NCBI GenBank assembly: GCA_047601445.1
Contig: JASGJH010000001.1
Location: 5,024,001 to 5,088,000, forward strand
DNA length: 64,000 nucleotides
Reading direction: 5' to 3'
Origin: Myxococcales bacterium
GTDB taxonomy: Bacteria > Myxococcota_A > Polyangia > Polyangiales > DASUME01
Part shown: positions 1-64,000 of the stretch, piece by piece
Layout of the letters: every line of letters begins with the position of its first letter
Numbering within the stretch: the first letter of the stretch is position 1
Translations under genes and position numbers: made by a program
Notes under the pieces: model-generated
What the model was told of the DNA's origin: nothing
Databases searched by the model: none
The model's input: only the letters and a program-made list of their open reading frames with translations

Positions 1-1986
1 CAGGGGCCCGCGCGCAGAGGTCCATGGAAGTAGGCATTGGGTGTGATCACGAAGGTGCAGGGGGCGTGCCCTCCGTTGATCAGGTCGACGCTGAGGCCGC
101 CGATCAGCGGGTGATAGCGCACGCGGATCTCCGGCGCGGCCTGGGCCACCGTCGCGCTGAGGTCGCCCACGAAGTGCCGGTGATAGCCGTTGGGACCGAG
201 CACCCACAGATCGTAGGCGCCCTGCTGCTCGCCGAGCTTGTAGCTGCCCAGCAGGCTCTTGCCGGCCTCCACGGTGTAGCGACGCGGCGCCTGGTCGAGG
301 TGCCTGCGGTCGTACACGTGGAACACTGCGGCCGCGCGGCCGCTGTTGATGAAGCGCAGGTCGATCTGCTCCGCGCTCGGCTGCAGCTCGGCCTGAGTGT
401 GTAGCTCGTAGGGCAGCGCGCGCGAGGGGCGCACGCCGTACTCCTGGCTCGGCAAGGATGGCGCCGGGATGGGTGGCGTGGTGGTGCCGGGCAGGGCACG
501 CGCACGGTCCGCCAGCTCCACGGTGTCCGGGAGGTCGTCCAGGAAGGGCTGCTCGTCGGGATCACGGAAGTCGAGGGTGGACGTGAGGTCGCCACACACC
601 ACGCGCCGCCAGGGCGTGATGTTCGGCTCGAAGACGCCGAAGCGACGCTCGAGGAAGCGGATCACCGAGGTGTGATTGAACACCTCCGAGTTGACCCAGC
701 CGCCCTTGCTCCAGGGAGAGATCACGTAGAGCGGCACGCGCGGCCCCGGCCCGTAGGGACGGTGCAGGAGCTGCGACTCGGCGGGGTTCGCCCCATCGGG
801 CAAGAACTCGTGGTACTCACCGCGCGTATCCACCGTGGATGCACCGGCCAACGCGGCCTTCGCAGGGTCGGCGTCCCAGCGCAGGTAGCTCGGCGCCTGG
901 GGCGGCGGCACGTGGTCGAAGAAGCCGTCGTTCTCGTCGAAGTTCACGATGAACACGGTCTTGCTCCACACGTCGGGATTGGCTGTGAGCGCGTCGAGGA
1001 CCTGAGCCGTGTAGTCGGCGCCCTGGGCCGGACTCGAGGGGCCCGGGTGCTCCGAGCCCTCCGCCGTGGCCACGACCCAGGAGATTCTGCGGCAGCGTGC
1101 CGTCGATCACGTCCTGCTTGAGCTTGTCGAGGTCACGCGTGGACAAGCCGCGCTCGCGCAGCGCCGCGAGCGAGCCGGGCGCGCCTGCGTAGGCCGCGCG
1201 GAAGGTGCGGAAGCCGGCCACCGAGTTGTCGGTGAAGTTGTCGTCCATGTTCTGATAGATCTGCCAGCTCACACCGGCCTTCTGCAGGCGCTCGCAGTAG
1301 GTGATCCAGGTGTAGCCACCCTCGGGATCGTGCTCGAGATTGTCGTAGTCGTTGTAGAGAACCGGCCCGTGTCCCTGCTTGAACGGGTCGTTGGTGCCGG
1401 TCCACAGGAAGCAACGGTTTGGGTTGGTGCCGCCGTGGAAGGAGCAGTGATAGGCGTCGCAGAGCGTGAAGGCCTCGGCCATCGCGAACTGGAAGGGCAG
1501 GTCGGGCTCGGCGAAGTAGCCGAGCGAGTGGTTGCGCTTCTGCACCGGCCACTGGTTGAGCTTGCCGTCGTTCCAGGCGAGCGTGGCGTTGGGCCAGGTG
1601 TGGGGCGTGCCGCTCACGCGCATGTGCTCGAAGTGCTCGGTGGTGTCGAGTGGGAAGGGCGAGACCACTTGCGTGCTGCCGTCGGCCGCTACGTTGGCCT
1701 GAAACCAGACGGTCTTCTTGCTGATGCCGGGCGCGTCGGGCACGGGGATCGGAAAGCGATCGGCGAAGCCGCGCACGCCGCGGTAGGTACCGAAGTAGTG
1801 ATCGAACGAGCGGTTCTCCTGCATCAGGATCACCACGTGCTCGACGTCCTTGAGCGTGCCGGTGCGGCGATGGGCCGGGATCGCCAGCGCGCGCTGAATG
1901 GCCGGCGGAAACGCCGCGGCGGCCAGGCTCGCTCCGGCCGTATAGGCGGCGGTGCGGAGGAAGTCTCGTCGGTTGCCTTGGGTCAT
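1..1986 (-). CDS. plcN: Phosphocholine-specific phospholipase C (PlcN/PlcH phosphoesterase family), Tat-exported; apparent +1 frameshift at ~1085; 3' end runs off the window
   Basis: Tat signal NRRDFL and EHVVILMQENRSFDHYFG motif. Removing one T at 1085/1086 gives LPQISWVVATAEGSEHP...NFDENDGFFDHVPPP...GPRVPLYVISPWSKGG, open to position 1. SD-like AAGGG favours ATG 1986. Confidence 0.85.
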
Positions 1987-2235
1987 GTCGCGCATCCCTT
2001 CGTGAACTGCTGCGCCCGTTCGGGGGCGCTCACGCAGGGAAGCTCACACGCGACTAAAACCGCGGGGTGACTCTCCAGCAACGATGCATCGGCATTTCAC
2101 GCGCTAGCCGGACTCAAAGTTCCAAGACGATGACGGAGTGCGATTCCGAATACTCGCGCAGCGCACGAACGAGGCTTCTTGCCACACAGGGGGGCACGGG
2201 CACGCGTACGCCCCAGAGGGAGAGCTCGCGCGGTG

Positions 2236-2376
2236 GTCATGGACGTGGACATGGACTTTGACAGCGACGGCGTGCGTGATCGCCTTCGCGATCGATGATC
2301 AGGCCGTCGTGCCGCTCACGCACACCGTCGCCGTTCAGGTCAAAGTCCAAGTCGCCGACCAAGTCCTGGGCAACGT
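2236..2376. repeat. Imperfect hairpin / hexamer-periodic intergenic repeat (copy 1)
   Basis: GGACTTTGAC-AGCGACGGCGTGCGTGA (2253-2279) pairs with TCACGCACACCGTCGC...GTCAAAGTCC (2316-2348). The right arm recurs at 44897-44960. Confidence 0.6.
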
Positions 2377-2396
2377 GCCGGGATGACCCACGGACC

Positions 2397-3773
2397 TCAC
2401 TCGTCGTCGAGCGCCGAGTCCGCCAGGGACACCTCATCCGCCGTACAGAACATGGTCTTCTGCATCTTGGCGGGTGGGTTCTTGCGCGTATTTTGCGCCG
2501 ACACACGGCGCATGGTGAAGCCCGTGTTGTAGACCTCGGGGTACGCCTCGCGCGCGATCGTCATGGCCGCCTCCCAATCAGTGCGCAGCTTCACGGACGC
2601 GGGGTCGGGCGCGAAGCCGGGGTCGGGCGTGAGCGCGATCAGCCCGAGCAGGTCCTCGAACAAGGTCTGCTCGAACGGCTTGCGTTTCACGGCCGCCACC
2701 AGCGAGGGCACGAGCACGCGGTCACGCAGGGCTTCCGCGTCCGCGCCATCCACCTGACACTGCAACAGCCGGTGATGCAGGTGCGAGATGCCCACCGCGA
2801 CCTCCGAGCGCTCACGCGTGAACAGCTCCTTGAACGCAGCGTCGTAGCGCCCCTCGGCCTCCGCGAACCAGGTGAGCATGATGTCGACGAGCTTGCCTCG
2901 GCACTCCCCGTTGCAGCTCTCCCCGTACAGATAGCCCTTGAGCCAGTCGGCGCGCTCCTTGTGAAACGCGTTGACGGCGGCCACGTCGCTGGCCGACACG
3001 AAGGCGTTGGGTTGGGTGGGTGAGAGCACCAGCGCACTGATCAAGTGGGCGCCGGTGGAGGTCCCCTCGAAGTGCGCGACCTCGCCCTTTTGGCGGCGCT
3101 CGAACAACTCCACCAAATAGCTGCTGAAGAGGGCGGTCAGCTTGAGTGGCATGTTCTGCACCGAACGCTCGTCGGTCAGGAGCCCGAGCGGCCCGTCCTG
3201 GTTCTTCTTGCGCGCAGCATCGAGCTCCTCCGCGAACAGGTCCGTGAGCTCGAGCGAGCGCTCGACGTGGTTCTCCTTGGGGCAGATGGCCACGTCACGT
3301 ACGACCCCGAAACGCTGCTGGCACGACACCTCGTAGGAGCTCGCCAGACGCGCGTAGCTCTTGTCCGTGGTGCTGAGCAGCACGGACTTCATGTAGCTCG
3401 GGCTGTCCTTGCCCAGCTCGAGAGCGTAGGAAACGGCCAGCTCGGGGTCGAGGATGTTGCCGCGCGTCAGCGAGAGCAGCACGCCGTAGCGACGTTCCAC
3501 CGTGTCGGGTCCACTGGCCGACAGCACATCGAGGTTCTTGGAGAGGATCTCCGCGCGCTCGATGCGCCAGTTGTTGTCGGCTTGAGCCTTGGCGATCTGC
3601 TGCTGGGAGTCGGCCTGCTTGGCTGCCATCTCCGACTGCCGGTATTGCCAGATGGACGTCGCCACCAGACCTGCCGCCCCGATCACGAAGGATGACAGGA
3701 AGGAGTGATAGGTCTGGATGAAGGAGCCTACGCGGCCCGGCTGTGGTTTGTTCGAACTACCCGCGTCAGACAT
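2397..3773 (-). CDS. Hypothetical protein with N-terminal TM helix and coiled coil
   Basis: Long ORF with host-like codon usage; start MSDAGSS; TM segment FLSSFVIGAAGLVATSIW. Confidence 0.75.
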   Translation of the reverse strand: MSDAGSSNKPQPGRVGSFIQTYHSFLSSFVIGAAGLVATSIWQYRQSEMAAKQADSQQQIAKAQADNNWRIERAEILSKNLDVLSASGPDTVERRYGVLLSLTRGNILDPELAVSYALELGKDSPSYMKSVLLSTTDKSYARLASSYEVSCQQRFGVVRDVAICPKENHVERSLELTDLFAEELDAARKKNQDGPLGLLTDERSVQNMPLKLTALFSSYLVELFERRQKGEVAHFEGTSTGAHLISALVLSPTQPNAFVSASDVAAVNAFHKERADWLKGYLYGESCNGECRGKLVDIMLTWFAEAEGRYDAAFKELFTRERSEVAVGISHLHHRLLQCQVDGADAEALRDRVLVPSLVAAVKRKPFEQTLFEDLLGLIALTPDPGFAPDPASVKLRTDWEAAMTIAREAYPEVYNTGFTMRRVSAQNTRKNPPAKMQKTMFCTADEVSLADSALDDE

Positions 3774-4002
3774 GGCGGGCGGATTGTACGCTCGCAGAGC
3801 CGGGATGCGTCCCCAGTCGGAGGCAAAAATCGGCGCTCCGCACGGATAACCCGAGTGCCCCGCCCTGACGCGAGGGAGGCCCCCGAACGCCGTCCAAGAA
3901 CGCCCCAAGTCGTGCGCACGCGCCCGCACGGCGAGGCCGGGAATCGGGGCGAAATCGGTCATTTGCGTCGCCAGTGCCGGCTTCGAGCCGCCCTGGGGCG
4001 GC

Positions 4003-4018
4003 TGGCACATGCATTGCT
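4003..4018 (+). promoter_or_regulatory. sigma54 -24/-12 promoter
   Basis: TGGCACATGCATTGCT matches TGGCAC-N5-TTGC exactly, just before GTG 4030. Confidence 0.7.
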
Positions 4019-4029
4019 GTTCCCCAGGC

Positions 4030-5043
4030 GTGGACTCGACACCGCCATCCCGTGCCAAACGCTGGCTAAGTTGGTGTGCCCTCGGCTTGGTGGCGCTGGC
4101 CGGGCTTGGCTGGCTCGTCGCGCCCAGGCTCATCGCCCGCAAGGTACGGCGCGAGCTCGCCTCCCTGCCGGGCGGCTACACGGGCGACATCGACGAGGTG
4201 GAGCTGCGGCTCTGGGACGCCGAAGTCGCCATGCTCGGCATGCGCGTCGAGAAGAAGCGCCCGCAAATCCCCACGCCCTTCTTGCGTGCCGCGGAGTTCG
4301 TGATCGGGTTCGAGCGCCGGGGCTTCGGCCTGCGCAACACGCTACGGGTGGTGCAACCCATCGTGAGCCTGGTCGATGGCAAGACGCCCGCCCAGGATCA
4401 GTGGGGCCCACACTTCAAGCTGGAGACGCTGCGCGAGAAGCTGCCCTTCGAGCTCGATGGACTCCGCGTCGAGGACGGTCAGCTCCACCTACGGGTGTTC
4501 GACGCCGAGCCACCGGTAGACGCCTATCTCTCCCACGTCGACGTGGCCTGGAGCGACCTCTCGCATTGCTTGCCCCCAGGCGACGCCACCTGCGACTCCC
4601 GAGTCCGCGTGCGCGGGCGCATGATGGGGCACGCCACGCTGGCGCTGGGCGGCCGCTTCGAGCGCAACCCGGAGAGCAGCCTGGTGCTGAGCGGAACCCT
4701 GCGCGACCTCGCGGCGCGCCAGCTGAGTCCACTCCTGTTGCGTTACGTCAAAGTGGATGTGCAGGACGGCAAGGTCGACCTCGACCTGCGCTATCACCGC
4801 CACGGCGATCACTACACCGCCTTGATCGTGCCCAAGCTCGAGGACCTCAAGGTGCTGGGCGGCCGTGACGACACCAAGCTGGGACGGGAGATGGCGCTCG
4901 CGCTCACGGCCGGTTGGTTCGAGCGGCGGCGCGGCGAAAAAGCCGTGCGTCTGCGCGGACAGAGCGGCCGGGACAACCTGGATTTCAAGGTCGTCGATAG
5001 CCCCGCCAAGGAAGCCCGCGACAAGCGCGACGAGGAACCGTGA
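4030..5043 (+). CDS. DUF748/AsmA-like membrane-anchored protein
   Basis: N-terminal anchor; Y-x-G-x-I-x-x-V-x-L-x-L-W start of domain; YVKVDVQDGKVDL motif typical of DUF748-like proteins. Confidence 0.6.
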   Translation: MDSTPPSRAKRWLSWCALGLVALAGLGWLVAPRLIARKVRRELASLPGGYTGDIDEVELRLWDAEVAMLGMRVEKKRPQIPTPFLRAAEFVIGFERRGFGLRNTLRVVQPIVSLVDGKTPAQDQWGPHFKLETLREKLPFELDGLRVEDGQLHLRVFDAEPPVDAYLSHVDVAWSDLSHCLPPGDATCDSRVRVRGRMMGHATLALGGRFERNPESSLVLSGTLRDLAARQLSPLLLRYVKVDVQDGKVDLDLRYHRHGDHYTALIVPKLEDLKVLGGRDDTKLGREMALALTAGWFERRRGEKAVRLRGQSGRDNLDFKVVDSPAKEARDKRDEEP

Positions 5044-5087
5044 GCGGATCGATGGCGTGCGGCCCGCACTGCACGCACAGTTGAGCC

Positions 5088-5744
5088 ATGAGCAACGCGC
5101 GGACGTCCCATCCCTCGAGCGGCCAGACGTTGGCAGCCGCCCACGAACACGACAGCTCCCTCCAGAAGCAGCTCGGCAAGGCCATGTTGGTTGCCTCCGG
5201 TTGGACCGCGTCGGGCCCGCCCCCGGCGGAAAAGCGCTACGTCTTGTTGGCCGCGCCCCACACGTCCAATTGGGACTTGCCCGTGATGCTCGCCCTCACG
5301 ATGAGCTTCGGCCTGACGGTGCGCTGGATGGGCAAGCACTCGCTGTTCAAGCCACCCTTCGGCGGATTCATGAAGCTCCTGGGCGGCCTGCCCATCGAGC
5401 GCCACAAGCAGAAAGGCGTGGTCGAAGCGGTGGCCGAAGAGTACCGCAACGCCGAGGAGCTCATCATCGCCATTCCGCCCGAGGCCACGCGCAGCCGCGC
5501 TCCGTACTGGCGCTCGGGCTTCTATCACATCGCACGTGCTGCCCAGGTCCCGATCGCGCTCGGGTTTCTCGACTACGAAAAGCAAATCGGCGGCATCGGG
5601 CCCCTGATCCAGCCCAGCGGAGACATCCACGCCGACATGGAGAAGATCCGCACGTTCTACGCGCCGATGCAGGGCAAGTTCGCGGAAAACTTCGCGGTCC
5701 CACGGCTGCGCGAGGAGGACGAGTCCGTCCCCAGCAGAGGCTAG
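5088..5744 (+). CDS. 1-acyl-sn-glycerol-3-phosphate (lysophospholipid) acyltransferase family
   Basis: APHTSNWD (HX4D), IPPEATR and GFYHIA motifs. Confidence 0.9.
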   Translation: MSNARTSHPSSGQTLAAAHEHDSSLQKQLGKAMLVASGWTASGPPPAEKRYVLLAAPHTSNWDLPVMLALTMSFGLTVRWMGKHSLFKPPFGGFMKLLGGLPIERHKQKGVVEAVAEEYRNAEELIIAIPPEATRSRAPYWRSGFYHIARAAQVPIALGFLDYEKQIGGIGPLIQPSGDIHADMEKIRTFYAPMQGKFAENFAVPRLREEDESVPSRG

Positions 5745-5899
5745 GGGTGTCCCTAATTCCGGCGCGAGTCAGGGCGCGAATTTCCGTCGCAGCGCGAGCG
5801 CGCCCGCAGGCTCGACCTGAAGGTCGGGCCGAGGACGAAGGCTGCGATGCGGCGGAAAGGCGCGATGCTGGCGTGCGCCGGAATGAGGGACACCCCTAG
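5741..5899. mobile_element. MITE-like long inverted-repeat element bounded by CTAG
   Basis: CTAGGGGTGTCCCTAATTCCGGCGC ... GCGCCGGAATGAGGGACACCCCTAG; imperfect pairing extends ~55 bp; internal hairpin CTCGACC-TGAA-GGTCGGG. Confidence 0.65.
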
Positions 5900-6061
5900 G
5901 TACGAGCGGTCACTGCACACGCCGCGAGAAGCCACCAAAGTCGTACGAGAGAGCGCTAGCTCACGCCGCGTAGGTCAGTGCGGTGGCCTTTCGCAGCCAG
6001 CGGACTTCGGCGTATTGTCGTTTCGACGGGGAAGACTCTCGTTCTCCCGCCGGAGGCCGAC

Positions 6062-6778
6062 ATGACTCAAGTCATCATCCGCGACTTCCACCCGAGCGAC
6101 CGCGATTCGGTCCGTAAGGTCTGCTTCGAGACCGGCATGATGGGCGACCCCATCGTCGACCAATACCGGGACTTCGACAGCTTCGTGGACATGTTCACGG
6201 CCTACTACACCGACGAGGAGCCCGAGAACAGCGTGGTGGCCGAGCTCGACGGCCAGGTGGTCGGCTACATGTTGTGTGCCCTCGACGTGCGCAGAGCCAA
6301 GACCCCCGCTCGCTACATGCTCAAGCACGCCTTCACGCGCGGCGCCTGCTTCCGCCCCGGCACCTTCGGCTTTTACATGCGCAGCGCCTTCGACATGCTC
6401 GGCGATCTGGTGGGCGATAATGCACCCAAGGTCGACTACGACCTCTATCCCTCGGCCCCCCATATCAATCTACTCGGCTCGGCCCGGCGCGGCGGCGGCG
6501 CCACCGAGATGTTCTATCGTGTGTTCGACCACATCGTGGCGCGCGGCTCCAAGGGCATGCACGGCTCGGTACAGGCCACGAACCGCCCCATCATCGATCT
6601 CGCCATGAAGAAGCTCGGCTTCCACCTGGTGGGGGACCCCTTCCCCGTGCCGGGCCTGCGCGACGGCAAGGGAGAGCGCGTGGCGCTGCAGACCTTGGCC
6701 CGCACCTTGACAGACTGGGACGTGGGCGCCTGGAAGCGCAGAGGTTTCCGGATGAACACGTCGCCGCCACGCGCGTGA
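6062..6778 (+). CDS. GNAT family N-acetyltransferase
   Basis: IIRDFHPSDRDSVRKVCFETG, VAELDGQVVGY and HINLLGSARRGGGA (acetyl-CoA motif A); GGAGG SD. Confidence 0.8.
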   Translation: MTQVIIRDFHPSDRDSVRKVCFETGMMGDPIVDQYRDFDSFVDMFTAYYTDEEPENSVVAELDGQVVGYMLCALDVRRAKTPARYMLKHAFTRGACFRPGTFGFYMRSAFDMLGDLVGDNAPKVDYDLYPSAPHINLLGSARRGGGATEMFYRVFDHIVARGSKGMHGSVQATNRPIIDLAMKKLGFHLVGDPFPVPGLRDGKGERVALQTLARTLTDWDVGAWKRRGFRMNTSPPRA

Positions 6779-6839
6779 GCGCGCGAGCGCGGGCGCCGTT
6801 CGGGCTCGGACCCGACGGACTGGCTACTATACGCCCCGC

Positions 6840-7397
6840 ATGATCGCGCTGATTTACGCTCATCCGTACCCCGACCGTTCGCGCGCCAACCGAGCCTTGC
6901 TTTCGGCCGTCGCCGGCCTGCCGGACCTCGAAGTCCGCTCGCTCTACGATCTGTATCCCGACTTTGCGATCGACGTGGAGTCCGAGCAGGAGCTGCTCTT
7001 GCGGGCCGAGCTCATCGTGTGGCAGCACCCGTTCTACTGGTACAGCGTGCCCGCGCTCATGAAGCACTGGTTCGACAAGGTGCTGGCCCGCGGCTGGGCC
7101 TATGGCGAAGACGGCAACGCGCTCAAGGGCAAGACCTGCCTGTGGGTCACCACCACGGGCGGCGACGAGGACGCTTTCTCGCCCGCTGGCATGCATGCCT
7201 TCCCCTTTGGCGCCTTCGTGCCCCCGGTGGAACAGACGGCCCGCTTCTGCCAGATGCACTGGGCACCGCCGCTCGTGTTGCACGGCGCGCATCGCGTGAG
7301 CAACGTCGAGCTCACGGCGGCTGCGGAACGTTATCGCGAGATGGTGAGCATGCTATCGGCGCGCGTGATGGAGCGCTCAGGAGTGGCCCATGGCTGA
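6840..7397 (+). CDS. kefF: Glutathione-regulated K+ efflux ancillary protein (flavodoxin-like oxidoreductase)
   Basis: YAHPYPDRSRANRAL and WQHPFYWYSVPALMKHWFDKV; overlaps kefC start. Confidence 0.92.
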   Translation: MIALIYAHPYPDRSRANRALLSAVAGLPDLEVRSLYDLYPDFAIDVESEQELLLRAELIVWQHPFYWYSVPALMKHWFDKVLARGWAYGEDGNALKGKTCLWVTTTGGDEDAFSPAGMHAFPFGAFVPPVEQTARFCQMHWAPPLVLHGAHRVSNVELTAAAERYREMVSMLSARVMERSGVAHG

Positions 7398-9228
7398 ACA
7401 CGGAAGTTTGCTCGATGCCCTGATTTTCCTGGGCGGCGCGGTGGTCTTCGTGCCGCTGGCGAGTCGGCTTGGACTCGGCTCGGTGCTCGGCTACCTGCTC
7501 GCGGGCTGTGCCATTGGACCGCACCTCCTCGGACTCGTGCGCAACGTGGACTCCATCATGCATTTCGCCGAGCTCGGTGTGGTGCTGATGCTGTTCGTGA
7601 TCGGACTCGAGCTCGACCCCAAGCGCCTGTGGGGCATGCGGCGCCTGGTGTTCGGCGGCGGCGCCCTGCAGATGCTCTCGTGCAGCGTGGCCATTGGCGC
7701 CGCAGGCATGGCCGTAGGGCTCGCCTGGCAACCCGCGCTGATCGCTGGGCTCGCGCTGGCGCTGTCGTCCACCGCCATCGCGGTGCAGACCATGAACGAG
7801 CGCAACCTGCTCAACTCTCCGCTCGGGCGCGCGTCCTTCGGTGTGCTGCTGTTCCAGGACCTCGCTGCGATCCCGATCATGAGCGTGGTACCGCTGCTCT
7901 CCACGGCGGCGGACGCAAAGGCCGGCGGAGACCTGAGCTCGGCGCTCAAGGGGATCGCAGCCCTGGCCGTCACCGTGGGCGTGGGCCGCTTCCTCACGCG
8001 ACCGCTCCTGCAAGTGGTGGCGCGCACCGGGCTACGCGAAGTGTTCACCTCGGTGGCGCTCTTGATCGTGTTGGGCGTGGCACAGCTGATGACGATGGCG
8101 GGCCTCTCAATGGGCCTGGGCGCGTTCTTGGCGGGTGTGCTCCTGGCAGGGTCGGAGTTTCGCCACGCCCTCGAGGCCGACATCGAGCCCTTCAAGGGTC
8201 TCTTGATGGGCCTCTTCTTCATGTCGGTGGGCATGGCCATCGACTTCGGACTACTCGCGAGCCACCCCCTGTTCGTGCTGGCTTTGGTGGCCGGATATCA
8301 GGTGATCAAAGCCGGCGTGCTCGCGCTGATCGCGCCTCGTCTGAGCGTGGCCAAGTCCCAGAGCGGCCTGTTCGCTGCACTCTTGGCCCAGGGGGGCGAG
8401 TTCGCCTTCGTGGTGCTCGGTGTGGCGAAAGAGGCCAAGGCCCTGCCGGGCAACTGGGGCGGCCTGCTGACACTCACGGTGGCGCTCTCGATGGCGCTGA
8501 CACCACTTTTGCTGTGGATCCAGGGCAAGGCCGACGACCGACGCGCCTCCGCCAATGCGCGCCAGGACGACGTGATCGAACACGACGGCTCCCAGGTGAT
8601 CATCGCGGGCTTCGGCCGCTTCGGACAGATCGTGGGCCGCATGTTGTTCGCGAGCGGCATCCGGGCCACCGTGCTCGACCACGATCCCGATCAGATCGAG
8701 GTCTTGCGCAGGTTCGGCTTTCGCATCTTTTACGGCGACGCCACCCGCGTGGACCTCTTGCACACGGCGGGCGCGGCCAAGGCCAAGCTCCTGATCAATG
8801 CCATCGACGGCATCGACGACAGCCTGCAGCTGGTGGACCGCGTGAAGGAGCACTTCCCGCAGCTGACGATCGTGTCCCGGGCCCGCAACGTGTCCCACTA
8901 TTTCGAACTGCGCTCCCGCGGCGTGAACGTGGTGGAGCGCGAGACCTTCGAAGCCGCCATCACCATGGGACAGAAGGCGCTCATCAATCTCGGCGTGGCG
9001 CCCTACGAAGCCCACGAGCGCGCCGATCGCTTTCGCCGCCACAACGTGCGCGCGCTGGAGGCGGTATTGCCCTACCTCGACGACGAAGCCCGCCGCCTGT
9101 CCATGGCGCGCGCCGCGCGCGAAGAGCTCGAGAAGCAGTTCGAGCGTGACATGGCGGCGCTCAATCGCATCGGGAGTGCGGCTTGGCAGGCGGATCTCGA
9201 GGGGGCTGACGAGGCTCGCGCGGAGTGA
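7390..9228 (+). CDS. kefC: Glutathione-regulated K+ efflux system protein (CPA2 + KTN domain)
   Basis: HALEADIEPFKGLL regulatory loop, IIAGFGRFGQIVGR Rossmann motif, FYGDATR. Confidence 0.92.
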   Translation: MAEHGSLLDALIFLGGAVVFVPLASRLGLGSVLGYLLAGCAIGPHLLGLVRNVDSIMHFAELGVVLMLFVIGLELDPKRLWGMRRLVFGGGALQMLSCSVAIGAAGMAVGLAWQPALIAGLALALSSTAIAVQTMNERNLLNSPLGRASFGVLLFQDLAAIPIMSVVPLLSTAADAKAGGDLSSALKGIAALAVTVGVGRFLTRPLLQVVARTGLREVFTSVALLIVLGVAQLMTMAGLSMGLGAFLAGVLLAGSEFRHALEADIEPFKGLLMGLFFMSVGMAIDFGLLASHPLFVLALVAGYQVIKAGVLALIAPRLSVAKSQSGLFAALLAQGGEFAFVVLGVAKEAKALPGNWGGLLTLTVALSMALTPLLLWIQGKADDRRASANARQDDVIEHDGSQVIIAGFGRFGQIVGRMLFASGIRATVLDHDPDQIEVLRRFGFRIFYGDATRVDLLHTAGAAKAKLLINAIDGIDDSLQLVDRVKEHFPQLTIVSRARNVSHYFELRSRGVNVVERETFEAAITMGQKALINLGVAPYEAHERADRFRRHNVRALEAVLPYLDDEARRLSMARAAREELEKQFERDMAALNRIGSAAWQADLEGADEARAE

Positions 9229-9233
9229 CTCAC

Positions 9234-9430
9234 GACGCGGGTGGCTGTTCGCGACGGGCGAGAGGGCTGCCCTGCCCGCTCGTCGCGCTGCATCTCGCTG
9301 CCCCGCCTGAGCTCGGTGTTCTCTTCCCACGTGAGCTTGGTGTTCTCTCGGTTCACCCCGCTCTCTCGTGATCCCTCTGCCTCTCGCGAGCTTGGTGTTC
9401 CTTCCCACGTAAGCCCGTGTTCTCTCGCTC
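9234..9430 (+). repeat. Truncated left arm of the dispersed element plus degenerate GTGAGCTTGGTGTTCTCT repeats
   Basis: GACGCGGGTGGCTG...GCCCTGCCCGCTCGTCGCGCTGC (9234-9291), then about four degenerate units like those at 12271-12432. Confidence 0.65.
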
Positions 9431-9438
9431 CACTGAAG

Positions 9439-9454
9439 TGGCACGCTCCGTGCT
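9439..9454 (+). promoter_or_regulatory. Putative sigma54 promoter
   Basis: TGGCACGCTCCGTGCT; conserved upstream of the paralog at 10710. Confidence 0.55.
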
Positions 9455-9518
9455 GCGATGTGCCGTTCGAAACACCAGCTTGCACAAGCTGGCACAAGTC
9501 CCTTCCCGGAGGCCCGGT

Positions 9519-10637
9519 GTGTCCTCGAGATGCTCTACATTCTTGGCAGTGAGCCTGTTGGGCAGCGTCGCGCTCGGCCTCACGCCGACAAGTGCGCACG
9601 CCTGTTCCTGCCCCTTCGGACCGTATCTTTCCTGGCCTCTCGCCACGGCGACGAACGTCGCGCTGGAGCCAAGTCTAATCATCGCGGCCCCACTGCTCGA
9701 CCCAGTCCAGGTGACGTTGGTGGCCGCGGACGGCACCGAAGTCGCCGTCGAGGCGACCGGGAATCCGCGGCTCGACCCTGCTGACGCGTGCGCCGGCTCC
9801 TACTGGTTCTTTCGTCCCGCAACGCGTCTTGCGGCAAACACGACCTATTCTGTTCGCATCGACGGTGCTCCCGATTTTGCTTACACGCCGAGCTTCACCA
9901 CGGGTGAGGTCATCGCAGAGCCTGCCCCAGAAGCCCCTCCCTCCGTTCGCTATCGCCGCTTGCTGGCGCCCGCGGGATGCGATCCAAACACTGCCTCATA
10001 CTGCATGGACTACTTCGCGCTCACTGCGGAAGGAGCCGCGACCCAGAGTCGCGCTCTGACATTCCTGAAGGTCAGCGGGAAGGACCCTTCAACAGCGTCT
10101 GTGGTGTACGAGCTTGGCTTTCCGCCTCTGGAGCCACCGTCGTTCAATTTGCACAAGGTTTCGCCCGCGGATGCATGCCTCGACTACGCGTGGATCGATC
10201 GCAGCGGTGCAACGCTGCAAACAGGCACGCTTTGCGATCCAGAAAAATGCGTGCGCGCCAGCTACACGACCTGGATGGAGATGGAGTTCTGCTTTTCGTA
10301 CTACATCGACCCAACCATCTGGGAAGGCCTTCCCCCAAACAGCTGCGAAGACCCGCCCGTCCTTCCGACCGCCGAGGTGCCCGATGCTGGGATCGTCGAC
10401 GTAGAAGGGCCCGGTGATGGGACCATCGAAATGGAGGGCACGCCCGACGCGGGGCCCGACGGCAGGCCAACGACCAACGAATCGAAGGGGCTTTGCAGTG
10501 TGCAGTTCGCGGCCCCAAGTACTTCGCTGCTCAGTGGGGGATGGCTCGCGTTGCTGGCTGCCGCTCTCTGGCGGACTCGGACACGGGTGACCGCTCATGG
10601 TCGAAGCGGGGGACGCCCCAGCCGCTCGTCGCACTGA
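9519..10637 (+). CDS. Secreted Ig-like domain, Cys-rich protein with MYXO-CTERM-like sorting tail (paralog 1)
   Basis: GGAGG SD + GTG; signal peptide AHA|CSC; FRPATRLAANTTYSVRID Ig-like (Big_5-type) motif; GLCSV...WLALLAAALWRTRTR tail. Confidence 0.75.
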   Translation: MSSRCSTFLAVSLLGSVALGLTPTSAHACSCPFGPYLSWPLATATNVALEPSLIIAAPLLDPVQVTLVAADGTEVAVEATGNPRLDPADACAGSYWFFRPATRLAANTTYSVRIDGAPDFAYTPSFTTGEVIAEPAPEAPPSVRYRRLLAPAGCDPNTASYCMDYFALTAEGAATQSRALTFLKVSGKDPSTASVVYELGFPPLEPPSFNLHKVSPADACLDYAWIDRSGATLQTGTLCDPEKCVRASYTTWMEMEFCFSYYIDPTIWEGLPPNSCEDPPVLPTAEVPDAGIVDVEGPGDGTIEMEGTPDAGPDGRPTTNESKGLCSVQFAAPSTSLLSGGWLALLAAALWRTRTRVTAHGRSGGRPSRSSH

Positions 10638-10709
10638 TTGTCCGCATCTCGGTTGTCCGTGCTTCTTGATCTCTTCGTCCGCGCGAGCTTGATAGGCTGT
10701 GGCTCGCGG

Positions 10710-10725
10710 CGGCACGCCTCGTGCT
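10710..10725 (+). promoter_or_regulatory. Putative sigma54 promoter
   Basis: CGGCACGCCTCGTGCT, homologous to 9439-9454. Confidence 0.5.
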
Positions 10726-10797
10726 GCAACGTGTCGTTCGAACACCAGCTTGCACAATCTGGCACAAACTCCTTCTATTCCCTCTTGGAGGCCCGGT

Positions 10798-11949
10798 ATG
10801 TCCACGAGATACGCAGCGTTGTTGACCGCGGGCTTGCTGAGCGTTGCCGCGCTCGGCTTCACCCCGACGAAGGCCCACGCCTGTTCATGCCTCCCAGGGC
10901 CCTCTCTTGCCTGGCCTTTCTCCATGGCGACGGACGTCGCGCTAGAGCCAAACCTCGTCATCGCAGTGGCGGATCTTCAACCGCTCAAAGTCACGTTGGT
11001 GGCCGCGGACGGCACGGAGATCGCCGCCGAACCGACGGAGAATCCGCGGCTCGACCATGTTCAGTCTTGCGTGAACGCCTTCTGGTTCTTTCGTCCCGCG
11101 ACGCGTCTTGCTGCGAACACGACCTATTCTGTTCGCATCGACGTAGCTGGCGATAGCGATCCTTCGTCGAGCTTCACCACCGGTGAGGTGATCGCAGAGC
11201 TTACTCCGACGGCTCTGCCTTCGCTCCGCTATCACCGTTTGTTGGCGCCGGAGGGCTGTAGCCCCGAGGACCCGTACTGCTCGGACTTCATCGGGCTCGA
11301 AGAAGCCGATGTGCCAAGTGGCGCTCCCACATTCCTGAAGATCAGCGGGAAAGCACCCTCCACGGACCCGGTGGTGTACGAGCTGGCCGTACGAGAGTTC
11401 AACTACGCTCCCCCATCTCTCATCGATCTACAGAAGGTTTCGCCCGCTGACGCATGCCTCGACTACACGTGGATCGACCGTAGCGGTGCGACACTGCAGA
11501 CAGGCACGCTGTGCGATCCGAAAAAGTGTGCCCGCGCGAGCCCGACGACGTTGCTGGAGACACGGTCTTCTTGCTCGCTTTACTACCTCGACATGGCCGC
11601 CTGGGACGCCCTACCCGACAACAACTGCGACGACCCACCTGTGCTTCCGACACGCTGGGCTTCCGATGCCGGGATCGGCGACGCAGAAGCGCCCGATGCT
11701 TCTCACGTCGTCGACGCGAAGGTCACGCCAACGCGTGACGCCGGACCCGACAGGAGTCCAACGGCGAGCGAGTCGACGGGGATGTGTAGCGTTCGGGTCG
11801 CAGCACCGAGGTCTTCGATGTTCGGTGGAGGATGGCTTGCTTTGCTGGCTGCGGTGCTCTGGCGGGCTCGGGCTCGGACGCGGGTGGCTGCTGGTGGTCG
11901 GAGCGGGGGACGCCCTGGCCGCTCGTCGCGCTGCTGCGGTGCGCGTTAG
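10798..11949 (+). CDS. Secreted Ig-like domain, Cys-rich protein with MYXO-CTERM-like tail (paralog 2)
   Basis: Colinear with paralog 1 (WFFRPATRLAANTTYSVRID, KVSPADACLDY, GATLQTGTLCDP); GGAGG SD + ATG; C-terminus reads into the repeat element. Confidence 0.75.
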   Translation: MSTRYAALLTAGLLSVAALGFTPTKAHACSCLPGPSLAWPFSMATDVALEPNLVIAVADLQPLKVTLVAADGTEIAAEPTENPRLDHVQSCVNAFWFFRPATRLAANTTYSVRIDVAGDSDPSSSFTTGEVIAELTPTALPSLRYHRLLAPEGCSPEDPYCSDFIGLEEADVPSGAPTFLKISGKAPSTDPVVYELAVREFNYAPPSLIDLQKVSPADACLDYTWIDRSGATLQTGTLCDPKKCARASPTTLLETRSSCSLYYLDMAAWDALPDNNCDDPPVLPTRWASDAGIGDAEAPDASHVVDAKVTPTRDAGPDRSPTASESTGMCSVRVAAPRSSMFGGGWLALLAAVLWRARARTRVAAGGRSGGRPGRSSRCCGAR

Positions 11950-12112
11950 GTCGTACGTCATGGGATGCTTGGTGGCCGGTTGGCCGCATGCGGCTCGGAC
12001 GCGGGTGGCTGCTGGTGGTCGGAGCGGGGGACGCCCTGGCCGCTCGTCGCGCTGCTGCGGTGCGCGTTAGGTCGTACGTCATGGGATGCTTGGTGGCCGG
12101 TTGGCCGCATGC
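11871..12112 (+). repeat. Exact 121-bp tandem duplication (left arm + half core of the element)
   Basis: 11871-11991 is repeated at 11992-12112. Confidence 0.9.
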
Positions 12113-12250
12113 GCGCCGAGGAACGGCGCGCGGGCTGTTCTTACGGGGTGAGGCGTCTGCACGGTTGTACGTCTGTTCTTCGACTCGGGCGGGGGCGCTC
12201 CAATGCGCGGCCAGGACGTCCCCCGCTCCGACCACCAGCAGCCACCCGCG
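12000..12250 (+). mobile_element. Dispersed ~250-bp inverted-repeat element, copy A
   Basis: 44-bp arms 12000-12043 and 12207-12250 (1 mismatch) enclose a 163-bp core shared with copies B and C. Confidence 0.8.
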
Positions 12251-12450
12251 CTCTCGTGTTCTCTTGGTCCCACGTGAGCTTGGTGTTCTCTTGGTCCCAC
12301 GTGAGCTTGGTGTTCTCTCGGGCCCACGTGAACCTGGTGTTCTCTTGGTCCCACGTGAGCTTGGTGTTCTCTCGGGCCCGCGTGAGCCTGGTGTTCTCTC
12401 GGGTTCGCGTGAGCCTGGTGTTCTCTCGGGTTCGCGAACTCGGCGTTCCC
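12247..12450 (+). repeat. 27-bp tandem repeat array (6 full units plus partials)
   Basis: CACGTGAGCTTGGTGTTCTCTTGGTCC-like units start at 12271, 12298, 12325, 12352, 12379 and 12406; no spacers. Confidence 0.9.
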
Positions 12451-12484
12451 TTCGAATGATTTCAATGCCTACTATGGTCCCGCC

Positions 12485-13165
12485 GTGACTGGTTCGCGGA
12501 AGGTTGTACTTGCTCGTTGTGGGGAGCTCGATAGCTTCAGCGGGATCACGCGGTCCAGAGAGGTGGTTGGCGTGTCTGGCACCCACGCAGCGATTCAAGG
12601 ATATGGACCTGGGTCCGACACGCTGCTCGTGTTCACCAAACGCCCACAGCCCGTCGTCCCGCAGGTCTTGGCAGGCATCATCTTCGTCTCTTTTGTCGCG
12701 GTGTTCGGCGGCTGGCGGGGCATGCTCATGCTGCTGCTTGGCGCGCCATTCTTCGTGCTTGCGTTGTTCCTGGAGCGTCTGGCTGGCTACGTCTGCGTCG
12801 TTGCCCTCGAACGACAAACTCTGGTGCTGGTCGGGTATCGCTTCGGACGGCCATACTCGGTCCGATTAGCGCTTACCGAGATCGCGCGCGCCGTCCGCGG
12901 ACGCGAGTACGGCTGTGCGCATCGGTTGCGTCTGGAGATGCGTCATGGACAAACGTATTGGCTCACGTTCATGACGGGAGGCCGAAATCCCGGCCCATAC
13001 TTCGACCTGCTCGTGAACCATACGAATCTTCGATTTCCAGAAGGATCCGCCATCCCGGAGACGGTCCGAATGTTTTCACGTGCGCTTTCGGACTTGGGAG
13101 TCGAGGTGTCCGAAGACCCATTACCGACCTATCCCCGCGTCCGCTACTGGCCCACCAAGGACTGA
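12485..13165 (+). CDS. Hypothetical two-TM membrane protein (start uncertain)
   Basis: Hydrophobic hairpin followed by a soluble domain; visibly more A/T-ending codons than flanking genes; lies between element copies A and B. Confidence 0.55.
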   Translation: MTGSRKVVLARCGELDSFSGITRSREVVGVSGTHAAIQGYGPGSDTLLVFTKRPQPVVPQVLAGIIFVSFVAVFGGWRGMLMLLLGAPFFVLALFLERLAGYVCVVALERQTLVLVGYRFGRPYSVRLALTEIARAVRGREYGCAHRLRLEMRHGQTYWLTFMTGGRNPGPYFDLLVNHTNLRFPEGSAIPETVRMFSRALSDLGVEVSEDPLPTYPRVRYWPTKD

Positions 13166-13278
13166 GCTTCGACTGACGTTGGGTCAGCGCGGCTGGAGGA
13201 AGCACCCTGAGATAGGACACACCAAGCGCACTCGAGAGAGAACACGAGAGAGCGGCGTGGACTAGAGAACACGAGCGA

Positions 13279-13532
13279 GCGGGTGGCTGCTCGTGGCGGT
13301 GGGCGCGGGTTCGCCCTGGCCGCGCATTGGAGCGCCCCCGCCCGAGTCGAAGAACAGACGTACAACGCTTCCCAGATCCCCACCCCAGAAGTACAGCCCG
13401 CGCGCCGTTCCTCGGCGCGCATGCGGCCAACCGGCCCCCAAGCACTCCATGACGTACGACCTAACGCGCACCGCATCAGCGCGACGAGCGGACAGGGCGG
13501 CACCGTGCCCGCCGCCGCGAGCAGCCACCCGC
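13279..13532 (-). mobile_element. Dispersed element, copy B (inverted relative to A)
   Basis: Core is the reverse complement of the copy A core. Arms 13279-13323 and 13488-13532 are complementary to each other. Degenerate GAGAACAC repeats at 13215-13278. Confidence 0.8.
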
Positions 13533-13553
13533 GTCGCGACGAGCGGCCACCCG

Positions 13554-15431
13554 CTATTTAGCGGAGAAGAATGCCCCGAGCGTCTCCAGAAGCTTCGGCC
13601 CCTCGAGCCACACCATGATCGCCACGCCCATCAACGATTCGCCCGCGATCAAACCCGATGAGACCGGGATCGTATAGGCCTGATCGACCTGCGGCCGGGT
13701 GCGCCCGATCAGCCACGCGGCCAAGGCACCGATGAACATGGAGATGGAGTTGAACGCAGGGATCACGCCGGCGATGCCGAGGCCGGTCGCAGACGGCAGC
13801 CACTTGCGGTACTTGGCGGGCAAGAGCTCTTCGGCCACGGCGAGGCCGATCCCGATGGCCGCTCCGAACACGACCGCGATCAGCGCGCCCTTGGGCAGCG
13901 CCTCGAGTCCCTTGGCGAGCATCTCGGCGACGCCGGCCCATACCTTGGCTGCCGGCGCGGGGAGTTCTTCGGAGCCGAGCTTTTCGGGCGTGGCGATCAG
14001 GGTGTACACGGGGACGCACATCAAGGTGCCCGCGAGTACGCCGAACAACTGCGCGATGGTCTGTTTGCGCGGGCTGCCACCGAGCAAGTAGCCGGACTTC
14101 AGGTCGGTGAGTAGGTCGGCCGCGTGAGCGGAAGCGGCGGACGTGATCGACGCGGTCATCAGGTTGGTGGTGATGTTGGCTGGCGCGATCACGCCGTAGG
14201 CGAGCTGGGTGATCTTGCCCAGGGCTCCGATGGGCGTGACATCGGTCTCTCCCGTAGCGCGCGCCGCGACGATGGACAGCAAGAACGTGGCGAGCACGGC
14301 AAGCACGCCCATCCACCAGGTGATCTGGAAGAACCAGTGACCGAGCATCACGCACGCAAGGCCCGAGAGGAGAGTGCCCCACAGCGTCCAGGACACGGGC
14401 ACTTCGATGTCCGCGAGCGGATCTTGCGTGGCCTTGTCGGCGTCCGCGCGGAACATGTCGCCCACGCCCGAGAGCGCGCGGCCGATGGTGCGCCAGCGGA
14501 AGCACAGCGACGTGATGCTGGAGGAGATCATCATCGCGGTAGCGGGCCAGAGCGTCCAGGAGACGATGCTGCGATAGCCGGGCTTGACGATGCCCGCTGA
14601 GACCACCATCTCGCCGGCCACACCGAAGAAGAGCACGGCCCCCAAAAGCAGCGAGATCCCCACGCGGATGCCCATGATGGCGCCTGCGGCCACCATGATG
14701 CTCGACCCCTCGAAGCCGATCGTGAGGTCGTCCAGCCAGCGCTTGGCGCGTTCCCCCCAAAACAGCGGAAAGGCGCTCGGAATGGCGTGCTTTCCCATGG
14801 CGGGTGCGTCACGCAGAAAGGCGAGCACCGCGCCGAGCACCGACGCAGCGATCAGCGAGCGCGCCTTTTGCACGGCCTCGCGACCCACCGTGTGCATCGA
14901 GCGCAGTGTCTCCGCGGTGGCGATGCCGGAAGGGAAAGGCAGCTTGTCGTGATTGATGAGCTGACGCTTGAGCGGCACCGCCAGGAACACGCCGAGCACC
15001 GAAGTGGCGAACAGCCACGGCATGGTCTCCCACCAGGTGAGCACGCGGCCGGTGGTCATGTAGAGCGCTGGCAGGGCCGAGGCCAAACCGGAGGTAGCCA
15101 TGTAGCCGGCGGCGCTGGCCGCACTCGACATGGTGTTGTTCTCGAGGATGCTGAAGGGATCCTTGCGATAGGCCGGGACGATGGCCTCGAGCGCCTTGAA
15201 CACCGAGAAGGCGATGATGCAGGCGGTGATGGTCACCCCGAGTCCCCAACCCGTCTTGAGTCCGACGTAGAGGTTGGAGATGGACATCACGGCGCCGATG
15301 GCCATGCCGCTCACCAGGGAGCGCACCGAGAGCTGGCGCACCGTGTCCCCGCGGTAGACCTCGGCCCGCCACGCGCGGTCGGAAGCAAAGGGATCGTGGT
15401 CGGCTGCCGCGGCGGGGTCGGGTCGCTCCAT
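13554..15431 (-). CDS. OPT (oligopeptide transporter / YSL) family protein
   Basis: NLYVGLKTG, ENN, LPFPSGIATAETL, DLKSGYLLG and SGLIAGESL motifs. Confidence 0.92.
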   Translation of the reverse strand: MERPDPAAAADHDPFASDRAWRAEVYRGDTVRQLSVRSLVSGMAIGAVMSISNLYVGLKTGWGLGVTITACIIAFSVFKALEAIVPAYRKDPFSILENNTMSSAASAAGYMATSGLASALPALYMTTGRVLTWWETMPWLFATSVLGVFLAVPLKRQLINHDKLPFPSGIATAETLRSMHTVGREAVQKARSLIAASVLGAVLAFLRDAPAMGKHAIPSAFPLFWGERAKRWLDDLTIGFEGSSIMVAAGAIMGIRVGISLLLGAVLFFGVAGEMVVSAGIVKPGYRSIVSWTLWPATAMMISSSITSLCFRWRTIGRALSGVGDMFRADADKATQDPLADIEVPVSWTLWGTLLSGLACVMLGHWFFQITWWMGVLAVLATFLLSIVAARATGETDVTPIGALGKITQLAYGVIAPANITTNLMTASITSAASAHAADLLTDLKSGYLLGGSPRKQTIAQLFGVLAGTLMCVPVYTLIATPEKLGSEELPAPAAKVWAGVAEMLAKGLEALPKGALIAVVFGAAIGIGLAVAEELLPAKYRKWLPSATGLGIAGVIPAFNSISMFIGALAAWLIGRTRPQVDQAYTIPVSSGLIAGESLMGVAIMVWLEGPKLLETLGAFFSAK

Positions 15432-15559
15432 GTGCCCGTCAGTATAAGCAGGGGAAGTTCGCTTGGTGCGCCGATTCACGAATCGCTTTCACCCGGACGA
15501 GCGTTGGACCGTTGCTGCGCGCTCAGGGCCCGAGCGTGTATGAAAGAGGAAGGTACGCG

Positions 15560-16246
15560 ATGGTCAGCCTCTTAAAACCCAGCTTGCTCCTGCTCCTGCT
15601 TGGGGTCGGAGCTCTCTCTCTGAGCGCCCGGGCACAAGCCCAATTGGCCCCTAGTTCGACGGTCCCTGCGGTGGAAGCCACGCCCGTGGCGACACCCGTG
15701 GCAGAGCCCGCGTCGGCCCCTGCGCTTCAGCCCCCGCCCGCGCCGGGCCCACCCATGGCGCTCGACACCGGCTGCCGACCCGGCGACTGCAACGTGGAAG
15801 CACGAGGCACGCCGCCCGCCGCATTCGAAACCACCGCCCCCGGACCCGCCGGTTCCCGCCCACCCCCTGGCACCCTGCTGCGCATGGACGGAACGACCTA
15901 CGAGGCACCCCCGGCGAAGAAGCCCAGACTCCCCAAGCTATGGGCGCCCATCACGCTCACCTGCATCGGCGCCACCTTTCTGGTCCCCGGCGTCACCATC
16001 CTGACCATCGCTCTCATCGACCGCAGCACCGGCGGCGACGGCGATCCCGAAGACACCGCCGAATACACCACCGTGCAAGGCGCCGGCATGCTCGTCCTCT
16101 CCGGTGCCGCCCTCACCTTCGGCATCATTTGGCTCAAGAGACGCAAGGCGGAACGCCGACGCATGCGCGAAGAAATGGCAGCAGGCCTCGCGGGCTTCTC
16201 GTGGGGCATCATGGGAGCAGGGGCTCGGGTGACGCTGAGGATGTGA
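15560..16246 (+). CDS. Hypothetical exported Pro-rich protein with C-terminal hydrophobic hairpin
   Basis: Signal peptide AQA|Q, Pro/Ala linker, two hydrophobic segments; GAGGA SD. Confidence 0.65.
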   Translation: MVSLLKPSLLLLLLGVGALSLSARAQAQLAPSSTVPAVEATPVATPVAEPASAPALQPPPAPGPPMALDTGCRPGDCNVEARGTPPAAFETTAPGPAGSRPPPGTLLRMDGTTYEAPPAKKPRLPKLWAPITLTCIGATFLVPGVTILTIALIDRSTGGDGDPEDTAEYTTVQGAGMLVLSGAALTFGIIWLKRRKAERRRMREEMAAGLAGFSWGIMGAGARVTLRM

Positions 16247-16291
16247 CGGCGCGCCCATGCGAACTGTCCGCAGCACGGCCCTCTCGATCCC

Positions 16292-17023
16292 CTACGGCCA
16301 CAACGAGACTCCTACCAGCAAGCTCAGCGTAACCATGCGCTCGTAGCTCTTGGGTGGAGCATGCTGAGTCCCCACCGAGGTCTCGGACTTGAGGAAGTCG
16401 TAGGCGAACACGGCGCTCAGGTCGATGCTACCGCCGCGCAGCACGAAGAAGTGCCCCACCAAGCCGAGCAGCGGCCCCAGGGCACGTGTCTTGGTCTCGC
16501 TCTGGATGGGCAGCTCGGGTCCGTTGTCGCGTAACCAGGGCTTGGCGTGATAGCGCCTGAAATCCAGGCCTCCCAGCGCACTCAGCACCACGCGTGAGTC
16601 GGGTGTGATCGGGAACTCACAAGCCGGACGCAGCATGAAGGCGCGCTCGGGTGACTCATCGGTAGAGTCCTGCACTGCACCCTGGGAGAAATCGTAGCGG
16701 TGGCGTCGCGCTTCCACGGCGAACTGCAGCGAGGGAACGACGTGGCGGTGCACGACATAGCCAGCACCGAAGGCGACATACCCCGGGATGCCTCCCGAGA
16801 GCCGCCCGCCCGTGGGCCCGAACCCAATCTCTCGCTCCACCGTGGTCTGCGGTTCCGAAAGATTCTCGTAGCGAGATTCCGCGCGTTGATAGTCGAGCAG
16901 GACGGTGTTCACCGAGAACACGAAGTGCCCCTGCTCCACCTGCGCCACACCAAAGGCCGGCCACAGCATGCCCATCAAGCAGAGCGACCACGGCAGCAAC
17001 CCACTCAACCAACGACGGCGCAT
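16292..17023 (-). CDS. Putative outer-membrane beta-barrel protein
   Basis: Signal peptide, alternating amphipathic strands, C-terminal VGVSLWP. Confidence 0.6.
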   Translation of the reverse strand: MRRRWLSGLLPWSLCLMGMLWPAFGVAQVEQGHFVFSVNTVLLDYQRAESRYENLSEPQTTVEREIGFGPTGGRLSGGIPGYVAFGAGYVVHRHVVPSLQFAVEARRHRYDFSQGAVQDSTDESPERAFMLRPACEFPITPDSRVVLSALGGLDFRRYHAKPWLRDNGPELPIQSETKTRALGPLLGLVGHFFVLRGGSIDLSAVFAYDFLKSETSVGTQHAPPKSYERMVTLSLLVGVSLWP

Positions 17024-17130
17024 CGCGCTGCTTCTCACGCCAAGCCCGGCATGTCGACCCCGAAGCCCCGAGCTCACCCGGAGAAGGAGTTGCGTTGAGA
17101 CCCCGCGGGTCAGGGGGCGTCGAGCCTACC

Positions 17131-17255
17131 CGGGCACGATGCACGCTCGAGATCATGCGAGGCCCAGTGAACGCTCGAGCACCATGCACGCTCGAGATCA
17201 CGCGAGCCCCAGTGAACGCCCGAGCCAAACCCGGGCACCATGCACGCTCGAGCAC
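17131..17255. repeat. ~45-bp tandem repeat (about 2.5 units) next to element copy C
   Basis: GCAC(G/C)ATGCACGCTCGAGATCA(T/C)GCGAG(G/C)CCCAGTGAACGC twice, then a third GCACCATGCACGCTCGAG. Confidence 0.8.
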
Positions 17256-17257
17256 AC

Positions 17258-17499
17258 CCCGTGGCGCGGCTGGAGGGGGGCTGGGTCAGGTCACGGCGCA
17301 TTGGAGCGCCCCCCGCTCGGATCGAAGAACAGACGTACGACACCCCCCAGATCCCCCGCCCCACGAGTGCAGCCCGCGCGCCGTCCTCGGCGCGCATGCG
17401 GCCAACCGGTCCCCAAGCACCTCAAGAAGTACGACCGAGGCGCGAAGCAGCGCGACGAGCCATGACCTGACCCCGCCCCCCTCCAGCCGCGCCACCGGG
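17258..17499 (-). mobile_element. Dispersed element, copy C (same core, unrelated arm sequence)
   Basis: Core GCATTGGAGCGCCCC...GAAGAACAGACGTAC...CAGCCCGCGCGCCGT.CCTCGGCGCGCATGCGGCCAACCGG; arms GTGGCGCGGCTGGAGGGGGGCTGGGTCAGGTCACGGC / GCCATGACCTGACCCCGCCCCCCTCCAGCCGCGCCAC. Confidence 0.8.
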
Positions 17500-17551
17500 A
17501 GTGGGAGAGCTCTGGATACGTGTTCAGGTTGGTGGTACCGTCCGCCGAACC

Positions 17552-18166
17552 ATGATCGGCCGACTTACCGGTATCATTGTGGATCAGACCCTGGACGGCG
17601 CCTGCGTGGTCGACGTCTCGGGGGTGGGTTACGAGGTCTTCGTGCCGCTCGGCGCCCTCGGGCGCCTGGCGCGCGCCACCGAGCGCGTGACGCTGCACGT
17701 CCATACCCAAATGCGCGAGGACGCGCTCACGCTGTACGGCTTCCCGACGCTGGAGGACCGTACCGCCTTTCGCACCCTGCTGGGGGTCAACGGCGTGGGG
17801 CCCAAGCTGGCTCTCGGGATCATGGGCAGTCTCACCGCCAGCGAGCTGGCCGACGCCCTCAATCGCGGCGACAAGGCGCGCTTCAAGGGCATCAGCGGCG
17901 TAGGCCCCAAGATCGTCGAGCGTCTGGTGCTCGAGCTCAAGGACAAGCTGCACTTCGTGGGGGGCGCCATGAGCGCGCCGATGCCCGCGCCCAAGAGCGC
18001 GCCCCAGAGCGCGTTCACGGGCATCCTGGCCACCGTGCACGGCGCGTTGGTGCAGATGGGGTTCAAGCCCTTCGAGGCCGAGACGGCGCTGCAGAAGATT
18101 CAGCCGAAGGCCGAAGGCAAGGCCGCCGAAGAGCTCTTGCGCGAGGCGCTAGCGTCCCTCGCCTGA
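17552..18166 (+). CDS. ruvA: Holliday junction branch migration protein RuvA
   Basis: MIGRLTG, GVGYEV, REDALTLYGF, GVGPKLAL. Confidence 0.97.
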   Translation: MIGRLTGIIVDQTLDGACVVDVSGVGYEVFVPLGALGRLARATERVTLHVHTQMREDALTLYGFPTLEDRTAFRTLLGVNGVGPKLALGIMGSLTASELADALNRGDKARFKGISGVGPKIVERLVLELKDKLHFVGGAMSAPMPAPKSAPQSAFTGILATVHGALVQMGFKPFEAETALQKIQPKAEGKAAEELLREALASLA

Positions 18167-18206
18167 GGCGCGCCAGCACGTTTGGAAAGCAAGTTTGGAA
18201 GGCAGC

Positions 18207-19232
18207 ATGAGCGAGCGCATGAACGAGTTGGTGGAGGCCGAACCGCGCGAGGATGATCGCCGCTTCGACCTCACCCTGCGCCCTTCGCGCTTCGACGACT
18301 TCGTCGGGCAAGACAAGATCAAAGAGAACCTCAAGGTGTTCGTGCAGGCGGCCCTGCAGCGCAAGGAGCCGCTGGACCACGTGCTGTTCTGCGGGCCCCC
18401 GGGCCTCGGCAAGACCACCCTGGCCAACATCCTCGCCGAAGAGCTCAACGTGAACCTGGTGCTGGCCTCGGGCCCGGCCATCGAGCACAAGGGCCAGCTC
18501 GCCTCGCTCGTCACCAAGCTCAACGAGCGCGACGTGCTCTTCATCGACGAGATCCATCGCCTGGCGCCCGTGATCGAAGAGAACCTCTACACGGCCATCG
18601 AGGACTTCCGCATCGAGGTGGTCACCGGCGACGGCCCGTACGCCCAGACCCTGCAGCTGCCGCTGCGTCCCTTCACGCTGGTGGCGGCCACCACGCGCAC
18701 CGGCCTGCTCACGGCGCCCCTCCTCTCGCGCTTCGGCTACGTGGCGCGGCTCGACTACTACCCACCCGAACATCTGGCGCGGGTGGTGGCGCGCAGCGCG
18801 GGCTTGCTGGAGATCCCCATCGACGAAGGAGCGGCCTTCGAGATCGCCCGGCGCGCGCGCGGCACCCCGCGCATCGCCAACCGGTTGCTGCGGCGCGCCC
18901 GCGACTTCGCCGAAGTCCTGAGTAACGGCAGGCTCTCCGAGAAGGTGGCCACCGAAGCCCTCGACCGACTCGATGTCGACAGCGCAGGACTCGACGAGAT
19001 GGATCGCCGGTTCCTCACCGTGATCATCGACTACTACAAGGGCGGCCCGGTGGGCATCGAGACCCTGGCCGCCGCCTTGAGTGAGCCGCGCGACACCCTC
19101 GAAGATGTGTACGAGCCCTTCCTCATCCAGCAGGGCCTGCTCGCGCGCACCGCCCGTGGACGTGTGGCCACCGATCGCGCCTACGAGCACCTCAAGCTGC
19201 CCAAGCCGTCACGTCAGCAAGGGCTGTTCTAA
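18207..19232 (+). CDS. ruvB: Holliday junction branch migration helicase RuvB
   Basis: LRP..FVGQ, GPPGLGKTT, FIDEIHRL, RGTPRIANRLLRR, EDVYEPFL. Confidence 0.98.
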   Translation: MSERMNELVEAEPREDDRRFDLTLRPSRFDDFVGQDKIKENLKVFVQAALQRKEPLDHVLFCGPPGLGKTTLANILAEELNVNLVLASGPAIEHKGQLASLVTKLNERDVLFIDEIHRLAPVIEENLYTAIEDFRIEVVTGDGPYAQTLQLPLRPFTLVAATTRTGLLTAPLLSRFGYVARLDYYPPEHLARVVARSAGLLEIPIDEGAAFEIARRARGTPRIANRLLRRARDFAEVLSNGRLSEKVATEALDRLDVDSAGLDEMDRRFLTVIIDYYKGGPVGIETLAAALSEPRDTLEDVYEPFLIQQGLLARTARGRVATDRAYEHLKLPKPSRQQGLF

Positions 19233-19412
19233 TAAGCACGCCCAGGTGATGGCGACGGGAGCGGCTTGACCCGACCGAGCGGCGGGGTCGAAGCTTCGCC
19301 TCGCGATGGCAACGCCCAAACCGGCCAAGACACAGTTCGAGCGCTCACTACTCGCCTGGTCCCCGACCGAAGGACGCGCCCGAGCGAGCGCGCACTAAGC
19401 TCGACGCAGGAA

Positions 19413-20519
19413 CTACAGCAGAGGCTCGCACACCACGCGGATCTTCAGCGCGTGGTCCTTGCCGTCCTGGAGCTTCGCGCAGGCGTCGCCCTGCAGCGTG
19501 ACCGTCTTGTCGTCGATGACCCAGCCTTCGTTCAGGCGCACCAGTGTGTCGTCGAGTTTGACCTCGACGTAGGTCGGATCGGCCGGTGCCGTCTCGAGAT
19601 CGTAGGAGCACGAGACCACCTTGCCCGCGATGCCGCGGAGCTGGGTCAACAGGCTCTGTTCATCGGTGGCGTCCACGGATTTCTCGGTGCCGCCATGCTT
19701 GGCGAAGTCGTCCAGGTTGGCCGCAAAGCCGCCGCTCTTGGAGTCGAAGCCCACCACATAGGTCTTCACGTCGAGCTTCAAGAGCGCGTCGATGGCAGCG
19801 TTGGTGTGGGTCACGGCTTCGGGGTTGGCGCTGATGGCCGCGCTGGAGTCGGGGTCACAGGTGGGCTGCCCGTCGGTCACCAGCAGCACGTAGCGTTGAG
19901 CCACGCTGCCGGCCTTGGGCGCGCCGAAAGTCTTGGCGGCAGCCTCGAGGGCGAGCGCGGTGGGCGTGCTGAAGGTGCGGGGATACTGCGCGTCCAGGGC
20001 AGTCTTGATCTCCGCGGGGGTGCCACCGAAGGGCACGTTGATCTTGCTCGGTGCGCAGACATCGCCATCCACCGGAAAGACCATCAAGCCGAAACGAATG
20101 GCGCCACTCAGATCGGTGACGATCTTGTTGACCGCGCTGGTGGCAGGGGTCCAGCGATCTTTGCCGAACGCCGAGAGGTCGTAGTTGATGCCGATCATAC
20201 TCATGGAGCGGTCGAGCACGATGAGCATGTCCGGAGCCACCGGCTCGGCGTCCACCGACTTCACCTGGCAGAAGCCGTCGTCGCCATCGCCAGAGCGATC
20301 GCCGTCGCCAGAGCGATCGCCGTCGCCGTCTCCATCACCGTCCCCATCGCCATCACCGTCGCCATCGCCCGTGACCGCGCCGTGATTCTCGCCACCACCC
20401 ACCGAGGGGGGCGCGGACGAACAACTCGAGAAGCTCGCGAGCAGACAGCCCGACCACAGGGCCACGGCCGAAGGAGAGAACGCGGTTCGAAGCCAAGCAG
20501 ACAACACGGACCTCAACAT
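19413..20519 (-). CDS. VWA-domain lipoprotein with GD-repeat linker
   Basis: Lipobox-like Cys, (GD)n tract, MIDAS DRSMS, TPT, LLVTDGQP. Confidence 0.8.
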   Translation of the reverse strand: MLRSVLSAWLRTAFSPSAVALWSGCLLASFSSCSSAPPSVGGGENHGAVTGDGDGDGDGDGDGDGDGDRSGDGDRSGDGDDGFCQVKSVDAEPVAPDMLIVLDRSMSMIGINYDLSAFGKDRWTPATSAVNKIVTDLSGAIRFGLMVFPVDGDVCAPSKINVPFGGTPAEIKTALDAQYPRTFSTPTALALEAAAKTFGAPKAGSVAQRYVLLVTDGQPTCDPDSSAAISANPEAVTHTNAAIDALLKLDVKTYVVGFDSKSGGFAANLDDFAKHGGTEKSVDATDEQSLLTQLRGIAGKVVSCSYDLETAPADPTYVEVKLDDTLVRLNEGWVIDDKTVTLQGDACAKLQDGKDHALKIRVVCEPLL

Positions 20520-20699
20520 GCAGGGGGGAGCGATGGCCCGAGGATAGAGGAAACGCCCTAAAAACACGAGTCGCCCCGAGCCCGGAGCAGCGCCTACGCG
20601 CGCTTGGACGCGCGCCGCGCGAGGTGCCTCACAGAAGCCCGACGAGGCACGCTGGTCGAAACCCAGGCCACGCAGGCTGCGACGAGAGTATGCGCGCCC

Positions 20700-21380
20700 T
20701 CAGAAGCCGAACAGGAACGCAGGCCCGACGAAGAGTGCCTTGAAGCGCGTATTGGTGATGGCCTGGTAAGTGGCCTCGGCGCCGATCCCGAAGCGCATCC
20801 CGATGTGCACCATGAAGCCGCCGCCCGCGAGCCACGCCAAGCCCGCCTTGGAAGGCTCGCTCACCCAACCCGGCCCCAGGCCGCCTACGACGTAAGGTCC
20901 CACGGGTCCGACTGGCACCGTGAGCCGCGTGGTCGCCAGCGCTGCCAAGATCGTCGAGCCAGACGGGAAATAGCCTGCGAGGCGTGCGCCTGGCGCCACC
21001 ACCACGGGCCCCACCTCGATGCCGTAGCGGAAGTCGCCCGAGATGGAGAAGCCCACGTTTCCACCGTTGACCGGGATGAAGATGCCCGGCGCGATGGAGA
21101 AGCGAAACCCCGTGTTGTAGGCGAGCACGATGTCGCGCCCCGAGGGTTCCCGCGGGGGAGGCTGGTACGCCTGAGGCTCCTGGGGCTGCTGGATCTCCTG
21201 CGACTGTTGGAACTCCTGGGACTGCTGAACCCCTGGAGACTCCTGAAGCAGTGGCGACTCCTGGATCTCTGGAGGCTGGACCTCCGGAGACCCCTGGGCT
21301 CGGACATTCCGCGACGCGAGCGAGAGCGTGCCAAAGAGTGCGAAAGCGAGCGCAAAGCTGACGAAGGACCCCGGGCGCAT
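20700..21380 (-). CDS. Small outer-membrane beta-barrel protein with Gln/Pro-rich hexad repeats
   Basis: Signal peptide VRA|Q, QQSQEF-like repeats, PYVVGGLG strand, C-terminal Phe. Confidence 0.7.
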   Translation of the reverse strand: MRPGSFVSFALAFALFGTLSLASRNVRAQGSPEVQPPEIQESPLLQESPGVQQSQEFQQSQEIQQPQEPQAYQPPPREPSGRDIVLAYNTGFRFSIAPGIFIPVNGGNVGFSISGDFRYGIEVGPVVVAPGARLAGYFPSGSTILAALATTRLTVPVGPVGPYVVGGLGPGWVSEPSKAGLAWLAGGGFMVHIGMRFGIGAEATYQAITNTRFKALFVGPAFLFGF

Positions 21381-21545
21381 CCTCTTAGCCTCCACTGTTG
21401 CGTTCGGCCGTGCAACCAACGCTCACGAACAGGGTCCACACCACCCCGCCCCATGGGAATAGCCCGTCTCCGCAGGCCGGTTAGGCGAGACTTTCGGGTC
21501 CTCCCACCGCAAACGGGTTCCGATGTCGCCCGCCAGAGTTTGTCG

Positions 21546-23282
21546 ATGACCCCCCCGAGTCTGCGCGGACGCATGCTCGGCTCCCTATTGCCGCTGATGC
21601 TTGGCACGAGCCTCGCGGAAGGCTGCACCCGTGACGAGAGCAAGCGGCCTGCAAGCGATGCCGGTGCACGAGACGCAGCGGCACCACGCCATTGCTCGGA
21701 CCTGCATTGGGACGGTGGCCTCGAAGACCCTGCCCAAACCTTTTGCTCGGATGGGCTCCGCTGCAACGGCGCGGAGAGGTGCTCGCCCAACGATCTGCAC
21801 GCCGACGAACGAGGCTGCGCTCCGGGCACGCCCTTCGATTGCGGACCTGGCACCTGCAGCGAGGGGGAGCCCGCATGCTTGGCTCCTCCGCAGATGTGGG
21901 GCTCGTGCAACGAACCGTTCGGGTGCCCGCCTCCAACGTACCCAGACGCGCTTTGCGACTCCAAGCAGAGGGACGCGTGCGGCGGACCGCTAGGCGGCTG
22001 CGGCCGGCTCCCCAACGGCTCCTTCACCTGCACCTGTCCGCAAGGATGGGAGGCTACGGGCACCGCGTCCTGCCATTGCCCCACGGGCCAGCGGTTCTAC
22101 CCGGACACCTATCCTCAGTGCACGACCGTCGGTTGGAGCGCCGCGCGCCCGATCGTCGAGCACGTGGCGATCACTGCGGGCCCCGCCGTGGACATGATTC
22201 ACGCTGACCAAAGCGGCACCCCGGTCGCCATCGTCTGGGGCACGAGCGCAGGACTTCACGGCAGGCTCTTTCGCCTCCTGGACGAGTGGGACTCGGCCAC
22301 CACCGCGAATTTCGCGTTACCAGAGGGCGAACAGCTCACGGCTCTGGACGTGTCGGTCGTCGGCACGCCCAGCGTAGCGACCGAGACCAAATGGCCCCAC
22401 AGCGTGGGCGTGCTGACGGCCACGAGCGACGGCAATCCAGAGCGGGCCTATCGCTTCGAGCTCAGCCCCGGGAGCTTCGAGAAGCTTGTGCGCGTCGACG
22501 AACAGCTGCCCAACTGGGGAGGCTCGCAGGGCGCGCGCGCCGATGAGACCGGCATGGGCCTCATCAGCTGGTCGAGTCTGGACACGCAGACCAACGAGTC
22601 CTCGATCTGGGTGCAGTCGTTCCGGGATGCACTCGGCTGGTCGCCACCGACGCGCCTGGCCGGGGGCAACGTGCTGCCGAGCCTGGGCCAAAATCTCGCG
22701 GTCTTCGCGGACCAGTACGCGACCTTCCGTTCCGACGACGGCAGCTGGTCGGAGCTGAAACCGGATCACAACATCCGCTTGCCCGTTGTATTCGGCTTGG
22801 GCCAACTCGTCCTGGGCGGCGTCGACATGCTCAGCCAGTACGTCACGTACGGCGCCGACGCCGGCTGGTCGGCGCCCGAAGCGACCGGTGCCAACGCCAG
22901 CGCGGTGAACATGCTCGGCAATGGGGGCGGGTACAGTACTCTGTGGGTCGAGGGCTCCACGATCCGCGTGAGGAGGTTCGTGCAGGATAGCTGGCAAGTC
23001 CCTGAAACCGTCCTCGAAGAGGCAGGCAGCGTCAGCCAGCTGCGCGTGGCGGCCTACGGCAAGGTTGGCTCCGAGATTGTCGTGTGGTGCCTCGACGGAA
23101 CCGTCGTGAAAGCCGCAATCCCGTCCAACGGTGGCTGGGACGTAACCACACTACGGACCACAGGCGGCCCCGAAGTTCAGCAGCTCGACATCCAGCTCGA
23201 CCCGGTCAACCGCGCCTTCGTCGTGTGGGTCGAGCGCGAGAGCGACACCAGCCAGAGCATCTACTCTGCTCGCTACCAGTGA
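21546..23282 (+). CDS. Cys-rich (EGF-like) exported protein / lipoprotein with C-terminal propeller-like region
   Basis: CSDGLRCNGAERC, NGSFTCTCPQGW EGF-like motif, repeated W-S-x-P blade motifs. The upstream part of the track ORF is a shadow of the opposite-strand gene. Confidence 0.7.
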   Translation: MTPPSLRGRMLGSLLPLMLGTSLAEGCTRDESKRPASDAGARDAAAPRHCSDLHWDGGLEDPAQTFCSDGLRCNGAERCSPNDLHADERGCAPGTPFDCGPGTCSEGEPACLAPPQMWGSCNEPFGCPPPTYPDALCDSKQRDACGGPLGGCGRLPNGSFTCTCPQGWEATGTASCHCPTGQRFYPDTYPQCTTVGWSAARPIVEHVAITAGPAVDMIHADQSGTPVAIVWGTSAGLHGRLFRLLDEWDSATTANFALPEGEQLTALDVSVVGTPSVATETKWPHSVGVLTATSDGNPERAYRFELSPGSFEKLVRVDEQLPNWGGSQGARADETGMGLISWSSLDTQTNESSIWVQSFRDALGWSPPTRLAGGNVLPSLGQNLAVFADQYATFRSDDGSWSELKPDHNIRLPVVFGLGQLVLGGVDMLSQYVTYGADAGWSAPEATGANASAVNMLGNGGGYSTLWVEGSTIRVRRFVQDSWQVPETVLEEAGSVSQLRVAAYGKVGSEIVVWCLDGTVVKAAIPSNGGWDVTTLRTTGGPEVQQLDIQLDPVNRAFVVWVERESDTSQSIYSARYQ

Positions 23283-23297
23283 AGCCCCGAGGCGCGC

Positions 23298-25351
<2,054 letters not shown>

Positions 25352-25605
25352 AACCGCGAGTCTGAGCCAGCCGGGGTTCCTGTCAACGCCGGCTTGCAGG
25401 GGCGTCGCCCGTGGGGCGGCCGAGGTGCGCCGGAGAGGGTCTCGGGTTTGCACGCATTTTGCGTCCCCAGGGACGGGCTGCTATTCACGTTCGGTGGGCT
25501 GGGACGCAAGGGTTGACGTGCAGTGCGCACGCCAACGACAATCGAGGGCGCGACTAGGTGATGCTCGCGGGCGGACCCCGCTTCGACCCACCGTCGCGCG
25601 AGTGC

Positions 25606-27117
25606 ATGGCTGAGCAACGCTACCGCGTCATCGATCGTCTCGAAGCTGGAGGCATGGCTGAGGTCTTCCGAGGGGAAGCACTCAGTGTGCAGGGCTTCAA
25701 GAAACAAGTTGCGATCAAGCGCGTTCTGCCGAATCTGGCGCAGAACAAGAGCTTCATCCGCATGTTCCTGGACGAGGCGCGTCTCGGCGCCCGCCTGAAC
25801 CATGCAAACATCGTCACGGTCTTCGACATCGGCGCCGCCGACAACACCTACTTCATCGTGATGGAGTTCGTGGACGGGGCGAACCTCAAGACCGTCCTCG
25901 AGACGCTCAAGAAGCAGGGCCGGCGCCCGGGCGTCAAAGAGATGCTCTACATCGGCATGGAGGTCTGCCGCGGCCTGGCCTACGCCCACGACATCCGAGA
26001 CGATGCCGGCACACTGCTGAATATCGTCCACCGCGACATTTCTCCGCCCAATATCCTCATCACCAAGGGTGGCGAGGTGAAGGTCACAGACTTCGGTCTG
26101 GCCAAGGCCACCACCCAGCTCGAAAAAACCGACCCGGGCGTGGTGAAGGGCAAGTTCAGCTATCTCTCGCCCGAGGCCGCCATGGGTCTCGAGGTGGACG
26201 CCCGCGCCGACCTGTTCGCGGTGGGCATCGTGATCTGGGAGGCGCTCGCCGGACGGCGCCTGTTCTTGGGCGAGTCCGACTACGAGACCGTCAAGAAGGT
26301 CCAGAAGAGCGACATCCCGAGCCTGGGTGCGATCAACCCGGAGGTCGACGCTGACCTCGAAGCCCTGCTCGGAAAGATCATGGCCAAGGACCGCGAACAG
26401 CGGTTCCAGACGGCCCACGACGTGCAGGACGCCATCGCGGACTACCTGTTCGCCCGGCGCATGAAGGTGACCTCCTCCGACGTGGGTCGCATGATGCAGG
26501 CCGTGGTCGCGCTACGGGCGCAGGAGAAGCAGCGCGAGCGCGAGCGCAAGGCCGACCACAGCATCATCGACCAGCTCATCCAGGACGAGCTGCTGGCCTT
26601 CACCTCGCTCGACGAGATGAACGACCCGCTGAACCCGGCCTCGGGCTCGGCCAAGGCCAACCAAATCAGCAAGACGCCCAAGGCGGGCGCCAAGCCGCTG
26701 GACGCCACGTCCTTCAACGCCCAGCTCGAGAACCCGGCCAACTGGTTCTCGGAGGACGACATCGACCAGGCGACCTCGTTCTTCGATCGCAGCGCCATCC
26801 CGGGCTCTCGCGCGAGCGACCCGCGGGAGCTGGCCGCATTGCTCGAAGAAGAAGACGAAAAGGGCGAGGACCGCAAGACGGGTGCCGAGGCCCTGGGCGA
26901 CATGCTGGACAACGAGGTCGAGGCCAACAAGACCCAGCCTCCGTCGCCCGCGGCAGCACCGGCTGCCAGGGCTTCCAAGCCTCCGCCCGCGAACCAGCCC
27001 GCCCTGAGCGTCGCCAAAGAGAGCGGGGGCGGCTCCATGAAGTATGTGGTGCTGGCCCTGGTGATCCTGCTGGGGGCCGGTGCGGCTGCCTGGTTCGGCA
27101 ATCTGATTCCACACTGA
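25606..27117 (+). CDS. Hanks-type Ser/Thr protein kinase with C-terminal TM anchor
   Basis: GGMAEVF, VAIK, HRDISPPN, DFG, YLSPE. Confidence 0.95.
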   Translation: MAEQRYRVIDRLEAGGMAEVFRGEALSVQGFKKQVAIKRVLPNLAQNKSFIRMFLDEARLGARLNHANIVTVFDIGAADNTYFIVMEFVDGANLKTVLETLKKQGRRPGVKEMLYIGMEVCRGLAYAHDIRDDAGTLLNIVHRDISPPNILITKGGEVKVTDFGLAKATTQLEKTDPGVVKGKFSYLSPEAAMGLEVDARADLFAVGIVIWEALAGRRLFLGESDYETVKKVQKSDIPSLGAINPEVDADLEALLGKIMAKDREQRFQTAHDVQDAIADYLFARRMKVTSSDVGRMMQAVVALRAQEKQRERERKADHSIIDQLIQDELLAFTSLDEMNDPLNPASGSAKANQISKTPKAGAKPLDATSFNAQLENPANWFSEDDIDQATSFFDRSAIPGSRASDPRELAALLEEEDEKGEDRKTGAEALGDMLDNEVEANKTQPPSPAAAPAARASKPPPANQPALSVAKESGGGSMKYVVLALVILLGAGAAAWFGNLIPH

Positions 27118-27370
27118 GATCGCCTGCCGACGGGGAGCGGACCTTCCTTGGAAGGAGCTGCCCTCGCCCCAAGCGCGGCCCGAGTTGGCCAAGCGGCCTA
27201 TGAGCGCGGACACAGCACCGCGCTCGGCCGTAGTGTTTTGCTCGTCAGGCTCGTAAGCCGTTCAAGCTACAGTCCGCCTCGCGCTGAAGCCGGGGGTCAT
27301 CCACCGCGGTGCGCGCGTACAACTGGCGCCCTCCTCATCTGGAGGCGCCTTGCCGCGGGGCTGAGCACCT

Positions 27371-30300
27371 ATGAACGTCCGCTACCTCTTGCTTTGTGCG
27401 TCCCTCAGCCTCCTGGCCGCATGTTCGGGCACCCAGGACGACGAGGTCACCGAGATCCCCTGCGACGACGGCCACGGCTGTCCAAATGGCTATTCCTGCG
27501 AGGAAAACCTGTGCGTCGCCAGCGATGCCAGCATCTCCAACGATCAGGTCCAGGCCACGGGTGAGGCGGCCGGCGCGCCGGCGGTGGTCGAGGTGGAGAC
27601 CGGTGGCTGCAAGGGACCTTCCTGCGAGATCGCGGCCGGCAGCGACGTGACGTTCCGCGCGCCTGAGCTCGAGGGCTACCGCTTCACAGGCTGGAGCGGC
27701 GACGAGCGCTGCATGGGGACCGACTTCGTCCTGATGCTGGAGAACGTGGCCGCCAACATCCATTGTGTGGCGAATTACGTAAAACGAGTGAACATCGCGG
27801 GCGACACCACTTTACCAGGGGCGGCCATCACGGCGGCCTCCCAGGCGGGGTTCGCGGCCTGCGCGGTCCAGAGCTGCGAGGTGGACCAGGGCAGTAGCGT
27901 GGTGATCACGGCGGGTGACGTGTCGGGGCATCGCTTCGCGGGCTTCAGCGGGACCGGCTGCGACAACGTGATGGGCAACATGGTGAGCGTGGTCGCGGGC
28001 GACAGCGACGTCACCTGCACCGCCAACTACGTGCTGATCTACAGCGTGTTCGGCAACGTCCAGGGGGCGCCAGGCGCGGTCGTGGCGAGCTCGGACACGC
28101 CGGCTTCGGCCTGCTCGGACAACGGCTGTCAGGTCGACGAGGGCGGCAGCGTGACGCTCAGCGCGCCCATAATGGATGGCTATCGCTTCACTGGCTGGAG
28201 CGGCAACGCCGACGCCTGCACGGGCAGCGAGCCCAGCGTGACCGTGGCCAACGTGTCAGCGCCCATCCTGTGCACGGCCTCGTTCGTTGCGCGCTACGGC
28301 GTGGTGTCCGGGACCACCGGTCTGGCCACGGCGCTGGTGCTCGATGCGAGCTCGGAGGATGCGTTCGCGGACTGCGCCGAAGGCAGCTGTGACGTGGATC
28401 AGGGCAGCAGCGTCACCGTGGTGGCGCCGGTGGTGGCGGGCTACAAGTTCCTCGGCTTCGAGGGAGACGGCTGCGATGATCCGGCCGACCTCTCTGGCAC
28501 CACGCTGACCCTCACGAACGTCGGCAGTGACCTCGATTGCCTCGCCGCCTATGAGGCGCTGCCCCCGGGCAAGGTGAACGTCGTCGGCAATATGAAGGTG
28601 GGCGTGCCGGGCGCGGTCACGGCGAGCTCCCCCAACGCCAGCTGCAGCAATGGGATCTGCGTGGTGGATGAGGGCAGCAGCGTGACGCTGGTGGCGCCGA
28701 ACCTGGCGCCCGCGTGGCGCTTCACGGGCTGGAGCGGCCCCGGCTGCAGCGGAGCCAACCTCACGCTGGCCCTGAGCAACGTGCTCACGGATACGACGTG
28801 CACGGCGAACTACACGCAGCGCTTCGACGTGACGGCCGCAGTGGCGGCGAACGGCGGAGGCAGCGTGGGCATCACGTCGGCGGCGCCGAGCACTTGCGCG
28901 GGCACGAGCTGCAAGGTCGACAACGGCGGCACGGCGACCCTGACCGCAGCCCCGAGCGCGAACTTCCGCTTCGACAAGTGGGATGGCGGAGTGGGCTGCA
29001 ACAGCACGAACGCCACCCTGAACCTCCCTCCCATCAGTGGCAACACCACCTGCACTGCGCACTTCGTCGCGCGCGTCACCGTGAGCTTCAACGCGGTCGC
29101 CAATGGCAGCGTGGCGGCCTCGAACACGCCAGCCAACGCCGTGTGCACCACTGGCAGCTGCGTGATCGATCAGGGCGACGGCCTGCGACTCACGGCCACG
29201 CCCGCCGCCAACTACGTGTTCAAGAGCTGGAGCTGCTCCGCCAGCACCACCAGCCCGCTCGACCTCGGGCCGGTCAACACCAGCGTCACCTGCAGCGCCA
29301 CCTTCGCGCTCATCCAGTACAGCGTCAGCTACTCCGCAAGCAACGGCGGCACGCTCACACCGCCCGGCGGCTGCCCCGCAAGCCCCGGCTCGTGCAACCA
29401 GAACATCAACTCGCAGCCCCAGCTCACCGCCGGTGCCGACACCGCCACGGCGCGCTTCACGGGTTGGTCGGGTTGCAGCGGCACGGTCAACAACCGCACC
29501 ATCACGCTCGACGCCCTCAAGGGCAACGTCAGCTGCACGGCCAACTTCATCAAGCGCTGGACGGTCACCGCCAGCGCAGGCACCGGCGGAAGCGCAGCCC
29601 TCACGGCCCCCTGCGCCGGCGCTTCGTGCACCATCGACGACAACGGCTCGGCCACCTGGCTCGCCACACCCACCGGCAGCTATCGCTTCGATCACTGGGA
29701 CGGCGACGCGGGCTGCACCGGAACCAATCCCACGCTCAGCCTCAGCAACCTCACCGCGGCCACTACCTGCAAGGCCAACTTCACCGCGCGCGTCACCGTG
29801 AGCTTCAACGCAGTCGCCAATGGCAGCGTGGCGGCCTCGAACACGCCAGCCAACGCCGTGTGCACCACCGGCAGCTGCGTGATCGATCAGGGCGACGGCC
29901 TGCGACTCACGGCCACGCCCGCCGCCAACTACGTGTTCAAGAGCTGGAGCTGCTCCGCCAGCACTACCAGCCCGCTCGACCTCGGGCCGGTCAACACCAG
30001 CGTCACCTGCAGCGCCACCTTCGCGCTCATCCAGTACAGCGTCAGCTACTCCGCAAGCAACGGCGGCACGCTCACACCGCCCGGCGGCTGCCCCGCAAGC
30101 CCCGGCTCGTGCAACCAGAACATCAACTCGCAGCCCCAGCTCACCGCCGGTCCCGACACCGCCACGGCGCGCTTCACGGGTTGGTCGGGTTGCAGCGGCA
30201 CGGTCAACAACCGCACCATCACGCTCGACGCCCTCAAGGGCAACGTCAGCTGCACAGCCAACTTCATCAAGCGCTGGACGGTCACCGCCAGCGCAGGCAC

Positions 30301-32959
30301 CGGCGGAAGCGCAGCCCTCACGGCCCCCTGCGCCGGCGCTTCGTGCACCATCGACGACAACGGCTCGGCCACCTGGCTCGCCACACCCACCGGCAGCTAT
30401 CGCTTCGATCACTGGGACGGCGACGCGGGCTGCACCGGAACCAATCCCACGCTCAGCCTCGGCAACCTCACCGCGGCCACTACCTGCAAGGCCAACTTCA
30501 CCGCGCGCGTCACCGTGAGCTTCAACGCGGTCGCCAATGGCAGCGTGGCGGCCTCGAACACGCCAGCCAACGCCGTGTGCACCACCGGCAGCTGCGTGAT
30601 CGATCAGGGCGACGGCCTGCGACTCACGGCCACGCCCGCCGCCAACTACGTGTTCAAGAGCTGGAGCTGCTCCGCCAGCACCACCAGCCCGCTCGACCTC
30701 GGGCCGGTCAACACCAGCGTCACCTGCAGCGCCACCTTCGCGCTCATCCAGTACACGGTGGACTACTCGGCCACCGGCGGTGGCAGTGTCACCATGACTC
30801 CCGTGGTGGGCGCGTGCGGCGCCAATCCGGCCGCGGGCGCCTGCAAGCGCGACTACGGCAGCCAGCCTGTGCTCACCGCCAGCAACGCCGACGCCAGCTA
30901 TCGCTTCAACGGCTGGACCGCCGGGGCAGGCGGCACGTGCAGCGGCACCACCGGCGGCACCGGCGGACAGACGATGACGCTGAACGCGCTCAGCGGAGAC
31001 GTGAACTGCGTCGCGAACTACACGAAGCAGTGGACCATCGCCGCCAGCGTGCAAGCTGGTGCGCCCGCAGGCGCCAACGTCGCTGCAGCCTCGGCGGGCA
31101 ACTCGGCTCCCAAGGCCGTGTGCACGGCGGCCGCTGGCGCCTCCGCCAACTGCAAGGTCGATGGCGGACTGAGCGTGGCGCTGACTGCGAGCTCGGTGGC
31201 CAACTACGACATCTCCTCCTGGACCGGCGACGCGGGCTGCACGGGTGGCACCCTGAACGCGAACAAGACCAGCCTCTCCTTCACCAACGTGGGCGCGGAC
31301 CTCAACTGCCAGCCCGTATACACCGCGCGCATCACGATCACGCTGGCGAAGAAGCCGGCCACGGTCACCGACGAGGTGACCATCAGCGCGCCAGGCTGCG
31401 CCTCCAACAACACGAGCTGCACGGTGCCCCCGGGCACATCGGTCACCATCACGGCAGTGGAGAAGCTATATGGCTTCGTCAGCTGGACGGGCACCGAGTG
31501 CGCCTCCAAGAGCGCGACCAACCCCTTCACGGCCACGGTCACCCAGACCTGCACCGCGAACTTCCACGGCCTGTGGGCGGTGCGCCACGACATCTACACG
31601 GACGACTACTACGACGCGGTGTTCGCCCTCGACGCGAAGACGCTGCACAACGTGGGCTCGCTCGCCAACGCCGACCAGGCCTTCGCCCGTGATGCCGAGA
31701 TGGACGCCGAGACGGGAGCACTCCTGCGCATCGACCTCAAGAGCAACCAGCCCGCCGAACTCCGCAACGGCGGTCTGGCCGAGTTCGTGTGGCTCGACGG
31801 CGTGGCCAATGGCTCCGACTACATCCTGCTCGGACAGTACGCCTCGGGCGGCAACAACATGGCGCTCGATCGCAGCTTCCTCGCGAACGTCGGCGCCAAG
31901 CCCTGGCAGGTCTATCTGCCTGCGAACACCCCCTATCTCTTCGACCATCTGCGGGCCCTCAGCAGCGGCTCGGTATTGGCGAGCGGGTACCGCTCGTTCG
32001 ACGCGAACAAGGAAGGTCCGGGCGACACGGCCAGCGTGCTCAGCGTCTCCGCCGGTGGAATCCCCGATTTCCACATCGAAGTCTGCTTCCCGGAGACCGA
32101 CACCAGCAACTGCACGAAGCAGGTGCTCGCCAACTGCTACAGCACCCCGACGCGCGCCGTGGGCATCGTGCCCTCGAAGGCAGGCCTGGTGCTGGTAGCT
32201 CACGTCCAGCCCAACGCGGGTGCGGACTTCCTCTGGCTGATCCCGCTGACCACCAAGGGCGACCTGGATACGAACATCACGCCGCGCGCCTACAGTCTCC
32301 CCGGCACCATCAATCAGTTCACGGACGTCGCCGCCACGCCGAAGGTCACCGGCGCTGGCTTCGTGGTGGTTGGCAATCTGCCCAGGGTCAAGGGCGGGGA
32401 CATCCTCGTGTACAAGTTCGATGAGGATCTCAGCCTACGCTACGCGAACTACTACGACGACGGCCAGAGCGGCACCCAAGAGGCCACGGGAGTCACGGCG
32501 TCCTCGGACGGAACCAGCATCGTGATCGCGGGCAGCATCGATCGGCAGACTCCCGTCAACATCGACGGCCTGTTCTTCAAGCTTCGCAGCGATGGCTCCG
32601 CGGTGGGCGCCATTGCGCTCGGCATGAATGTCGACGCCGCGACGGGCGGCAGCAGCAACGAGGCGCTCAACGACATCCAGGTCGCCTCCGGCGGCGGCTA
32701 CTTCCTCACGGGCTCCCAGGATCCGGGCCAAGGCCGCGACGGTTGGGCGCTGCGCGTGCGCGAAAACGGAACTCTCACCTTCAACGCAGCCGAGGGCGCG
32801 GGCGGCCATACCGATAGCGTCACGCTCACGCCCACCGCCTTCGCGAGCGCAGACATGGGCAAGAAGTGCGTGTTCTGGCGCAGCATCGTGGACGACCCGG
32901 TCGCCGTCACGTTCTCGTCGACCCTGATGCCGCCGACGATCGCCAAGCAAGCTCCCTGA
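27371..32959 (+). CDS. Large surface lipoprotein with many divergent InlB-B / Flg_new-like repeats and a C-terminal beta-propeller-like domain
   Basis: Lipobox LAAC; ~80-aa repeats with YRFTGWSG..C and C.ANF motifs. Confidence 0.85.
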   Translation: MNVRYLLLCASLSLLAACSGTQDDEVTEIPCDDGHGCPNGYSCEENLCVASDASISNDQVQATGEAAGAPAVVEVETGGCKGPSCEIAAGSDVTFRAPELEGYRFTGWSGDERCMGTDFVLMLENVAANIHCVANYVKRVNIAGDTTLPGAAITAASQAGFAACAVQSCEVDQGSSVVITAGDVSGHRFAGFSGTGCDNVMGNMVSVVAGDSDVTCTANYVLIYSVFGNVQGAPGAVVASSDTPASACSDNGCQVDEGGSVTLSAPIMDGYRFTGWSGNADACTGSEPSVTVANVSAPILCTASFVARYGVVSGTTGLATALVLDASSEDAFADCAEGSCDVDQGSSVTVVAPVVAGYKFLGFEGDGCDDPADLSGTTLTLTNVGSDLDCLAAYEALPPGKVNVVGNMKVGVPGAVTASSPNASCSNGICVVDEGSSVTLVAPNLAPAWRFTGWSGPGCSGANLTLALSNVLTDTTCTANYTQRFDVTAAVAANGGGSVGITSAAPSTCAGTSCKVDNGGTATLTAAPSANFRFDKWDGGVGCNSTNATLNLPPISGNTTCTAHFVARVTVSFNAVANGSVAASNTPANAVCTTGSCVIDQGDGLRLTATPAANYVFKSWSCSASTTSPLDLGPVNTSVTCSATFALIQYSVSYSASNGGTLTPPGGCPASPGSCNQNINSQPQLTAGADTATARFTGWSGCSGTVNNRTITLDALKGNVSCTANFIKRWTVTASAGTGGSAALTAPCAGASCTIDDNGSATWLATPTGSYRFDHWDGDAGCTGTNPTLSLSNLTAATTCKANFTARVTVSFNAVANGSVAASNTPANAVCTTGSCVIDQGDGLRLTATPAANYVFKSWSCSASTTSPLDLGPVNTSVTCSATFALIQYSVSYSASNGGTLTPPGGCPASPGSCNQNINSQPQLTAGPDTATARFTGWSGCSGTVNNRTITLDALKGNVSCTANFIKRWTVTASAGTGGSAALTAPCAGASCTIDDNGSATWLATPTGSYRFDHWDGDAGCTGTNPTLSLGNLTAATTCKANFTARVTVSFNAVANGSVAASNTPANAVCTTGSCVIDQGDGLRLTATPAANYVFKSWSCSASTTSPLDLGPVNTSVTCSATFALIQYTVDYSATGGGSVTMTPVVGACGANPAAGACKRDYGSQPVLTASNADASYRFNGWTAGAGGTCSGTTGGTGGQTMTLNALSGDVNCVANYTKQWTIAASVQAGAPAGANVAAASAGNSAPKAVCTAAAGASANCKVDGGLSVALTASSVANYDISSWTGDAGCTGGTLNANKTSLSFTNVGADLNCQPVYTARITITLAKKPATVTDEVTISAPGCASNNTSCTVPPGTSVTITAVEKLYGFVSWTGTECASKSATNPFTATVTQTCTANFHGLWAVRHDIYTDDYYDAVFALDAKTLHNVGSLANADQAFARDAEMDAETGALLRIDLKSNQPAELRNGGLAEFVWLDGVANGSDYILLGQYASGGNNMALDRSFLANVGAKPWQVYLPANTPYLFDHLRALSSGSVLASGYRSFDANKEGPGDTASVLSVSAGGIPDFHIEVCFPETDTSNCTKQVLANCYSTPTRAVGIVPSKAGLVLVAHVQPNAGADFLWLIPLTTKGDLDTNITPRAYSLPGTINQFTDVAATPKVTGAGFVVVGNLPRVKGGDILVYKFDEDLSLRYANYYDDGQSGTQEATGVTASSDGTSIVIAGSIDRQTPVNIDGLFFKLRSDGSAVGAIALGMNVDAATGGSSNEALNDIQVASGGGYFLTGSQDPGQGRDGWALRVRENGTLTFNAAEGAGGHTDSVTLTPTAFASADMGKKCVFWRSIVDDPVAVTFSSTLMPPTIAKQAP
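29069..30755 (+). repeat. Near-identical 717-bp intragenic tandem repeat (~2.35 copies)
   Basis: Units start at 29069, 29786 and 30503 (GCGCGCGTCACCGTGAGCTTCAACGC); only scattered substitutions. Confidence 0.92.
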
Positions 32960-33014
32960 CGACACCGCGCAGCAGCGGCGGTCGTACGGGTGTCGAGCCG
33001 GGTCGTGCGTGGGC

Positions 33015-34448
33015 TCAGGCGCTCAACATGGCCTGGATGCGGCCCTTCTCGAGCGCCGCATCGCCGAAGTCGTCGAGCGGTCCGCCCGCGGCGTTCTTGA
33101 GCCCCACGGCTGCGCCGATGGTGTTCAGGAACTTGTTGTGGGTCAGGAACTTGTTCTTGCTGACGTCCGCGGCATCCACGTAGGCGCCGTTCTTGAGCTG
33201 CCCGCCACAGCTGCCCGCGCACACGTAGGGCATGTTGCTGGTGGAGTGCGGCGGACCGTTCGAGAGATCGTTGAGCCACACGGCCACGCCGTCGTCGAGC
33301 AGGTTGCCCGAGGGCGTGGTGTGACTGGCGAGCGCGTCGAGCAAATCCCGGAAGATGCCGGCAAAGAGCTTGTCGATCATGTGGTGCTTCACGTCGGCGT
33401 TCGCGATGGGTGTGCCGTCGGAGCCGTCGGAGTTGATGCGGTGGGAGATGTGGTGGAAGCGCTCGAGCTTGGTCCCGTCCACGGTGTACTGGGTCTGGTC
33501 GTTGCCGTTGCCGATCTGCAGGGTGGCTGCCGGCGTCTTCCCGCACAACACAGCCAGGGCGATCACCTGAGCCTGGAACTTGGCCGCCGTGAGCACGTCG
33601 GTGTCGCTCTCGGCCTGCTTGGTGGTGAACGCGGAAATGGGGCTCAGCAGCTCCGGCGCCAGGGAGCACTGCATGCCCACCTCGAGATCACGGATCGCCT
33701 GGCTGTGTGCCTCGAGCCGGTGACGGTCGTCGCTGGAGAGCCGCTGATTGCCGAGTAAGGTGGTCATCTCGGCGCGGACCAGGTCGTTCACGCTCTTGCG
33801 GCGCGTGGCGGTGCGCGCCTGCTCGGCCGCGTTCTGATCGGGCAGGCCGAACAGGGCCTTGTAGGCGTTGTAGGGGTTGCTCTCGGCCACGCGGCGGTCG
33901 CCGGCGGCACGATAGGAGAGCACGTCGTCCAAATAGCTGCTGCGCGGGCCGGCCCGCAGCGTGAGCGGCTCCACGCCAGCGCCGCCGAGCTCGCGCGCGA
34001 GACGGTTGTCGATGGACTCGCCCATCGCGAGCGCCTTCTCGACGTTCTTGCCGTCCGTACGCGACGCCGTGAGGCACAACAGACCACCCTGTGAATGGCC
34101 ACAGCCTGCGTCCGCGAGCTGCTTCATCTCCACGCCCCGCACGAGCAGGAGCCGCGACGCGTAGGCGCTCAGCACGTTCACGGCTTGGTCACCGTCGGCC
34201 TGCATACCCGCGGTGGTGAGCGCACCGAGCTTGGTGGGCCAGAAGCGATCGGGTTCGGTATCGAGCCCCTGCTGACAGCCATTGCCCTGGCGCACGAACA
34301 CCGCGAAGCGATGCACCATGTCCTCGGGCTTGGCGCGCTTGGGCAGGAAGGTCTCGAGCAGCGGCAGGCTCACGGCCGCGCCGGCCGCGCCGCGCAGCAA
34401 CAGACGCCGGCCAAAGCGGAAAACTCCGCGGGGATGTTCCTTAGACAT
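33015..34448 (-). CDS. DUF1552-family protein (Tat-like signal)
   Basis: RRLLLRGAAGAAVSLPLLE, SIDNRLA, RKSVND, D..RLEAH...IRDLE, FHHISH, GNLLDD. Confidence 0.85.
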   Translation of the reverse strand: MSKEHPRGVFRFGRRLLLRGAAGAAVSLPLLETFLPKRAKPEDMVHRFAVFVRQGNGCQQGLDTEPDRFWPTKLGALTTAGMQADGDQAVNVLSAYASRLLLVRGVEMKQLADAGCGHSQGGLLCLTASRTDGKNVEKALAMGESIDNRLARELGGAGVEPLTLRAGPRSSYLDDVLSYRAAGDRRVAESNPYNAYKALFGLPDQNAAEQARTATRRKSVNDLVRAEMTTLLGNQRLSSDDRHRLEAHSQAIRDLEVGMQCSLAPELLSPISAFTTKQAESDTDVLTAAKFQAQVIALAVLCGKTPAATLQIGNGNDQTQYTVDGTKLERFHHISHRINSDGSDGTPIANADVKHHMIDKLFAGIFRDLLDALASHTTPSGNLLDDGVAVWLNDLSNGPPHSTSNMPYVCAGSCGGQLKNGAYVDAADVSKNKFLTHNKFLNTIGAAVGLKNAAGGPLDDFGDAALEKGRIQAMLSA

Positions 34449-34496
34449 GGAGCACCTTGAGGGTTTGGGTTCGCGGGAAGGACACGCGCTCGGCCG

Positions 34497-36257
34497 TCAC
34501 TCGACCACCCGTGTGCGGAAAGTATCGAGCTTCACCAGGGCGATCAGGAGGTCCTGCGCCGAATCCTGGTCCAACGAGACGCCCCGCAGCAGCTCCCACG
34601 CACCGCGCTCCACACCGGTGGGCTCGCGGTTGAGCATGTACTGCATCCAGTTGCGCGCGTAGCACTCGTGCACGCGCGACTCCGAGGCGAGCTTGTTCAG
34701 CATGTCCACCGGCCCATCGAACTTGAGCGTGGTGGAGGGATTCTTGCCCTTGGCCTCCGAGGTGTAGCCGCTGCGGATCGACAAGCTGCCCGTCGTGTCC
34801 ACGGGCTTGCCCTGGTCCGTGTCGCGCACGCGGCCCAGTGTGTCGAAGCCCTCGAACGCAAAGCCCGGCGGGTTGATCAGCGTGGTATGGCAGGTGGTGC
34901 CGCAGGCGGTCGCCTTCTCGTACACCTGACGCGTGGTGAGTCCCGGCTCGGCGTCGGGTAGGGAAAACATCATGGGAGGTGGATCGGGCTCGTCGCACAG
35001 CACCTTGCGCAGCACGGTAAGCCCGCGGTGCACCGGGTCCGTCAAGCTGCGCGTGGCGTTCTGCGAGAGGAAGCCCACCTGTGTGAGGAAGCCCGCGCGC
35101 ACCGCTGCATCGAGCTCCTTGCGCACCAGGGCTTGGCCCGACACGCCGCTCACGCCGTAGAGCGGCGCAGTGGTCTCGTTGACGAACGCCACCGGCTCCG
35201 TGAGGAGCTGCCCGATGCCGCCCTTCTCGTTGATCACGACGTCCTCGAAGAACATCCGCGCTTCGTCGCGCAGCACCGGCGCCAGCGCCGCCGCATTGAA
35301 GTTCAGGCTCGGGTCCTTGTCCTGGGTGCCGTAGCGATCCACCAGGTAGGTCTGCTCGTGGAAGCTCAACAGAGCCTCCTTGGCGCGCGGATCCGCGAGC
35401 AGCTGCTGGGCCCACTTGGCCACGCCGTCGGCGCTGTCGAGCTCCCCCTTGCGCGCGGCTTCGAGCAGGGCGGTCGATGGGGTAGTGTCGAGGAAGCCAT
35501 AGGAAAGCCGGGTGGCGATCTCGTAGCCGGAGAGCGGCGCCTTGCGGTCCGGGAAGTTCCCGCTCAAGCCGGCAGCCTCCACGCGATAGAGGAAATGGGG
35601 CGACTGCAGGATCGCCTCGATGACCACGCGCGCGCCCGCCTTGTAGGCGTCGCCGCCCACGAGATCGGGGCCCTTGTCGAACAGCCCGCCATAGGTGGTT
35701 TGCTCGGCATCGGTCAAGGGCCTGCGAAACGCGCGCAGGCCCAGGCTCGTGATCAGCGCCTTCTTGCGCGCAGGCAGGTCGCTCGCGGTGCCCGCGGGCA
35801 GGAGCTTGGCCAGCTGTTGGTCGTTGGCCGTGACGGCCGCGGCCACGCTCTCGGCGGCGGTTTGGTAACGCGTCCAGGCATCCCCCGCCAAGGTGAGCTC
35901 GGCAGCCGCCTGATTGCGATAGCCCTGATCGCCGGGCTCCTGCGTGAACCCTTGCGAGTAGCTGGTGTCACCCGCGAAGGAGAAGATGTCGCGGACGCTG
36001 TTCTCCCACTGCGCATTGGAGAGCTTGGCAAAGCGCGTGGACCAGCCCACACCGTTGGGCGTCGAGGGATCGCCAGCGCCAGCGGGGTCGTTGGGGTCCT
36101 GATCGTCGTCACCGATCACGGAGCCATGGCCGTCACCGGGCGCGCATGTCGGGCATTCCGAACTGCCTGCGGGCGCGTCGAGACTGCCCACGCAGCCCGT
36201 GGTCACCGCACTCAAGGCAGAGATCAATACGCCGATGCGCGCTCCCGTGTGCGCCAT
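34497..36257 (-). CDS. DUF1592/DUF1595/DUF1588 (PSD/PSCyt) lipoprotein
   Basis: LSNAQWENSVRD, RAFRRPL, LQSPHFLYRVE, EIATRLSY, PVHRG, CGTTCH, GFAFEGFD..GR.R. Confidence 0.85.
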   Translation of the reverse strand: MAHTGARIGVLISALSAVTTGCVGSLDAPAGSSECPTCAPGDGHGSVIGDDDQDPNDPAGAGDPSTPNGVGWSTRFAKLSNAQWENSVRDIFSFAGDTSYSQGFTQEPGDQGYRNQAAAELTLAGDAWTRYQTAAESVAAAVTANDQQLAKLLPAGTASDLPARKKALITSLGLRAFRRPLTDAEQTTYGGLFDKGPDLVGGDAYKAGARVVIEAILQSPHFLYRVEAAGLSGNFPDRKAPLSGYEIATRLSYGFLDTTPSTALLEAARKGELDSADGVAKWAQQLLADPRAKEALLSFHEQTYLVDRYGTQDKDPSLNFNAAALAPVLRDEARMFFEDVVINEKGGIGQLLTEPVAFVNETTAPLYGVSGVSGQALVRKELDAAVRAGFLTQVGFLSQNATRSLTDPVHRGLTVLRKVLCDEPDPPPMMFSLPDAEPGLTTRQVYEKATACGTTCHTTLINPPGFAFEGFDTLGRVRDTDQGKPVDTTGSLSIRSGYTSEAKGKNPSTTLKFDGPVDMLNKLASESRVHECYARNWMQYMLNREPTGVERGAWELLRGVSLDQDSAQDLLIALVKLDTFRTRVVE

Positions 36258-36446
36258 CCAAAACCTCCTGCGCGTTGTCCGAGCGGGCTACGTGCGCATA
36301 GGAGGAGGGTCGGGTCAACCTCGAGAACCGTGGGTTGAACGAACCTACAATGGACCGAAAGGAGCGAGTTTTTACCGCTATTTCTCGATTCTTTTCACTC
36401 TCAGGGCAAAGTTTTTCTCTGAGCGTTCATCAGGCGTTCAAATGTA

Positions 36447-37688
36447 TCAGTCATGCCGCGCGAACAAAATCGACGCATTGGTGCCGCCGAAGCCGAAGGA
36501 GTTCGAGAGAACGTAGTTCAGCGTACGTTGGCGTGCCTCGTGTGGAACCAGGTCGAAACCAGCGGCCTCGGGCTCAGGATGCTCGAGATTGATGGTGGGA
36601 GGCACCACGCGCTCGGCAAGCGCGAGCGCACAGATCACGGCCTCGAGGCCGCCCGCGGCGCCGAGTAAATGTCCGGTCATGCTCTTGGTGCTCGAGACCC
36701 ATAGTCCGCGCTGGATGTGGTCCCCGAACACGCGACGTAAAGCGGCCAGCTCCAACATATCGCCCGCTGGCGTGGAGGTCCCGTGGGCGTTCACGTAGTC
36801 GACCTGCTCCGGATTGAGGCGCGCGTCGCGCAAGGCCGCTCGGATGGCCCGCTGGGCCCCCTCCCCCTCCGGCGCGGGCGTGGTGAGGTGATAGGCGTCG
36901 GAGCTCGCCCCGTAGCCCACCACTTCGGCGTAGATCTTGGCCTCTCGCGCGAGCGCCTGGTCGCGATCCTCGAGGAGCAACAGGCCCGCCCCTTCTGCAA
37001 TCACGAAGCCATCGCGATCCACGTCCCAAGGGCGGCTCGCGCGGGTGGGCTCCGCATTGCGGCGACTCAAGGCGCGCATGGCCGCGAAGCCACCCACACC
37101 GAGCGGGGTGATCACGGCCTCGGCGCCGCCGGCCAGGCACGCCGTGAGCTCGCCCCGCGCGATGGCTCGAAACGCTTCGCCCACCGCATGCGCCCCCGAG
37201 GCACAGGCGCTGGTGGTCGCATAGCTCTCGCCCTTGAGTCCGTGCTTGATGGAGACCTGGCCCGCTGCCAGGTTCGAGATGGTGGCCGGGATGAAGTAGG
37301 GGCTGATCTTGCTCGGTCCCTTCTCGACCAACACCCGCGCGGTGTTCTCGATAGTCTGCAGGCCTCCCATGCCCACGCCGATCAACGTTCCCAGGTTCTC
37401 CTTGAGCGGGTGCTCCCCCACGATGCGCGCGCTGGCCAGTGCTTCATCGGCCGCTCCCATCGCGAGGTGGATGAACCGGTCCATCGTCCGCACCTCCTTG
37501 CGCGGTACGTGACGCTCGACCTCGAAGCCCCAACACTCGCCCGCGAACTGCACGGCGTGTTGCGAGCTGTCGAACAACGTGATCCGACCGATGCCGCTGC
37601 GAGCCGCCTTGAGAGAGGCCCAGGTAGTGGGCACGTCGAGCCCGCAGGGACTCACCGCGCCCAACCCGGTGACGACCACACGCTTCAC
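36447..37688 (-). CDS. fabF: Beta-ketoacyl-ACP synthase II
   Basis: RVVVTGLG, SACASG, NAHGTST, KSMTGHLLGAAG, SFGFGGTN. Confidence 0.95.
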   Translation of the reverse strand: MKRVVVTGLGAVSPCGLDVPTTWASLKAARSGIGRITLFDSSQHAVQFAGECWGFEVERHVPRKEVRTMDRFIHLAMGAADEALASARIVGEHPLKENLGTLIGVGMGGLQTIENTARVLVEKGPSKISPYFIPATISNLAAGQVSIKHGLKGESYATTSACASGAHAVGEAFRAIARGELTACLAGGAEAVITPLGVGGFAAMRALSRRNAEPTRASRPWDVDRDGFVIAEGAGLLLLEDRDQALAREAKIYAEVVGYGASSDAYHLTTPAPEGEGAQRAIRAALRDARLNPEQVDYVNAHGTSTPAGDMLELAALRRVFGDHIQRGLWVSSTKSMTGHLLGAAGGLEAVICALALAERVVPPTINLEHPEPEAAGFDLVPHEARQRTLNYVLSNSFGFGGTNASILFARHD

Positions 37689-37924
37689 GCTACGGCCTTC
37701 AATGCCTTGATGTAAGCGACCACGTCTCCCACGGTACGGATGCGCTCGGCCTCCTGCTCAGGGATGTCGATCTTGAAATGGTCCTCGATGGCCAGCACCA
37801 ACTCCACGATCGCCAGCGAGTCTGCACCCAGGTCATCCACGAACGCCGAATGCTCCTGTACCTCGCCGAGCTCGACGCCCAACTGACGCGACACGATCTG
37901 CATAATGTCTTGTGCGATCTCCAT
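37685..37924 (-). CDS. acpP: Acyl carrier protein
   Basis: DDLGADSL phosphopantetheine site; GGAGG SD. Confidence 0.92.
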   Translation of the reverse strand: MEIAQDIMQIVSRQLGVELGEVQEHSAFVDDLGADSLAIVELVLAIEDHFKIDIPEQEAERIRTVGDVVAYIKALKAVA

Positions 37925-37972
37925 GTGCCCCTCCCTTTTTATGGTCTACCGGTTTGCACCGGAAGCTCGCGC

Positions 37973-39046
37973 TCACAACCTGAGCAGCGCGGCTCCCCAG
38001 TTGAGCCCTGCACCGAGCGCCAGGAAACACAGCAGCTGGCCCCGGCGCACGCGTCCGTCGCGCAGCAGCTCGTCGAGCAAGATGGGAATCGTGGCACTCG
38101 ACGTGTTGCCGTAGCGAGCGATGTTCGAGGGGATCTTGTCGGGCGGCACGCCGAGCGCCTCACGCACCGCCTGGTTGATGCGATCGTTGGCCTGATGAGC
38201 GATGAACCAATCCACGGACTCGAGCGAGACCGCGTGCGCTGCGAGCAGCTCGCGCACCACCTCGGGCAAGCGCTGCACCGCGCTGCGGAACAATTCGCGG
38301 CCGTTCATCTGCGGGATGTGCTCGCCTCGCTCCAGCATGTCGGCGCTCATGTATGGTCGGCGCCGAAAGCCGCCGGCCGAGACGCGCAGTGCGTCGTGGG
38401 CCCGACCGTCGCTGTGCACGCGCACCCCCAGTAGGCCTGCGCCCACCACGCGCGAGGCGCCGAGCACCAACGCTCCCGCTCCGTCGCCGAACAACACCGA
38501 CACGCCACGATGTTCGGTGGCCATCGCGTAGGCGCGCTCGTCGGCCTTGCGCGGGGCTTGTCCAGGCTCGGGCTCCTGTTCGAGCAAGCTCCAGTCGCGC
38601 CACGGCATGAACCCCGCGTGCGCCTCCGCACCCACCACCAACACGTGCCTGGCGGCCTCGGCGCGCAGCAGCGCGTCCGCGACTTGCAAGCTGTACGGGA
38701 TGGCGGCGCACTGCTGGCGCAGGTCGAGTGCCGGCACGCCTGGAATCCCGAGCTTGGCTCCCAACAAGGTACCCGACCCCGGCAACACGTAGTCCGGGGT
38801 CATGGTGTTGAACAAGATGTAGTCGATGTCCGAGGGTTCGAGCTCGGCGCTCTCGATGGCTGCCCGCGCCGCGGGTAGCGCGAGGTCGCTGGCGCCCACA
38901 CCGTCGGGCGCGAAGTGCCGCGCCGCGATGCCGCTGCGCTTCAGGATCCACTCGCCGCTGGTTTCCATCACGCGACCGAGCGCGTCGCTCGACACGGGAT
39001 TTCCCGGCAGAAAGCGGCCGGTGCCGAGGATGGTCGTGCCGGACAT
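37973..39046 (-). CDS. fabH: Beta-ketoacyl-ACP synthase III family protein
   Basis: Catalytic QQCA, HQAN and GNTSSA; FGDGAGA. Confidence 0.85.
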   Translation of the reverse strand: MSGTTILGTGRFLPGNPVSSDALGRVMETSGEWILKRSGIAARHFAPDGVGASDLALPAARAAIESAELEPSDIDYILFNTMTPDYVLPGSGTLLGAKLGIPGVPALDLRQQCAAIPYSLQVADALLRAEAARHVLVVGAEAHAGFMPWRDWSLLEQEPEPGQAPRKADERAYAMATEHRGVSVLFGDGAGALVLGASRVVGAGLLGVRVHSDGRAHDALRVSAGGFRRRPYMSADMLERGEHIPQMNGRELFRSAVQRLPEVVRELLAAHAVSLESVDWFIAHQANDRINQAVREALGVPPDKIPSNIARYGNTSSATIPILLDELLRDGRVRRGQLLCFLALGAGLNWGAALLRL

Positions 39047-39089
39047 GCCCGTGTTTTATTCGCTTCGTCCCGGCTTGCCCGTCCCCACG

Positions 39090-39120
39090 GCGCCAAACGT
39101 CGTGCACGGCGCGCCAGTCG
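39090..39120. promoter_or_regulatory. Putative AraC-type operator (GCGCCA direct repeats 21 bp apart)
   Basis: GCGCCAAACGTCG-N8-GCGCCAGT, 44 bp upstream of fabH; same pattern at 58347. Confidence 0.55.
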
Positions 39121-39150
39121 CCAGCGGCGTCTTTTTCGGAGCCTGTGAGC

Positions 39151-40155
39151 TCAGCCGCCCTGGGCCCGGAACTCGGTGGGTGAGCTGCCGGTCCAACGTC
39201 GAAAGGCGCGCGCGAAGGAGCTCGCGTCCTCGAAGCCGAGCAAGAAGGCCACCTCGGTGATCGACCAGCGCGGCTCGCGCAGATAGGCGCAGGCCACCTC
39301 GCGGCGCGTCTCGTTCAACACCTCCGCGAACGTGGTGCCATGCTTGGCCAGATGCCGCTGCAGGCTGCGTTCGCTGACCCCGAGCGCGCGCGCGACGCGT
39401 CCCGGCGAGATCTCTCCGGAGAGGTCGCTGGCGATGGCGCCACGCACGCGGTCCACGAGGTTGCCCTGGGTCACCTCGGCCAACGAGCGACGCACCAGGT
39501 CATCGTTGTGACGTGCCAGTTCGGGGTTCGCGCTGGGCAAGGGTCGGTCGAGCGCTGCGGCAGAAAAGGTGATGGCGTTGGATTCGGCGGCGAAGCGCAG
39601 CGGACAGCGGAAAAAGCGCTCATAGGGCGCGAGATCGCGCGGCACGGGGCGTCTTTGCTCGACCCAATCCGGGCTAAACGAGCGATCGGTCAGGGTCCGG
39701 CAGGTCCGCACGATCAGGGACATGATGGCGTCGATGCCCTCGGGCGCCGAGGCCCCTTGCTCGCTCGGGATGTGAAACACCAGACGGGCGCTGTCTTCGC
39801 TGGCGACCAGCTCGAGCGTCGCGCCGTCGCCGATCAGGGCGCTGTAGCGGACCAAACGATGCAGCCCCTCACGCAGCGTGACGCTGGCCATCACGGCATA
39901 GCCGAGAGCGTGGAACGTCGTGGGCCGCACGTGGCCCGAGATCCTGAGCCCGCAAGCCGGATCGGAGAAGGCCAGGGCCGCCGCACGCCACAGCACCTGG
40001 GTCGCGGCCAACGGGTGACGCGCGTTGGGGTCGCTGAAGTCGCTGGTCCGAAAGCCTGCGTGCTCGAGCACGGGTTCGCTCGGGATGCCTGCGGCCTCGA
40101 GTGCGTCGATGATGATTCTGGTCCAGCTCGAGATGACTGAAGGCGCCCGATCCAT
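39151..40155 (-). CDS. AraC family transcriptional regulator (OruR/Arabinose_bd_2 type)
   Basis: DPNAR, HALGYA, C-terminal SERSLQRHL and EVAFLLGFEDASSFARAFRRWTG. Confidence 0.92.
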   Translation of the reverse strand: MDRAPSVISSWTRIIIDALEAAGIPSEPVLEHAGFRTSDFSDPNARHPLAATQVLWRAAALAFSDPACGLRISGHVRPTTFHALGYAVMASVTLREGLHRLVRYSALIGDGATLELVASEDSARLVFHIPSEQGASAPEGIDAIMSLIVRTCRTLTDRSFSPDWVEQRRPVPRDLAPYERFFRCPLRFAAESNAITFSAAALDRPLPSANPELARHNDDLVRRSLAEVTQGNLVDRVRGAIASDLSGEISPGRVARALGVSERSLQRHLAKHGTTFAEVLNETRREVACAYLREPRWSITEVAFLLGFEDASSFARAFRRWTGSSPTEFRAQGG

Positions 40156-40199
40156 TCCGACGCCTCATGGTGGCACTAAAACCGGGTACGCGAAACCCG

Positions 40200-42230
40200 T
40201 CAGCGCGCCGCCGCGCTCAGCTCGGGCCGCGGACAGCCAGCGCTGCGCGCGATCTGCGTGAACCAGGCCTGCAGTGCGCGCTCGAGCGCTTGGGTTCGTG
40301 CCGGCTCTCGATGGGCCAGGTTGCGTTGCGCGCCGCGGTCGTGGCGCAGATCGTAGAGCTCCGTCACGCCGGTACCGCGATGCAAGATCAGCTGATGGTC
40401 GCCCTGGATCACCGACACCTTGCTCGGGTAACCCAGCGACGTCTCCAACTGATCCGCGCGCTGCTCGGCCTCCTCGCGGCCAGGCGGGTCCCCGGTGGCA
40501 TAGCGCGACAGGGTGCCGAGCGGCGTCGGGAACTCTTCGCTCACCACGGCGCGGTCCGGGCGAGGCTCCTGCGAGAGAAGTGAGATCCCGTCCAGCGGCA
40601 GCTGGGCAGGCTGCGCGAGGAACTCGAACGCGGTCGCGGCGAGGTCCGTGAGCTGCACTGGGCCCTCGAGCACGCGCGGCCCCTGCCCCGGTACATGCAC
40701 GCCGAAAGGCACCTCGATCAACCACGGATACAGCTGAAAATGATGAAAATCCTGGCCGTGCTCACCGAAGGCTTCCCCGTGATCCGCGATCACGAAGATC
40801 AAGCTGTCGTCGTACCAGCCGCCCTGGCGCAGCTCGGAGAGCAACGTACCGAGCTCGCGATCCACGTAGGCCAGCTCCGAGCGGTAGCGCTGACGTGGGG
40901 CCGAACCGAGTCCGAACTCGCGATGTTCCAGGTAGGGCTCATGGGGCTCCAGATAGTGCACCCACAGCACATGATCCTGATCGCGCGCGCGCAGCTCCCG
41001 TAGCTTGGCGATGGCGAGCCGCGTCTGCGCCGCCGCGTCCGCGCCCGAGATGCGCTGGGCGCCTTGCACCACATAGTGCTCCACCGGCTCGCGCTTGAAG
41101 TAGGTGCCCGCGGGCAGCACCGCCACACGCGCGTGGGAGCGCTGGAACGCCGAACCGAGGATGGAGGGTGGCGCCGGCGACTGCATCATCAGTCGACTCG
41201 GGAGAAGTCCGGTGAACGTGGCACTCACGGACATCAACGTCGCAGGGTAGGCGCTGTAGGCGTGCTGACTGGTCCACGCTTCACGCAAGAATCGCGAGAG
41301 CTCGGGCATCAACGGGCGCCCCTGGTGCACCAAGGCGGCATCGTCGGTGCGCAGGCTGTCGATGGAGATCACGATCACGTTCTTGCGCTGCTGCTGCGTG
41401 AGCCCAAGCGCGCGCGGGGGCGGAGAGGCGACCGCACACTGGAGGGGGCCGCCTTCACGCAGCGTCGCCAGCAAACTCGGAGCATCGCTGCGGAGGTTCA
41501 GGTGCATGTCGAGGTGGCTCAAGGTCGAAGACGCACGATGGAGCTCGGCTCGACCCCGCTCCGCGTAATCCGGCAACCAAAGCCCCAGCAGTCCCACGCC
41601 CACGAGCGACGCGCTCAGCGCGCCCCCGACCCTGCGCACGATCTTCGTATGCGACGCGAGCACACTGCCCGTGAACACCACCAAGATCACGGCCGCTGCC
41701 CCGTAACAAAAGGGGACCAGGCCCGCCTGGCTGAAGCCGATGGTCGCGTCGACCAGGAACAGGACCCAGAGGACGCCCAGCGCCCTCACGTGTTGCACGC
41801 GCGAGAGCAGTGCGGCGCGCTGGTAGCGCCAACAGAAGATCACGAGCCCAGCCAGCGAGGCGCCACTCACCAGCAGCGTAACCGGAGGTGCCACCCCGCG
41901 ACGCGTCAGCGCATCGGCGTGAGATAGGTAAAGCGAAGCAGGCCATGCCTTGATGGCGGCGAACGCGAGCAGTCCGCTGCCCACCAGGCGCGCGCCGCGC
42001 TGGCGCGTGCGCGCGTCCAACCAGGCGAGCAGGCACAGGAACACCGCGACGAAGCAGCCCATGCGCAGGGCTTGATCGGCCAAGTACATGAGCTCGGCCA
42101 CGCCCAACCCGCGCCGCAGGGCCAGCGTCCCGCGGGCCACGAGCAGGGCGAACGACAACGGGAGCGCCCACAGCGCCCGCTCGACCTTACTGTGCACCGC
42201 CGAAACCACGAGCGCCGCAGCATGGCGCAA
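40200..42230 (-). CDS. Membrane-anchored sulfatase-like / alkaline-phosphatase superfamily protein
   Basis: N-terminal TMs; NVIVISIDSLR, WVHYLEPHEPY, ADHGEAFGEH. No CxPxR motif; Thr at the nucleophile position. Confidence 0.8.
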   Translation of the reverse strand: MRHAAALVVSAVHSKVERALWALPLSFALLVARGTLALRRGLGVAELMYLADQALRMGCFVAVFLCLLAWLDARTRQRGARLVGSGLLAFAAIKAWPASLYLSHADALTRRGVAPPVTLLVSGASLAGLVIFCWRYQRAALLSRVQHVRALGVLWVLFLVDATIGFSQAGLVPFCYGAAAVILVVFTGSVLASHTKIVRRVGGALSASLVGVGLLGLWLPDYAERGRAELHRASSTLSHLDMHLNLRSDAPSLLATLREGGPLQCAVASPPPRALGLTQQQRKNVIVISIDSLRTDDAALVHQGRPLMPELSRFLREAWTSQHAYSAYPATLMSVSATFTGLLPSRLMMQSPAPPSILGSAFQRSHARVAVLPAGTYFKREPVEHYVVQGAQRISGADAAAQTRLAIAKLRELRARDQDHVLWVHYLEPHEPYLEHREFGLGSAPRQRYRSELAYVDRELGTLLSELRQGGWYDDSLIFVIADHGEAFGEHGQDFHHFQLYPWLIEVPFGVHVPGQGPRVLEGPVQLTDLAATAFEFLAQPAQLPLDGISLLSQEPRPDRAVVSEEFPTPLGTLSRYATGDPPGREEAEQRADQLETSLGYPSKVSVIQGDHQLILHRGTGVTELYDLRHDRGAQRNLAHREPARTQALERALQAWFTQIARSAGCPRPELSAAAR

Positions 42231-42314
42231 AGCCCGGGTGCCTGCACCTTACACGCGAGCCTCGCACGAACATGCTCCGAGAGCGGGCTTCACCGGGCGC
42301 CGCGAACGTACTGA

Positions 42315-43539
42315 CTATTTGGTGGCGGCGAGCTTGCGCACATAGGCGGCCAGGGGCGCGAAATCGGCCTCCGGGATGATGCCCTCCCACTTGGGCATGC
42401 GTGTGCCCGGCTTGATGGAAGGGGCGTTCTTGATCCATGCGATCAGAGACGCATCGTCGGGATAATGCTTCGAAGCCTGCCGCAGATCGGCGTTGCCCAC
42501 GCCGTCGTCTCCATGGCAGCCGTAGCAGGCATGCTTGTAATACAGCTGCTTTCCAGGCTCCGACGCATCGACCATGGGCACGGGCGGTTGTGCGCGCACG
42601 ACCGGGTTGTGCTGCTTGGGGAGCGTCTTCAAGTAGGCGTACATCGCCCCAAGCTCGCCCTCCTCGAATCTCGGGCATCGCTCCCATCGGAAACAGCACT
42701 GCCTTGCCCTTGGGGGTGACGCCCTCGCGCACGGCCCGCACGAAATCGGCTTCCGACCAGCTGCCGATGCCCGTCTCGTCGAAGGTCAGGTTGGCGGAGG
42801 GCACCACACGTCCGGCGAGATCGAGCGTGGGATTTCCCCCGCCCATGAAGCCCGGCGTCTTCTCGGGCTCCATCGGGTTGATGGTCTTGAAGTCGGCGGA
42901 GTGGCAGGTCCAGCACTCGAAGTTCACCACCAAGTAGCGGCCGAGCGCGACCTTGTCGGCCGGATTCGGCAGCGGGATCTTGCGTTCCGGATAGGGCAAC
43001 GGCTTCCAGGCCACATTGGCGAGTAGCTTCGTGAGCAGGCTCGGCGCAGTCTGCCCGGGCGGATCAACCGCGGCGGCTTCCACCAGCGGACTGTCGGAGC
43101 GCAGGAACGCGATGATGGCGTAGAGATCCTCGTCGGCCAGGTGCGGGAGCTTGGCCATGTAAGGAGGGATGTAGCGGCCGTCGCGGGCGATGCCGGTGCG
43201 CAAGAGGTACGCGAGCTCGCCGTCGGTCCAGCTGCCGATGCCTTTCTCCGCGTGCTTGGTGATGTTGCGCGAATAGATGGGCCCGAACTGCTCGGGTGCC
43301 TCCTGCATGCGCTTGCCCGTGAGCTGCTTGGTGCTCGGATTCATGTGGCACTCGGCACACAGGATCTTGGCGAAGCGCTCGCCGCGCGCGACACGCTCGG
43401 GTGTGACCTCCACCTTCAGGTCGATCCGCTTGGCCTCGTAATGAGGAATTCCCCGGCTGGCCACGACAACAAGGCCTGCTGCGAGTAATAGAACGAGGGC
43501 GCCGAGCCCCCACCCGACGAACCGAAGCGCGCGTTTCAT
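42315..43539 (-). CDS. Triheme c-type cytochrome; apparent +1 frameshift at ~42667
   Basis: CAECH, CWTCH and CYGCH; NIT..GIGSW motifs. Deleting one base joins ...MPEIEEGELGAMYAYL. Confidence 0.85.
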
Positions 43540-43604
43540 GGCCGCTAGTAACGTCAGAACTCGTGCAGGTTCGCAAGAAAAACCCATTACTATTGAGCAG
43601 ACAT

Positions 43605-44753
43605 ATGCGCGCCCGCTACCTTTTCGAGACGCCGGAACACGAGGCCCTGCGCGAGCAGGTCCGCAAGTTCGCCAAAGCTCAAATCGCGCCGCACGCGCAG
43701 CGCTGGGAAGAGGCGGAAGAGTTTCCTCGCGAGCTCTATGCACAGGCCGCGCACGCGGGCCTGACGGGCATCGGATACCCGGAAGCCTACGGGGGCAGCG
43801 GAGGTGACTTCTCACACATGATGGTGGCCTCGGAAGAGCTGATCCTGGCAGGTCAGTCAGTGGGAACAGCGGTCGGACTCGGCAGTCATGCCATCGCGCT
43901 GCCTCCCATCTTGAAGCTCGGTTCCGAGGCGCAAAAGCAGCGTTTCGTGCGACCCGTGATGGAGGGCAAGGCGATCGCGGCGCTGGGCATCACCGAGCCG
44001 GGTGCCGGCAGCGATGTCGCGTCGCTCACCACGCGCGCCCAACGAGACGGGGACGACTACGTGGTGAATGGCGCCAAGATGTTCATCACGTCGGGCATGC
44101 GCGCCGACTTCGTGACCACCGCCGTGCGCACGGGCGGCCCCAAGCACGCTGGCGTGAGCATGCTGGTCATCGAGCGTGGCAGCGAAGGCTTCGAGTCCTC
44201 GAAGAAGCTGCTCAAGACCGGCTGGCGTGCCAGCGACACCGCAGAGCTCTCCTTTCAAGACTGCCGCGTCCCGGCCACCAACCTGGTCGGCCCGGAGAAC
44301 ATGGGCTTCATGGCGATCATGCTCAATTTCATGGGCGAACGCGTGATGCTGGCGGCTCAGTGCGTGGCCATCGCGCAGCTCTGTTACGACACCTCGGTGA
44401 GCTATGCCCGCGAACGCAGGGCCTTCGACAAGTCGCTCTCGGGCTTTCAGGTAATCCGACACAAGCTCGCCGACATGGCCACGCGCATCGCGGCTGCCCG
44501 CGCGCTCACCGGCGAAACCATCACACGGCTCGTGCGCGGCGAGAACGACGCAGGCCTCGCGGCCATGGCCAAGAACACAGCCAGCGACATGCTCATGTTC
44601 GTGGCCTACGAGGCCACGCAGATCCACGGCGGCTACGGGTACATGCGGGAAACCCTGGTGGAGCGGCTGTGGCGCGACGCCCGGCTGTATCCCATCGGCG
44701 GCGGCACGCGCGAGATCATGAACGAAGTGATCTCGAAGACCGAAGGCTACTGA
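43605..44753 (+). CDS. Acyl-CoA dehydrogenase
   Basis: GITEPGAGSD, NGAKMFITSG, QIHGGYGY, IGGGTREIM. Confidence 0.95.
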   Translation: MRARYLFETPEHEALREQVRKFAKAQIAPHAQRWEEAEEFPRELYAQAAHAGLTGIGYPEAYGGSGGDFSHMMVASEELILAGQSVGTAVGLGSHAIALPPILKLGSEAQKQRFVRPVMEGKAIAALGITEPGAGSDVASLTTRAQRDGDDYVVNGAKMFITSGMRADFVTTAVRTGGPKHAGVSMLVIERGSEGFESSKKLLKTGWRASDTAELSFQDCRVPATNLVGPENMGFMAIMLNFMGERVMLAAQCVAIAQLCYDTSVSYARERRAFDKSLSGFQVIRHKLADMATRIAAARALTGETITRLVRGENDAGLAAMAKNTASDMLMFVAYEATQIHGGYGYMRETLVERLWRDARLYPIGGGTREIMNEVISKTEGY

Positions 44754-44896
44754 CGCGCGCAACAAGAGCTGAACGGCTTAGAACGGGCCATCACCACCCG
44801 TGAAATGAGACGCCGTGGCCACCGCGTGGGCGTAGGCGACGGCCGTAAACGTGGCCGCGCTCGCGAGCGCACCGGTGATAGAGAACGGGGACGGAC

Positions 44897-44960
44897 GCTC
44901 ACGCACGCCGTCGCAGTTCAAGTCAAAGTCCGCGTCGCCGACCAGGTCAAGGTCCACGGG
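44897..44960. repeat. Hexamer-periodic intergenic repeat (copy 2)
   Basis: GCTCACGCACGCCGTCGCAGTTCAAGTCAAAGTCCGCGTCGCCGACCAGGTC is nearly the same as 2314-2365. Confidence 0.7.
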
Positions 44961-45025
44961 CAGGCTTCAGATCACACGCCAACGCAACGGATCGCGAGCG
45001 AGGGGCAGGTCTTGACCTTCCGTTC

Positions 45026-45631
45026 CTAGCTACGCTTGGCCCAGTCCAGCGCCTGCTCGAGCCGATCGTTGCCCCAGAACATCTCGCCCCCGGCGAAGAA
45101 CATCGGAGCACCGAAGATGCCCAGCTGGCTGGCGCGCTCCGTCTGCTCACGCAGGCGTAGCTTGTTGGCCTCGGACTGGGCCTCGGCGAGCAGCTCGTCT
45201 GCGGGCAAATCGAGTCGCTCCAAGATGGCGCGCACCGCGGGCTCGCCGGAGATGTCTTCGTCGCGCGCGAAGGCAGCCAGCATGACTTCGCGGCAAAAAG
45301 CGCCCATCCACGGCTGCTCGGCGCCCAGCAGCGCCACGCGCATGGGCAGCACAGTGAGCCGCGGGAACTCGGAAGGCTTCTTCCAGGCGAGGCCATGGAG
45401 CTGGCACTGGCGCTCGAGGTCGCGCCACATGTACTCGCCCTTGGCCTTTTGCTCGTTGAATGGGGAGTTCTTGAAGCCCAGCGTCTTGAAGATGGGCCCG
45501 AGCAGGAACGGCTTGTAGTGGAGCGTCACCTCGCGCACCGCGGCCAGCGCCTCGATACGCATGACGCTCAGGTAGCTGTAGGTGCTGCCGAACTCGAACC
45601 AGAACTCGATCGTGGGTTGGCCAGCTTGCAT
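45026..45631 (-). CDS. 2-hydroxychromene-2-carboxylate isomerase / DsbA (kappa-GST) family
   Basis: IEFWFEFGSTYSYL, YMWRDLERQC, GIFGAP, FWGNDRL. Confidence 0.9.
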   Translation of the reverse strand: MQAGQPTIEFWFEFGSTYSYLSVMRIEALAAVREVTLHYKPFLLGPIFKTLGFKNSPFNEQKAKGEYMWRDLERQCQLHGLAWKKPSEFPRLTVLPMRVALLGAEQPWMGAFCREVMLAAFARDEDISGEPAVRAILERLDLPADELLAEAQSEANKLRLREQTERASQLGIFGAPMFFAGGEMFWGNDRLEQALDWAKRS

Positions 45632-45633
45632 GC

Positions 45634-46458
45634 TCAATTTCCCAGGCTGAAGACGTCGATTTCGTAGGTCCGGTTGCGCGGTCCCACCACCGTGACCCGG
45701 ATCTCGGTGGCCGAGATTCGCCCGAAGGTCATGGTTACTTCCTTGTCGCTCGGAGTGGTGAGGCGATAGCGACCGGCCTGGGGCACCGGATCCTGGGCCC
45801 GCGCCTGCACGTGCTCCACATCGAGCTTCCAGGTGTCGCCCTCCTGGATGAACCACTCTCGGGTGCCGTTGATTTCGATGCCGCCCCCGGTGCCACCCGT
45901 GAGGCTCGGCGTCTGGTCCAACAGCGTCTGCGTGATCGCGCCGCTCATGTCGAGCGTGCCCGGCTGGTCCGTGCTGGTCGCCGTGATGTGATAGCTGACG
46001 TGACGCGTCGCATCCGCGCCGGTCCAGGTCACGTCGGCGCTGCCGTCCACCGTGGTCGTGCCGTTGCTCAGGCCCAACCACTCGTGGTGCACCTGAAGCA
46101 TCCCGCTCGCCGCCTCCACCGTGTACTGCACCACGCCCGCGTAGGTATGGCCGCGATAGGTGCATGCGTCATCGAGGCCGCCGAAGTCGACGGTAATGGT
46201 GGTGCCCAACAGGCTCACGTTGGAGCAGGGAATCTGCGAGACCGCAAAGCTCCGCAGCTGCTCGGCGGCCTGCTCCACCGCCTTGCCGAGCGTGAACTGT
46301 GTGGAGATCTCGATCACGTCGTAGCCGAGGGTCTCGGCCGACGTGGCCAGGGTGATGGAATCGACGGCGTCCTGGGCCTCGTCGCGGGTCAACGCGGGAT
46401 CGAGGCAACTCGACAGGGCAGTCAGGGCGCACAGCACGGGAGCGAAGGCTTTCTTCAT
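45634..46458 (-). CDS. Hypothetical lipoprotein
   Basis: MKK...LSSC lipobox; VDFG...C..RG...G beta-rich domain. Confidence 0.75.
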   Translation of the reverse strand: MKKAFAPVLCALTALSSCLDPALTRDEAQDAVDSITLATSAETLGYDVIEISTQFTLGKAVEQAAEQLRSFAVSQIPCSNVSLLGTTITVDFGGLDDACTYRGHTYAGVVQYTVEAASGMLQVHHEWLGLSNGTTTVDGSADVTWTGADATRHVSYHITATSTDQPGTLDMSGAITQTLLDQTPSLTGGTGGGIEINGTREWFIQEGDTWKLDVEHVQARAQDPVPQAGRYRLTTPSDKEVTMTFGRISATEIRVTVVGPRNRTYEIDVFSLGN

Positions 46459-46647
46459 GGCGGGCCTCTCTAAGACGACTGCGGTAGCGCAGGGCATTCC
46501 AGCATCGCGTGGGCCGCGACACAAGTTCGGGCGCGCAAGAGGAGGACTACGGCGGGCGCACATCGTGAGCGAAGCGAACCTCGCGCTGGGGTGGGTCCCA
46601 GCGCGGCTTTGCCGCGATGGGCGGGGAGGGCGCGTGCCCTCCCCGTG

Positions 46648-48463
46648 TCAAGAACCGAGGTCCTCCCGACAGATGCTCAGTCCGGATCCGGCCGCCACGC
46701 ACTCGCAGGCGGTGGTGCTGTCCTGACAGGCGCGGGCGCAGCGCTTGAGGTCGCGGGTCGTCTCGTGGAGGCAGAGCGCCCCCTGGCCACACTGCGTGGT
46801 GTCCTCGCAGTTGGAGCCGGCTGGTCGGGGGCCGTCCAGAGTGCAGCGCGGAGCGGTCTCTCCACTCGGCAAGACGCGCGGGCGGCAGCTCATGTCGGGC
46901 GGACACTCCTTGCCCCCGAACACACATGGACAGCGACCACCGACGCAGCCCTGCCACGCGCGCCGCAGCGCCAGCGAGTGTTGCATGAGGCGCACCTGGT
47001 CACGCGTAAACCGGCTGCGACAGGCCGTGTAGTAACTCATCAGGTTGGTGGCATCCGGCTGGTCACCGCCGCGGCACATCGTCTCGCATGCGGCGTCGTA
47101 GCTGCACAGCTCGGGCCCCGGGTCGAACGGGGTGTCGCACAGTCCGTCTCCTTCGACGCGACACATGGCGCCACAGGCGACGGCCGCGCTCTGCGCTGAG
47201 GCGAGGGCCACGTCCGCCAGCGGTCGCTCGTCGGCATGGGTGTGACATAGCCCCAAGAAATGCCCTATTTCATGGGCCACTGTGGTGGGTGCGCGCGCCT
47301 TGGCCACCACCACCATGCCCACCTCGGGACCCGCCCGCTGCTGCATGCCTCCGCAGGTCCCATTGGGCAGCGTCGACAGGCCGAACTTGGGGGTCCCGCC
47401 GCCCACCGAGACCTGGTCGGTGAAGAGCAACGGGATATAGAATTCGTCGCGCTGTGGATGCAGGCGCGCGTCCCCCACCAGCGGAGAGATCTCCTTGTCC
47501 TGCACGTCCAGCAAGCGCGAGTCCGCGATTCTCGATCACCTGGTCGAGTTCGAAAGTGAGCGTGGTCTCTTCTTCGCTCCCCGCGAACGCCCGGTTCACA
47601 CGCGCGATCTCGGCGTCCAGATCCTCCCGCGCATAGCTCGACTCGCCCTTCTCGTTGGTGGCCACGAACGCCACGATCGGAACCGGCCCGCAGTCGAGGC
47701 CCTCGTCCAGCTTGCCGTCACTGTCCTCATCACGACCATCGCACTCGCCCTCCCCGGCCCCCGTCTCGGCGCAGCCGCACGGTCCACAGCCTGCGAGCGG
47801 CGGCGGCTCCACGCGCAGACAGCTCGGCTCGCGCGCTCCTGGCAAGCTCAGACATTGAGCCCGCAAGTCACCGCATTCGACGCGCTCGACGCGCCCTTCC
47901 CGGCACGTCACGAGCGTGTCTTTCTCGCAGCGCGCAGCTCCCTTGCAGCGCATCTCCGCCGGAATGAAGGGCACGCACTGGGCGCCCTCCTCGCCGATCG
48001 CGCAGCTCATGCCCTTGGCAGCACAGTCCACGCGTTGGGTGCGTCCGGCCTGACACAGCACGACCGTCTGGCCATCGCAGCGCCCCTCGGCGGGTTCCTG
48101 ACAAGGTGTCTCGGCGGGCGTCTCGCAGCTGCCCTCGCGGCACAAGTGATCACCGCACTCTTCCACGCGCTCCTCGAGTTCGTCGCAGCTCGAAGCGGAC
48201 CAAACGTCCCCCTGATGACAGCGCATGAGCGCCCCCGGTCGACAGCCGGCGTCGTCCGCCCGAGACGCAGGGCGCGCGGGCGGCGCGGATCCTCGCGTGG
48301 GCGCCGCCGCATCCGTCGGCTCCGGAGCAGCCAGCGTCTCGGGCGCAGGCAGTGCGCGATGTCGGCCGCTCGACTTAAAGGCCAGGAAGCCCAGCAAAAC
48401 CAGGCCGAGCACCAGGGCAATGCCCCACCCCACGCGACGCCGCGCGCCCGGACCCGGGCTCAC
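46648..48463 (-). CDS. M43 (pappalysin/ulilysin-like) zinc metalloprotease with Cys-rich repeats; apparent +1 frameshift at ~47529; start uncertain
   Basis: HEIGHFLGLCH, DGLCDTP, NLMSY Met-turn. Deleting one base joins ...DQVIEIADSRLLDVQD. Confidence 0.8.
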
Positions 48464-48712
48464 GCTGACCGACTCCGGCTTGCTCGCGCGTGCCCCGGTG
48501 TGCGCGAGCCGCGCTCCGAGTGGGAGCTCGCGGTAGCGCCCTGTAGCCCGCCCCGTCCTGCCCAACTGCTAGCCCGCACTGATCTGGGCATGCCGCGCCG
48601 AAGGCCCTCCCGCAATGCGCTTCAACCTCGTCTTCGTGGGGGGCACGCGCCCTCCCGCCCCAGCGCGGTCAAAGGCCCTCTGGGACCCACGAAGTAGGTC
48701 ACGAACCTAGCT

Positions 48713-48727
48713 GCGCAAAACCTGCAC
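48713..48727. promoter_or_regulatory. Putative autoregulatory activator-binding site
   Basis: GCGCA-AAACC-TGCAC, a variant of the GTGCA-N5-TGCAC motif. Confidence 0.4.
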
Positions 48728-48784
48728 CGCCCCCCTGCGCCGCCCTTTACATCCCTATCGGTCGGCGTATTCTCCCTCTTGATC

Positions 48785-50185
48785 ATGGAGCCACCCAAGG
48801 GGTCGGTGCTGCTCGTTGAGCCCAACCCAGCCGCGTCTGCGCCCCTGGCTCTCTTGCTCGAACAGCAAGGCTATCTCGTCCATACGGCCGACTCCGCCCA
48901 GGCCGCCTTGGGAGCAGCGCTCCAAATCGCGCCCGACGTGTTGATGGCCGCGTTGTGCCTGGAAGATCAGGAGCCGGGCCTGTTCGAGCGGCTGCGCGAC
49001 GAGCTGCCCCAGACCTCCATCGTGGCGCTCGGCGAAGCCGAAGGTGATCTCGAGCGCGCCCTGCGCCGCGGCGCCGACCGCTATCTGGTGCGCCCGGTCC
49101 GAGAGCGTGCCTTGGCCATGGTGCTTCAGCGCGCCATGGAGAAGCCGGAGCTGTCCCGCAAGCTCGCCGCCGCCGAGGCGCGTCCTCCCCAATACCAGGA
49201 GGAGCGTCCGAGTTTCGAAGGCATCATCGGTGCCCACCCGACCATGCAGCTGCTGTTCAACCGTGTGATCCAGGCGGCCCGCAGCAAGGCCACCGTGCTG
49301 ATCCACGGTGAGACGGGCACGGGCAAAGAGCTCATCGCGTCCGCGGTCCACAAGAACAGCAAGCGCCGGGAGGGCCCGTTCGTGCGGCTCAACTGCGCGG
49401 CGTTGGCCGAGGGCGTGCTCGAGTCCGAGTTGTTCGGGCACGAGAAGGGCTCCTTCACGGGGGCCCAGGGCACGCGCAAGGGGCGCTTCGAGCAGGGCGA
49501 CGGCGGGACGCTGTTCCTCGACGAGATCAGCGAGATTCCCCCGGGCGTCCAGGTGAAGCTGCTGCGCTTCCTTCAAGAGCGTGAGTTCGAGCGGGTGGGA
49601 GGCAACGAGACCATTCGGGTGGATGTGCGCGTGGTGGCCGCCACCAACCGGGACCTGCGCGTGATGGTCGAGGACGGCAAGTTCCGCGAGGACCTGTATT
49701 ACAGGCTCAACGTGGTGCGCATCGATGTCCCCTCCCTGCGCGCTCGGCCCAGCGACATCACGCTGCTGGCCGACCACTTCCTGATGCGCTTCGCCGAAGA
49801 AAACGAGGCCGACGTGCAGGGCTTCTCGGAGGCCGCGCTGAAGCTGATGCTGGACTACCCGTGGCCGGGAAATGTCCGCGAGCTGATGAATGTCGTGGAG
49901 CAGGCCGTGGTCCTTGCGGGTGGTCCGCTCGTGGAGGCGAGCGAGCTCCCGATCCGGCCCGTGCACAAGCCGCAGGACGCGCTGCCGCTCATGGTCCCGG
50001 GCGTCACGTTGGCCGAGGTCGAGCGCTACGTGATCACCAAAACTCTCGAATCCGTCGATGGATCACGCAACAAGGCCGCCGAAATCCTGGGCATCAGCAG
50101 GCGCACCTTGCAATATCGCCTGCAGGAATGGGGAATCGAGCCGCGCCGCTTCACGTCGACCGCGCGCAAAGAGGGCGCTGATTGA
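48785..50185 (+). CDS. NtrC/AtoC-like sigma54-dependent activator with degenerate receiver domain
   Basis: GETGTGKE, GSFTGA, FLDEISE, WPGNVREL, HTH. Receiver reads PDVLMAAL, with no phospho-Asp. Confidence 0.92.
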   Translation: MEPPKGSVLLVEPNPAASAPLALLLEQQGYLVHTADSAQAALGAALQIAPDVLMAALCLEDQEPGLFERLRDELPQTSIVALGEAEGDLERALRRGADRYLVRPVRERALAMVLQRAMEKPELSRKLAAAEARPPQYQEERPSFEGIIGAHPTMQLLFNRVIQAARSKATVLIHGETGTGKELIASAVHKNSKRREGPFVRLNCAALAEGVLESELFGHEKGSFTGAQGTRKGRFEQGDGGTLFLDEISEIPPGVQVKLLRFLQEREFERVGGNETIRVDVRVVAATNRDLRVMVEDGKFREDLYYRLNVVRIDVPSLRARPSDITLLADHFLMRFAEENEADVQGFSEAALKLMLDYPWPGNVRELMNVVEQAVVLAGGPLVEASELPIRPVHKPQDALPLMVPGVTLAEVERYVITKTLESVDGSRNKAAEILGISRRTLQYRLQEWGIEPRRFTSTARKEGAD

Positions 50186-50373
50186 CGGGGAGGTCACGCG
50201 ACCTCCCCGCCCGCCGCGGCAAAGCCACGCCGGGACCCACCCCGCCGCGAGGTTCGTTGCACTCACGATGTGCCTTGATTCAAGCGTTTTAAGTTCGCTG
50301 GACGGGGGCCCATGAAGCGCCACGCCCATCAATCGCGGCTGCGGGCGCACCGAGCAGGTCGGCCCCGGCCAGC

Positions 50374-50521
50374 GGCCCGTGCAGAAGTTGCACGGGCCCC
50401 CCGTGCAGAAGTTGCACAAACGCGCCAGCGCGCGGGCCTCGAGCGCGCCCGCGGCGCCGACACGATCTGCAATCGAATTGCATCTAGCCAGACGACGTCC
50501 CGAGTGCACCGAAAAATGCAC
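50374..50521. promoter_or_regulatory. Upstream activator sequences (tandem GTGCA-N5-TGCAC plus further TGCA palindromes)
   Basis: GTGCAGAAGTTGCAC at 50379 and 50403; TGCAATCGAATTGCA at 50468; GTGCACCGAAAAATGCAC at 50504. Confidence 0.65.
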
Positions 50522-50579
50522 GTTTGGAAGGGATTGAGTCAGGCTGCGCGTACATCGCACACAAGTTGCGTCGCCAATC

Positions 50580-50595
50580 TGGCACGTAACCTGCT
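50580..50595 (+). promoter_or_regulatory. sigma54 promoter of the aminomutase operon
   Basis: TGGCACGTAACCTGCT. Confidence 0.7.
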
Positions 50596-50693
50596 CTCTG
50601 CGGCAACACAGCGCGAGTGCTGCGTTGCCACGCACGCTCGATGACCTGGCAAGGGCTCGCCGAAGGACGGCGAGCGGAGGACGAGAAACTCAG

Positions 50694-52133
50694 ATGGCGT
50701 ACGCACTGCCCCTGTTGAAAGAGCCGGAAGGCTCGCCCGAGGAACCTGAACCACCCTCCGGGCATCCGGAACCCGACCATCGCATCCTGCGCGATGGCGA
50801 CTTCTGGCGCCGCGTCCCTGCCTACACGCACGTCTCCCGTACCGACTTCCTCGACCACCTCTGGCAAGCCAAGAACTCGATCACCCGCCCCGAGAAACTC
50901 CTCGACGTTTTGCGCGGTGTGGCCGATGCCGACTTCGTGGCCGACCTGGCCCAGGGCCTGATGTCCGCCCCCATGGCGCTGCGGCTCTCGCCCTACGTGC
51001 TCAGCCTCATCGACTGGAACGATCCCGAGCACGACCCCCTGCGGCGCCAGTTCCTGCCGCTCGCCTCCAGCCAGAAGCCCGACCATCCCTGCGTCGGCCT
51101 GGACTCCCTCGGCGAGCGCCACGACGAGGCCGTGCCCGGCCTGGTGCACCGCTACCCCGACAAGGTCCTCTTGTTGTCTCTGGATACCTGCCCGGTCTAC
51201 TGCAGGTTCTGCACGCGCTCCTACGCCATCGGTCCGGACAACGGCGGTGTCGAGAAGGTCAGCCTCAAGGTCAGCGAGACCCGTTGGGAGGCCGCTTTTC
51301 AGTATATTAAAGCGCACCCGGCCATCGAAGACGTGGTCATCAGCGGCGGTGACACCTACCAGCTCAAGGCCGAGCAGCTCCGGCACATCGGCATGCGGCT
51401 GCTCGATATCCCCCACGTGCGGCGCATGCGCTTCGCCACCAAGGGCCTGGCCGTGATGCCCATGAAGGTGCTCTCGGATCACGCGTGGTTCAACGCCCTC
51501 TCGGAGGTCCACCTGAGCGGCCGCAAGCGCCGCAAGGACGTGGTGGTTCACACCCACTTCAACCACCCCAACGAGATCACGACCATCACCGAGGAGGCCC
51601 TCGGGCGCCTGTTCGAGGCCGGCATCACCGTGCGTAACCAGGCGGTGCTGCAGCGCGGCGTCAACGACGACCCGGCAACCATGCGCAAGCTGCTGCGTCG
51701 GCTCTCCTACGTGAATGTCCACCCCTACTACGTTTATGTCCATGACCTGGTGAAGGGCGTGGAGGATCTGCGCACGAGCGTGGCCACGGCCGAAGAGCTC
51801 GAAAAGGAAATGCGCGGCTCCACGGCGGGCTTCAACACCCCCACCTTCGTGGTCGATGCCCCCGGCGGTGGTGGCAAGCGCGACGTGCACTCCTACGAGC
51901 ACTACGACCGCGTGACGGGTGTCTCCGTGTACACGGCCCCCGTGGTGAAAGCGGGACAGTTCTTCTGCTACGTGGACCCGCTCGACACCTTGCCCGCAGA
52001 CGGGCGTGCGCGCTGGGCCGACCCCTCGGAGCACCGCGAGATCTTGCGCGAGGCCCTGATCGCAGCCGGCGCCGGAGCCGGGGCGGTGCGCGAATTCGAA
52101 GCAGCCGACGCGGCCCACTCGGCCAGCGCCTGA
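50694..52133 (+). CDS. kamA: KamA family radical-SAM/PLP 2,3-aminomutase (lysine 2,3-aminomutase-like)
   Basis: GLVHRYPDKVL, CPVYCRFCTR, SGGD, HFNHP, NQAVL, YYVYVHD, FVVDAPGGGGK (PLP Lys). Confidence 0.88.
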   Translation: MAYALPLLKEPEGSPEEPEPPSGHPEPDHRILRDGDFWRRVPAYTHVSRTDFLDHLWQAKNSITRPEKLLDVLRGVADADFVADLAQGLMSAPMALRLSPYVLSLIDWNDPEHDPLRRQFLPLASSQKPDHPCVGLDSLGERHDEAVPGLVHRYPDKVLLLSLDTCPVYCRFCTRSYAIGPDNGGVEKVSLKVSETRWEAAFQYIKAHPAIEDVVISGGDTYQLKAEQLRHIGMRLLDIPHVRRMRFATKGLAVMPMKVLSDHAWFNALSEVHLSGRKRRKDVVVHTHFNHPNEITTITEEALGRLFEAGITVRNQAVLQRGVNDDPATMRKLLRRLSYVNVHPYYVYVHDLVKGVEDLRTSVATAEELEKEMRGSTAGFNTPTFVVDAPGGGGKRDVHSYEHYDRVTGVSVYTAPVVKAGQFFCYVDPLDTLPADGRARWADPSEHREILREALIAAGAGAGAVREFEAADAAHSASA

Positions 52134-52140
52134 GCGACGG

Positions 52141-53277
52141 ATGTCCGCCTCTCCCCACAGTGAGCGCCGTCGCGCGCGCGAGCTCGGCTTGGGTCCCGGT
52201 CGCTTCGAGCCGGGCCGGCTCAACGCCATTACCGACGTGGCGGGTGTCCGCGTGGGGCAAGTCACCCTGCGTGCCGAAGCCGACGGTCCTGACCGCGGCC
52301 CGGTGCGCACGGGGGTCACGGCCATCGTGCCGGCCGAGGGAGTGTATGCGGAACGCGTGATGGCGGGCTCGTTCGTACTCAACGGAGCCGGCGAGCTGAT
52401 GGGCCTCACGCAGGTGGCGGAGTGGGGGCTCATCGAGACGCCCATCCTGCTCACCGACACGCTCTCCGTGGGCGTGGTGGGGGACGCGGTGGTCCAGCAC
52501 GTGATCGCGCGCGAGCCCACCATGGGCCGCAGCACGGACGTGGTGATCCCCGTGGTCGGCGAGTGCGACGACTCATGGATGCACGACGTGCGGGGGCGTC
52601 ACGTGCGAGCCGAGCACGTGCTCCAGGCCCTCGAAGAAGCCAGCTCCGGACCCGTGGCCGAGGGCAACGTGGGCGCCGGCACGGGCATGATCACCTGCGA
52701 TTTCGCGGGCGGCGTGGGCACCGCATCGCGCTTGGTCCCCTATCCACACGGGACGTACACGCTGGGCGTGCTGGTACTCTCCAATTTCGGCACCCGCGAC
52801 GAGCTCACCATGGACGGGCTCAAGGTCGGGCAGGCACTCGCGGAATACCGGGGCGAAGCAAGTCGCCGCACCGCCTACGGCAGCATCGTGGCCGTCCTGG
52901 CCACCGACGCACCGCTCCTGCCTCAGCAGCTCGACCGGCTCAGCAAGCGCATGGCCCTCGGCATCGGTCGGGTGGGCTCCTCGGCGGCCAACGGCTCCGG
53001 CGAGATCTGTCTCGCCTTCTCCACCCACAACCGCGTCCCGCGTGAGCGCAAGGGTGCTCTGCTCACGCTGAACTGCCTGGCGGACCCGGAACTGAACCCG
53101 CTCTTTCAGGCAGCGATTGAAACCACCGAAGAAGCGATCTTGAATGCGCTGTGCATGGGGACCGACCTGCGCGGCATCGACGACCATTTTTGTCCGGCCC
53201 TGCCCCTCGAGCAGCTGGCCGGATTGCGCAGGGCGCGCGAACAGGGCGTGGGCTCGCGGGCAGCGACCGAGCGATAG
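52141..53277 (+). CDS. P1/S58 family self-cleaving aminopeptidase (DmpA/BapA-like)
   Basis: NAITDVAGVRVG, NGAGE, PVVGECDD, EGNVGAGTGM, G|SI autocleavage site, SGEI. Confidence 0.92.
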   Translation: MSASPHSERRRARELGLGPGRFEPGRLNAITDVAGVRVGQVTLRAEADGPDRGPVRTGVTAIVPAEGVYAERVMAGSFVLNGAGELMGLTQVAEWGLIETPILLTDTLSVGVVGDAVVQHVIAREPTMGRSTDVVIPVVGECDDSWMHDVRGRHVRAEHVLQALEEASSGPVAEGNVGAGTGMITCDFAGGVGTASRLVPYPHGTYTLGVLVLSNFGTRDELTMDGLKVGQALAEYRGEASRRTAYGSIVAVLATDAPLLPQQLDRLSKRMALGIGRVGSSAANGSGEICLAFSTHNRVPRERKGALLTLNCLADPELNPLFQAAIETTEEAILNALCMGTDLRGIDDHFCPALPLEQLAGLRRAREQGVGSRAATER

Positions 53278-53335
53278 CCGACCAGTCCGCGGTGCCCGGC
53301 CGCAGGCAAACAGTGACAACACCGAAAGGCAGTGA

Positions 53336-54436
53336 GTGATGGACAGCGTGCAGACGACCCCCAATGCGGCACAGAGCGACAACGGCGCCGCCCGCGTCGA
53401 TGAGAAGAAGCGGCCGGTGCGACGCGCGGGCATGCTCAAGGTCGGTCTGGTCTACAACCTGCGCCGCGTGACCGTGGCCGAGGGCGACACCGAAGCCGAG
53501 TTCGACACGCCCACCACCATCGAAGCTCTGTGCAACGCGATCCGCGTGCAGGGCCATGACGTGGTGAAGCTCGAAGCCAACGCCGAGCTCCCCGTGTCGC
53601 TGCGCGACGCGGGCGTCGACATGGTGTTCAACATCGCCGAGGGCTTGAGCGGAATGAACCGCGAGGCTCAGGTGCCCGCCCTGTGCGAGATGCTCGGCAT
53701 CGAATACACGGGCTCGGACGCTGCCTGCATGGCCGTCACGCTCAACAAGGCCATCGCCAAGCGCCTGGTGGCTCAAGACGAGATTCACACGCCAGCCTTC
53801 GCGGTGCTGCACACGGGCAAGGAGAAGCTGCCCAAGAACTTCACCTTCCCCGCCATCGTGAAGCCCATCGCCGAGGGCAGCTCCAAGGGCATCCTGGAGA
53901 AGCAGGTGGTGGAGAACGAAGCCGACCTACGCCACGTGGCGCAGCTGCTGGTGCGCCGCTATCGCCAGCCGGTGCTGGCCGAGGCCTTCTTGCCCGGCCG
54001 CGAGTTCACCGTGGCGCTGCTCGGCGAGCGCAAGCCGCGCGTGCTGCCCATCATGGAGATCGTCTTCACCGACGCAAACGATCCGTTCCCCACGTACACG
54101 TTCAAGAGCAAGTTCGAAGGCGTGGGCGTGGAGAACAAGGTGCCCTGCGAGGTGGACCCGCTGCTCCTCAAGCAGCTCGAGCGCACCGCCAAGGCGGCCT
54201 TCCAGGCCGTCGGCTGCCGCGACCTCGCGCGCATCGATCTCCGACTCGACGCCCAGGGCCGCGTGCATTTCATCGAGTGCAACCCGCTGCCCGGCATGGC
54301 GCCGAACTTCAGCGACCTGTGCATGATGGCCAAGGCCGAGAACAAGACCTACGACGACCTGGTGGCGGAGATCATGGCTCCGGCGGTGCGCCGCTTCCGC
54401 GCGCAGAAGCGAGAGCAAGTCTCGGTCGTGGCCTGA
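53336..54436 (+). CDS. D-Ala-D-Ala-ligase-like ATP-grasp amidoligase (non-canonical)
   Basis: AEFDT, VFNIAEG, REAQVP, VKPIAEGSSKGI, GREFTV, ARIDLR, IECNPLPG. Lacks the GG.S.E N-terminal motif of housekeeping Ddl. Confidence 0.88.
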   Translation: MMDSVQTTPNAAQSDNGAARVDEKKRPVRRAGMLKVGLVYNLRRVTVAEGDTEAEFDTPTTIEALCNAIRVQGHDVVKLEANAELPVSLRDAGVDMVFNIAEGLSGMNREAQVPALCEMLGIEYTGSDAACMAVTLNKAIAKRLVAQDEIHTPAFAVLHTGKEKLPKNFTFPAIVKPIAEGSSKGILEKQVVENEADLRHVAQLLVRRYRQPVLAEAFLPGREFTVALLGERKPRVLPIMEIVFTDANDPFPTYTFKSKFEGVGVENKVPCEVDPLLLKQLERTAKAAFQAVGCRDLARIDLRLDAQGRVHFIECNPLPGMAPNFSDLCMMAKAENKTYDDLVAEIMAPAVRRFRAQKREQVSVVA

Positions 54437-54673
54437 ACTCCGCGCCAGACGCCGCTCGCTCGCCCCCTGCGCGCGGCACGCGAACCATCCCAAGATGGGG
54501 TGAACGCGCCGCCATCGAGTCCCCCTCGAACGCGCCGACTGCAAAATGCCCACGGTTGTAGTGGACGAACGAGCCGCGCGGACCACGCTTCGCGCGTGCT
54601 CGACCCGGCGCACTCCACTCGCCCGCAGGCGTACCCAGGCAAAGAAGCCAGCGAAACCACGCGCTTCGCCTGG

Positions 54674-55726
54674 ATGGACCGGGTATGGCGCTGGTTCGAG
54701 TCCGTCTCGGAGCTCAAGTTCGGCGCGCTGCTCGCGTTGCTCGTGGTCTTGCGCTCGGGGGTGCACATCGAGCTCGACCTGGAATGGCTTCCGCAATGCG
54801 TGGCCGCCTTCCCGCACTTGTCCGGCAATTTTCGCTGCCACAACGCCATCATCTCGGTGTTGCCGTGGTTGCTCCACGTGGACACGGCCGTCGAGTGGTC
54901 ACGCCTGCACGCTGCGCTGCTGGGGGGCTCTCTCTTCGGTACCCTGGTGCTCGCCTATCGCTTCGCGCCGGGCATCCGCTTCAAGCAACTCGCACTCTGG
55001 TTGGGCCTGAGCGCGATGCCGGTGGCATTGCTCCAGACCCGCGTCTACTACGACCCCTACGCCATCTTCGGGGGCTCGTTGCTGGCCCTCGCGCACGGCC
55101 CGTTCGCCATCTTCGCAGGTGGCCTCTTGCTGGGACTTTCGCATCCGGAGATGAGCCTGGTGGCCGCGCTCAGCGTGGGCTCCGTGGCCCTGGCCCTCGA
55201 CTTGGTGCGCACGCGACGCATCAAGCTCGCCCTCGTGAGCTGCGTGCTCGGGGCCGCCCTCACCAAGCTCCACGGTTGGCTCGATCCACCCGCGGGCCTC
55301 GATCGCGCCGGTGTACTCGGACGCAGCGTGCGATCCGCGCTGTTTCACGCCACCCAGAGCGGCACCATGGGCCTCTACGCGTGCCACGGACTGGCCTGGC
55401 TCTTGATTGTCGCCTACCTGCTCCACGCGCGCGCATCAGCGCGACAGCGCCTGTGGCTCGTGACGGGCCTCGTGATCTTGCCGGGCATCGTGACGCTGAT
55501 CACTCTGGACGGCACACGCGTCTTCGTGGGCACCGTGTGGCCGGCCTTCGTGATCTTCGTCTCCACGCTACTGGCGCGCAGCCAACGCGGAGATTCGCCG
55601 GTGCCCATTCGCACGCTCACTTGTGTGGCGCTGGTGATGGCCTTGATCGCGCCCTCTTACATCTCGGGCGGCGGCCACGTCTCCCGCCCCCGCTTCGGCT
55701 CACTGGCAAAGCACTCGCTGGAGTAG
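54674..55726 (+). CDS. Polytopic membrane protein (paralog of 60077-61201)
   Basis: ~9 hydrophobic segments; YDPY, HPE, QSGTMGLYAC and DGTRVF shared with the paralog. Confidence 0.7.
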   Translation: MDRVWRWFESVSELKFGALLALLVVLRSGVHIELDLEWLPQCVAAFPHLSGNFRCHNAIISVLPWLLHVDTAVEWSRLHAALLGGSLFGTLVLAYRFAPGIRFKQLALWLGLSAMPVALLQTRVYYDPYAIFGGSLLALAHGPFAIFAGGLLLGLSHPEMSLVAALSVGSVALALDLVRTRRIKLALVSCVLGAALTKLHGWLDPPAGLDRAGVLGRSVRSALFHATQSGTMGLYACHGLAWLLIVAYLLHARASARQRLWLVTGLVILPGIVTLITLDGTRVFVGTVWPAFVIFVSTLLARSQRGDSPVPIRTLTCVALVMALIAPSYISGGGHVSRPRFGSLAKHSLE

Positions 55727-55733
55727 AACCGAG

Positions 55734-56207
55734 ATGTCTCCACAAACGACCGACATCACACTCCTGATCTACTCAGAGACTCCAGGGGAACTCCTGGTGC
55801 CCGGCCGAGCAGCGTTCCCCCGCACCTCGCGGGTATGGCCCACCATCCTGGTGGCGGATCTCGCCGAAGCAACCGAGCTGCAATGTGCGATCGATGCGCT
55901 CCTGCGTGAAGAGGCCGAGCTCTGCGCAAGAGCGGATCAAGGGGTGGTCTTGGTCCCCGAACAAGGTGACCAGCTCGCAGAGGAAGAAGCAGCGAAGCGC
56001 GCCGTCGCCCGCTCTTTCGCCGAGAGCAGGCAATGGACGACCGATGCACGAGCACCGTGGGTCACCGACACTTGGGAGGGCGAGCATGCTTGGGCGTTCT
56101 TTCTGAGCTCCGGCAGCATGGACACCCACGGAGCCGTGGTAGACAAGCACACCGGTCGCGTCTTCCTGCGGTATTTTGCGAGCTTCAACATGGAGTTCTT
56201 CGACTAG
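55734..56207 (+). CDS. Hypothetical protein
   Basis: ORF 7 bp after the previous stop; C-terminal W.F....VVDKHTG motif. Confidence 0.5.
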   Translation: MSPQTTDITLLIYSETPGELLVPGRAAFPRTSRVWPTILVADLAEATELQCAIDALLREEAELCARADQGVVLVPEQGDQLAEEEAAKRAVARSFAESRQWTTDARAPWVTDTWEGEHAWAFFLSSGSMDTHGAVVDKHTGRVFLRYFASFNMEFFD

Positions 56208-56242
56208 CGGCCGGACCTCCATGGCAAGGGCAGCGGCAGCGC

Positions 56243-56560
56243 TCAAGAGAGCCCGCTGAACCGATGCCTCCTCGCCCAGCCATCCAGCTCCATCAGCAAC
56301 GGCGCGAGCTCCCGCCCCTTCTCCGTGTACTCGTAACCGCCCTCGCCCAGCTCCAACAGCCCCACCTCCCGCAACTCCGCCAAGCGCTCGTTGAGCACGC
56401 TGGGGGACACGTCCGACGCCGCACTCTGCAGCCCCCGGAACGTGAGTGGTCCCTCGCGCAGCTCCCACAGGATACGGAGCACCCAGCGGCGCCCCAGCAC
56501 CTCGAGCAGATCCATGATCGGGTGAGACGACTTCTTCTTCGGACTCTTCTTGCTCGCCAT
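56243..56560 (-). CDS. HxlR-family winged-helix regulator
   Basis: LGRRWVLRILWEL, SPSVLNERLAEL, YEYTEKGREL. Confidence 0.9.
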   Translation of the reverse strand: MASKKSPKKKSSHPIMDLLEVLGRRWVLRILWELREGPLTFRGLQSAASDVSPSVLNERLAELREVGLLELGEGGYEYTEKGRELAPLLMELDGWARRHRFSGLS

Positions 56561-56588
56561 CGTGCCCACGCAGCGCGTGCGACAAGGC

Positions 56589-56639
56589 GCTACGATTTTC
56601 GTAGCAAGCCGTCTCCGACCGCGCTATGAAAACCGTAGC
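56589..56639. promoter_or_regulatory. Paired palindromic operators between hxlR and the CMD gene
   Basis: GCTACGA-TTT-TCGTAGC (56589-56605) and GCTATGAAAACCGTAGC (56623-56639). Confidence 0.65.
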
Positions 56640-56659
56640 ACCCAGCCAAGGAGCGCACC

Positions 56660-57202
56660 ATGGAACGCTTGAGCCCCGTCTCCCCGCCGTACTCCGCCGA
56701 GGTCACCGCCTCGTTCGCAAAGCTCACCCTGCCAGGCATGGAGTTCCTGCAGTTGTTTCGTGTATTGGCCCACAACCCGCGCCTGCTGCAGCGCATCCAG
56801 CGCGGCGGCCTGCTCGACCCAGGCTCGATCTCAATCCGCCTGCGCGAGCTCGCCATCCTGCGCACCTGCGCGCTGTGCGGCGCCGAGTACGAATGGGGCG
56901 TGCATGTGGCCATCTTCGCCGGCGCAGCGAGCCTGAGCGCGGACGACGTCTCGAGCACCTGGCGCACTGGCTCCAGCGACGCGCGCTGGGGCGACGCAGA
57001 GCGTCTGGTCCTGCGGCTTTGCGAAGAGCTGCACGCGACCCAGGGACTCAGCGATGCCTCGTGGGCCGAACTCTCGACGCACTTTACGTCAGCTCAGCTG
57101 CTGGAGCTCACGGCGCTCGCCGGCATGTACCACATGATCTCGTTCGTCGTGAACGCCGGTGGGGTGCAGCTCGAGACCTGGGCCCCGCGCGCTCCCGCCT
57201 GA
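56660..57202 (+). CDS. Carboxymuconolactone decarboxylase / AhpD family protein
   Basis: LFRVLAHNP, RELAILR, YEWGVH; AGGAG SD. Confidence 0.88.
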   Translation: MERLSPVSPPYSAEVTASFAKLTLPGMEFLQLFRVLAHNPRLLQRIQRGGLLDPGSISIRLRELAILRTCALCGAEYEWGVHVAIFAGAASLSADDVSSTWRTGSSDARWGDAERLVLRLCEELHATQGLSDASWAELSTHFTSAQLLELTALAGMYHMISFVVNAGGVQLETWAPRAPA

Positions 57203-57212
57203 GACGCTCGGG

Positions 57213-58304
57213 CTACAAGATGGTCGCTGCGCAGCCGAAGCCGATGCTCAGTGCGCCACCCTTCTTCACGAGGTCGCAGGCCGCAGGGCAGAACTCGATG
57301 CGACTCTTGGCGTCGTTCGCGTACCAGCCCACCTTGTCGCCACAATCGGCCTTCTGAGTGGCGCGCGGAAACTCCTTCTTGGACTTGCCGGACGAACCGA
57401 ACATCACGCGCACGCCGTACTCGATGTCCACCGCTTCGCCCTCGGGCGCGGGCGGGATCTCGAAGTCACAGGGCAGTGGCGCACTGGCCACCACGGCCGA
57501 TTGCAGGTCCTTGAAGAGCTCGGCGAAATTACCGCAAATGGAGAGCACCTTTCCGCCCGTGGCCTGGGCCAACTTGACGTGCTCGGTGCCGATGCCGCCG
57601 ATGGTGGGACAGCTGGCGTCGGGTGCCACGATGGCGTGATAGTAAAACTTGTGCCCCAGCTTGGCCTCCATGGCCGACTGGAAAGTGTCCGCCATCAAGT
57701 AGGGCAGCTCGGCGTTGTCGTCCGTGAGCATGATGATGTGCGTGGGCGCGCCGTCGCGCAGGAAGCTCTTGTACTTGTCGAAGCTGTCCACCATCACGCT
57801 CAAGCCGTTGTTGCTGTCCAGTGCCGTGGCCACGTGCAGGTAGCGCTTGGCGTCCTTGGCCAGCGGCGTGGCACCGAGCGGATCCGCCTGACCGCAGGCC
57901 GCAGCCGCGGCCGCACCGAGAATGCCCATGTCGTAGACCGCCGCCACGTGCGTGCCCTCGCCGATGCCCATCGCGAAGGCCGTGAGGTTCGTGGACACGT
58001 TGCAGATGCTGGCCGCCATGCTGAGCGAGGTGTCCATGCCGAGGATGATGTCCACCGGGCCGCGTTCCACCTCCGCGGTCTTCTCGATCTCACCGCATTC
58101 GGTGTTGATGTCCGGGTTGTCGGTGCTGTCCCCGTCGCCGCCCCAACTGTCGCCGTCGCCGTCGCCGTCGCCGCTGTCCCCATCCCCGGAGTCACCGTCG
58201 CCGCCGAGCTCCCCCTCGCCGACGCGTGTCGCAGGCGGTGAACTACAGGCCATAAGCGTGAGCTGGAACACCGTAAGCAACAATCTAAGTCCACGAGTTT
58301 GCAT
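57213..58304 (-). CDS. VWA-domain lipoprotein with GD-repeat linker
   Basis: LMAC lipobox, GD tract, PVDII..DTSLSM, LTDDN, C-terminal IEFCPAAC..FGCAT. Confidence 0.8.
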   Translation of the reverse strand: MQTRGLRLLLTVFQLTLMACSSPPATRVGEGELGGDGDSGDGDSGDGDGDGDSWGGDGDSTDNPDINTECGEIEKTAEVERGPVDIILGMDTSLSMAASICNVSTNLTAFAMGIGEGTHVAAVYDMGILGAAAAAACGQADPLGATPLAKDAKRYLHVATALDSNNGLSVMVDSFDKYKSFLRDGAPTHIIMLTDDNAELPYLMADTFQSAMEAKLGHKFYYHAIVAPDASCPTIGGIGTEHVKLAQATGGKVLSICGNFAELFKDLQSAVVASAPLPCDFEIPPAPEGEAVDIEYGVRVMFGSSGKSKKEFPRATQKADCGDKVGWYANDAKSRIEFCPAACDLVKKGGALSIGFGCAATIL

Positions 58305-58346
58305 AGCTAAACGATACACAAAGCGAGCCCCTGTGCGCTGCAAAGA

Positions 58347-58378
58347 GCGCCAACCGTCGCACCGATGGCGCCAGTATC
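58347..58378. promoter_or_regulatory. Putative AraC-type operator
   Basis: GCGCCAACCGTCG-N8-GCGCCAGT, 43 bp upstream of the VWA gene start. Confidence 0.55.
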
Positions 58379-58445
58379 GTGCTCGCCTCGAAAAATGGGG
58401 GCCCGCTTGCCTGAGCCCCGTCCCCGCCCCCATGCTCCGTCCCGA

Positions 58446-59450
58446 ATGACTGTCGAGCCGGAACCCTCGGTCCTAGCGAGCTGGGTGCGCACCATCGTGG
58501 ACGCGCTGAAGGCCCAGGGGATCGAGCCGGCCCCCGTGCTGCAGTCCGTGGGTCTGGATAGCAATGCTCTCACGGACCCCAATGCCCGCATCTCCGTGGT
58601 CGCGATGGCGCGCCTATGGCGCAAGGCCACCGAGCGCGTGGGGGATCCGGCCTTCGGCCTGCGAGCCTCCAAGTTCATTCGACACACCACCTTCCACGCG
58701 CTCGGCACCTCCGTGCTGGCGAGCTCCACCATGCAGGAAGCGGTGGAGCGTGTGGTGCGCTTCAACCGAGTGGTCAGCGATGTGGCGACCTTGGAGCTCG
58801 AGCGCGATGCTCAACAAGCGCGGCTATTGGTGGTGCTGAAGCCGGGCTACGAGTCAGGCGGGCACGAAGCCATGGATGCGATCCTCTCGCTCATCACGCG
58901 GGCCCTCAGGCTCCTCGCGGGCCCCAACTTCACGCTGAGCAGTGTGGAGATGCGACGCCCCGAACCCGGGGACCGGAGCGCCTACGACAACATGTTCCGG
59001 TGCCCCATCCAATTCGAGAGCGGACTCGACGCGCTCGCCTTCGCCAGCGACCTGCTCGAGCAACCCCTCCCTTCGGGCAACCCCGAGCTCGCGCGCTTCG
59101 GCGACGCCGCCGTGCGCGAGTACCTGGCGCGCGTGCAAAACGGGTCCCTGGTGGACCGCGTGCGCGCGACCATCGCCGAGCACATGGGCACGCAGCTCTC
59201 CCCCGAGTTCGTGGCCAAAAAGCTCGCCATGAGCGTGCGCAGCATGCAGCGCGCACTGCAGGAACTGAACAGTAGCTACGAGACCTTGCTGCGCGACGTA
59301 CGCGAAGAACTCGCCTGCGCCTATTTGAAGGAGAAGCGCTACTCGGTGACCGAGGTGGCGTTCCTGCTGGGCTACGAGAGCATGGGCGCGTTCGCGCGGG
59401 CGTTCAGACGCTGGACCGGCATGTCGCCGTCGGACTACGCCAACAAGTAG
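58446..59450 (+). CDS. AraC family transcriptional regulator (paralog of 39151-40155)
   Basis: DPNAR, TTFHALG, PLPSGNPELAR, TEVAFLLG..FARAFRRWTG. Confidence 0.92.
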   Translation: MTVEPEPSVLASWVRTIVDALKAQGIEPAPVLQSVGLDSNALTDPNARISVVAMARLWRKATERVGDPAFGLRASKFIRHTTFHALGTSVLASSTMQEAVERVVRFNRVVSDVATLELERDAQQARLLVVLKPGYESGGHEAMDAILSLITRALRLLAGPNFTLSSVEMRRPEPGDRSAYDNMFRCPIQFESGLDALAFASDLLEQPLPSGNPELARFGDAAVREYLARVQNGSLVDRVRATIAEHMGTQLSPEFVAKKLAMSVRSMQRALQELNSSYETLLRDVREELACAYLKEKRYSVTEVAFLLGYESMGAFARAFRRWTGMSPSDYANK

Positions 59451-59453
59451 CTC

Positions 59454-59672
59454 TCAACCCACCTTGCGATTGCGTGGAGCGTCCGGCATCAGCGCGTCCA
59501 CCACGGCGTCCACTAGACCCACATAGTCCCGCAGCTCGTTACGCAGCATGCTGATCTCGTGGGCGAGCGCGGAGGTGCCCTCATTCTCGGCGCGGGCTCG
59601 CAGTTGATCCATGCGAGCGAGCACGCTGGTGTTCTCGAGTCTCAGCTTGGCCAAAAGCTCGCGCGTGATCAT
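59454..59672 (-). CDS. Small (72 aa) coiled-coil hypothetical protein
   Basis: GGGAGG SD, sigma54 promoter directly upstream, amphipathic helical sequence. Confidence 0.65.
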   Translation of the reverse strand: MITRELLAKLRLENTSVLARMDQLRARAENEGTSALAHEISMLRNELRDYVGLVDAVVDALMPDAPRNRKVG

Positions 59673-59695
59673 GGCGCCTCCCAAAGAACGCACTC

Positions 59696-59711
59696 TGCAC
59701 GGCGCATGCCA
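59696..59711 (-). promoter_or_regulatory. sigma54 promoter
   Basis: Minus strand TGGCATGCGCCGTGCA. Confidence 0.6.
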
Positions 59712-59869
59712 GGGGAGTTCCCTCACGTCGCAGGCCTCGGGCGTGACTGGCTCGAAAAGCCTGAAAGCTATCGAAACTCTCGGAAAGCCCGCCTGTTTTG
59801 GGGCCGCCCTGGGACCTGGGCCAGGCCCCCTCCCGCTCCCGTCCATCGATCGATCGGTCCAACCCCGAT

Positions 59870-59907
59870 GTGCAAACCTTGCACCAGCAAGCGTGCAGAA
59901 GGTGCGC
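59870..59907. promoter_or_regulatory. Tandem activator sites (GTGCA-N5-TGC(A/G)C)
   Basis: GTGCAAACCTTGCAC (59870) and GTGCAGAAGGTGCGC (59893). Confidence 0.55.
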
Positions 59908-60076
59908 AGTGTTCGGTATTTCTTGTGGATTTCAGGGACTCAGGTGGATCGAATGCGGGCCTGGTGAGCGGGTGCAGCGAGCCCGCTCGAGCGGTGCGCG
60001 CGACCTGAGAGACCCACACCGCAGCAGGCGTGCGCAGGTCCAGATAGCCGCCGCTGGCCCCCAAAGTCCACCAGCC

Positions 60077-61201
60077 TCACAGACCCTTCAGGCGAAACCA
60101 GCCGTTGATCCCCGGCATCGAGAACCCGGACTTCATGCGGACGAAGGCCGGGAGCAGGGCCACCGAAAGGACCAGCAGTGCGCTCAGGGTCTCCATGGGC
60201 TGGTCGGCGTCCTCCCGGGTCTCCTCGAGGGATTGAACCAGGAAGGCGAGGAACGCAGGCCAAGCGGTGCACACGAAGACCCGCGTCCCGTCGCGGGTCG
60301 CGAGCGTCACGAGGCCCGGGACGAGGAGCATCCCGAGGGCGACGCGCCGCTTGCGAGCGGTACTGGCCGGGTCCAACAGGAGCCACCCGGCGACGAGCAG
60401 CCAAGCGGCCCCGTAGCAAGCGTAGAGACCCATGGTTCCGGATTGCATGGCGACGCGCAGCGAGAGCCCGAGCGCAGCCGGAAGGATCTCGAGCCGCGTG
60501 TCCCCCGTGTGCGCCGAGAGTGCCGCGTAGAGCATGCAACAGACCGCCGATGCGCCAAGGCCGAGGGCCCCTGGGATGACGACTCGACGAGGCCGCGAGC
60601 CCCACGCAACGATCAGCCACGCAGCTGCTGCGACCAGAGCTTGCTCGGGATTCGCCGCTCCGATCACGATGCCCCCGAGGGCCGCAACGACGGGAGAGGG
60701 CGCGAGCCCCAACAGCGTGCCGCCGAGAATGGTGTACACGTCGTAGTGCTCGCGAGGATTCAGCAACACACTTGGCATCGAGCTCGCCGAGATCCAGAGC
60801 AGCGCGAGACGGCCTCTCGGACCCGTTCCAAGCGTCACGAAGGTAAGCGTTGCGGCCAGGAGCAAAGCGCCAGCGGTGAGGCCCGCGTGGAGCAGCTTCC
60901 ACTGAGTCAGGCTCTCCAGGCCGAGCAGCTTGGGCAGCGCGAAGATCACGAGCCCATGGCAGCGAAAGTCGGCCGTGGTCACCGACAGATCTGCGAAGCA
61001 CTTGAGCGTGGGATCCGTGGCCGGGTTGAAATTGAAGCCGTGCGCTCCATTGCGAAGCAGCATGACGCCAGCCACGAGCGCCGTGAACCACGCGACGTGG
61101 ATGCGGTAGACGTCTGCCAGGATCCGCCCCTCGATGGCACGCCAGCGGGAGCGAGCGGGAGCTAGACGCGCTGGCTTCAACACCACTTCGTGGAGGCTCA
61201 T
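60077..61201 (-). CDS. Polytopic membrane protein (paralog of 54674-55726)
   Basis: DFRCH, YDVY, NPEQ, QSGTMGLYAC, DGTRVF. Confidence 0.7.
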   Translation of the reverse strand: MSLHEVVLKPARLAPARSRWRAIEGRILADVYRIHVAWFTALVAGVMLLRNGAHGFNFNPATDPTLKCFADLSVTTADFRCHGLVIFALPKLLGLESLTQWKLLHAGLTAGALLLAATLTFVTLGTGPRGRLALLWISASSMPSVLLNPREHYDVYTILGGTLLGLAPSPVVAALGGIVIGAANPEQALVAAAAWLIVAWGSRPRRVVIPGALGLGASAVCCMLYAALSAHTGDTRLEILPAALGLSLRVAMQSGTMGLYACYGAAWLLVAGWLLLDPASTARKRRVALGMLLVPGLVTLATRDGTRVFVCTAWPAFLAFLVQSLEETREDADQPMETLSALLVLSVALLPAFVRMKSGFSMPGINGWFRLKGL

Positions 61202-61309
61202 GGCTCGAGGCTTTCCGTCGTCGTCTGCAAAACGCGGCAATATGGCCGCGAATGCTCACGACTTCGAGCCCAGCCCCCAGGAAGGTAGGGGTGAAGCGCT
61301 CGACGTGAG

Positions 61310-62701
61310 TCAGGGCTTCAGATGAATCGAGCGCGTCCGCGTGAGCTGATCGAACCCGAGCACGCTCAAGCTATGCCCTCTTCCCGACTGGTTCACGCCG
61401 CTCCAGGGTAGGCGCGGATCCACGTGGTCGCAGCGGTTCATGAACACGGTGCCGAAGTTCAGCTCGCGGGCGAAGCGCTCGGCGCGCTGGCTGTCGTTGG
61501 TCCACACGCTGGCGGTGAGTCCGTATTCGGAGTCGTTCATCGCCTTCAAAGCCTCTTCGTCCGACTTCACCTTCTGGATGGCCAGGATGGGACCGAACTG
61601 TTCGTCGCGCATCACGCGGGCGCTCTGCGGCACGTCGGCCAACACAGTGGGCATGAAGAAACGGCCACGCTCACCCACCTGGGTGCGCTCGCCGCCAACC
61701 ACCAGGCGCGCTCCTGCGCGCACGGCCTCGCGTACCAGGGCCTCGAGCTCCGCCACATGATGCGGCTGCGCCACGGGGCCGAGCGAGGTGTTGGGGTCGA
61801 GCGGATCCCCGAGCACGTAGGCCTCGGCGAGCTTCTTCGCGCCCTCCACGAAGGCGTCGTAGTGCTTCTCGTGCACGTAGGCGCGCTCCACCGCGCAGCA
61901 GCTCTGGCCCGCGTTGTACATGGCGCCATCCACCAGGTTCTCCACGGCGCGCGCCACGTCGGCGTCCTCTGCCACGTAGGCCGGGTCGTTGCCGCCGAGC
62001 TCGTAGCCAATCTGCAGGAAGCGCCCTGCGGCCGCCTCGCTCACCTTGCGTCCACCCAGCACGGAGCCGGTGAACACCACGTGATCCACGCGCGGATCGG
62101 CCACCATCTTGGCGGTGAGCTCGTGCGTGCAATCCAGGGCCTGCACGATGCGCGGATCGGCACCCGCCTCGGCGAACGCTTCAGCGAACATGGGGCCACA
62201 CAGCGGCGAGCGCGGCGAGTGCTTCACGATCACCGCATTGCCAGCGAGCACGGCGGGCATCACCACGTTGACCGCCGTCAACAGCGGGTAGTTCCAGGCG
62301 GGCAAGTCGAGCACCACACCGAGGGGCACCTTGATGATGCGGCGCGTGATCCCGTCATCCCCAGCGACCTCGATGGGAGCCAAGCCCTTGTCGGCCTGCT
62401 CGATCATCGCGCGCGCTCGCACTGCCATGGTGCGTAGCTCGCCCTGGGCCTGCTTCTCGGGCTTGCCCATCATGCGACTGATCTCGGCGCAGTAGCGCTC
62501 TGCGCGCGACTCCATCACCTGCGTGGCACGCTCCACCAACACCTTGCGATCGGCCAGCGACATCGCCTGCACGATGCGGGCCCCCTCTCGGGCTCGCGCG
62601 AGGAGCTGGTCGATCTGCTCCCAGTCCGCGAGCGGCACCTCGCATGCGAGGTTGAGCGTGAAGGGATTGTCGACTTTGAGGGTTCCGGCTGAGCTCGTCA
62701 T
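61310..62701 (-). CDS. Aldehyde dehydrogenase family protein
   Basis: AWNYP, FTGS, ELGG, NAGQSCC, EQFGP. Confidence 0.93.
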   Translation of the reverse strand: MTSSAGTLKVDNPFTLNLACEVPLADWEQIDQLLARAREGARIVQAMSLADRKVLVERATQVMESRAERYCAEISRMMGKPEKQAQGELRTMAVRARAMIEQADKGLAPIEVAGDDGITRRIIKVPLGVVLDLPAWNYPLLTAVNVVMPAVLAGNAVIVKHSPRSPLCGPMFAEAFAEAGADPRIVQALDCTHELTAKMVADPRVDHVVFTGSVLGGRKVSEAAAGRFLQIGYELGGNDPAYVAEDADVARAVENLVDGAMYNAGQSCCAVERAYVHEKHYDAFVEGAKKLAEAYVLGDPLDPNTSLGPVAQPHHVAELEALVREAVRAGARLVVGGERTQVGERGRFFMPTVLADVPQSARVMRDEQFGPILAIQKVKSDEEALKAMNDSEYGLTASVWTNDSQRAERFARELNFGTVFMNRCDHVDPRLPWSGVNQSGRGHSLSVLGFDQLTRTRSIHLKP

Positions 62702-62831
62702 TGCCGCGGGATGATCGCGCAGAGCTCGAGCTTGTTCAAGGCCACGGCGAGCTCGGCGAAGGCAAAAGCGAAGACCGCCCCAGCCCGTAGCCGGATAGGG
62801 CGAAAGCGAAAAAGCGAAAACCGTCCCCTGC

Positions 62832-64000
62832 TCAGAGAAGGCGGCGGAGCCAGCCCTCTTTCGATTCCGTGTAGGGCGGGTAGGCAAAGCTCGGGTCGAT
62901 GAAGGAGCCCTTTTTCAGGACTGCCTTTTTGTGACTGAATGTGTCGAACGAGTGTTTGCCGTGGTAGGCGCCCATGCCGCTCTCGCCCACGCCCCCGAAT
63001 GGCAGGGAGTGCACGCCCAGGTGGATCATGGCGTGGTTCATCACCATGCCGCCCGAGCTGGTGCGAGACACGACCTGCTCGTAGGACGCATCGCTGCCCG
63101 AGAACAGGTAAAGTGCGAGGGGCTTGGGACGCGCGTTGATGAACCCGATGGCTTGCTCGAGGTTGTCCACCTTGATCACCGGCAGGATGGGCCCGAAGAT
63201 TTCGTCCCGCATGATGGGCGCCTCGGGGCCGACGCCGGTGAGGATGGTGGGCGCGAGATAGCGATCCGACTCATCCCCCACGCCGCCGACTGCCACCTCT
63301 CCGCTGCCCGGGAGCAAGCTCATCAAGCGGCGATGATGGCGCGCGTTCACGATGCGCCCGTAGTCCTTGCTGCGCTGGGGGTCCTCGCCGAAGAACTCCT
63401 TGAGGGTGTCCTTCAGCTTCGTCACGAATGCGTCGTGCACGGAGGCGTGCACGAGCAGGTAGTCCGGCGCCACGCAGGTCTGACCGCAGTTGTAGAACTT
63501 GGTCCAGGCCACGCGGCGAGCGCCCACCTCGAGATCCACGCTTTCGTCGATGATGCACGGGCTCTTGCCGCCCAGCTCGAGCGTGACCGGCGTGAGGTGC
63601 TTGGCCGCGGCTTGCATCACGATGCGTCCCACGGTGCCGTTGCCGGTGTAGAAGATGTGATCGAAGCGCTGGGCCAGGAGCTCGGTGGTCTCGGGCACGG
63701 CGCCCTCCACCACGGCCACAGCCTCTTGATCGAGGTACTTGGGCAAGAGACGCGCGAGCAGCGCGCTGGTGGCCGGCGCGACCTCGGAGGGCTTCACCAC
63801 CACGCAGTTACCCGCCGCGAGTGCCCCTGCGATGGGGTTGATGGCCAATGAGAAGGGATAGTTCCAGGGCGTGATCACCAGCACCACGCCGAGCGGCTCG
63901 CGCACGATGCGGCTCTTGCCGGGCATGGCGGCCACCGCCGTGGACACGCGCTCGGGCTTCATCCACTTGCGCAGGTTCTTCTTGATGTACTTGGTGCCGT
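62832..64000 (-). CDS. Aldehyde dehydrogenase (ALDH3 / coniferyl-aldehyde type); 5' end outside the window
   Basis: PWNYP, FYTG, LELGGKSP, NCGQTC, EIFGP, PKPLALY, LPFGGVG.SGMG.YHG. Confidence 0.93.
   Translation of the reverse strand, partial: GTKYIKKNLRKWMKPERVSTAVAAMPGKSRIVREPLGVVLVITPWNYPFSLAINPIAGALAAGNCVVVKPSEVAPATSALLARLLPKYLDQEAVAVVEGAVPETTELLAQRFDHIFYTGNGTVGRIVMQAAAKHLTPVTLELGGKSPCIIDESVDLEVGARRVAWTKFYNCGQTCVAPDYLLVHASVHDAFVTKLKDTLKEFFGEDPQRSKDYGRIVNARHHRRLMSLLPGSGEVAVGGVGDESDRYLAPTILTGVGPEAPIMRDEIFGPILPVIKVDNLEQAIGFINARPKPLALYLFSGSDASYEQVVSRTSSGGMVMNHAMIHLGVHSLPFGGVGESGMGAYHGKHSFDTFSHKKAVLKKGSFIDPSFAYPPYTESKEGWLRRLL

Follow-up and report, generated by a model that had tools for sequence, protein, structure and literature searches.

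What does a bacterium make with an operon that encodes a KamA-family radical SAM mutase, a peptidase of the S58 family and a ligase resembling D-Ala-D-Ala ligase (Ddl)? This question is raised by a locus in the window, by which we mean the whole stretch of 64,000 nucleotides that was analyzed. The earlier note on this DNA had described three linked genes following a sigma54 promoter, and the coordinates bear this out, with gaps of 7 bp between the KamA and S58 genes and of 61 bp between the S58 and ligase genes (58 bp from GTG). The features of the locus are as follows.

48785..50185, + strand: gene for a sigma54-dependent activator (receiver-AAA+-HTH; Pfam PF00158/PF00072/PF02954)
50379-50393 and 50403-50417, no strand: tandem palindrome, two copies of GTGCAGAAGTTGCAC, candidate enhancer for the activator
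50468..50482, no strand: third, weaker palindrome, TGCAATCGAATTGCA, partly kept in the genus sequences
50579..50595, + strand: predicted sigma54 -24/-12 promoter, CTGGCACG-N4-CTGCT
50694..52133, + strand: KamA-family mutase gene, 479 aa
52141..53277, + strand: S58 peptidase gene, 378 aa
53339..54436, + strand: Ddl-like ligase gene (ligase A), 365 aa

All elements of a sigma54 operon (a -24/-12 element, upstream enhancer-like sites, and an activator) are present at the sequence level. The promoter motif is weak by itself, with 103 looser matches across the genome; it is unchanged in all 8 aligned genus sequences, whereas the flanks diverge. The tandem palindrome was reproduced in none of 100 shuffles and is the sole such pair in the 9.5-Mb genome. 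Both copies are recognizable in 7 of the 8 aligned genus sequences, the contig of the eighth beginning inside the palindrome. The activator gene lies immediately upstream of the mutase gene in all six genus loci whose contig extends that far, and its product is likely the operon's own activator. Its receiver domain is without the usual acidic pocket and phospho-acceptor Asp (sequence PDVLMAA). The tandem palindrome and the activator gene had been overlooked in the earlier note. Scans for sigma70 promoters and terminators gave no signal above shuffles. A regulon common to the operon and the genes for ligase B, the deacetylase, kamD, or the other KamAs (see below) was considered and rejected; neither a sigma54 motif nor the palindrome is present in the upstream stretches of these genes, and the GNAT gene likewise has no promoter motif in common with the operon. 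As read from its sequence, the operon is a real, separately switched unit combining a mutase and a bond-forming ligase with an optional bond-cutting peptidase.

The mutase is probably a lysine 2,3-aminomutase. It scores above the cut-off of the KamA-family radical SAM model TIGR00238 (242.8 versus 199.2) and below those of the AblA equivalog TIGR03820 (257.8 versus 525.4), EpmB (TIGR03821, 183.7 versus 369.3), and the arginine (216 versus 600) and glutamate (214 versus 650) models. Alignment with the Clostridium subterminale enzyme (LAM, PDB 2a5h) confirmed that, as had been claimed, the cluster cysteines (C166/C170/C173), the PLP lysine (K395, equivalent to K337), and both Asp residues (D351 and D388, equivalent to D293 and D330) are kept, as is R175 (R134). 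The equivalents of R134, D293, D330, and the PLP lysine are among the marks of lysine 2,3-aminomutase; the two Asp residues, retained in 97 of 98 aligned KamAs, do not tell lysine from arginine. The match stops at LAM residue 340 and takes in only 26 of the 127 LAM_C positions, and in the tree the window mutase lies apart from LAM and AblA in a myxobacterial/fungal KamA clade, as a genus-specific second copy. Two further KamA copies are present in the genome. The ligase-linked KamAs of myxobacteria were not taken to share one origin, for which the tree support was 0.44. A weak search for mutase fusions returned one match only, a fungal protein of 1,124 aa. The statement that efp/epmA, a lysine fermentation gene, and ablB are not nearby likewise held, as a scan of the flanking open reading frames and genome-wide family searches placed none of them in the window. 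The family searches located efp and epmA at C1:2.37 Mb, without an adjacent mutase, and kamD and kce at C1:4589659-4593314; ablB (TIGR03827) had no match in the whole genome (98.7% complete).

The ligase model (AF2, pLDDT 91) has the three-domain ATP-grasp fold of Ddl, with DdlA as the top match (Z 32.2, rmsd 2.8, 304 aligned) and further matches to Ddl (Z 28-32), RimK and LysX/ArgX (Z 22-23.5), and PylC (Z 17.8). The catalytic K/R/D/E/N residues and the GSS loop are shared with DdlA/DdlB and the Van ligases. Unlike DdlA/DdlB, the protein falls below the Ddl cut-offs (TIGR01205, 153.6/245.65; NF002378, 178.1/243) and has E101, F259, and D326 in place of pocket residues H63, Y216, and L282 (DdlB numbering). 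Across 112 LigA domains, N-halves excluded, H63 is replaced by Glu in 112 and L282 by Asp in 89, with Phe for Y216. In 10.1101/2020.05.09.085589, Y216 is given as the mark of D-Ala-D-Ala-only ligases. The equivalent of Ddl Glu15 is aligner dependent (E54 with HMMER or E52 with MAFFT). A true Ddl is encoded elsewhere in the genome (C1:2086539; TIGR01205, 301/246), and in the tree the window ligase falls within the LigA clade of the cassettes described below (support 0.95). To judge from fold, pocket, and tree, it is a Ddl-fold ATP-grasp amide ligase of the LigA clade and not a D-Ala-D-Ala ligase, in agreement with its earlier reading as a non-Ddl amide ligase. Automatic annotation names the family D-Ala-D-Ala ligase; of 8,000 clusters scored, at least 5,802 match it at E<=1e-20, and our literature search found no product for it. 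The C-half of fused double ligases groups with the window ligase, and a separate N-half was searched for in this genome and not found. MXAN_4097 of Myxococcus xanthus, with two tandem Ddl domains, resembles the fused double ligases in its described architecture only, whereas the window ligase is single-domain; PMC9108774 reports MXAN_4097 to be dispensable and assigns it no activity.

The peptidase is a member of S58 (MEROPS P1, DmpA/BapA-type; PF03576, 376 bits). It shares with DmpA (1b65), BapA (3n2w), and Pyrococcus 2drh the Gly|Ser self-processing site, predicted at G247|S248, and the equivalents of E144, N218, S288, and G289, the list of residues being that in PMC9570944. The processing motif is present in 15 of 15 distinct S58 sequences. 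The window peptidase differs from DmpA and BapA, which according to PMC10531186 cleave N-terminal beta-amino acids, in having Asp143 at the position of DmpA Tyr146 (Asp in all 15 sequences) and Leu for Q216, and in being tied to a ligase. This pairing, already drawn in the earlier note, extends across the Myxococcota: S58 adjoins the ligase in 34 of the 35 genomes carrying both and is fused to a ligase domain in one genome (G044). The S58 sequences of the window, G008, and G009 group together with a support of 1.0, and the GC3 of the gene (0.85) is like that of its operon neighbors (0.88 and 0.92); on these grounds, recent transfer of S58 into the operon was rejected. By its phylogeny and occurrence, S58 is an accessory gene, ancestral in the genus operon and repeatedly lost.

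Across bacteria, the ligase has another partner. Of 80 ligase loci sampled from many phyla, 64 have KamA within 8 kb of the ligase, and a GNAT is near the ligase in 44 and a deacetylase in 16; the 39 loci of at least 15 kb contain KamA in 35, a GNAT in 28, and a deacetylase in 15. Loci with ligase and KamA often also carry a second ligase, a GNAT, and a GNAT-deacetylase. The window locus has LigA next to KamA, as in these cassettes, and thereby joins two conserved pairings, ligase with S58 in Myxococcota and ligase with KamA across bacteria. LigB, the GNAT, and the GNAT-deacetylase are not in the window operon but lie 1.7 and 3.8 Mb distant in the same genome.

C1:8841649-8843161: ligase B, in the LigB clade (support 0.99), adjoining a GNAT
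C1:3412529-3414304: GNAT-deacetylase

The cassette KamAs outside the genus form another clade, about 31-41% identical to the window KamA, and hence the ligase is paired with two different KamA clades. Among 80 metagenome loci of the window clade, one has a ligase neighbor and none has S58, with only 36 of those loci longer than 8 kb; in the phylum sample, a ligase lies near this clade in only 1 of 58 genomes, 13 of the 58 being without a match to it. In one genome (G259), the myxobacterial KamA is placed behind ligases A and B. Window-type KamA, LigA, LigB, and GNAT-deacetylase are each present in the same 8 of the 9 other genus genomes. In the ninth (G001, 99% complete), none of these four was found, nor were the GNAT and the activator orthologue, while EpmA and two other KamAs are retained. 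The evidence for this co-loss comes from a single genome, which has 1,580 contigs and 7% contamination, and related genomes are not independent. Of 51 order genomes outside the genus, two were found to have the GNAT-deacetylase, and each of the two also has these ligases. Most order-level genomes with a fused double ligase and S58 lack the GNAT-deacetylase, and thus the two pairings may make different products.

On balance, we lean toward the explanation that the enzymes of the operon produce beta-lysine and couple it to a basic amine, the product being completed by the dispersed ligase and acetylase and recycled by S58. The operon looks like the first half, controlled by sigma54, of an orphan pathway that is widespread, comprises KamA, ligases A and B, a GNAT, and a GNAT-deacetylase, and is distributed over three loci in the genus. 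The genes and their families, the linkage, the conserved promoter, and the co-presence are observed, and the reactions are inferred from them. To judge from its residues, the mutase would convert L-lysine to beta-lysine. Ligase A would then use ATP to link beta-lysine through an amide bond to a basic amine, possibly lysine, beta-lysine, or a di- or polyamine, a step to which the fold, the acidic active site, and the linkage point. Co-presence suggests that ligase B with its GNAT, and the GNAT-deacetylase, may extend and reversibly acetylate the product. In an optional last step, S58 could strip the N-terminal beta-lysyl residue, recycling the compound. The wider cassette would couple beta-lysine supply to acetylation, likewise the principle of the AblA/AblB route to N-epsilon-acetyl-beta-lysine, from which it differs by the missing ablB and the added ligases and peptidase.

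The earlier note had instead seen a self-contained trio. Its coupling of a beta-amino-acid source to a non-Ddl amide ligase stands, but the trio as a conserved unit was rejected: mutase and ligase occur in 8 of the 9 other genus genomes and S58 in 2, the peptidase being missing from the closest relative (KamA 94% identical) and turning up only once among 80 ligase loci across bacteria. Since S58 is so rarely co-present, an obligatory role for it in maturation is unlikely. The note itself had held that a lack of conservation would count against it, and such a lack is largely what was found. A trio in which ligase A alone makes a beta-lysyl di- or oligopeptide that S58 breaks, while ligB, the GNAT, and the deacetylase do something else, has in our view a minor but real chance. 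In its favor, the operon is equipped with a promoter and a likely activator of its own, single-domain ligase and S58 pairs without a nearby second ligase exist in Myxococcota (G132, G268, G245, and G086), and the trio goes back to the ancestor of the genus (S58 support 1.0) and recurs rearranged in G044. However, six of the 8 other genus genomes with mutase and ligase yielded no S58, whereas ligB and the GNAT-deacetylase are present in all 8.

Our preferred reading of a beta-lysyl amide finished by dispersed enzymes has further competitors. The ligases might reversibly tag a protein or some larger carrier with beta-lysine, the GNAT/deacetylase and S58 acting as editors. We consider this unlikely: ATP-grasp tagging enzymes such as RimK and LysX/ArgX exist among the fold matches and writer/eraser-like pairs are present, but the top fold matches are free-amino-acid ligases, and no recurring target gene was found in the 80 ligase loci. 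Also unlikely is a catabolic or salvage function, in which S58 would release amino acids from the peptides of prey while the mutase supplied beta-lysine to the kamD/kce route encoded in this genome. According to 10.64898/2026.05.15.725110, a lysine 2,3-aminomutase gene influences predatory swarming in M. xanthus; yet salvage leaves the ligase, the constant genus partner of the mutase, unexplained, and the two other KamA copies could serve catabolism. It is very improbable that the substrate of the mutase is arginine or some other basic amino acid, leading to a beta-arginyl amide. The window KamA clade does fail every specific cut-off, including that of AblA, and our literature search yielded no assay for it, but AblA is the top-scoring specific model (258 versus 216 bits for the arginine model), and cassette KamAs whose partner ligases belong to the same clade reach 485-540 bits with the AblA model, its cut-off being 525. 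Finally, housekeeping roles as Ddl and EpmB, suggested by the Ddl fold and by efp and epmA without an adjoining mutase, are scarcely credible given the separate true Ddl, the failed cut-offs and lost H63/Y216/L282 of the window ligase, a mutase that does not track EpmA (G001 keeps EpmA without a window-type copy), contrary to the EpmB alternative raised in the earlier note, and the lack of a growth or shape defect upon insertion in MXAN_4097 reported in PMC9108774.

A beta-lysyl amide pathway as we favor it would have works-like analogues. In pyrrolysine biosynthesis, a radical SAM rearrangement of lysine is followed by ATP-grasp amide formation, by PylB and PylC, respectively. The work of Iyer et al. 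in 2009, reportedly on amidoligase neighborhoods, may already mention KamA-ligase neighborhoods. A search of titles and abstract openings found no description of the present system. The negamycin cluster contains beta-lysine-forming and ATP-grasp genes, as stated in 10.1101/2025.05.27.656397. In both analogues, however, the mutase and ligase families differ from those of the window, and none of their other genes recur here.

In summary, the locus unites a mutase, a ligase, and a peptidase behind a single dedicated promoter in a lineage of aerobic type. Its novelty lies in the arrangement of known enzyme families and not in a new kind of machine; it contributes a physical bridge between the ligase-S58 and ligase-KamA pairings, together with the evidence of co-loss. 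The missing partners can be named in the same genome, so that five or six proteins would suffice for a test of the pathway. DmpA/BapA-type beta-aminopeptidases are known mostly from synthetic substrates. Tentatively, and with more doubt than conviction, we suggest that the ligase-S58 units found in Myxococcota belong to one pathway with the KamA-ligase-GNAT-deacetylase cassettes of many phyla, this operon being the bridge. The product of the pathway might be a beta-lysyl amide, such as beta-lysyl-lysine or a beta-lysyl-polyamine, that is acetylated reversibly; it could store nitrogen in a protease-proof form or act as a stress solute or signal, and it may be a natural substrate of DmpA/BapA-type enzymes.

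The features of the window bore out two proposals of the earlier note, the linkage of mutase, S58 peptidase (DmpA/BapA-type) and ligase genes and the sigma54 promoter ahead of them:

50579-50595, sigma54 element CTGGCACG-N4-CTGCT, the same in 8/8 aligned genus sequences
50694-52133, KamA-family mutase
52141-53277, S58 peptidase
53339-54436, Ddl-like ligase

The intergenic gaps are 7 and 61 bp. A tandem palindrome lies ~160-200 bp 5' of the sigma54 element; it was matched in 0/100 shuffles and is the sole such pair genome-wide. A sigma54 activator gene with an atypical receiver adjoins the mutase on its 5' side, likewise in 6/6 genus loci extending that far. As read from this layout, activator and trio are a putative four-gene operon under separate control. 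Since the receiver (window 48785-49130) lacks an acidic pocket and a phospho-acceptor Asp, switching by phosphorylation may not apply. Two hydrophobic ORFs, at 54500-55726 (+) and 60077-61240 (-), have the motif QSGTMGLYAC in common and resemble paralogues coding for membrane proteins; the former had no Pfam or NCBIfam match. The two adjoining ORFs at 61310-63962 (-) are presumably aldehyde dehydrogenase-like, judging by a look at their sequence.

As a conserved unit, the trio mostly did not hold up. Whereas orthologues of mutase and ligase were found in 8/9 other genus genomes (adjoining in 7, on two contig ends in G006), S58 was present in 2/9 (G008 and G009). It was not found in the remaining genus genomes by protein search, for five also by family search, and G007, the closest relative, lacks it; the S58 tree implies that the gene was ancestral in the genus and then lost. 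Among the other 51 order genomes, all three genes occur together only in G044, rearranged. With S58 distributed in this way, a self-contained trio seems unlikely to us. Among titled records, those of Myxococcales/Polyangiales come nearest to the ligase locus, with 71-88% identity, which suggests a myxobacterial host.

Two other pairings are conserved. Across 300 phylum genomes, counted under strict E-value limits with <=6 candidates scored per genome and with kin that are not independent, the ligase occurs in 58, S58 in 40 and both in 35, <=6 kb apart in 34/35. The S58-paired ligase is frequently the C-half of a fused double ligase; in one locus, a ligase domain is fused to S58 in a single 732-aa frame (L144:5428-7623, G044:C11). 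Among the best 80 of 441 confirmed ligase loci, 3 of them from the genus of the window, KamA was found in 64, GNAT in 44, deacetylase in 16 and S58 in 1. The common cassette order is KamA, ligase A (LigA), ligase B (LigB), GNAT, +/- GNAT-deacetylase, and its KamAs are AblA-like, of a clade other than that of the window mutase; a ligase lies near the window-type clade in 1/58 ligase-bearing phylum genomes. An operon of ligase A, ligase B, a methyltransferase-like gene and a myxobacterial-type KamA (L146:5352-10125, G259) is a variant of this cassette.

In a tree of 190 ligase domains, the window ligase falls in the LigA clade and a second ligase of the same genome, at C1:8841649, in the LigB clade. 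A cassette GNAT lies directly 3' of this LigB gene, and a GNAT-deacetylase is encoded at C1:3412529. LigB and GNAT-deacetylase are present in the same 8/9 genus genomes, GNAT following LigB in 8/8. In G001, of the same genus, the window-type mutase, LigA, LigB, GNAT, GNAT-deacetylase and activator were all not found, a co-absence of six genes from three loci in one fragmented genome that retains EpmA and two other KamAs. No promoter motif common to the operon and the LigB/GNAT or deacetylase loci was found, and the GNAT-deacetylase is missing from most order genomes with a double ligase and S58, which counts against a split pathway. Even so, the balance tips slightly toward a four-step split pathway, in which the mutase would convert lysine to beta-lysine, ligase A would join this to a basic amine, ligase B would finish the product, to be toggled by acetylase and deacetylase, and S58, where present, would recycle it.

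The window ligase model has the Ddl fold (pLDDT 91; DdlA match with Z 32.2, rmsd 2.8, 304 aligned). In DdlB numbering, the H63 position is Glu in 112/112 LigA domains (15 fused N-halves left out), L282 is Asp in 89/112 and Y216 is Phe in 8/8 genus ligases, compared with H, L and Y in 7/7 true Ddls; Y216 is described as retained in D-Ala-D-Ala-only ligases (10.1101/2020.05.09.085589). The additional acidic residues at both sub-sites suggest that LigA substrates may be basic. As counterpart of Ddl Glu15, the HMMER alignment gives E54 and the MAFFT alignment E52. The LigB clade (L249:650-1696) has Trp at Y216 in 56/56 and mostly Ala-Gly at S281/L282, a site that may suit an amine acceptor without carboxylate. 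That the ligases are instead protein-tagging enzymes appears improbable.

The window S58 matches PF03576 and has a G247|S248 site and equivalents of E144, N218 and S288/G289, the residues listed in PMC9570944. Asp occupies the DmpA Tyr146 position in 15/15 distinct S58 sequences from ligase-bearing loci and would suit a basic side chain. DmpA and BapA are described as cleaving N-terminal beta-amino acids (PMC10531186). Another S58 homologue, split into several fragments, is found close to where the contig begins (G000:C1:620-1640).

The window mutase scored above cut-off only for the broad KamA model and below those for AblA, EpmB, arginine and glutamate. Alignment to the C. subterminale lysine 2,3-aminomutase structure 2a5h confirmed the earlier claim of retained cluster cysteines, PLP lysine and both Asp: R175, D351, D388 and K395 equal R134, D293, D330 and K337, and both Asp are present in 97/98 aligned KamAs from fetched loci. 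The mutase clade, present in 107/300 phylum genomes and with a fungal relative at 47% identity, mostly lacks the partners (ligase in 1/80 metagenome loci and S58 in 0/80, 36 loci being >8 kb). The window genome has three KamA copies, that of the window forming a genus-specific clade (tree support 1.0). A second, myxobacterial-type copy (L039:8160-10736; G000:C1:1323153) faces a sulfotransferase gene, found near it in 10/11 of its loci; the third, AblA-like (L040:3773-8032; G000:C1:548670), is immediately 5' of succinate dehydrogenase-like genes, as in L148 and L150. A catabolic role of the operon would accord with the kamD and kce cluster of this genome (G000:C1:4589659-4593314), yet we give it little credence, and still less to arginine as the mutase substrate. 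Housekeeping Ddl and EpmB roles are most improbable: the ligase fell below Ddl cut-offs, with a true Ddl elsewhere (C1:2086539), and G001 retains EpmA without this mutase copy. In favor of an EpmB role, efp and epmA (G000:C1:2369252-2371041) have no adjoining mutase.

A literature search of titles and abstract openings, with subscription journals mostly outside its scope, found no description of a mutase/S58/ligase system. Likened here by description, the two-domain Ddl-like MXAN_4097 of M. xanthus is reported to be disrupted without effect on growth, shape or motility (PMC9108774), and a lysine aminomutase gene of that species is tied to predatory swarming (10.64898/2026.05.15.725110). The negamycin cluster is described as combining beta-lysine and ATP-grasp genes (10.1101/2025.05.27.656397), whereas in streptothricin adenylation domains oligomerize beta-lysine (PMC8359417), a different chemistry. 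That both pairings represent one single pathway is a tentative idea, which we would not yet favor. The window operon is real and uncharacterized, and it combines familiar enzyme families in a new order. It forms a bridge between the two orphan pairings and suggests a pathway whose genes are dispersed.
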